A stretch of 17,604 nucleotides of DNA from a virus. Location of the stretch: positions 121,970 to 139,573 of IMG/VR virus record IMGVR_UViG_3300021400_000219; one strand, given 5' to 3'. The notes under the pieces were generated by a model. It made no database searches. It saw only the letters and a list, made by a program, of their open reading frames with translations, and had not been told where the DNA came from. Both the position numbers and the translations under genes were made by a program. This document shows positions 1-17,604 of the stretch, piece after piece; the first letter of the stretch is position 1, and each line of letters opens with the position of its first letter.

Positions 1-367
1 CTTCATCAAATACAGTCTGACTAGCGTTAGTGATAGCCTTGGAAATTTCAGAAGCAAAGTCAACTACATCATCAGTCAGAATATTATCCAGATATTCATC
101 AGTGACAAACTTTGCAGCGGGGTCATCATCAATAGCTCGCAGTGCCTTCATGCTTGCGAGCAGGAGCTTCTTCATCTTATCTCTATCACTGGCCGCATCC
201 TCTTCCTTCTTTCTCTTGGCTTCAGCCTCTTCCCTATGATACTGTGCCTTGGCAATAGCGATTGCATCTTCAACAGAATCTTCAATAGCAACTACAGCAT
301 AACCCTCTCTAAAAGCTTCAAGCAGAACAGGAGTAAGCTTTGCAGTCAATTCATATCTATCAATCAT
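1..367 (-). CDS. Hypothetical protein, partial (N-terminal 122 aa seen; runs off the window start). Acidic and helical, with a KRKKEED stretch
   Basis: The minus-strand reading frame is open from the ATG at 365-367 to position 1 with no stop; I translated it by hand. A promoter lies upstream (TTGATT-17-TATAAT at 402-430). The competing plus ORF 30..239 is Ser-rich and low-complexity and runs against the uniform minus-strand organisation. Confidence 0.55.
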   Translation of the reverse strand, partial: MIDRYELTAKLTPVLLEAFREGYAVVAIEDSVEDAIAIAKAQYHREEAEAKRKKEEDAASDRDKMKKLLLASMKALRAIDDDPAAKFVTDEYLDNILTDDVVDFASEISKAITNASQTVFDE

Positions 368-401
368 TTATTTATCATATCCTTTCTCATTTTCTATATA
401 T

Positions 402-430
402 ATTATAACAAAAATTTTTTTGAAAATCAA
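402..430 (-). promoter_or_regulatory. Sigma-A-type promoter TTGATT-17-TATAAT for gene 1..367
   Basis: Hexamers and spacing read directly from the sequence. Confidence 0.5.
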
Positions 431-900
431 TAAAAACATTTAAAAAGGTAGTGAAATTGCCGAGCAAGATTTTCTCACGGAGAAACACTCATAAAGAGGT
501 AAAACGATATTAAATTGTAGGTTAAAAATGAAGCTTGGTAATCACCCCAGAGCAACCTCAGAAACGAGAAAATTTGAGGATTTGCTTTTTATAAAAATAT
601 ATAGTATAATATAAATGGGGGTAGTATCTTTACCGAGCACGTGGATTAGTATAATATACTATTTAATTAAATAAAATAACGTATAAAGTTTAGTTAAAAA
701 GTTATTTAATTTGATTTATTTTATTAAATATTTTATAATATAATGGGGAAATATTATTATTTTTTTAAAAAATAATAAAAATATCTAAGTATTATTATAT
801 ATAATAATATCTTTTTTATTTTATTATACCAAAAATTTTTTTAAAAATCAAATTTTTTTGTGTTTCCGATCGGAAAAAATAGTTTTTTTTAATATTATAA
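420..900. repeat. Extremely AT-rich block of about 480 bp, including a 20-bp perfect palindrome (TATTATTATATATAATAATA) and three GAAAATCAA repeats
   Basis: Base composition and repeats are visible by eye. No ORFs. Confidence 0.6.
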
Positions 901-924
901 CATATTTTTTTATGAAAATCAAAT

Positions 925-1120
925 CGGTAATAGGTGCGCGTGTGAGCTAAAACCGTGCATATGGGGTGTTGTTAAACCGGTCGGATTTGTGTTAGAAAAA
1001 GTTGCATATGAGATTGTGTTTTCGGGATTCGCGGGGGCGGCGCTGAAAGCCACTCGTGTGAGCAAAATTTTTGCATATGGGGGTCTTGTTCGGGCGCGCG
1101 GAAACGCCGCCAGCACACGC
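925..1120 (+). repeat. Three direct repeats of about 30 bp (CGTGTGAGC-N8-12-TGCATATGGGG-tgtt) in a GC-rich spacer. Iteron-like
   Basis: Copies at about 929-962, about 1003-1021 (partial) and about 1055-1092. They are adjacent to the AT-rich block. Confidence 0.45.
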
Positions 1121-1255
1121 CCGTGCGCCGGCGGTTCAAGGTGTGCCCTATTATGAGGGGTAAGCGTGTGAGCCCTTATAGCCTTAAAGGTATAAAGCTT
1201 TAAAGCTTTAAAGGTCTAGTTTTGCCCGGGCGAATTAGCGCAGGCTAACCGCAGG

Positions 1256-1292
1256 TAAAAATTAAACCCCCAGGGGTTTGGACCCCCTGGGG
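1256..1292 (-). terminator. Intrinsic terminator of the non-coding transcript
   Basis: 9-bp GC stem (CCCCAGGGG/CCCCTGGGG) followed by UUUAAUUUUU on the minus strand. Confidence 0.6.
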
Positions 1293-1586
1293 TAGGACCA
1301 TTTTTTGGCAGGTTGGTGTCCCTTCCACCTACGCTTGTTAAATAAATCCAGTAGGATACATGGTATCACCTCCATAGTATTTGAAACCACTCTTTGGCGG
1401 GCTGGCTTCTACTCCCATTCTATTACGTAAATCCAGAGTAATACATTTCTAAATCACCTCAACAATAATTTTTAATTCTTTAGTGTTTCGCTAGACGAAA
1501 CCTGTGGGGAACCTACGCATGGCCCTCTCTCCCTTCCTAGTCTATTCCGCAGGGGAGGTTTGGCGCCTTGCCCTCTCCCTTGGAAC
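1262..1586 (-). ncRNA. Candidate about 320-nt non-coding transcript bounded by a promoter and a terminator. It has a conserved leader (AUAAUUGUUCCAAGGGAGAGGG), a GTTTCG-tcta-CGAAAC tetraloop hairpin, and two tandem 7-codon mini-ORFs
   Basis: Promoter TTGACA-17-TATACT at 1593-1621 on the minus strand. Intrinsic terminator: hairpin CCCCAGGGG-N-CCCCTGGGG at 1267-1292 followed by UUUAAUUUUU. No ORF above 7 codons. Mini-ORFs MYYSGFT* and MYPTGFI* are each preceded by GAGGTGAT or GGAGGTGATACC. Confidence 0.5.
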
Positions 1587-1713
1587 AATTATAGTATAAC
1601 AGATAGGGCCGTATTTGTCAAGGGGTTTTTGAAAAAAATTTAATGGAATTTTCTGGAAGTTGCGCCCGGGCGCGTTAGCCTAAGCTAACTCCCAGATAAA
1701 GGGAAAGCGGGGA

Positions 1714-2082
1714 TTACTCCCCGCTAACCGCCTTGAAATAGGTGGTGCGCTTCTCCTGCACCTTCTCCACAGTGCCAGCCTCAACCATCTGCCGAAGCAG
1801 AGCCGAAGCCCACTGGGAGGACTTGCCAAAGTTGGCACCCACATCCTTAGCCTGCCGCAGGAGGTTGGGGTCCTCCATCAGGAAATCCAGAATCTGGACC
1901 TTGAACCCCTCGTTCTCCAGCTGCTTCTTGGAAGGCTTGCGCTCACCCTTGGAGCTGTTGCGCTTCTGGTAAGAAGCCTTGCAAGCCTCCAGCTTCTCCA
2001 CAACCTCAGCATCGAAGTTGTTGCGGGACAGGAAGTCAATGGCGGAAGTCAGAGCGTCCACATAAGTCATCTTGGTAGCCAT
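1714..2082 (-). CDS. Family A winged-helix-like DNA-binding protein, paralog 1 of 4 (122 aa)
   Basis: ORF-track frame. The C-terminal 60 aa read as helix-turn-helix plus wing (ILDFL...SQWASALLRQMVEAGTVEKVQEKRTTYFKA). An SD site (AGAAAGGA) sits 8 nt before the ATG. The TAA stop lies in the loop of the AGCGGGGA/TCCCCGCT hairpin. Two promoters lie upstream. Confidence 0.75.
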   Translation of the reverse strand: MATKMTYVDALTSAIDFLSRNNFDAEVVEKLEACKASYQKRNSSKGERKPSKKQLENEGFKVQILDFLMEDPNLLRQAKDVGANFGKSSQWASALLRQMVEAGTVEKVQEKRTTYFKAVSGE

Positions 2083-2132
2083 AGTATCAATCCTTTCTGG
2101 TTTGGGAGGTTTTCCTTCCTCTTTATGTATTT

Positions 2133-2161
2133 ATTGTATCACAGGTTTGAGGGTTTGTCAA
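2133..2161 (-). promoter_or_regulatory. Proximal promoter TTGACA-17-TGnTACAAT for family A gene 1714..2082. A distal TTGACT-17-TATACT promoter lies at 2233-2261
   Basis: Consensus hexamers and an extended -10 TG. Confidence 0.6.
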
Positions 2162-2321
2162 GACCTTTTTTTGATTTTTTTGAAAATCTTTTTTCGGCCT
2201 TGGCCGTTGTCCCTCTCCCTTGGAACAATTATAGTATAGCAGAAGGGGGGCCAAAAGTCAATTACAAAGTAGAAACAAAATGGTTACAATTTGGTTACAG
2301 GCGCCCGGGCGGAAAACTGCA

Positions 2322-2597
2322 TCAAGCGTGATGCAATTTTCCATCAACGACATAAGTTATACTTTCAAGGCCATCATACTCATCAATTTCCCAGTCGGTA
2401 CAGTTGTCAGGAAGGTCTACCATCACAAGGTTTGCGGTGTAGCCAGAAATATCTTTAGAACCATACTCGTGCATTAACATGATTAAACGCTCATCAGTGC
2501 GTTCAATCATGGCGTAAGGATGTTTCAGACCCAGCTTGTTACAAGCCATAGGAGAAAGAGAAAAACCACCATAGCATTTATTCAACACAATCTTCAT
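2322..2597 (-). CDS. Hypothetical protein (91 aa)
   Basis: ORF-track frame. GAAGGAGGT sits 8 nt before the ATG. Promoter TTGACT-17-TATATT at 2629-2657. Confidence 0.7.
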   Translation of the reverse strand: MKIVLNKCYGGFSLSPMACNKLGLKHPYAMIERTDERLIMLMHEYGSKDISGYTANLVMVDLPDNCTDWEIDEYDGLESITYVVDGKLHHA

Positions 2598-2698
2598 TTG
2601 AAGTTACCTCCTTCGTTTCTGTAATTATAATATACCACAGTATTCGCTAATAGTCAAGTTACATTTTGGTTACAGAAATGCCCGGGCGCTTCACTGCG

Positions 2699-2839
2699 CT
2701 AAAGCAGTGAAGAACGCCATTTTATTTTCCAGCAATACCAAAACTTAAAAATATTATACGGTTTTACCCCCATCAAATACGCCCCCTTTTTATGCACTTT
2801 ATACGCATCAAAAAACTTTCTTTCAATAATCTTTCTCAT
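2699..2839 (-). CDS. Small hypothetical protein (46 aa, MRKIIERKFFDAYKVHKKGAYLMGVKPYNIFKFWYCWKIKWRSSLL). Probably translationally coupled to the upstream exonuclease gene
   Basis: Not in the ORF track because it is under 60 aa. The ATG lies 4 nt after the exonuclease TAA, with AAGGGGGAA 8 nt upstream. The TAG stop sits in the loop of the CTTCACTGC/GCAGTGAAG hairpin immediately before GCCCGGGCG, which matches the cassette rule seen elsewhere. Confidence 0.4.
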   Translation of the reverse strand: MRKIIERKFFDAYKVHKKGAYLMGVKPYNIFKFWYCWKIKWRSSLL

Positions 2840-2843
2840 TTAT

Positions 2844-3536
2844 TTATTCCCCCTTTAGAGCCTTTCTATAAACCTGAACTTTACGCCAGCAATTATAAGA
2901 AATAGAATCATCAAAATCAAGGCCAGATTTAATAATTTTCATGTAAATCTGTCTTTCAATGTCCACATCTTCAAGCCCTGTATGTTCTTCAATAAAATCA
3001 GTATTATTAGTGATAAATCTATACGCAATTTCTGCGCTAGTTTGTACGTTGCCACAATCAGAAATAAATCCGTTGCGTTCTGCATAGTTAATAAAAGCGG
3101 GGGTTTTCAAAATAGAACTGCAAGCCATGTTCCAGATGCAAAAATATTCAGTATTATAAGGGAAAAACCAGCGGATAAAAGAACAAGTGATAAAACGTGC
3201 ATCATTATTTGTGGCCCGCTTGTCAAAGCCCATATTATACGCCCCTACTTTATAGGCGTTATACTCTCTCATGTCCGCCCACAAAATACGCCGAATATTT
3301 AACAGCTTTTTCAGGGTTCTTTTACCCTCTTTAATCTGCTCCCAATACTGCGGAATCTTTTCCGCAAAATAAGCGTTCTGCATCATTTCCTTATCAAGGA
3401 AAATTTCAGCCACAACGAAAGAACGCTCGACCAAAATCTCACCAGTGGTATTATCCACAATCTGGTAGCCCACATCATAGGGCAAAGGCTGTTCCACACA
3501 GTTGGCAGTCTCAGTATCAATAATCAGAATATTCAT
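2844..3536 (-). CDS. DEDDh-family (DnaQ-like) 3'-5' exonuclease (230 aa)
   Basis: Exo I motif ILIIDTETAN near the N-terminus and an H-x4-D motif (EHTGLEDVD) near the C-terminus. I set the start to the ATG at 3534-3536, which is preceded by GGGAATTGATACT. The N-terminal extension in the track is a translated promoter and leader. Promoter TTGCAA-16-TATAAT at 3592-3619. Confidence 0.65.
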   Translation of the reverse strand: MNILIIDTETANCVEQPLPYDVGYQIVDNTTGEILVERSFVVAEIFLDKEMMQNAYFAEKIPQYWEQIKEGKRTLKKLLNIRRILWADMREYNAYKVGAYNMGFDKRATNNDARFITCSFIRWFFPYNTEYFCIWNMACSSILKTPAFINYAERNGFISDCGNVQTSAEIAYRFITNNTDFIEEHTGLEDVDIERQIYMKIIKSGLDFDDSISYNCWRKVQVYRKALKGE

Positions 3537-3699
3537 AGTATCAATTCCCTTCTTTTTTTTCTTGGGGTTTCTGACCCCCTCAACAATTATTATTATAGCA
3601 GGTTTTTTGAAAATTGCAAGATGGTAAATTGCACAAAATGCGCAGGTAGTTTTTGTGCAAAATGCCGGGGCGCCCGGGCGGGAGTTAGCCGCAGCTAAC

Positions 3700-3834
3700 T
3701 CACCATGTATGCGTGTCAATGTATTCCACAAAATACCATGCAGGCATACAAAGATAATAAATACCTAACAGAAACAGGGCCGCAATAAGCTTAAAGGGAA
3801 ACAGAATATAATTTTTAATACGCTTTTTATTCAT
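3700..3834 (-). CDS. Small predicted membrane protein (44 aa, MNKKRIKNYILFPFKLIAALFLLGIYYLCMPAWYFVEYIDTHTW)
   Basis: I translated it by hand; it is under the track threshold. AAAGGA sits 9 nt before the ATG. One hydrophobic transmembrane-like segment. The TGA stop directly abuts the GTTAGCCGCAGCTAAC palindrome and GCCCGGGCG. Confidence 0.45.
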   Translation of the reverse strand: MNKKRIKNYILFPFKLIAALFLLGIYYLCMPAWYFVEYIDTHTW

Positions 3835-3878
3835 TTTTATTTATCCTTTCTTTTGGAATAATAGGGGGCTTGCGCCCC

Positions 3879-4229
3879 CTACTTTCTTTTTTGCGTCAAT
3901 GTCAACTCAAACTTCTTTCCGTCAACCTCAAAAGCAATAACTCTTTCCTTGTTAGTGATTTCAAGGTTATCAACGGAGTTAGTCAGAAAGTTAGCAATTT
4001 CCGCAATCAAATGGCCTTTGGTTTCGTTGGGTTTTCTTTCCCTTTTGGTGAATTTGTAAGCCGTAGGCTTTCTGTCTGCCTGCCTTGCTTTCTTTTCCAC
4101 CTTTTTCTGTTCAGCCGTCAAGGGGAACGGGTCTGCGCCCTTGTCGATTTCTTTATCAGTGGCAATGATTTCCATCGCTTCCTGTTCAGAAATATCAAGG
4201 ACTTTCATCAGTCTTTCCTTTTGGTTCAT
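3879..4229 (-). CDS. Family B protein, paralog 1 of 2 (116 aa), adjacent to a family A gene
   Basis: Start set to the internal ATG (codon 27 of the track ORF), which is preceded by AAGGGGTGATACC and promoter TTGACT-17-TATAAT at 4254-4282. Paralog of 9262..9615 with a shared KK..RQADRKP motif. The TAG stop is part of the TAGGGGGC/GCCCCCTA hairpin. Confidence 0.7.
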   Translation of the reverse strand: MNQKERLMKVLDISEQEAMEIIATDKEIDKGADPFPLTAEQKKVEKKARQADRKPTAYKFTKRERKPNETKGHLIAEIANFLTNSVDNLEITNKERVIAFEVDGKKFELTLTQKRK

Positions 4230-4253
4230 GGTATCACCCCTTCCTTGATTATT

Positions 4254-4282
4254 ATTATAAGGGATAGAGGGCCAAAAGTCAA
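4254..4282 (-). promoter_or_regulatory. Promoter TTGACT-17-TATAAT for family B gene 3879..4229
   Basis: Consensus hexamers. It is flanked upstream by two GTTAG/CTAAC palindromes and CCCGGG. Confidence 0.6.
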
Positions 4283-4363
4283 GATAAATTTGTTCGTCAA
4301 TTTGCACAAAAGTGGTTAGTATAGGCTAACCGCACCCGGGAGAGTTAGTGTGCGCTAACTTCC

Positions 4364-4392
4364 AGAAAAAGGAAAAGGCCCCACATGGGGCC
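4364..4392 (-). terminator. Intrinsic terminator after family A gene 4399..4761
   Basis: GGCCCCauguGGGGCC followed by UUUUCCUUUUUCU. Confidence 0.65.
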
Positions 4393-4398
4393 TAATCC

Positions 4399-4761
4399 TC
4401 AAATGTCCATGGCCTTGAAGTAGGTGACACGCTTGTCAACATACTTGTCAACCATGCCGTTGAGATACAGGGTGCGGAGCAGACCGCTCACCCGCTGGCT
4501 GGTAGCATCTGCCAGCTCAGGCACCCCAGCGCAAATCTCAGAGATGCGGAAACCCTTGTCCGAATCATCCCGCAGGAAATCCAGAATCTTGGAGCGAATG
4601 GCATCGTTTTCCACCTGCTTGGCGGAAGGCTTGCGCTCAGCCGTGGACTTCTTGGCAAAGCCCTCGGCAATCTTTTCCAGCTTCTCCCGCAGGGCAGTTT
4701 CCTCAGCAGGGACGAAAGTCAGGGCCATCTCAATAGCAGTCTTATTAGTCAGCTTAGTCAT
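4399..4761 (-). CDS. Family A winged-helix-like DNA-binding protein, paralog 2 (120 aa)
   Basis: Start set to the ATG at 4759-4761, preceded by AGTGAGTGATACT; the identical context occurs at paralog 4. Promoter TTGACA-17-TATAAT at 4831-4859, with a second promoter TTGCAA-16-TATAAT at 4961-4988. A strong intrinsic terminator (GGCCCCatgtGGGGCC plus UUUUCCUUUUUCU) follows directly after the TGA. Confidence 0.75.
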   Translation of the reverse strand: MTKLTNKTAIEMALTFVPAEETALREKLEKIAEGFAKKSTAERKPSAKQVENDAIRSKILDFLRDDSDKGFRISEICAGVPELADATSQRVSGLLRTLYLNGMVDKYVDKRVTYFKAMDI

Positions 4762-5037
4762 AGTATCACTCACTTTCTCCGTTTTAACGAGTTCGGCTCT
4801 CAATCTTTTGTTTTCCTTTACTGTACTTGTATTATAGCACAGCTTGGGGAGTTTGTCAAGAGGTTTTGAAAACTTTTTTCGGATTATTTTACACCGACCA
4901 TTAACTCTCAAGGAGTGGCTCTCTTTCGCTCGCCGTCCCCAACCCCTCTTGACATTTATTATTATAGCAGATTTCTCCCAAATTGCAAGATGGGATTTTG
5001 CACAAATTAGATTAACTTCTTTTGGTTAAAATGTCAA

Positions 5038-5066
5038 TAGACAAGCGCATGTTTTTGTGATAAAAT
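5038..5066 (+). promoter_or_regulatory. Plus-strand promoter TAGACA-17-TGaTAAAAT. It fires convergently toward the 3' end of gene 5171..5458 and into GC-rich element A
   Basis: Hexamers and spacing. A TTGCACAA box sits upstream, and a divergent minus promoter (TTGCAA-16-TATAAT at 4961-4988) sits back-to-back with it. Confidence 0.45.
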
Positions 5067-5069
5067 TAG

Positions 5070-5145
5070 TGGGGGGTCTGCGCGCGGCGGCACCGGCCGT
5101 TATCGGGACGCGCGTGTGTGTGCGTGTGTCGCTTTAAAGAGCTAA
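5070..5145 (+). repeat. GC-rich element A, with alternating purine-pyrimidine runs: GCGCGCG...CCGGCCGTTA...CGCGCGTGTGTGTGCGTGTGTCGC...CTTTAAAG..CTAAAG
   Basis: One of five related copies. The others are at about 1085-1215, 10410-10480, 14045-14125 and 16950-17040. Each ends in CCCGGG or the gene-end hairpin. Confidence 0.55.
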
Positions 5146-5170
5146 AGCGCCCGGGAGAGTTAGCGAGGGC

Positions 5171-5458
5171 TTACCCCTCGCTCGTATCTACTCCCAGAAT
5201 AATCAACAGACTACAGATAGTGCCCCACGCATGGACGCCCATGTCCTCAGGGATTGCATCCCACACATCAGGATACAGACGGCGCACACCAGAGAGAAGC
5301 ATCCCGCCCCAGTTACCACCGCAAGCGGTACACAAGTCAAGGAAATCTTTAAAACTCATTTTAGTTTTCTGCGCCATGCACGCATAGACAACAACTTCAT
5401 CGCCCCACTCGTTCCGCACAGTATCAAGGGCTTCCATGAAATCAGAATGAAGAATCAT
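5171..5458 (-). CDS. Hypothetical protein (95 aa)
   Basis: Its start overlaps the stop of the upstream small basic gene (ATGA overlap at 5455-5458), with AAAGGAG 8 nt upstream. The TAA stop is in the loop of the CGAGGG/CCTCG hairpin. Confidence 0.65.
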   Translation of the reverse strand: MILHSDFMEALDTVRNEWGDEVVVYACMAQKTKMSFKDFLDLCTACGGNWGGMLLSGVRRLYPDVWDAIPEDMGVHAWGTICSLLIILGVDTSEG

Positions 5459-5601
5459 CTTGCACACTCCTTTCTCAAATCAGCTTTCAGATGGTGGCGA
5501 GCCATCCGCCGACAACTTCTCTTAATGTTTCTGTTGGAATAGGAATCAGTCCAGTAACGCCCACGGCGCAGACCCACACTCTTAGCCTTGAAGTTATTCA
5601 T
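5455..5601 (-). CDS. Small, very basic protein (48 aa, R/K-rich), possibly nucleic-acid binding
   Basis: Internal ATG of track ORF 5455..5673, preceded by AGAGGGAGGAA. Promoter TTGACA-17-TATACT at 5632-5660. First gene of a two-gene operon. Confidence 0.55.
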   Translation of the reverse strand: MNNFKAKSVGLRRGRYWTDSYSNRNIKRSCRRMARHHLKADLRKECAR

Positions 5602-5716
5602 TGCTTTGTTCCTCCCTCTTGGATTGTCTATAGTATAGCAGATAATCAGGGATTTGTCAATACTTTTGGACAAAAAAGTTTAAGGAAATATTTTCCAGGG
5701 CCCGGGCACTTGGAAA

Positions 5717-5995
5717 TTACTCCCAAGTCCCTTCCAGATAAAGCTGGATAATTCTAGTAGCCATTTTCTTGGGCTCCAGCATAGTCACGTCATCCTCATC
5801 CCAAGGGAACTGATAGGATTCAACCATTCCCTTGTCACTCCCATAGGTACCAGCATGACAAGCAACATCACCTTCATGCCAAGGGAAACGCAACTGCATC
5901 CCTTCAAAAATAGGATTAACAGTGAAAGGAACGCTTGCAAAAGTCAGGCAGGCAATCACAGCATTAATAGCATCAGTATACTTGTTAGTGAACAT
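5717..5995 (-). CDS. Hypothetical protein (92 aa)
   Basis: Start at the ATG at 5993-5995, preceded by AAAGGAGGAA. Promoter TTGACA-17-TACAAT at 6026-6054 with a short conserved leader (GACTACAGTAAAACAAAGGAGG). The TAA stop is in the loop of the ACTTGG/CCAAGT hairpin. Confidence 0.7.
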   Translation of the reverse strand: MFTNKYTDAINAVIACLTFASVPFTVNPIFEGMQLRFPWHEGDVACHAGTYGSDKGMVESYQFPWDEDDVTMLEPKKMATRIIQLYLEGTWE

Positions 5996-6025
5996 TTTTT
6001 GTTCCTCCTTTGTTTTACTGTAGTC

Positions 6026-6054
6026 ATTGTACCACATGGTAAAGCATTTGTCAA
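6026..6054 (-). promoter_or_regulatory. Promoter TTGACA-17-TGgTACAAT with an upstream UP-like element (AATTCCATTAAATTTTTTTGAAAAA)
   Basis: Hexamers and spacing. The same roughly 50-bp upstream module recurs at 1625-1665, 6583-6635, 7351-7395, 8589-8633 and 9181-9225. Confidence 0.65.
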
Positions 6055-6115
6055 TAGGTTTTTCAAAAAAATTTAATGGAATTTTTTTCCAGTTACCCGG
6101 GCGTGTGCTGGAAAT

Positions 6116-6295
6116 TTATTCCAGCACTTCCACCTCTTCCCAATCCCAAAACTCTTCATTAGGATTCCAGAATGTGGCAAAATCATCACATTCATCAATG
6201 GCAGAAACTCCCAGTTTACAGCGTCCATCCTTTTCCCAGTAGGGACAATCCCAGCCGTTGACAGTGCAGTAAATAACCATTCTTTTTTCTTTCAT
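6116..6295 (-). CDS. Small Cys-rich acidic protein (59 aa, C-x6-C-x8-C-x9-C), possibly metal-binding
   Basis: Under the track threshold. Its ATG overlaps the TGA of gene 6292..6504 as an ATGA overlap. GGAAAGTGATACA sits before the ATG. The TAA stop is in the loop of the GCTGGAA/TTCCAGC hairpin next to CCCGGGCG. Confidence 0.5.
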   Translation of the reverse strand: MKEKRMVIYCTVNGWDCPYWEKDGRCKLGVSAIDECDDFATFWNPNEEFWDWEEVEVLE

Positions 6296-6504
6296 TGTAT
6301 CACTTTCCTTTCTTCAAGTTCACAATCTTCACGAGTCATTAGATAATCAAACTCTTTCAAGCACTCATAGTTTCCCGCAAGCGCATACTCTACAATATCT
6401 CTTGCAGTAGTCCAAGCAATGTAGTTTTCAGCATCGCAATGGTCAATCCTTGCATCAAAGATGTGGCGCAGGGTATCCACAATTTCAGACGAGATAATAT
6501 ACAC
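6292..6504 (-). CDS. Hypothetical protein (70 aa, GTG start)
   Basis: ORF-track frame. GGAAGGTGATACATT precedes the GTG. Promoter TTGACA-17-TATACT at 6554-6582 with the conserved leader UUGUUCCAAGGGAAGG. Confidence 0.55.
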   Translation of the reverse strand: MYIISSEIVDTLRHIFDARIDHCDAENYIAWTTARDIVEYALAGNYECLKEFDYLMTREDCELEERKVIQ

Positions 6505-6647
6505 AATGTATCACCTTCCTATTGGATTTGTTTCCTTCCCTTGGAACAACTATAGTATAGCACAGCAGAGGGTCTTTGTCAATACTAAATTGAAAAAAAT
6601 TTGATGGAATTTTTGGAAATGTTTTCCAGTGCCCGGGTGATGGTGAC

Positions 6648-6827
6648 TTAGTCACCATCCCTTTCTTCAAATTCACATACAGGACAAATAAAATCTCTAA
6701 AGTCTTCCTCTTCCCAATCAGATTCATAGATAGGCTCGCCGCACTCGGGACAATTATAAAATCGTTCATCCCAATTTACGAAACCGCCGAATACATTTTC
6801 AACAATCTTTGCATTCAGTTCCCACAT
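6648..6827 (-). CDS. Small zinc-ribbon-like acidic protein (59 aa, CPEC...CPVC, D/E-rich C-terminus)
   Basis: Internal ATG of track ORF 6648..6908, preceded by AAGGAGGT with 7 nt spacing. That SD site overlaps the stop of the upstream 34-aa peptide gene. The TAA stop is in the loop of the GGTGAC/GTCACC hairpin. Confidence 0.6.
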   Translation of the reverse strand: MWELNAKIVENVFGGFVNWDERFYNCPECGEPIYESDWEEEDFRDFICPVCEFEERDGD

Positions 6828-6840
6828 GGAATTTACCTCC

Positions 6841-6945
6841 TTACCAACCAAAAATCCGAGAGAGTATAACAAGTATTGCATCAAATACAGCTCCAATACC
6901 AATGGCACCCATAATCATCCAAAATAAAACATCCATGTCTTTCAT
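6841..6945 (-). CDS. Tiny hydrophobic membrane peptide (34 aa, MKDMDVLFWMIMGAIGIGAVFDAILVILSRIFGW)
   Basis: Hand translation. GAGGGAGGT sits 6 nt before the ATG. Promoter TTGACT-16-TATACT at 6975-7002 sits immediately upstream with no other ORF available. Single transmembrane segment. Confidence 0.45.
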   Translation of the reverse strand: MKDMDVLFWMIMGAIGIGAVFDAILVILSRIFGW

Positions 6946-7041
6946 GTTATTACCTCCCTCATTTCTGTAATTATAGTATACCACAAATTATCCAAAAGTC
7001 AAGTTACAATTTGGTTACAAACACCCGGGCGCGAAGGTGAC

Positions 7042-7281
7042 TTAGTCACCCTCATTCGTCTTCATTGGAAACAGGTCGTCCAGATTGGTAACACCTGGAA
7101 TAAATTCAGTAATAAAAGAAAAAGGTCTTGCTTCTGCCAATTCTACGTTGTCAATGTCCCACACATCATCAAAGGCTTCTTCGCACGGCGGGCGTAATCC
7201 CTTCCAAAATTTGGTTTCTGCTTCCTCTGCGGTTTCCGCTTCAATCATGCAATAACCAGAAAAATCAATGTACCATTTCAT
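7042..7281 (-). CDS. Small highly acidic protein (79 aa), candidate DNA-mimic or anti-defence protein
   Basis: ORF-track frame. AAAGGAG sits 9 nt before the ATG. Promoter TTGACA-17-TATACT at 7322-7350. The TAA stop is in the loop of the same GGTGAC-tta-GTCACC hairpin used by 6648..6827. Confidence 0.7.
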   Translation of the reverse strand: MKWYIDFSGYCMIEAETAEEAETKFWKGLRPPCEEAFDDVWDIDNVELAEARPFSFITEFIPGVTNLDDLFPMKTNEGD

Positions 7282-7321
7282 TAGATGATACTCCTTTCAT
7301 TTCTTTTCTTAGGTTGAGTAT

Positions 7322-7350
7322 AGTATAACACTTCACAGGGCATTTGTCAA
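7322..7350 (-). promoter_or_regulatory. Promoter TTGACA-17-TGtTATACT for acidic gene 7042..7281
   Basis: Consensus hexamers and an extended -10. Confidence 0.65.
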
Positions 7351-7439
7351 TAGAAAATTGAAAAAAATTTAATGGAATTTATTCCCATTTACCCGGGCGC
7401 GTTAGCTGCTGCTAACTCTGGAAGAAAAAGGAAGGGGGA

Positions 7440-7805
7440 TTACTCCCCCTTCACCTGGAAGCGGCTGACCCGCTTCTCCACAACCTTCTCCACGGTTCCA
7501 GCTTCTACCAGCTGGCGCAGAAGGGCGGAAGCCTGCTGGCTGGAAGAGAGTTCCAGTTCGGCGGCTACTTCCTTCGCCTGCATAGGCTCGTGGTCAGTCA
7601 GCAGTTCAACGATGCGGGCCTTGATACCCTCGTTTTCAATCTGCTTCTTGGTGGGCTTGCGCTCGCCCTTGGACTTGGAAGCGTTCCGCTTCTCATAGCT
7701 GGCCTTGCAAGCAACCAGCTTTTCCATGGCTTCCTCGTTGAAGTCAGCGGGCAGGGAAGCAATAGCCATTTCCAGAGCCTTCACATAAGTCATCTTGTTA
7801 GTCAT
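7440..7805 (-). CDS. Family A winged-helix-like DNA-binding protein, paralog 3 (121 aa)
   Basis: Start set to the ATG at 7803-7805 (GGTAGTGCATACT context). The C-terminus (...VEKRVSRFQVKGE) parallels paralog 1. The stop is in the loop of the AAGGGGGA/TCCCCCTT hairpin. Two tandem promoters at 7880-7908 and 8019-8047. Confidence 0.75.
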   Translation of the reverse strand: MTNKMTYVKALEMAIASLPADFNEEAMEKLVACKASYEKRNASKSKGERKPTKKQIENEGIKARIVELLTDHEPMQAKEVAAELELSSSQQASALLRQLVEAGTVEKVVEKRVSRFQVKGE

Positions 7806-8117
7806 AGTATGCACTACCTTTCTCTGTTTTAACGAGTTCAGCTCTCAATCTGTTTTGTTCTTTCCCTTACTGTGGCTTTATTATACCACAGGTTCAGGGG
7901 TTTGTCAAGAGTTTTTTTGAATTTCTCTTGATTTTTTTGGAGCCATTTTTTAGGTGGGCTACTTCCAACACCCGACTGTTGGCGGTTTTTTAGGTGCGCT
8001 CCCTCACCCGACATCATTATATTACCACAGGTTGCTCCATTTGTCAAGGGTTTTTTCAAAAGTTTTTTCTGGAATTTCTACCAAGATTTTCCAGCGACCC
8101 GGGCGAGTTAGCGGGGG

Positions 8118-8495
8118 TTAACCCCGCTTGTACTCTTTAGTGCCCATAGAGTAAGGAATGTTGTACATCTCACAAGCTTCAATGGCGTACCCGATTGCCA
8201 GATTTGCCATTTCCTGGGCTTGCTCATACTTTCTGTTAGGGGTAATCTTGTAAAGAAAATGGTCATTCTGAACCTGTTCAAACAAGTAGGACATTTTCAG
8301 TCGTGCATGAGCTTCGACGGCAAGCCGCTCAGATTTGGTAGCTTTTGGCATTTTAATCCATGCTAAACACTGAAAATGTTCATTCTGTCTGATGCTGGAA
8401 AGACGCTGTGCTGGGGTGTCTTTGCCAGTTTCACCCAGCTTGAAAACACCATTCTTACGGCAGAAATAATTAAAACCAGTATAAAAGCAAGCCAT
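8118..8495 (-). CDS. Hypothetical protein (125 aa)
   Basis: ORF-track frame. Promoter TTGACA-17-TATACT at 8560-8588. The TAA stop is in the loop of the AGCGGGG/CCCCGCT hairpin next to CCCGGGCG. Confidence 0.65.
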   Translation of the reverse strand: MACFYTGFNYFCRKNGVFKLGETGKDTPAQRLSSIRQNEHFQCLAWIKMPKATKSERLAVEAHARLKMSYLFEQVQNDHFLYKITPNRKYEQAQEMANLAIGYAIEACEMYNIPYSMGTKEYKRG

Positions 8496-8649
8496 TATTC
8501 ATTCTCCATTCATTTTTTATTGATTGGGGTTTACCTTCGTTCCCCTCAACCTTGATTATAGTATAGCAGATAGGAATGGATTTGTCAATACCTTTTTTCA
8601 AATTTTTTAATGGAATTTTTTTCCAGTTGCCCGGGCGCAGGAGTTAGCA

Positions 8650-8955
8650 TTAGCTAACTCCATTTTCTTCCAGACAAAATTCAAAACTCAAATCTTTTAC
8701 CACTTTTTGGGAAATGTATTCACGCACAAGGAAAAGCTCTAAATCTCTAGCCTGCTCCTCTACATAGCTACGGCGCAAATCGCGCACAGTGGAAAGATTT
8801 ACCATCGGGTATTCCATAGGATAACCACGCGCAACCACAATTACATTGTAAAGATTTTCCACGGGGTTCACCCTCATTCTCTTTTTCTTCTGGAATTTAT
8901 TGGTTTTATTGCGTTCAACTTTCGTTCTAAATTCTTTCATTTTTGCCTTGCTCAT
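8650..8955 (-). CDS. Hypothetical protein with a basic N-terminus (101 aa)
   Basis: Start set to the ATG at 8953-8955, which overlaps the TGA of the upstream membrane-protein gene (ATGA). The TAA stop lies in the loop of the GTTAGC-atta-GCTAAC palindrome. Confidence 0.6.
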   Translation of the reverse strand: MSKAKMKEFRTKVERNKTNKFQKKKRMRVNPVENLYNVIVVARGYPMEYPMVNLSTVRDLRRSYVEEQARDLELFLVREYISQKVVKDLSFEFCLEENGVS

Positions 8956-9119
8956 GAGAACACACCCCCAAAATGAAGCACCCAAAATAAACAACAAACC
9001 CCACTCATTGCCATTTCAATATACAAAACAGGGCGGTAATTATCCTCGGCAGTATCCAGCTCTTTCCAGCTCCAAAGGAAAATCACCATTAGCACAATCG
9101 CAATAATCAAATCTTTCAT
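8952..9119 (-). CDS. Small membrane protein (55 aa, one N-terminal transmembrane helix)
   Basis: Internal ATG of track ORF 8952..9140, preceded by CAGGAGGT 7 nt upstream. Promoter TTGACA-17-TATACT at 9152-9180. Confidence 0.6.
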   Translation of the reverse strand: MKDLIIAIVLMVIFLWSWKELDTAEDNYRPVLYIEMAMSGVCCLFWVLHFGGVFS

Positions 9120-9261
9120 TTTAATTACCTCCTGGTTCATTTCTTGAGTATAGTATAACAGATGGGAGAGGATTTGTCAATACCTTTTTTAGAAAAATTT
9201 ACTGGAAATGTTTTCCAAGTGCCCGGGCGGCGCTTTAGCGCACTGAAGCGCTAAAGCATCC

Positions 9262-9615
9262 TCACTTTCTGGGGGCTGATAATACTACTTTGTATTTAGT
9301 ATTTTCAAACGTAAAAATAAACTCTCTTTCTACGTTGGTTATTTCTAACGCTTCCCCGCCATTTTCATTTATTGCGGTTGTGAGAATATCCATTATTGCG
9401 CGTTTTGCGTTGTTTGCTTTACGTTCCTTTTTGGGGAATTTATAAGCGGATACTTTGCGGTCAGCTTGACGCATTTTTTTTGCTACTTTCTGTTGTTCAG
9501 AATTTAACTCAAAAAGTTTTGCCCCGTGGTCTATTGCATCATCATCAGCTAATACTTGTTTAGCTTCTTCCTCTGTCAAATCTAATACCTGCATTAAATG
9601 TTCGATTCTCTCCAT
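9262..9615 (-). CDS. Family B protein, paralog 2 (117 aa). Co-transcribed with the family A gene upstream
   Basis: AAAGGGGGT sits 8 nt before the ATG. There is no promoter or terminator between it and 9645..10019. The TGA stop is followed by the GCTTTAGCGC/GCGCTAAAGC hairpin. Confidence 0.75.
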   Translation of the reverse strand: MERIEHLMQVLDLTEEEAKQVLADDDAIDHGAKLFELNSEQQKVAKKMRQADRKVSAYKFPKKERKANNAKRAIMDILTTAINENGGEALEITNVEREFIFTFENTKYKVVLSAPRK

Positions 9616-9644
9616 TTTTATTTACCCCCTTTTTGGGGAGGGGG

Positions 9645-10019
9645 TTAAACCCCCTCACCCATGGCCTTGAAATAAGTAATGCGCTTATCTACGTACTTAT
9701 CTACCATTCCGTTCAGGTAGAGCGTCCGCAGAAGTCCGCTCACCCTCTGGGAAGTCGCATCGTTCAGAGCGGGAACACCTGCGCAGATTTCAGAGATACG
9801 GAAACCTCTGTCCACATCTTCCCGCAGGAAATCCAGAATTTCCGCACGGACGGCGTCGTTCTCTGCCTGCTTTGCGCTAGGCTTGCGGGGAGCGGTGTTC
9901 TTCTTAATGGCCTGTTCCTTCATCTTCTCCAGCTTTTCCACAACATCCGTCATGTCAGCGGGAACGTAGGACAGAGCAACTTCCAGAGCCTTAACAGTAG
10001 TCATCTTATTGGTAGCCAT
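9645..10019 (-). CDS. Family A winged-helix-like DNA-binding protein, paralog 4 (124 aa)
   Basis: Start at the ATG at 10017-10019 (AGTGAGTGATACT context). It is almost identical to paralog 2 over the C-terminal 70 aa. The TAA stop is in the loop of the GGGGAGGGGG/CCCCCTCACCC hairpin. Tandem promoters at 10073-10101 and 10225-10253. Confidence 0.75.
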   Translation of the reverse strand: MATNKMTTVKALEVALSYVPADMTDVVEKLEKMKEQAIKKNTAPRKPSAKQAENDAVRAEILDFLREDVDRGFRISEICAGVPALNDATSQRVSGLLRTLYLNGMVDKYVDKRITYFKAMGEGV

Positions 10020-10072
10020 AGTATCACTCACTTTCTCTGTTTGTGGGGTTTATCAGCTCCCCTTGATGTATT

Positions 10073-10101
10073 AAGTATAGCACAGGTTGAAGGGTTTGTC
10101 A
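10073..10101 (-). promoter_or_regulatory. Proximal promoter TTGACA-17-TGcTATACT for family A gene 9645..10019. A distal promoter TTGACA-17-TATATT lies at 10225-10253
   Basis: Consensus hexamers. Tandem double promoters are seen before all four family A genes. Confidence 0.6.
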
Positions 10102-10629
10102 AGAGTTTTTTGCAGTTTTTCTGATTTTTTTTGTGAGAACCACGAATGGAAAAAACTCTCAAAAAATTATCGTTTGAAACTCTGTCCCTAGGGCTTTGGG
10201 GCCCCTTGCCCTTTGGACAAGTATAATATAACACATTGGGGCGCGTTTGTCAATACTGATTTGAAAATTTGGGGGCATTCTCTGTTTTGCACAATTTTGA
10301 TGCAAAAATTGCGTCATTTTTGTGCATTTTGACGGCGCGCCCGGGTGAACTACCAATTTCAGGAAAAGCTGGGGTCAAGAGAGAACAAGGAAATTCATTG
10401 AAAAATTTGGTAACGATTTCCAGCGCGCGACACCGGAACCCCTGGGCCGTGTGCGTGTGCGACGGGTGCACGCAGTATTTATTTATACAAGCGGAACTAA
10501 TAGAAAAATCAATTTAAAATATTTATACATATTTATTTATTATTAAGGGTACCGGCGCAATTCTCAAATCAAAAACCTTCCAGGTCTATTTACTTCTGGA
10601 AAATGAAATAAAAATAGGGGCTGATTTAT

Positions 10630-10731
10630 TTTCAAAAATGAGATGAAAAAACGAGAGTATTTCTTTCGTAGATTCAAAGGAAACAATTTCGTTTTTCAAT
10701 CCAAAAATCATAAGGAAACACTCTCGTTTTT
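10630..10731 (-). terminator. Large hairpin terminator (12-bp stem AAAAACGAGAGU/ACUCUCGUUUUU with a roughly 60-nt loop), followed by a second terminator at 10566-10601
   Basis: Perfect 12-bp inverted repeat at 10647-10658 and 10720-10731, followed on the minus strand by UCAUCUCAUUUUUG. The second hairpin, UUCCAG-N12-CUGGAA, is followed by GGUUUUUGAUUUG. Confidence 0.5.
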
Positions 10732-10735
10732 CAAT

Positions 10736-10888
10736 TCAGAAATCTTCAATTTTTTTATTTTTTTCTTTGGCTCGATTATACTCTGAACCTTTGCCCTTTT
10801 TATTAGCTATTCTTTTGGACCTTTTCCGCAGAGTATTTAAACCATCACCATCAGTCTTTTTAATTTCTTTAACGGTTTTTTCATCCAT
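10736..10888 (-). CDS. Small lysine-rich basic protein (50 aa, MDEKTVKEIKKTDGDGLNTLRKRSKRIANKKGKGSEYNRAKEKNKKIEDF)
   Basis: Hand translation; under the track threshold. GGGAGGT sits 9 nt before the ATG, which lies just after the TAA of HAD gene 1. Its TGA stop is immediately followed by a large terminator hairpin at 10647-10731 and a second terminator. Confidence 0.45.
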   Translation of the reverse strand: MDEKTVKEIKKTDGDGLNTLRKRSKRIANKKGKGSEYNRAKEKNKKIEDF

Positions 10889-10891
10889 TTA

Positions 10892-11341
10892 TTAAAGACC
10901 TCCCAGAACTTCAAGAATATTATTTACATCATAGGCATTTCCGCCTGCATTATTCCATTCAATTCTATTTCTTTCTTCATCATCAAACAGGATGCCGATT
11001 TCATTTACTACGGTACTTTTGGGGGTGCCATAGGAAACAATTTTCACATCATCAAAATGGACGCTTGCCAGATGTTTTTTTAACCACATCTTTTTTGCTT
11101 CTGTTACAACCTTGTTGTAATCGGGGTTATCTTCCTTAGAGAGCCAAGAGACAACACCAATTTTCCATCCAAGGGCCTGTAACTTGTTCAGCTTGTGGGC
11201 CAGCGCAGAAAGCCGAATCAGGGGTTTTGCGATTTCATAGGGAAGGGGATTTCTCTCAATTAGATAGGAGAGCCAATTTTCCACGCCATACAGATCGGCA
11301 ATAGTCCCATCCATGTCGAAATAAATAGCCTTGTTCATCAT
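10892..11341 (-). CDS. HAD-superfamily hydrolase, 5'(3')-nucleotidase-like, paralog 1 (149 aa)
   Basis: Motif I (IYFDMDGTIADL) and motif IV (GILFDDEE). Start set to the ATG at 11339-11341, downstream of promoter TTGACT-17-TATTAT at 11390-11418. The 30-aa N-terminal extension in the track is translated leader. Confidence 0.7.
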   Translation of the reverse strand: MMNKAIYFDMDGTIADLYGVENWLSYLIERNPLPYEIAKPLIRLSALAHKLNKLQALGWKIGVVSWLSKEDNPDYNKVVTEAKKMWLKKHLASVHFDDVKIVSYGTPKSTVVNEIGILFDDEERNRIEWNNAGGNAYDVNNILEVLGGL

Positions 11342-11485
11342 TCTGACCAACCCTTTCTTTAAAAGGTTTTTTATCTTTTCTGTATTATTATAATACCAAA
11401 TTTTTTTATAAAAGTCAATAGGGAATCGCAAATTTTAGAAGTTTGTGCAATTTGCACAAAAGCGCCCGGGCGAGTTACCCTGTGC

Positions 11486-11725
11486 TTACAAGGTAACTTT
11501 GCACTGTCTAAAATCATGCCACAGATGGGGCTGAGTCAGCGGAGACCGCAGGGAATAAGCTTGGTATTGCAAGAAAGATAAAATGCGGATTTCTGTTATT
11601 GTAGTTTCATCATCTAAATCAAACTTTTTATTTATTACAGAGCCGTGCAATCTGCCAGGGGTTTTTGCAAAAACTTTAGTAGTAAAACCAAACGGGTCCA
11701 TAATCTTAATCTCATAATAATTCAT
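11486..11725 (-). CDS. Hypothetical protein (79 aa). Second gene of an operon. Its 3' extent is uncertain
   Basis: ATG at 11723-11725, preceded by AAAGGAGAA 9 nt upstream. The C-terminal third reads through a hairpin-rich region, so the gene may be shorter than annotated. Confidence 0.45.
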   Translation of the reverse strand: MNYYEIKIMDPFGFTTKVFAKTPGRLHGSVINKKFDLDDETTITEIRILSFLQYQAYSLRSPLTQPHLWHDFRQCKVTL

Positions 11726-11765
11726 TTTTTTATTCTCCTTTCTTTTGGCGTATTCTTTCGGGGTT

Positions 11766-11927
11766 TTATCCCCGAAAGATAACATTTCCAGAGAGGTTAT
11801 TTACAAGCTTGACAGGCTCGTTTTTAACCATGGCCAGGGTTTCGGCCAGAATCTTAATGGCCCGCAGGTCATTCATAGAGGAAACGGGGGTCTTGCCCAC
11901 GTAGATGGTAAACAGAGTGATATTCAT
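11766..11927 (-). CDS. Small hypothetical protein (53 aa)
   Basis: Internal ATG, preceded by AAGGAGGT 7 nt upstream. Promoter TTGACA-17-TATAAT at 11960-11988. The TAA stop is in the loop of the 10-bp stem TCTTTCGGGG/CCCCGAAAGA. Confidence 0.55.
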   Translation of the reverse strand: MNITLFTIYVGKTPVSSMNDLRAIKILAETLAMVKNEPVKLVNNLSGNVIFRG

Positions 11928-12046
11928 TGAAGTTACCTCCTTATTCATTTCGTACCCTTATTATAAGCGATGTTTTGCGATTTGTCAAGGGGTTTATGCG
12001 ATTTTTCTTCTGGAATTTTTTGGTTATGGCGCCCGGGTGGCTGGCC

Positions 12047-12490
12047 TTACCCGATATGGGCGGCCAGCCAAGCCAGCATCTTTTTGCTTTCTTTAGCGCA
12101 CCGGATTTTCATCCCGCCGCCGTTCTTCTGGCTTTCCCGCTCGGTCTTGCAGAACTCGGTGCAGAAGGCGGTGAACTCGTCCCGGTTCATCATATAGACC
12201 TGATAATCGGCGGTAACGTAGGCCCAGAGGTTGCTGTGGGTGCGCTCCATATAGAGGGCCCAGATTTCATCATAAGTTTCCCGGCCTTCGCACAGGGTGG
12301 CGCTCATAAGGGTGAAGGCAGAAGCCTTGACGGAGATGAGCATTTCACCAAGCTCGATATCAGAGCCTTTGTCATATGCACCGCTATCATGGGTGGTGCG
12401 GTCGATGCCCATATAGTGGCACAGATCGTGCTCACGGGCAATGCCCTTATTAGTAGCGGGGGAAACGTGGTCAATCTTGAAGGTCTTCAT
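12047..12490 (-). CDS. Hypothetical protein (147 aa)
   Basis: Start at the ATG at 12488-12490, preceded by AGGAAAGGGAG. Promoter TTGACT-17-TATACT at 12522-12550. The TAA stop is in the loop of the GGCTGGCC/GGCCAGCC hairpin. The overlapping plus ORF 11927..12523 is rejected. Confidence 0.65.
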   Translation of the reverse strand: MKTFKIDHVSPATNKGIAREHDLCHYMGIDRTTHDSGAYDKGSDIELGEMLISVKASAFTLMSATLCEGRETYDEIWALYMERTHSNLWAYVTADYQVYMMNRDEFTAFCTEFCKTERESQKNGGGMKIRCAKESKKMLAWLAAHIG

Positions 12491-12726
12491 CTGAAGCACT
12501 CCCTTTCCTTAGGATGGTTATAGTATAGCACCATTCCCCGGGATAGTCAATACAAAATCGCAAATTTCCCCTTGTGCAAATTATACAAATGTTGGAGCGG
12601 ATTTTTGGGGGCTGTTGTGCAAGTTGCACAATTAGTGTAACCTGGGTCACATTAAAAGTAACAAAAGAGTTACAATCTCTAACAATCAATTACAATCTTT
12701 TTTTTACTTTCAAAACACTTTTTTTA

Positions 12727-12911
12727 AGTTAGCAGTTAGCAAAGGGTAATGCTAGTTAGCACAAGCTAATTGTTGTTAGTTCGAACTAACTCCGGTTAGC
12801 AGGGACTAACTGGAGTTAGCCTAGGCTAACTTTAGCACACTAAAGCTGTAGCGATTTAGCGAACTAAAGTGCGCCGGACCTGGCAATTTGAACAATTAGC
12901 GGCTGCTAACT
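12727..12911. repeat. Array of eight short palindromes of the GTTAGC-N4-6-GCTAAC or TTTAG-N4-CTAAA type
   Basis: Read directly from the sequence: AGTTAGCAGTTAGCA, TTAGCacaaGCTAA, GTTAGTTCGAACTAAC, GGTTAGcagggaCTAAC, AGTTAGCCTAGGCTAACT, CTTTAGcacaCTAAAG, TTTAGcgaaCTAAA, TTAGCggctGCTAA. The same palindrome type sits at nearly every gene junction. Confidence 0.7.
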
Positions 12912-13169
12912 TTGTGCATTTTGACGAGGTTTCGGGATTCGTCAAGTTGCACAAAAATGTAACCAAATTGTAACCAAAATTTGTGCAATTTGACGGTGGC
13001 GCGAACTCGGCTGCCAACGACTGCGCTGGGCCACAGTGCACTCGTTGGCGGCCGGTTCGTCATTTTGCACAAATGCGTGCGTGCGAGGGGCCTTAACTTT
13101 ATGCATTATGACGAAAAAAAATTTTTGTGCAAAATGACGAATCAAATCCTGATTCGTCAAAATGCACAA

Positions 13170-13463
13170 AAAAAGAGGCATTGCCCGGCCTCATCGGGGG
13201 GAAGCTTGACGCCCTTCCCTGGCGGTGGTGTCCACTTTCGGGGACACGCCCGGCTCCGTTTGCTAGCCGCAGGAGCGTCGCGGCGCTGGGGTCGTTCCCT
13301 TGCCCCTTGGGGAACTTGATGGCCTCCATTTCTATCCCGCGGCCTTGGGGGCGGCCTAGCTACTTTGTGGGGAGTATCGCCCACGTTTCGCCGACGCGGC
13401 TGGGATTTTGGTGTCATCGCGCATCCCGTGCGCTCAAGAGGGACAAGTCAACCTCTTTTCTAT
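13170..13463 (-). ncRNA. Candidate GC-rich structured non-coding RNA of about 290 nt
   Basis: Promoter TTGACA-17-TATAAT at 13470-13498 on the minus strand. Intrinsic terminator GAGGC-N8-GCCUC followed by U7, at 13167-13192 in plus coordinates. GC content is far above the window average. There is no SD site and no conserved ORF. It contains a GTGTCCCC-GAAA-GTGGACAC tetraloop hairpin and a GUGGGCGAUACUCCCCAC hairpin. Confidence 0.45.
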
Positions 13464-13540
13464 GGTCTTATTATAGCACCCGCAAGGGGTTTTGTCAAGG
13501 GTTTTTTCTTTTTTTTTTTTTGTTCCCGGAGGGCCGGGGC

Positions 13541-13699
13541 TTAGTAGCCCCAGCCGATGGAGGTTACCCTCCATCCCTCCTCCCGCAGTGCGGGATAAAG
13601 GGCGGCGAAACTCGCCAACCCGTGTTCCCACACACGGGACTCACAGGCCCACAGGCCAGTGAAGAGGTTCCGATGGAACCGGATGTATTCAATTTTCAT
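13541..13699 (-). CDS. Small hypothetical protein (52 aa, W-rich)
   Basis: Internal ATG of track ORF 13541..13816, preceded by AAAGGAGGT. Promoter TTGACA-17-TATAAT at 13720-13748 with the conserved leader GATTACAGTAAAACAAAGGAGG. The TAA stop is in the loop of the GGGGCT/AGCCCC hairpin. Confidence 0.55.
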   Translation of the reverse strand: MKIEYIRFHRNLFTGLWACESRVWEHGLASFAALYPALREEGWRVTSIGWGY

Positions 13700-13759
13700 G
13701 GAAGTGACCTCCTTTGTTTTACTGTAATCATTATAGCAGACCCGCCCGGGTTTGTCAAC

Positions 13760-13925
13760 CCTTTTTTTCATTTTTTTTATTTTTTTTTGGTTCCCCATAC
13801 CCCTCCGGGGAACCACTGGCCGGCTATTTTTTACCTCCCGCCCTAGGGGGTGGCCCTTGGTACTTTGTGGGGTATCTTGCCCACGTTTCCCAGAGGGAGG
13901 GCCCGGAGGGTTTCCCCTCCTGACA
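13760..13925 (-). ncRNA. Second GC-rich non-coding segment, a partial paralog of the 13170-13463 RNA
   Basis: It shares about 30 nt with the other RNA (GAAACGUGGGC.AGAUAC.CCCACAAAGUA). It lies downstream of a weaker promoter, TAGACT-17-TATTAT, at about 13930-13960. It ends in the hairpin GGUUCCCC...GGGGAACC, followed by an A-rich run rather than a U-run. Confidence 0.3.
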
Positions 13926-14007
13926 TGATTATAATACCACAGGCCCGGCTAAAAGTCTATTGACAAATCTCACAAATCGGGATGTTCTATTTTGTGCATT
14001 TTTACTC

Positions 14008-14037
14008 TTGACAGCCGAGCCTATTTTGTGGTATAAT
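14008..14037 (+). promoter_or_regulatory. Plus-strand promoter TTGACA-18-TGgTATAAT, transcribing into GC-rich element B
   Basis: Near-consensus hexamers. The conserved upstream sequence GCATTTTTACTCTTGACA is shared with the promoter at 16916. Confidence 0.55.
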
Positions 14038-14138
14038 ATTTCTGTACTGCCTGCGCGCGCGGTCGCCGGCCGTTAGCGGGGGCTAACTGTGCCTGGGTGT
14101 GCGCCTTTATTGCAATAAAGCACTAAAGTGCACAAGGG

Positions 14139-14171
14139 CAAAAAACTACGAGGATTTTTTAATCCTCGTAG
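14139..14171 (-). terminator. Intrinsic terminator overlapping the stop codon of 14159..14290
   Basis: CUACGAGGAU-UAA-AAAAUCCUCGUAG followed by UUUUUUG. The stop codon is in the loop. Confidence 0.65.
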
Positions 14172-14290
14172 TCAATGGCGATGACCTTCCAGCCCTTGGG
14201 CGGTTCGTAGTTTTCCGGCAGGCCCTTCCAGAGAATCAATTCAGTATCGGCCCACTCTCCATCAATCTTTCTGATTTCAATGCTCCACAT
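14159..14290 (-). CDS. Small hypothetical protein (43 aa)
   Basis: Internal ATG of track ORF 14159..14383. Promoter TTGACA-17-TATAAT at 14343-14371 and a leader of the AAUCAGAAAGAGGGAAGGAAAACC type. The TAA stop is in the loop of terminator ACGAGGAU/AUCCUCGU, followed by UUUUUUG. Confidence 0.5.
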   Translation of the reverse strand: MWSIEIRKIDGEWADTELILWKGLPENYEPPKGWKVIAIDYED

Positions 14291-14385
14291 AATCTTTTTT
14301 CCTTTCTGGTTTGTTAGGTTTTCCTTCCCTCTTTCTGATTGTATTATAGCAGACTCAACCGGGTTTGTCAACCCCTTTTTCAAAT

Positions 14386-14529
14386 TTATTTAATTCTTTT
14401 TACTTTGATAACCTTAGCCCCAGAGTATTCAGCTTTTCCCTCTTTCAGAAATTTGCGGTTAGGATTGACAAGGGTGATGGTAGATTCTTCGCCGCAAAGG
14501 CTGATGGTAATTTCATAAATCTTTTTCAT
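14386..14529 (-). CDS. Small hypothetical protein (47 aa)
   Basis: Hand translation. Promoter TTGACA-17-TATAAT at 14563-14591 has no other ORF downstream of it. GGAAAGGAAA sits before the ATG. Confidence 0.4.
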   Translation of the reverse strand: MKKIYEITISLCGEESTITLVNPNRKFLKEGKAEYSGAKVIKVKRIK

Positions 14530-14609
14530 TTTTTTTCATTTCCTTTCCTTTTTTCTGTCTTTATTATAGCATCGGCCGGGCGATTTGTCAACCCCTTTTT
14601 TGAAATTTT

Positions 14610-14756
14610 TTAGGGAAATTTATCTCTCCCTAAAAAACAATCCCGCATAAATTCCAACTGTTCCAGAGAAAAGCGGGCCGCAAATTGTGCGGGCGTCTCT
14701 TCAAAGAGATGGTATCCGTTGGCAACCATTTCCATTACAACTTCCAGCTTTTTCAT
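14610..14756 (-). CDS. Small hypothetical protein (48 aa)
   Basis: Internal ATG, preceded by AAAGGAGGAA. Promoter TTGACA-16-TATAAT at 14787-14814. The N-terminal WYNKGTKTKEE in the track is a translated -10 element and leader. Confidence 0.55.
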   Translation of the reverse strand: MKKLEVVMEMVANGYHLFEETPAQFAARFSLEQLEFMRDCFLGRDKFP

Positions 14757-15022
14757 TTTGTGTTCCTCCTTTGTTTTTGTACCTTTATTATACCATACTT
14801 TTGGCAAATGTCAAGACCTTTTTTCAATTTTCTTTTGGTCTTTGCGGGTCCGACCCCCGCACCCTCTGAAGGGCTGTTGTCGGCTTGGAGGTCCTTCCTA
14901 CTGGGACCCCGTCCTTGATTATTATTATAGCAGATAATAGCCAAAAGTCAATTACAAAATGGTTACAATTTTATTTCAGAATGGTTACAATTTGCGCCCG
15001 GGCAAATGGGAAAAAGAGGGAA

Positions 15023-15487
15023 TTACTTCCCTCTCGCCCATGTCAGAACGTCCATAATCATTTCAGGATTGAAGGCCCAACCTTCCATTTCTTCCCACTC
15101 AATCACATTGTTTTCTTCATCGTCAAACAGAATCCCATTTTTCACGGTGGGCACTGTGCTTTTGGGCGTCCCATAGGGAACAATGTTGATTTCATCAAAG
15201 TGAACGCTTGCAAGGTGTTTCTTGAGCCAATTCTTTTTGGCTTCAATAACCTTTTCGTCAAATTCCTTGTTGCTATTCTTAGCTAACCAACTAACTACCC
15301 CGATTGTCCATCCCTTTTTCTGAAGGTTATTCAACCGACGGGCAAGGGCGTTCATGTTTACCAGAGGCTTAGCAACTTCATAGGGGAAGGGATTGTTTTC
15401 CAGTAGATAACCCAGCCAGTTTTCTACGCCGTAGAAGTTGGCGATTGTTCCATCCATGTCAAAGTAGATTGCCCGATTGATTTTCAT
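15023..15487 (-). CDS. HAD-superfamily hydrolase, 5'(3')-nucleotidase-like, paralog 2 (154 aa)
   Basis: IYFDMDGTIANF and GILFDDEE motifs. AAAAGGAG sits 9 nt before the ATG. Promoter TTGACA-16-TATACT at 15519-15546. The TAA stop is in the loop of the GAGGGAA/TTCCCTC hairpin. Confidence 0.75.
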   Translation of the reverse strand: MKINRAIYFDMDGTIANFYGVENWLGYLLENNPFPYEVAKPLVNMNALARRLNNLQKKGWTIGVVSWLAKNSNKEFDEKVIEAKKNWLKKHLASVHFDEINIVPYGTPKSTVPTVKNGILFDDEENNVIEWEEMEGWAFNPEMIMDVLTWARGK

Positions 15488-15590
15488 TTTGTTCAGCTCC
15501 TTTTCTTTTTCTGATTATAGTATACCACAAATTCCGGGATTGTCAAGAGTTTTTTTCAAAAAAATCAAAAAACTTTTTTCAAAAAACCTC

Positions 15591-15619
15591 TTGACAAATT
15601 GAAAAAACTGTGATACAAT
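15591..15619 (+). promoter_or_regulatory. Plus-strand promoter TTGACA-17-TGtGATACAAT, whose transcript starts AAAGGGGGAAUUA followed by U19
   Basis: It sits back-to-back with the minus promoter of HAD gene 2 (15519-15546). The two -35 regions form an inverted repeat, CCTCTTGACAAATT. Confidence 0.55.
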
Positions 15620-15632
15620 AAAGGGGGAATTA

Positions 15633-15651
15633 TTTTTTTTTTTTTTTTTTT
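15633..15651 (+). repeat. Homopolymeric T19 tract at +15 of a plus-strand transcript
   Basis: Counted directly. A second tract, T26, lies at 17475-17500 in the same context. There are also T13 at 13511-13523 and T-runs at 13766-13790. Confidence 0.8.
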
Positions 15652-15705
15652 GGTTAGCTTAGGCTAACTTAGGTTAGTATGTGCTAACTACCCGGGCGCA
15701 AGAAA

Positions 15706-16026
15706 TCAGCCCTTGGGCTGATTCTCGCAAGCCTTTTTATTATTGTTCAGGGTTTTCATTAAAGACTTGGGGCACTTTTCGCAGTTGTGGCAATTCTTGT
15801 AAATGCTGATTCCCTGACTAACAGTTGCGATAAACATTGTTACCAGATTGTTAGTAGTTGCATTGTATACAATCACAATCCCCTTTTCAGTGAGAACAAC
15901 CTTGCCATCGTTGTTGTCGTAGGTTTCTGCGATTGCAGGCCCAAACTCGCCCTTGCAATAGTCGATGATGTAGGAAATTCTTTCCATCCTCTCAACCTTG
16001 GCGTGATAACTGACTTTCTTTGTCAT
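15706..16026 (-). CDS. Hypothetical protein (106 aa) with a C-terminal Cys cluster (CHNCEKC)
   Basis: ATG at 16024-16026, preceded by AAAAGGGG 9 nt upstream. Promoter TTGACA-17-TATACT at 16060-16088. Confidence 0.6.
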   Translation of the reverse strand: MTKKVSYHAKVERMERISYIIDYCKGEFGPAIAETYDNNDGKVVLTEKGIVIVYNATTNNLVTMFIATVSQGISIYKNCHNCEKCPKSLMKTLNNNKKACENQPKG

Positions 16027-16149
16027 TTTTGACAACCCCTTTTCTTATTTTCTGACTAAAGTATAGCACACATTCCCGCAGTTGTCAATACCTTTTTTCA
16101 AATTTTTTCAGATTTTTTTGAACCGGGCGAATGGAAAAAGCTGGAAGTG

Positions 16150-16479
16150 TTACCACTCCCAGCCATCAAACCAACCATCATACCGAACAGAAACAATCTC
16201 ATCGTCATAGATAATGGGGGTATTTCTGTCATACATTACCATTGACACAATGTCACCCACAATCCAGTCACCTTCGCAATCTGTAAAGCACCATTCATTC
16301 CCGTTGAAATCCTTGCAGGTGACAAGTTTGCACTCGTCGTTGATTTCTACTATCACAGTTGTCATTGCATACAGGTTAGCAGTCTTTCCGCTTGCGGCGT
16401 CAGCGTTCACACTTGCGCCGATGCACATACCGCACACCATAACCACCAAAAGAACCATCACACTAATCAGCTTTTTCAT
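16150..16479 (-). CDS. Secreted Cys-rich small protein with an N-terminal Sec signal peptide (109 aa)
   Basis: MKKLISVMVLLVVMVCGMCIGASVNA followed by DAA, which is a typical signal peptide with an AxA cleavage site. AAAGGAGGAAAA sits 6 nt before the ATG. Promoter TTGACA-16-TATAAT at 16510-16537. Confidence 0.7.
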   Translation of the reverse strand: MKKLISVMVLLVVMVCGMCIGASVNADAASGKTANLYAMTTVIVEINDECKLVTCKDFNGNEWCFTDCEGDWIVGDIVSMVMYDRNTPIIYDDEIVSVRYDGWFDGWEW

Positions 16480-16585
16480 TTTGTTTTCCTCCTTTGTTTT
16501 ACTGTAATCATTATACCATACTTTTGGAATTTGTCAAGAGGTTTTTTCAAATTTCCCGGAAAATCTTTTGAGAGGGTTTCCCCTC

Positions 16586-16807
16586 TCAAAAAATGTTTAC
16601 CATTTCAGGCTTTACCATCTCAACAGGAAGGAAACAACCGCTTTTGCAGTAAACTTCTTGTTTCACGTTTCCATCTTTGATAACCAGACGATACACGCCG
16701 CAGGTTCTTCCAGCCGCTTCCATTTTTGCTTGTTTCCAAGCTTTTCCAAAAGCTGCAGTATCCTCAAACTCAAACCCCGCAACCTGATAAACAAACTTCT
16801 TAGCCAT
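16586..16807 (-). CDS. Hypothetical protein (73 aa)
   Basis: AAGGAAAGGGG sits before the ATG. Promoter TAGACA-17-TATAAT at 16840-16868. The TGA stop is inside terminator hairpin TTTTGAGAGGG/CCCTCTCAAAA. Confidence 0.7.
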   Translation of the reverse strand: MAKKFVYQVAGFEFEDTAAFGKAWKQAKMEAAGRTCGVYRLVIKDGNVKQEVYCKSGCFLPVEMVKPEMVNIF

Positions 16808-16915
16808 TTTAATGACCCCTTTCCTTAATTTCTATATTTATTATAGCATCCTGTAAGCTATTTGTCTATTGGTAAATTGCACAAAAAAGTTTTTGATTTT
16901 TGGGCATTTTTACTC

Positions 16916-16944
16916 TTGACATTCGCTGTAAATTGTGGTAAAAT
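16916..16944 (+). promoter_or_regulatory. Plus-strand promoter TTGACA-17-TGgTAAAAT, transcribing into GC-rich element C
   Basis: Hexamers and spacing. An upstream TTGCACAA box lies at about 16877-16884. Confidence 0.55.
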
Positions 16945-17046
16945 AAAATGGGGAGCTGTTGTTCGCGCGCGCCGAAGGCCGTTAGCGGCCGCTAACCGGG
17001 TGTGCGTGTGCGCACCTTTATAGCTTTAATGGGTTAAAGTAACCGG

Positions 17047-17076
17047 GTAAAAAAGAGAAGGACTTTTCAGTCCTTC
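17047..17076 (-). terminator. Intrinsic terminator overlapping the stop codon of 17067..17294
   Basis: GAAGGACU-GAAA-AGUCCUUC followed by UCUUUUUUACC. The stop TGA is in the loop. Confidence 0.65.
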
Positions 17077-17294
17077 ATCCCCATTTCTACGAAAACTTCA
17101 AAGCCTTCAAAGTAGTAAGTCCGCCATTCGCCTTCAAATTCAATTTCTTCCCGCTCCGCCATTTCAGACAGAACTACTTCAACTTCCTGCAAGGCCCGCC
17201 ATTCTGCAGCATCACCATCAAACCGAACTGCTACAACACCATCTTCAAACTCAACCTCAAAAGCTTCCAGCATTTCAAGAATCATTTCTAACAT
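17067..17294 (-). CDS. Small extremely acidic protein (75 aa, about one third E/D), candidate DNA-mimic or anti-restriction-like protein
   Basis: AGAAAGGAAA sits before the ATG. Promoter TTGACT-16-TATACT at 17347-17374. The TGA stop is in the loop of terminator GAAGGACU/AGUCCUUC, followed by UCUUUUUUACC. Confidence 0.7.
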   Translation of the reverse strand: MLEMILEMLEAFEVEFEDGVVAVRFDGDAAEWRALQEVEVVLSEMAEREEIEFEGEWRTYYFEGFEVFVEMGMKD

Positions 17295-17433
17295 TGTTTT
17301 ATTTCCTTTCTGGTTTGTTGGGTTTTCCTTCCCTCTTTCTGATTATAGTATAGCATAAATTCCCGGAAAGTCAAGAGTTTTTTACAGAAAAGTTGTACAA
17401 ATGCCGCACACATTTTTTGTACAGTTTGTCTAT

Positions 17434-17462
17434 TGACTTTTTTCTCTTGGATGTGATACAAT
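17434..17462 (+). promoter_or_regulatory. Plus-strand promoter TTGACT-17-TGtGATACAAT, whose transcript starts GAAGGGGGAUUC followed by U26
   Basis: Paralogous to the promoter at 15591. A TTGTACAA palindrome box lies between it and the divergent minus promoter at 17347-17374. Confidence 0.55.
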
Positions 17463-17604
17463 GAAGGGGGATTCTTTTTTTTTTTTTTTTTTTTTTTTTA
17501 AAGGGTTGCGCAAACCAACCCTCCGGGGAAAAGAGAAAAGGATTTTTCACCCTTTTTCTCCATCCCCATTACGTTTTAAAAGTTTTTGCCACTTTACATA
17601 ATAC

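Follow-up and report, generated by a model that had tools for sequence, protein, structure and literature searches.

An undescribed modular structured RNA with predicted bacterial-type promoters in a large rumen phage

Phage Structured RNAs and Comparison with the Rumen Phage Locus

The pRNA of phage phi29 is about 120–170 nt long, is transcribed from a strong early promoter and acts as a folded RNA; it has a three-way-junction core and a loop complementarity that covaries. The pseudo-ToxI repeats of phage PhiTE and the RNA anti-CRISPRs (Racr) are phage non-coding RNAs, sometimes in tandem, which titrate a host protein, and their copy number and sequence differ among related phages. ROOL and GOLLD are orphan RNAs encoded by phages and prophages. 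They are GC-rich with multistem junctions and pseudoknots; the first ROOL RNAs came from cow rumen metagenomes, and GOLLD combines a conserved 3′ region with a variable 5′ region (PMC5737381, PMC12286853).

The window analyzed here is a stretch of 17,604 nt (positions 121,970 to 139,573) of the IMG/VR virus record IMGVR_UViG_3300021400_000219. Its source is an uncultured, large phage of the rumen (sheep or cattle). It has a distant, Herelleviridae-like kinship with large Enterococcus phages, and its closest cultured relatives, of ~140 kb, belong to that group. The locus is situated in the early region, which would be transcribed by the host polymerase. The GC content reached 66.5% at 13201–13400, compared with roughly 35–45% over most of the window, in agreement with the initial annotation, which had described two related GC-rich non-coding transcripts here. 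Both GC-rich segments were non-coding and on the minus strand, and promoter matches and covariance-model homology confirmed that they were related units, each with a predicted promoter. These stretches are two copies of an undescribed folded RNA module of ~116 nt with predicted promoters of the bacterial type; all promoters and terminators given here are consensus matches. Other GC-richer islands (1700–2100, 4400–4800, 7400–7800, and 9650–10000) were also considered as RNAs and proved to be paralogous protein genes.

Like ROOL and GOLLD, the window RNAs are phage-encoded, GC-rich and heavily structured, and they share with GOLLD the conserved 3′ and variable 5′ parts. However, ROOL and GOLLD are ~580 and ~800 nt long, whereas the unit here was 116 nt and the RNAs were 130–300 nt. 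ROOL and GOLLD each have a single conserved multi-junction architecture, in contrast to the repeated, exchangeable units with individual promoters in the window. They often adjoin tRNA genes or islands, whereas the window RNAs had no tRNA nearby, and their covariance models did not match the window RNAs. Homo-oligomeric assembly belongs to ROOL and GOLLD; the window RNAs are known from sequence, and their only hint of it was the covarying loop-strand pairings.

The window RNA is also, like the phi29 pRNA, a phage RNA of comparable size with a strong predicted early promoter, but the Rfam model of pRNA did not match it. The pRNA is encoded near the genome end of a ~20-kb protein-primed podovirus, whereas the present phage is large, with related contigs spanning 80–224 kb. 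The variable copy number of the units and the dispensability of the locus (absent from two close relatives, L051 and L052) do not fit an essential packaging component. The pseudo-ToxI and Racr decoys are ~30–45 nt long and mimic a specific host RNA repeat, whereas the units here were 116 nt and mutually diverged and, unlike those decoys, had no detectable bacterial counterpart in the scan of GTDB genomes. A type III toxin-antitoxin RNA or pseudo-ToxI was rejected: it needs tandem, near-identical direct repeats of ~34–45 nt that adjoin an endoRNase toxin gene or mimic the partner of one, but the window units shared 77% identity over 48 nt and were separated by an ORF and promoters, and none of the 10 larger window ORFs, when compared with PHROGs, resembled a toxin gene.

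Organization of the Two RNA Segments

The predicted RNA of segment 1 (~296 nt, 13168..13463, minus strand, as all features of the locus below) comprised a 5′ module, a unit of type T2 and a 3′ tail module with a terminator. Its promoter region (13470..13525) contained TTGACA-17-TGcTATAAT at 13498..13470, a 12/12 sigma-70 match with the TG present, and the upstream A-tract (to about 13525) looked like an UP element. This promoter was kept in six relatives (L037, L039, L040, L045, L046, and L048). The terminator-like site was GAGGC-N8-GCCUC plus U7 (stem 13192..13175, U-tract 13174–13168), so that the promoter and terminator initially proposed as the borders of this segment were both recovered, on the minus strand and at the same coordinates. 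The 5′ module (13409..13463) formed the hairpins AAGAGG/CCUCUU (13457–13436) and GCGCA/UGCGC (13433–13419); with other unit types it was absent or swapped for unrelated short hairpins. The 3′ tail module (~124 nt, 13168..13291) had several hairpins and ended in the terminator. It was 94–100% identical among close relatives, and a diverged version was present at 3344–3495 of L057, a 223.6-kb rumen contig. Compensatory changes were found in the tail of L043 (GUGUCC/GGACAC to GUGACC/GGUCAC) and of L036 (GCUCC/GGAGC to GUUCC/GGAAC).

The predicted RNA of segment 2 (~138 nt, 13787..13924) began with the hairpin GGAGGG-GAAA-CCCUCC (13920–13905), followed by a unit of type T1. Its promoter (13931..13959) was weaker (TAGACT-17-TGgTATTAT, 9/12 match, TG present) and identical in sequence across all T1 copies. 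The initial annotation had noted flanking CCCUCCGGGG motifs and T-runs. Both were present, but the motifs were the arms of two hairpins, namely the 5′ hairpin and P5 (GGUUCCCC...GGGGAACC, 13814–13789), and the T-runs, viewed on the transcribed strand, corresponded to the A-tract UP elements of the minus-strand promoters that come next. No terminator was found in segment 2, and it therefore runs on into the next promoter and a 52-aa ORF. This ORF (13541..13699, with a GGAGG SD site) was flanked by both RNA segments, and an A-tract and a perfect promoter of its own lay upstream between them (13730..13786, promoter 13758..13730). The ORF is a neighbor of the RNA units and not an obligate partner. 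In L051 a 52-aa ORF was called at the same position (matched by position) without a unit, and in L045 the unit upstream of it was missing. Its relatives fell into two protein clusters only, and a neighboring protein of 150 aa had no relatives in IMG/VR.

Fold of the Unit and Covariation

A repeat search found a 48-nt match with 77% identity between 13347–13394 and 13847–13894. The covariance model stretched the shared homology to ~116 nt, at 13292..13408 (type T2, 76.7 bits, E 1.9e-17) and 13787..13903 (type T1, 124.5 bits, E 6.2e-29). The ~30-nt block first noticed as shared was thus real, but it is part of this larger unit, of which each segment holds one. With filters off, the model found these two copies only in the window. 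The model (R1) defines the family by helices P1, P1b, P2, and P5 with compensatory changes, the junction strands GAAA(C/A) and (A/G)AAGUA, and a purine-rich P5 loop; both window copies conformed to it over the full length.

In the unit, P1 (T1: 13900–13895/13839–13834; T2: 13405–13402/13338–13335, extended by 13397–13396/13340–13339) closes a junction that bears an arm of P1b (13892–13890/13860–13858; 13392–13390/13360–13358) and P2 (13884–13880/13871–13867; 13384–13380/13371–13367). Between P1b and P2 lay a conserved internal loop, GAAA(C/A) / (A/G)AAGUA, which may be a sarcin-ricin/loop-E-like motif. Hairpin P5 has 8 bp (T1: 13814–13807/13796–13789). In T2 it was reduced to 6 bp, GUUCCC/GGGAAC (13315–13310/13299–13294), and the two outer pairs of the model had no 3′ partner. 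The C-rich strand 3′ of P1b appears to pair both with a downstream GGCC-like segment (P4; T1: 13855–13852/13821–13818; T2: 13356–13353/13324–13321) and with the 10–11-nt purine-rich loop of P5 (PK; T1: 13851–13847/13803–13799; T2: 13352–13348/13306–13302). Together these putative pairings would give the unit a pseudoknotted core.

Alignment folding, which had been proposed for this locus, was done on the homologs, and compensatory changes backed P1, P1b, P2, and P5. In these main helices (25 pairs), 97.2% of the cells were paired compared with 77.2% after shuffling and 37–58% with the partner slid, as counted on the model-fitted alignment, and 0/500 shuffles attained the observed value. Compensatory changes occurred in 19/25 main-helix pairs (P5, 7/8). 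The outer pair of P1b (17:55) was U-A, A-U, or G-U and the inner pair (19:53) G-C or C-G, around an invariant middle G-C, while the P2 stem covaried among types as GUGGG/CCCAC, GGGAG/CUCCC, GGAAG/CUUCC, and AGAGAG/CUCUCU. All homologs belonged to a single narrow clade of rumen contigs, with an effective sequence number of 2.15 in the model, so the covariation draws on roughly six lineages, paralogous or orthologous. On the sense strand, G-U pairs exceeded A-C pairs only modestly (22 vs. 10). Single-sequence minimum free energies were no better than those of shuffles (z = −0.34 and −0.78), and thus the case for structure rests on the comparative data.

In P4 and PK, 91.7% of the cells were paired compared with 81.8% after shuffling and at most 52% with the partner slid; these are G-run/C-run pairings in GC-rich sequence, picked by eye from these same sequences. 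Because both helices were outside the model, the alignment was not fitted to them. Pair changes were seen at 65:114 (CG, GC, UA), 66:113 (CG, UA), and 62:117 (GC, AU). The support for these predicted pseudoknot helices is weaker than that for P1, P1b, P2, and P5. RNAalifold proposed another hairpin, P3 (columns 65–67/71–73, 88.9% pairing), but its loop in T1 would be only 2 nt long, which is impossible, and its register was inconsistent between T1 and T3. We therefore favor the P4 and PK pairings.

Unit Types and Arrangement in Related Phages

Related rumen metagenome contigs carried five or six sequence types of the unit, with one to three units per locus, and most units came with a consensus promoter and UP element of their own. 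The order T1, ORF, 5′ module-T2-tail was found in the window and in L039, L040, and L046. L043 had T3 followed by T4-tail, L036 had T3-tail, and L053 had T3-T5; L041 had T4-T5 and ended in P5 plus a U-run. The head-to-tail fusions in L041 and L053 were joined by a 2-nt AC linker. L057 contained a diverged unit plus tail; in this most diverged member the conserved AGUA/GAA loop was altered. Overall, units are strung in series; a 5′ hairpin and an ‘X’ module are each optional, and the conserved 3′ tail carries the terminator. Unit types were shuffled between phages that were otherwise near-identical. The close relatives L051 and L052 had no unit, yet they retained the flanking genes and DNA palindromes. 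Model R1 detected no unit in any of 29 IMG/VR relatives, nor in L065–L075 and L086–L096.

Other GC-rich RNAs of 240–485 nt occupied the same site in L057 and L093. Their likeness to the unit, seen by eye, stays unproven because model R1 did not match them.

Searches against Known Families

The covariance models of Rfam 15 (4227 models, including ROOL, GOLLD, pRNA, 6S, tmRNA, ribozymes, and riboswitches) gave no match at gathering thresholds, either in the window or in eight related loci. At permissive cutoffs (E ≤ 10 or E ≤ 5), the scans yielded nothing beyond miRNA-type matches at chance level and a sub-threshold match to RAGATH-28 (RF03052). The latter was the best of these (22.2 bits against a gathering threshold of 45.3, E 0.3) and was rejected. 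The segment-1 5′ hairpin loop GGUUGAcUuGUCCC and the GGCGAA block resemble the RAGATH-28 consensus, but the matched 5′ module is not conserved: it occurred in type T2 RNAs only and was missing from all other family members. A cis-regulatory leader or riboswitch, which would call for an expression platform and a constant place ahead of the gene it regulates, was likewise rejected, since a unit was followed by another promoter, unit or tail, and the linkage to the ORF was broken in L045, L051, L041, and L043.

ARAGORN detected no tRNA or tmRNA in the window, and none in 12 related loci. Blastn of 12600–14400 against GenBank phages returned short promoter-like matches only. Motif scans of IMG/VR gave zero matches or chance matches in coding DNA, and a scan of GTDB genomes with a T3/T4/T5 motif gave one chance match, which model R1 did not confirm. 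The units constitute a new family among the orphan phage structured RNAs. The suggestion of a novel structured RNA class, absent from Rfam, thus held, but the label ‘regulatory sRNA’ is too simple, because what is conserved is a pseudoknotted multi-helix fold with its junction nucleotides and not an exposed single-stranded seed.

Possible Functions of the Unit RNAs

We tentatively propose that the RNAs of these new modular structured-RNA genes act in trans as an early, abundant binder or decoy of a protein. On this view, the host RNA polymerase would make the RNAs abundantly as soon as infection begins, and their fold might let them serve as stoichiometric binders, decoys or sponges of a host (or phage) protein, possibly as part of host takeover or counter-defense. 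Such a role would explain the maximal promoters, the multiplication of units in tandem, the swapping of unit types, and the dispensability of the locus in a close relative. No partner protein was identified, and no gene co-varied in presence with the unit RNA.

A bolder version, which we consider rather unlikely, is that the units are a phage RNA weapon of new fold for takeover or counter-defense. A specific host protein could be sequestered by the sarcin-ricin-like loop and the pseudoknot core, or the covarying loop-strand contacts could assemble the RNA into a multimeric particle. In that case the locus would be an ‘RNA accessory island’, in which structured-RNA modules might be exchanged among phages as anti-defense protein genes are.

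Multimers might also form as a self-assembling, RNA-only architecture through loop-loop or palindromic contacts, with P4 and PK intermolecular, and the RNAs would then be small relatives in kind of the ROOL and GOLLD nanocages or the phi29 pRNA ring. PK and P4 covary, and covariation cannot separate intramolecular from intermolecular contacts; a kissing loop of ROOL that had been predicted as tertiary turned out to be quaternary (PMC12286853). Self-complementary strands were present (GGCC in T1, T2, and T4; GGCGGCCGCC, a 10-nt palindrome, in T3). The setting also fits, as the RNAs are phage-encoded, GC-rich and, presumably, abundant, and no protein partner is evident; the abundance, modularity and dispensability cited for a decoy are compatible with self-assembly too. 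However, the ROOL, GOLLD, and pRNA models found no match, no tRNA genes were nearby, the RNAs were far smaller than ROOL and GOLLD, and the palindromes were not kept in all unit types. We regard this architecture as improbable.

It is somewhat less probable still that the units serve in cis, as structured 5′ or 3′ caps or processing elements that stabilize or regulate the flanked small-ORF mRNA. The 52-aa ORF was preceded by segment 2 and followed by segment 1, which held the sole terminator; in the absence of a terminator between the three, one transcript can span them all. In T1, T2, and T4 (but not in T3), the transcription start was followed by a stable 5′ hairpin whose sequence varied, as is typical of 5′-end protection. 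Nevertheless, promoters belonging to the units were placed downstream of the ORF, the ORF occurred without an upstream unit in L045 and (by position) without any unit in L051 and L052, and units were fused together far from any ORF in L041, L043, and L053. A stabilizer would also need less than this conserved pseudoknotted fold with its junction nucleotides.

Dense palindromes (12700–13170) directly followed the segment-1 terminator, and in L057 the terminator was followed by about 30 GTTACAA iterons. Strong transcription or an R-loop primer RNA could thus activate an adjacent origin or regulatory hub. This is very unlikely, as L051 and L052 kept the palindrome region without RNA units, a strong predicted terminator separated the RNA from the repeats, and priming leaves the covarying pseudoknotted fold and the swapping of unit types unexplained. 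The compact pseudoknotted fold of ~116 nt, the conserved junction nucleotides, and the head-to-tail units with their AC linker would suit a ribozyme that, for example, cuts multi-unit transcripts into monomers. The chances of this are slightly poorer again: no Rfam ribozyme family matched even at E ≤ 10, no invariant candidate catalytic core was identified, and L057 changed the AGUA/GAA loop.

The initial annotation had suggested that a GUGGGC..GAUAC..CCCCAC hairpin mimics or titrates translation-initiation regions, with the same GATAC core in many RBS spacers. Both window copies did have GAUAC in their P2 loop, and GATAC(C/T)ATG spacers occurred, but at five genes: GGTGATACCATG was found only twice in the window (minus strand, 4238 and 1370), and three looser spacers with GATACTATG were read by eye. 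GATAC was not enriched, with 20 occurrences on the minus and 11 on the plus strand compared with about 19 per strand expected from base composition. The P2 loop varied freely across types (CAAGAUAC, CGAUACUC, CGGAACUC, CGGGAAAGC, and CGCGCCAUC), and GAUAC is therefore confined to the two types in the window. Some P5 loops were SD-like (GGAGG) and the C-rich strand of T5 read CACCUCCU, but these SD-like and anti-SD-like strands were predicted to pair mutually, and T2 and T3 were not SD-like. Mimicry of translation initiation is largely refuted by the homologs, and we give it scarcely any weight.

On either strand, a small protein-coding gene of high GC content can be practically dismissed: mechanical ORFs exist (13157..13417, minus, 86 aa; 13099..13329, minus, 76 aa; 13127..13846, plus, 239 aa) and gene callers placed antisense ORFs of 169–184 aa at this site in L044, L045, and L048, but none of the mechanical ORFs had an SD site, as first reported, the 86-aa ORF starts inside the non-conserved 5′ module and passes through the terminator, sense ORFs of at least 30 codons were absent in 5/6 homologs and no ORF recurred from one homolog to another, substitutions were even over codon positions (no 3-periodicity, no third-position bias), single-base indels occurred within unit types, the helices covaried, and the conserved frame in homologs that would contradict a non-coding RNA was looked for and not found.

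Implications

Expression of the trans-acting RNAs proposed here is directly testable, because public rumen metatranscriptomes share a study with one homologous contig (an AUXO01 contig and sheep-rumen runs SRR873450–SRR873465; PMC4158751). That study yielded the AUXO01 and SRR873599 contigs, whose identity at this locus is 99–100%. At 116–300 nt, the RNAs are also a compact target for structure determination and partner pull-downs. If real, the undescribed pseudoknotted fold and the modular GC-rich RNA locus would join the short list of orphan phage structured RNAs. The architecture is unusual, with exchangeable folded units, most with their own maximal promoter, shuffled among near-identical rumen phages, and it would point to RNA, not protein, as an effector of early infection.

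Transcription Signals of the Two RNA Segments

Two GC-rich stretches of the minus strand, segment 1 (about 13463–13168) and segment 2 (about 13924–13787), were very probably RNA genes. The GC content reached 66.5% in 13201–13400 vs. a window mean of roughly 42%. All credible genes around them lay on the minus strand, each with a near-perfect sigma-70/sigma-A promoter upstream. The promoter of segment 1 (TTGACA-17-TGcTATAAT, 13498..13470, minus) matched the consensus at 12/12 positions and was preceded by a long, UP-element-like A-tract. With the terminator GAGGC-N8-GCCUC plus U7 (13192..13168, minus), it predicted an RNA of ~296 nt (13463→13168, minus). Segment 2 had a weaker promoter with TG (13959..13931, minus; 9/12) and a predicted start near 13924, and its own sequence contained no terminator. 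Its last hairpin was followed by an A-tract and the perfect promoter (13758..13730) of a 52-aa ORF (13699..13541, minus), which lies between the two segments and continues into the segment-1 promoter.

The initial annotation had thus correctly recognized the GC-rich character, the coordinates and the promoter and terminator of segment 1. The flanking T-runs it described were the UP-element A-tracts of minus-strand promoters, viewed on the wrong strand; the CCCUCCGGGG motifs were present and proved to be hairpin arms; and the block shared by the two segments was real, yet only part of a larger unit of ~116 nt.

A perfect plus-strand promoter (TTGACA-18-TGgTATAAT, 14008–14037) diverges from the segment-2 promoter and leads to a predicted ~130-nt plus-strand transcript with a GTTAGCGGGGGCTAAC hairpin, ending at the terminator hairpin 14145–14172. 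This hairpin has a T-run on the minus strand only, and T-runs on both sides in the related rumen contig L036, where the arrangement is kept. The region 14008–14172 (plus) may encode a third small RNA.

Homologs and Modular Organization

A repeat search found a 48-nt block that was 77% alike between segments 1 and 2. One metagenome scan with this block yielded two contigs: L037 (AUXO01) from sheep rumen, 99.3% identical, and the more diverged L036, in which the front half of the segment-1 RNA was different and the back half 94% identical. About 40 further rumen contigs were obtained by exact look-up of the 52-aa ORF and through homologs of a 150-aa anchor gene that borders the non-coding region on its other side. 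L037 and locus L046 derive from sheep-rumen metagenome DNA (PMC4158751); judging by the sample names in their records, others appear to come from datasets of cattle and further ruminants. The phage carrying the units is uncultured, and related contigs measured 80–224 kb.

Side-by-side comparison of the loci placed the shared block within the ~116-nt unit, which occurred in at least five sequence types (T1–T5) and, on a contig of 223.6 kb (L056/L057), in a diverged form. The units combined freely. The window, L039, L040 and L046 had T1, the ORF, and then one RNA of 5′ module, T2 and 3′ tail. In L048 this arrangement came with an extra T3 unit that has a perfect promoter of its own. L043 carried T3 and then T4-tail, L036 T3-tail, and L053/L054 T3-T5, and L041 carried T4-T5, with P5 of its T5 unit and a U-run as terminator. 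An additional "X" module was inserted in L044 (1160–1290), L045 (2500–2630) and L049 (4258–4390). Loci L051/L052 had no unit and retained the flanking genes and DNA palindromes. The 3′ tail (~124 nt, window 13291–13168) was 94–100% conserved wherever present, and had a diverged counterpart in L057.

A covariance model of the unit (R1) gave 34 matches, 21 of them distinct and every one within this rumen-phage clade. Run on the window without filters, it identified two copies and no more (124.5 bits, E 6e-29; 76.7 bits, E 2e-17), the third-best score being 7.5 bits.

Structure of the Unit

R1 was built from a seed alignment of 12 sequences folded with RNAalifold. In the consensus, helix P1 closes a junction, accompanied by P1b and hairpin P2; P5 stands apart as an 8-bp hairpin whose purine-rich loop has 10–11 nt. 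The small P3 hairpin proposed by RNAalifold was poorly supported and sterically doubtful, and was replaced by the pairings P4 and PK. In the alignment fitted to R1 (effective sequence number 2.15, about six independent lineages), the main helices had standard pairs in 97.2% of cells vs. 77.2% after shuffling (0/500 shuffles matched the observed value) and 37–58% when partners were slid, and 19 of the 25 main-helix pairs had changed on both sides. In P1b, U-A, A-U and G-U alternated at the outer pair (17:55) and G-C and C-G at the inner pair (19:53) around an invariant middle G-C. P2 alternated between GUGGG/CCCAC and GGGAG/CUCCC, with AGAGAG/CUCUCU in the diverged L057 copy, and P5 changed at seven of eight pairs. 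The 3′ tail showed two independent compensatory changes inside the close clade. On the sense strand, 22 G-U pairs were counted vs. 10 A-C, a weak but consistent strand signal.

The two pairings that took the place of P3 are absent from R1. P4 joins columns 58–61 with 94–97 (GGCC/GGCC; GGCGG/CCGCC in T3; GYCC/GGGC in T5), and PK joins columns 62–66 with columns 113–117 of the P5 loop, with CG/GC/UA at 65:114, CG/UA at 66:113 and GC/AU at 62:117. Together they paired in 91.7% of cells vs. 81.8% after shuffling and no more than 52% after sliding. Because they were picked by eye in GC-rich sequence, we consider them probable, not proven; if formed, the two pairings would turn the unit into a pseudoknotted fold. 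Between P1b and P2, only the L057 form departed from the conserved strands GAAA(C/A) and (A/G)AAGUA; by sequence and orientation, we take these strands to be the AGUA/GAA pattern of a sarcin-ricin/loop-E motif.

Non-coding Status and Known RNA Families

The frame-conservation check agreed with the non-coding status first proposed, since no sense ORF was shared among homologs. A sense ORF of at least 30 codons occurred in one of six homologs of the segment-1 RNA, the diverged L057. Within types, substitutions favored none of the codon positions, and indels of a single column occurred. The 86-aa sense ORF of the window was rejected: its start lies in the non-conserved 5′ module, no SD site precedes it, and it reads through the terminator. 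In some contigs, gene finders also called antisense ORFs; these span non-homologous unit combinations and were discarded as well.

Rfam 15 gave no match at gathering thresholds in the window and eight related loci, and permissive scans gave chance-level matches only. The best of these, RAGATH-28 (22.2 vs. 45.3 bits), fell inside a module missing from most family members. No tRNA or tmRNA genes were found in the window or related loci, and no homologs in GenBank phages, in IMG/VR or in one scan of GTDB species genomes. Searching full-text literature for structured rumen-phage RNAs brought up only work on ROOL and GOLLD.

Genomic Context

The window contained 87 sigma-70-like promoter matches vs. 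32 expected. About 25 minus-strand promoters were near-consensus with an extended −10, roughly one per small gene. This density is typical of the host-takeover/early region of large Firmicutes phages, and the window, with dozens of small genes each behind a strong host-type promoter, looks like such a region. A 295-aa exonuclease-like protein encoded in the window shared about 40% identity with proteins of ~140-kb Enterococcus phages.

Directly 3′ of the segment-1 terminator was a DNA palindrome block (12700–13170), possibly an origin or else a regulatory hub with multiple operators. It contained TTAGC-N4-GCTAA sites at 12756, 12776, 12796, 12816 and 12896 (12 others were scattered across the window), TTTGTGCA-N3-TGACGA/TCGTCA-N3-TGCACAAA inverted repeats at 12911/12941, 12980/13059 and 13124/13156, and a GC-rich hairpin (13008–13054) whose position, not sequence, was kept in relatives, where TTCGCGCCAC follows. 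The TTTGTGCA motif was also seen upstream of promoters in distant relatives. At the same position, L057 (the end of the 223.6-kb rumen contig) had ~30 tandem GTTACAA/TTGTAAC iterons (4630–4920) between the RNA genes and a 146-aa anchor gene.

In related rumen phages, other GC-rich RNAs occupied the same site, in L057 (4047–4530) and L093 (~1950–2285 and 2350–2590), each with promoter and terminator, the longest reaching about 485 nt; the locus therefore acts like a structured-RNA gene island. They had no R1 or Rfam match, and they share blocks with one another and with the X module (GGCUCGUGAAACUCGGUGCCAC, GCGCGGAGUCCUGUUGCGCGG, GGAAGGGGGACGGCAGGAC and UAUCCCAAUGGC...AAUCAAAAGC). Taken together, these RNAs suggest that modular phage RNAs make up a broader group.

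Four paralogous minus-strand genes of ~120 aa (starts 2082, 4761, 7805 and 10019), each with its own consensus promoter and stop-proximal terminator, formed the other GC-richer islands of the window. They weakly matched PHROGs of MarR-type or other transcriptional regulators and are candidates for binding the palindromes. In the minus-strand region 1268–1621, a promoter (1621..1593) precedes a GC-rich leader beginning AAUUGUUCCAAGGGAGAGGG, which resembles the start of a T3 unit and has no R1 match; then follow two mini-ORFs of seven codons, each with an SD site, MYYSGFT (1446–1423) and MYPTGFI (1361–1338), and a strong terminator (1292..1268). Two paralogous NT5C-like genes (5′-3′ deoxyribonucleotidase, phrog_2643) lay at 10892–11431 and 15023–15487 (minus); with the latter as anchor, 29 IMG/VR relatives were retrieved, and none (0/29) carried RNA units.

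Possible Function of the RNAs

The units are folded, non-coding and modular, carry consensus transcription signals and are exchanged as a mosaic between phages, and the locus is dispensable in a close relative. We infer that the RNAs would be expressed early and at very high levels by host RNA polymerase, and would act in trans as folded RNA. The unit may bind a protein stoichiometrically, serving host takeover or counter-defense as a decoy or sponge. This mechanism is preferred because of the maximal promoters and tandem unit multiplication, the swapping of types among near-identical phages and accessory distribution, and the resemblance of the conserved internal loop to a protein platform. 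Taken by itself it is rather doubtful; the combined statement of RNA genes that bind protein is put forward tentatively.

Self-assembly of the RNAs could be the alternative, and sequence alone does not separate it from the decoy model: PK, which covaries, might form between molecules, as pairing in ROOL turned out to do (PMC12286853). A cis-acting UTR of the ORF is argued against by the broken linkage between unit and ORF, and an origin-associated role by L051 and the strong terminator. There was no evidence for a ribozyme. The suggestion in the initial annotation that the RNA mimics ribosome-binding sites does not hold: the loop with GAUAC lacks conservation, and GATAC shows no enrichment.

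The known phylogenetic range of the family is narrow, its transcription signals are consensus matches and the decoy mechanism is a guess. In the units we see a real family of structured phage RNAs, one that has apparently not been described before and that is placed, as a new family, among the orphan structured RNAs of phages. Its modular, multi-promoter organization is unusual, and both this organization and the fold are new and directly testable.

Follow-up and report, generated by a model that had tools for sequence, protein, structure and literature searches.

Organization of the early-gene array

The window, by which we mean the whole stretch of DNA analyzed (17,604 nt; positions 121,970 to 139,573 of IMG/VR record IMGVR_UViG_3300021400_000219), is an array of ~36 small early phage genes on the minus strand, every one of which has a promoter to itself; with a stricter promoter score, 36 strong promoters are counted on this strand. 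The array follows a repeated cassette plan, in which a strong sigma-A-type promoter is followed by a small gene, a 3' hairpin, and the motif GCCCGGGC, with the hairpins and the motif located at the cassette junctions. The source is an uncultured gut phage of ~136-174 kb with an early array of the host-takeover type, and its host probably belongs to the Firmicutes. The nearest cultured relatives of one window protein are from Enterococcus Herelleviridae (41% amino-acid identity); searches with ten window proteins yielded no Pfam matches and, for the same ten, PHROG matches that were weak or unrelated.

Plus-strand promoters in mirror-image pairs

Five near-consensus promoters on the plus strand, all with a TG-extended -10 element, lie back to back with cassette promoters, at -35 to -35 distances of 43-58 bp. 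The five bidirectional units and the sequences that follow their plus-strand arms are:

4961..5066, both strands: bidirectional unit 1
4961-4966 (-10) and 4983-4988 (-35, TTGCAA), minus strand: unit 1 minus promoter
4998-5005, minus strand: box TTGTGCAA, 9 bp upstream of that -35
5022-5029, plus strand: degenerate box TTGGTTAA, 8 bp upstream of the next -35
5038-5066, plus strand: plus promoter 1, TAGACA-17-TAAAAT (-35 at 5038-5043, -10 at 5061-5066)
5072..5150, plus strand: GC-rich element 1, after plus promoter 1, with alternating (CG)n and (TG/CG)n runs and CCGGCCGTTATCGG
13928..14037, both strands: bidirectional unit 2
13931-13936 (-10) and 13954-13959 (-35, TAGACT), minus strand: unit 2 minus promoter
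13968-13975, minus strand: degenerate box TTGTGAGA, 8 bp gap to that -35
13992-13999, plus strand: box TTGTGCAT, 8 bp upstream of the next -35
14008-14037, plus strand: plus promoter 2, TTGACA-18-TATAAT, 12/12 matches (-35 at 14008-14013, -10 at 14032-14037)
14043..14110, plus strand: GC-rich element 2, after plus promoter 2, with palindrome TTAGCGGGGGCTAA
15517..15619, both strands: bidirectional unit 3 (T19 unit), without a TTGYRCAA box
15519-15524 (-10) and 15541-15546 (-35), minus strand: unit 3 minus promoter
15591-15619, plus strand: plus promoter 3, TTGACA-17-TACAAT (-35 at 15591-15596, -10 at 15614-15619)
15620..15651, plus strand: predicted initially transcribed AAAGGGGGAATTA, then T19 at 15633-15651 (A19 on gene strand)
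15654-15667 and 15674-15687: two TTAGC-N4-GCTAA-type palindromes, then CCCGGG at 15691-15696
16840..16944, both strands: bidirectional unit 4, halves forming 25-nt mirror arms
16840-16845 (-10) and 16863-16868 (-35, TAGACA), minus strand: unit 4 minus promoter
16877-16884, minus strand: box, 8 bp gap to that -35
16900-16907, plus strand: degenerate box TTGGGCAT, 8 bp upstream of the next -35
16916-16944, plus strand: plus promoter 4, TTGACA-17-TAAAAT (-35 at 16916-16921, -10 at 16939-16944)
16950..17020, plus strand: GC-rich element 4, after plus promoter 4, with CGCGCGCGC, GGCCGTTAGCGGCCGCTAACC, and GTGTGCGTGTGCGCAC
17347..17462, both strands: bidirectional unit 5 (T25 unit)
17347-17352 (-10) and 17369-17374 (-35), minus strand: unit 5 minus promoter, with TTGTACAA at 17393-17400
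17417-17424, plus strand: TTGTACAG, 8 bp upstream of the next -35
17433-17462, plus strand: plus promoter 5, TTGACT-18-TACAAT (-35 at 17433-17438, -10 at 17457-17462)
17463..17521, plus strand: GAAGGGGGATTC, then T25 at 17475-17499, then hairpin GGGTTG-CGCAAAC-CAACCC

The five back-to-back pairs described in an initial annotation of this DNA are present at their places, 5 plus-strand promoters being observed vs. 0.15 +/- 0.38 expected (stricter score, 100 dinucleotide shuffles). The pairs are mirror repeats with arms of 24-25 nt. In unit 3, where a 14-bp inverted repeat had been noted at 15541-15600, the repeat proves larger, with 24-nt arms (15540-15563/15574-15597) that are 92% complementary and are built from the -35 hexamers and the A/T-rich, UP-like regions of both promoters. 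The paralogy noted for the promoters at 15591 and 17434 likewise extends across the whole intergenic region of the two units (15591 and 17433). These results establish the anatomy of the units. The plus-strand promoters share their class with the promoters of the genes, with activity predicted from their agreement with the consensus.

All five plus promoters are aimed at the 3' flank of the minus-strand cassette lying upstream. None of them leads on the plus strand to an ORF that has both a start codon and a ribosome-binding site; AAGGGGGA looks like a Shine-Dalgarno sequence, with no ATG, GTG, or TTG at proper spacing. The plus promoters thus lead into non-coding DNA, and their predicted transcripts would be antisense to the upstream cassette, in agreement with the antisense transcript that had been proposed; the predicted transcript of the T19 unit, for example, runs antisense into the gene at 15706-16026. 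For 200 nt beyond the plus promoters of the window, the plus strand shows no terminator-like site, and in relatives the first such site after a reverse promoter lies at a median of ~800 nt. The genes on which the reverse promoters converge have nothing obvious in common.

Three of the plus promoters run, as noted in the initial annotation, into GC-rich, alternating purine-pyrimidine elements. These elements fold no better than shuffled sequences (z = +0.4 to +0.5 for element 1, +0.5 to +1.3 for element 2, and -0.7 to -1.1 for element 4). Element 1 differs at 3 positions from its ortholog in the related locus L023, and GC-rich elements of a similar kind that have no reverse promoter lie at window positions 10395-10480, in the L033 ortholog of that element, and in L070.

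A directional box upstream of each promoter

The initial annotation placed palindromic TTGYRCAA operators between the paired promoters. The motif is enriched in the window (17 copies vs. 1.9 expected), but an exact copy is present in only three of the five pairs (4998, 16877, and 17393): pair 13930-14037 holds just TTGTGCAT and TCTCACAA, and pair 15519-15619 (T19) has no TTGYRCAA box. Nor are the boxes generally palindromic, as TTGTGCAA and TTGCACAA are non-palindromic reverse complements of one another, and only TTGTACAA is a palindrome. TTGYRCAA also occurs at promoters lacking a plus-strand partner (3629/3653, 4302, and 11443/11452) and is dense in non-coding DNA at 12570-13170, within the following feature:

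12570..13175: non-coding hub carrying the long box form TTGTGCAWWWTGACG as three inverted pairs

The hub contains an array of TTAGC palindromes at 12730-12830, and near it lie two 17-bp palindromes of the TTGTGCAA-N-TTGCACAA type. The long motif TTGTGCAWWWTGACG has 9 copies in the window and is present in 27 relatives.

The box is directional: it shares the strand of its own promoter and precedes the -35 element by 8-9 or 19 bp. Forward-oriented, exact copies of TTGTGCAA cluster 8-9 bp (n=17) and 19 bp (n=9) ahead of the -35, and no comparable offset peak is seen for the reverse orientation. In box-bearing pairs, two mirror-oriented boxes lie ~24 bp apart, one per promoter. These results establish positional rules for the box, and they do not fit a shared operator choosing between two promoters: there is one directional box per promoter and none at T19. 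Because the boxes are mirror-symmetric, with one per promoter, co-regulation of the two promoters is predicted, rather than choice between them. TTGTGCAA may be a directional upstream promoter element that is a half-site of the longer operator TTGTGCAWWWTGACG, and a factor binding it would regulate both arms of a pair together, since each promoter has its own copy.

The box-binding factor is probably encoded by the phage. The best candidate, we infer, is the g8/g22 subfamily, four paralogous winged-helix proteins: a box is found upstream in 23 of 49 winged-helix genes of the g8/g22 type vs. 0 of 21 of the g2/g17 type (Fisher p = 5e-5), an association confounded by shared ancestry and synteny. 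The resemblance of these winged-helix proteins to MarR is weak.

T-tracts of hypermutable length

The paralogous T19 and T25 units lead into homopolymeric T-tracts. Of the tracts initially given as T19 and T26, the T19 stands (15633-15651) and the other is T25 (17475-17499). A third tract, which has no reverse promoter, immediately precedes, at 10 nt, the -35 element of the minus promoter at 13498:

13508..13520, plus strand: T13 (A13 on gene strand)

The T19 and T25 tracts lie past the reverse -10 element of their units, ~85-100 bp from the forward -35. The predicted start site (6-8 nt past the -10) falls inside a G-run, and the T-run then begins at ~+6 to +9. Every T-tract module found has a palindrome or hairpin within 0-8 nt after the tract, of the TTAGC type in all but the window's T25; in the related L009, the position of the T25 hairpin is occupied by GGTTAGC-GCAA-GCTAACC. 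At T19, the upstream cassette (gene 15706-16026) is bounded on its 3' side by the palindromes and CCCGGG (15653..15696). In the T19 unit, the forward partner codes for a deoxyribonucleotidase-like protein (NT5C/PHROG 2643); no reverse promoter accompanies the second NT5C paralogue (10892-11341).

Comparison of 13 independent assemblies of the T19 locus reveals, within nearly identical flanks, tract lengths of 10-26 and G-run lengths of 4-6. The hexamers of both T19-unit promoters are invariant in 13/13 assemblies, whereas the spacer, G-run, and T-run vary. The T25 tract is 25 nt in the window, 30 in L009 and L101, and at least 24 in L102; the tract at 13508 is 13-20 nt in other assemblies; and the ranges at five loci are 10-26, 24-30, 15-22, 12-14, and 13-20. 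Between the window and L009, L010, or L011, tract lengths are the sole differences over 12.4 kb. To the left of T25, L009 has no substitutions relative to the window, and only tract lengths differ; to the right, identity is ~70%. Short-read assemblies carry some error in homopolymer length, but a spread of 10-26 greatly exceeds the usual error. We conclude that T-tract length is polymorphic and hypermutable, as had been suggested, because the T19 tract spans 10-26 nt across 13 assemblies in which the promoter hexamers do not change.

Conservation in related phages

In 583 kb of related loci, the gene strand carries 948 strong promoters and the opposite strand 41. About 18 of 40 distinct opposite-strand promoters share one layout (box, N8, -35, N17, TG-extended -10, GGAAnTTYC, GC hairpin), in which the hairpin stem sequence differs from copy to copy, and no ORFs follow these promoters in the relatives. 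The relatives' hairpins have a mean fold z of -1.6, with a single strong hairpin in 12 of 18 copies. Unit 1 has an ortholog at 95% identity in L023 and partial copies in L024 and L052. The module of promoter, G-run, T-run, and palindrome occurs at four or more paralogous loci among strain variants, and in relatives with T7 in L023 (GGGGGGC-T7) and T12 in L033. Cassettes have also been exchanged, with L107 and L108 carrying other genes after the same unit and the breakpoints lying at the forward promoter or in the 5' UTR. These results establish the conservation of the units and support the view that the predicted reverse, non-coding promoters are maintained in strains and relatives.

A proposed antisense throttle and its alternatives

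These results confirm in part the observation made in the initial annotation and support in part its interpretation. We tentatively favor, as a reading a little short of an even chance, that the reverse promoters are antisense promoters on which the T-run acts as a slippage-prone, length-variable throttle. According to this proposal, the promoter region would have been duplicated as a mirror image where a few of the cassettes join, yielding a quasi-palindromic bidirectional unit, and the reverse promoter, having no gene, would direct a non-coding transcript that converges on the upstream cassette at its 3' end, to which it would be antisense. In a paralogous subfamily, this transcript would start with a G4-6 run, followed by a pure T-run from ~+6 to +9 and a palindrome or hairpin. 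The T-run would be a replication-slippage hotspot, and the all-rU:dA hybrid of 10-30 nt near the start would cause RNA polymerase to slip and to escape poorly, so that tract length would set the amount of antisense RNA. Promoter activity, an effect of antisense RNA, and an effect of tract length are thus predictions of this proposal, as is the identity of the box-binding protein.

Several alternatives have to be weighed against the antisense throttle. The A/T tract could be a DNA-level or neutral feature of early intergenic regions: a microsatellite arising by replication slippage, which for the forward promoters might form an insulator, mark a recombination boundary, or act as a far-upstream element of rigid or curved DNA. 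The reverse promoter would then be an incidental by-product of palindromic promoter duplication. All tracts of at least 12 nt in the window, strain variants, and relatives read A on the gene strand; several (window 13508, L083, L094, and L098) precede a forward -35 by 10-11 nt and, like one in the 5' UTR of L034, have no reverse promoter; the A44 tract of phage SPO1 also has none, and among relatives two carry T13 or T10 there and three lack the tract; the fall in L009 identity to ~70% occurs exactly at T25; and three or four assemblies break at tracts. Since same-orientation A-tracts occur without a reverse promoter, a tract may act on DNA or be neutral. However, at four paralogous loci, as well as in L023 and L033, the tracts lie at a fixed 11-13 nt past the reverse -10, flanked by a G-run and a palindrome or hairpin, the reverse-promoter hexamers do not vary in 13 assemblies, and the T19 and T25 tracts, ~85-100 bp from the forward -35, are too far away for an UP element. 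We consider this explanation rather unlikely. That the tract with its promoter serves as an origin of replication activated by transcription, or as an initiator of recombination, like T4 oriF/oriG or the T7 primary origin, we regard as highly improbable: a strong promoter does lead directly into a G-cluster and a 19-25-bp dA:dT stretch that coincides with a mosaic junction, but at least four copies occur in the space of a few kb, relative L023 has T7 only, and rU:dA hybrids, the least stable of hybrids, are poor R-loop formers.

Two further alternatives assign a function to the reverse transcript and appear to us distinctly unlikely, each to a like degree. RNA polymerase slips on T runs of 9 or more. 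A homopolymer ~10 nt or less from a consensus promoter, with a G-run before it, could serve through reiterative transcription as a UTP sensor of the pyrBI, codBA, and upp kind, with a shared operator choosing between the cassette gene and a decoy or antisense transcript. The GGGGGGC-T7 of L023 recalls the GGGC start of pyrG, and the forward partner of T19 is the deoxyribonucleotidase-like gene. UTP-sensing, as initially proposed, is nevertheless left without support by the lack of a plus-strand ORF or attenuator downstream, by a predicted tract start of ~+6 to +9 with an unconstrained length of 7-30 (T7 in L023, T12 in L033), by the directional, one-per-promoter boxes and the box-less T19 unit, by partners in other modules that are unrelated genes or non-coding DNA, and by the second NT5C paralogue without a reverse promoter. 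The reverse promoters might instead produce trans-acting small RNAs, either GC-hairpin RNAs or poly-U-headed RNAs titrating a host RNA-binding protein or RNA-guided defence. The promoters are near-perfect consensus sequences, and in relatives a conserved GGAAnUUYC leader precedes the GC hairpin, with stems differing between copies and the folding signal given above. Herelleviridae, a related family, have highly transcribed regions without ribosome-binding sites (PMC12282133). Against small RNAs stand the lack of a canonical terminator delimiting them, the variation of hairpin sequences inside single genomes (L018, L077, and L086), the absence of a fold signal in the window's own GC-rich elements, and the absence of any Rfam match.

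Going beyond the antisense throttle, the module could be a phage contingency device, in which slippage diversifies the output of antisense or poly-U-headed RNA at each junction and so bet-hedges early-gene dosage, or could provide a reiterative nucleotide-pool readout, the A44 tract of SPO1 being a relic or variant; we deem this unlikely. If the contingency reading were true, slippage in the phage population would vary several junctions of the host-takeover array.

Comparison with known systems

Like the systems of reiterative transcription (E. coli pyrBI, codBA, and upp; B. subtilis pyrG), the T-tract units have a predicted early-transcribed homopolymer at a strong promoter, and slippage is therefore physically expected. 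Known reiterative cases involve runs of 3-8 nt from +2 to +4 and control a same-strand downstream gene, whereas the runs in these modules are of 10-30 nt and free length, are predicted to begin at ~+6 to +9, and have no same-strand downstream gene or attenuator. Bacterial contingency tracts offer another likeness, in that the length of a pure homopolymer is the main or only difference between near-identical genomes; the window's tracts differ in lying neither in an ORF nor in the promoter spacer between -35 and -10.

The back-to-back arrangement recalls the phi29 A2b/A2c-A3 switch, with regulator (p4) sites between its promoters, a single set that turns one promoter down and the opposite one, of a distinct temporal class, up. 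The window pairs differ in having promoters of one sigma-A class, symmetric boxes in place of a p4-type shared operator, and no genes on the reverse arm; because both promoters are of the same class and the boxes are symmetric, nothing suggests a temporal switch. Lambda oop and P22 sar, phage antisense RNAs, provide a parallel for orientation, a promoter 3' of a gene aimed back into the 3' end of that gene, as seen for all five plus promoters. Lambda oop has a defined intrinsic terminator that gives a short RNA, whereas none is found in the window within 200 nt.

In T4-type phages, PeSL repeats comprising a strong sigma-70-like promoter and a stem-loop flank small non-essential genes (Arbiol et al. 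2010, PMC2839356). The window similarly has a repeated strong promoter and stem-loop between small genes, and shows PeSL-like cassette insertion, deletion, and replacement with junctions in the repeats (L107, L108, and L009 vs. the window, L009 diverging at the T25 tract). PeSL elements belong to another phage lineage and host type, and further conserved motifs are present in the window cassettes; the PeSL description (PMC2839356) includes neither mirror-image promoters nor homopolymer tracts. The window is not from a T4-type phage, and because its closest cultured relatives are Herelleviridae-like Enterococcus phages, we regard it as an analogue of PeSL rather than a member.

The host-takeover module of SPO1 (Herelleviridae), which lies in the terminal redundancy and encodes gp37-gp60, may be viewed by analogy as a precedent for the architecture. 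Both it and the window are clusters of dense, small early genes with many strong host-type promoters, each gene or operon having its own strong sigma-A promoter and terminator. The SPO1 module also has a tract, A44 on the gene strand, which lies between terminators TL2.5A/B and promoter PE10 and was labeled by its depositors an 'apparent homopolymeric region'. In close relatives of SPO1, the analogous tract ranges from 45 down to absent and is thus dispensable there. SPO1 differs in having no reverse promoter beside the tract; CTTTAAAG-type palindromes surround the tract in SPO1 and the window alike.

Promoter pairs and gene-array architecture

All ~36 small genes of the window are encoded by the minus strand, and almost every one has its own near-consensus sigma-70/sigma-A promoter with a TG-extended −10 element and an A/T-rich upstream region. 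A consensus scan yields 87 promoter-like sites vs. 32 expected; a stricter score yields 36 strong promoters on the minus strand and five on the plus strand, vs. 0.15 per strand in shuffled sequences. The five plus-strand ("reverse") promoters lie at the positions proposed in the initial annotation, each back to back with a cassette promoter, and the units at 15591 and 17433, likewise proposed to be paralogous, are so throughout. The promoter pairs are quasi-palindromes, with the following inverted-repeat arms:

15540-15563 / 15574-15597, pair preceding the T19 tract, 24 nt, 92% complementarity
16863-16887 / 16897-16921, fourth pair, 25 nt
17386-17401 / 17416-17431, pair preceding the T25 tract, arms with box

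Coding potential on the plus strand was considered and rejected: AAGGGGGA resembles a ribosome-binding site, yet no start codon follows it, and plus-strand ORFs are antisense to well-supported genes and have no ribosome-binding sites. A type I toxin-antitoxin system was rejected as well, the proteins of convergent genes being non-hydrophobic.

At cassette junctions there is a 3' hairpin, in many cases a TTAGC-N4-GCTAA palindrome (18 copies vs. 0.6 expected in the window; stems conserved, loops variable), followed by GCCCGGGC (CCCGGGY, 40 strand-matches vs. 3 expected in the window). As the palindrome (G/A)CCCGGG(C/T), this motif lies between the hairpin and the upstream region of the next promoter at almost every junction; it is kept in many relatives (13-22 per 20 kb) and nearly absent in some (e.g. 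L018). Two TTAGC copies changed in strain variants L108 and L110 retain G-U pairing on the gene strand only, a weak hint that these palindromes may act as RNA hairpins in the gene-strand transcript.

1235, 1675, 3685, 7402, 8644, 12736-12909, 14073, 15654, 16982: TTAGC-N4-GCTAA palindromes, with an array at 12730-12830
1664, 2303, 5700, 6095, 7023, 8097, 9221, 14996, 15690: examples of the 19-22 (G/A)CCCGGG(C/T) sites
1714-2082, 4399-4761, 7440-7805, 9645-10019, minus: winged-helix paralogue genes
10892-11341, minus: NT5C-like deoxyribonucleotidase gene, promoter adjoining a TTGTGCAA-A-TTGCACAA palindrome
15023-15487, minus: NT5C-like deoxyribonucleotidase gene, driven by the T19 bidirectional unit

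Recognisable protein families are few: one exonuclease-like PHROG, the two NT5C-like paralogues, and four paralogous 120-aa proteins (g2, g8, g17 and g22) with weak similarity to MarR-type winged-helix regulators. No DNA-level match to the window emerged from a Megablast search of 50,697 phage records; for one window protein the best cultured relatives are Enterococcus Herelleviridae, at 41% amino-acid identity, and exact-protein look-ups show that the array adjoins structural genes on metagenome contigs of 136-174 kb. Searches of the window found no tRNA and no Rfam match near threshold. The segment 500-930 is a 22% GC island, very unlike the rest of the window in composition; it lacks a convincing ORF and contains several promoter-like sites of the form TTGATT-N17-TATAAT. 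Long GC-rich leaders behind some promoters carry the repeated motif GAAACGTGGGC.ATAC.CCCACAAAGTA (window 13340-13400 and 13860-13900, minus; relative L023, 2337-2399 and 2724-2787); the window has sub-threshold Rfam matches only (RAGATH-28, E = 0.15). The gene strand of the L023 array has two above-threshold matches to the type II hammerhead ribozyme.

The box is a directional, per-promoter element

According to the initial annotation, the two promoters of each pair share a palindromic TTGYRCAA operator. The boxes are indeed enriched (17 vs. 1.9 expected), but an exact copy is present in three pairs only; one pair has only degenerate copies, the T19 pair has none, and boxes occur also at unpaired promoters and in a non-coding hub. 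Neither TTGTGCAA nor TTGCACAA is a palindrome, each being the reverse complement of the other. The boxes are directional elements, one per promoter, not shared operators. In a pool of 975 gene-strand and 45 opposite-strand strong promoters from the window and non-redundant relatives, exact TTGTGCAA in promoter orientation is concentrated at two distances from the −35 element, on its upstream side: 8-9 bp (17 cases) and 19 bp (9 cases). Reverse-oriented TTGTGCAA shows no such concentration. Within the window, each promoter of a boxed pair has a box of its own 8-9 bp upstream of the −35 element, some of these copies being degenerate:

5022: TTGGTTAA
13968: TCTCACAA
13992: TTGTGCAT
16900: TTGGGCAT
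17417: TTGTACAG

The two copies of a pair face each other, ~24 bp apart; an inverted box pair is present also at 3629/3653, without a plus-strand promoter. Because the boxes of a pair are symmetric, the arrangement argues for co-regulation of both arms, with no toggle between them.

A 15-nt motif, TTGTGCAWWWTGACG, has the 8-mer as its core; it is found in 27 relatives, and most of its nine window copies form three inverted pairs at 12912-13170. These pairs belong to the hub, ~1 kb of non-coding DNA (12570-13175 and 10285-10335) that also contains TGTAACC repeats, GC-rich hairpins and 17-bp TTGTGCAA-N-TTGCACAA palindromes, has an orthologous region in relative L033, and could be a regulatory centre or origin. 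A forward box precedes 23 of 49 winged-helix genes of the g8/g22 type vs. 0 of 21 of the g2/g17 type (p = 5e-5, ignoring relatedness). On account of this skew, the most likely reading of the box is that of a half-site bound by a sequence-specific regulator. A g8/g22-type protein that regulates its own gene is a plausible candidate, for which TTGTGCAA-N16-TTGCACAA and TTGTGCAAAATGACG are candidate targets; g2 and g17 are not expected to bind.

Other promoter classes have different upstream motifs at similar positions:

6077, 6109, 6614, 8611, 9203: TGGAA-N5-9-TTCCA
2282/2293, 2668, 7013, 14961/14983, plus: GGTTACA (the TGTAACC repeats of the gene strand)

This difference in upstream motif suggests several regulons in the array, possibly one per winged-helix paralogue.

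Homopolymer tracts behind reverse promoters are hypervariable

Two paralogous reverse promoters lead into T-tracts, annotated initially as T19 and T26; the former stands (15633-15651) and the latter is T25 (17475-17499). Each tract belongs to a module of fixed order: reverse −35 element, N17, TG-extended −10 element; 3-4 nt; G4-6; 1-5 nt; T(n); 0-8 nt; palindrome or hairpin. The terminal palindrome is of the TTAGC type in every copy but that of T25 (GGGTTG...CAACCC). The module has two copies in the window; strain variants add two loci (locus c, in L104, L109 and L111; locus d, in the hub, in L107, L108 and L110), and relatives L033 (T12) and L023 (GGGGGGC-T7) have it too. An exact-pattern search for it gave 0 matches in IMG/VR and 0 in JGI metagenomes, collections whose assemblies tend to break at the tract. 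The T-tract was rejected as an intrinsic terminator, the T-run preceding the hairpin on the plus strand and the A's following it on the minus strand; neither order fits.

Tract lengths in near-identical assemblies of independent samples
T19 locus: 19, 20, 17, 23, 26, 19, 15, 13, 12, 10, 13, 22, 16
T25 locus: 25, 30, at least 24
Locus c: 22, 17, 15
Locus d: 14, 12, 13, 12
Promoter-proximal A-tract at 13508: 13-20

The predicted hypermutability of the tracts is borne out: the T19 locus spans 10-26 across 13 assemblies in which the reverse −35 and −10 hexamers are invariant and the spacer, G-run (4-6) and T-run vary. Between the window and strain variants L009, L010 or L011, tract lengths are the sole differences over 12.4 kb; the homopolymer behind a consensus promoter is the region's most variable site across natural samples. 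We conclude that the T-tracts are hypervariable, without length constraint.

The tracts also lie at sequence boundaries. Identity to L009 drops to ~70% immediately past the T25 tract, several contigs end in tracts, and strain variant L102 is bounded by two. Cassettes downstream of the T19 unit differ between strain variants L104-L113 and the window (14600-15500): in L107 the gene at this place is an unrelated one of 71 aa, and in L108 the ORF of 14610-14756 directly follows the 5' UTR of gene 15023-15487. These differences are cassette shuffling, with junctions in promoter or 5' UTR.

Reverse promoters and GC-rich hairpins in relatives

Relatives retrieved through the winged-helix paralogues share the architecture, each 20 kb holding 20-36 strong promoters on the gene strand and as many as 22 CCCGGG sites. 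Of the 989 strong promoters in metagenome loci, only 41 lie on the opposite strand. Across relatives there are 40 distinct opposite-strand promoters, some of which serve ordinary divergent genes at array edges and ~18 of which have a common non-coding layout: a TTGTGCAA-like box; 8 bp (or ~20 bp); TTGAC(A/T), N17, TGnTATAAT; GGAAnTTYC; and a GC-rich hairpin. We conclude that the predicted reverse promoters are a real feature, more widespread than is visible from the window alone.

Hairpin stems vary by copy (CGGCCC/GGGCCG, CTGGCCGAGC/GCTCGGCCAG, CGTGGCGC/GCGCCACG), and the relatives' hairpins have a mean fold z of −1.6. In related rumen and gut phages, a non-coding family has, in this order, a perfect-consensus reverse promoter, GGAAnUUYC, a variable-stem GC hairpin and a GUCAA-like tail:

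L083 8379-8448, opposite strand
L077 2506-2575, opposite strand
L086 109-178, opposite strand

Rfam gave no match to this family, and MAFFT/RNAalifold gave no consensus for the relatives' hairpins because loop lengths differ; stem variation was judged by eye on single folds. In the window, three GC-rich elements take the position of these hairpins and fold no better than shuffled sequences; with fold z-scores near zero, they are unlikely to be a structured RNA family. Similar GC-rich elements occur without a reverse promoter. Z-DNA-like alternating runs, considered as the trait common to the GC-rich elements, are in relatives mostly inside coding sequence. That the hairpins mimic CRISPR repeats, as an RNA anti-CRISPR, was considered; against this, hairpin length and sequence vary within one genome.

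Behind the reverse promoters there is no canonical terminator, in the window or in relatives (median distance to a terminator-like site ~800 nt); if active, they would make RNA antisense to the upstream cassette and not a neatly terminated small RNA. A terminator-like site is present upstream in four of only nine paired cases found, vs. 21% overall; this gives no support to reverse promoters offsetting missing terminators, in a sample too small to reject the idea.

Proposed mechanism and alternatives

Our leading reading, held tentatively and at a little below an even chance, starts from the observed anatomy, excess over chance and conservation of the reverse promoters, the positional grammar of the box and the hypermutability of the tracts. 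It proposes that the reverse promoters would be active early promoters from which antisense transcription enters the upstream cassette. By analogy with the 5' stabiliser stem-loops known in Firmicutes, the 5' GC hairpin present in most relatives may stabilise the antisense RNA. RNA polymerase slips once a run of A or T reaches 9 nt, and no hybrid is weaker than rU:dA; in the T-tract subfamily, an all-rU:dA hybrid near the start would for these reasons cause RNA polymerase to slip or fail to escape, and tract length would throttle antisense output.

A less probable reading, with perhaps one chance in five, is that the tract acts at the DNA level or is neutral. The UTP-sensing switch of the initial annotation appears improbable: its sole link to the tracts is the physical likelihood of slippage, the boxes are per-promoter and directional, and the tracts lack length constraint. 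On these grounds the headline interpretation of that annotation needs revision. Trans-acting RNAs made by the reverse promoters are an equally improbable alternative, and an origin-like role is very improbable.

Relation to known systems

Little is understood of the early host-takeover regions in large Firmicutes phages, and ideas on their regulation are mostly extrapolated from SPO1. Three features of the locus lend themselves to study: the directional promoter element TTGTGCAA and the regulator family that is a candidate to bind it; the conserved reverse early promoters that drive no gene; and a homopolymer right behind a consensus promoter. Should antisense output depend on tract length, as the antisense reading would have it, the locus would be a rare case of contingency-type variation in regulatory DNA of a virulent phage; should it not, the tracts are still a useful warning, since metagenome assemblies break at them and mosaic junctions coincide with them.

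The tracts parallel one in SPO1 that has stood unexplained in its GenBank record since 1998, where it is described only as an 'apparent homopolymeric region with sequence not definitively established'. This T44/45 run (FJ230960, 11399-11442), A44 on the gene strand, is in the host-takeover module, with terminators TL2.5A/B on one side and early promoter PE10 on the other, and is flanked by CTTTTAAAAG-type repeats; among Okubovirus relatives it is T13 in Goe2, T10 in SPO1L5, and absent in CampHawk, SP82G and SP8. Like the window tracts, it is a long A run on the gene strand; unlike them, it has no adjoining reverse promoter. Long A-tracts of the same orientation lie directly upstream of forward promoters in three of the window's relatives (L083, L094, L098) and within a 5' UTR in L034. 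Since SPO1 and several relatives carry such tracts, long unstable dA:dT runs with A on the gene strand are a recurring property of such early regions, and their coupling to a reverse promoter is a lineage-specific elaboration.

The locus varies on three known themes, namely the early promoter cassettes of phages, antisense promoters and homopolymers of the contingency type. Its small genes, with one strong promoter per gene or operon, resemble those of the SPO1 host-takeover module, a module of small early genes summarised for Herelleviridae (PMC7414437), and its promoter/stem-loop arrangement matches that of the PeSL cassettes of T4-type phages (PMC2839356).
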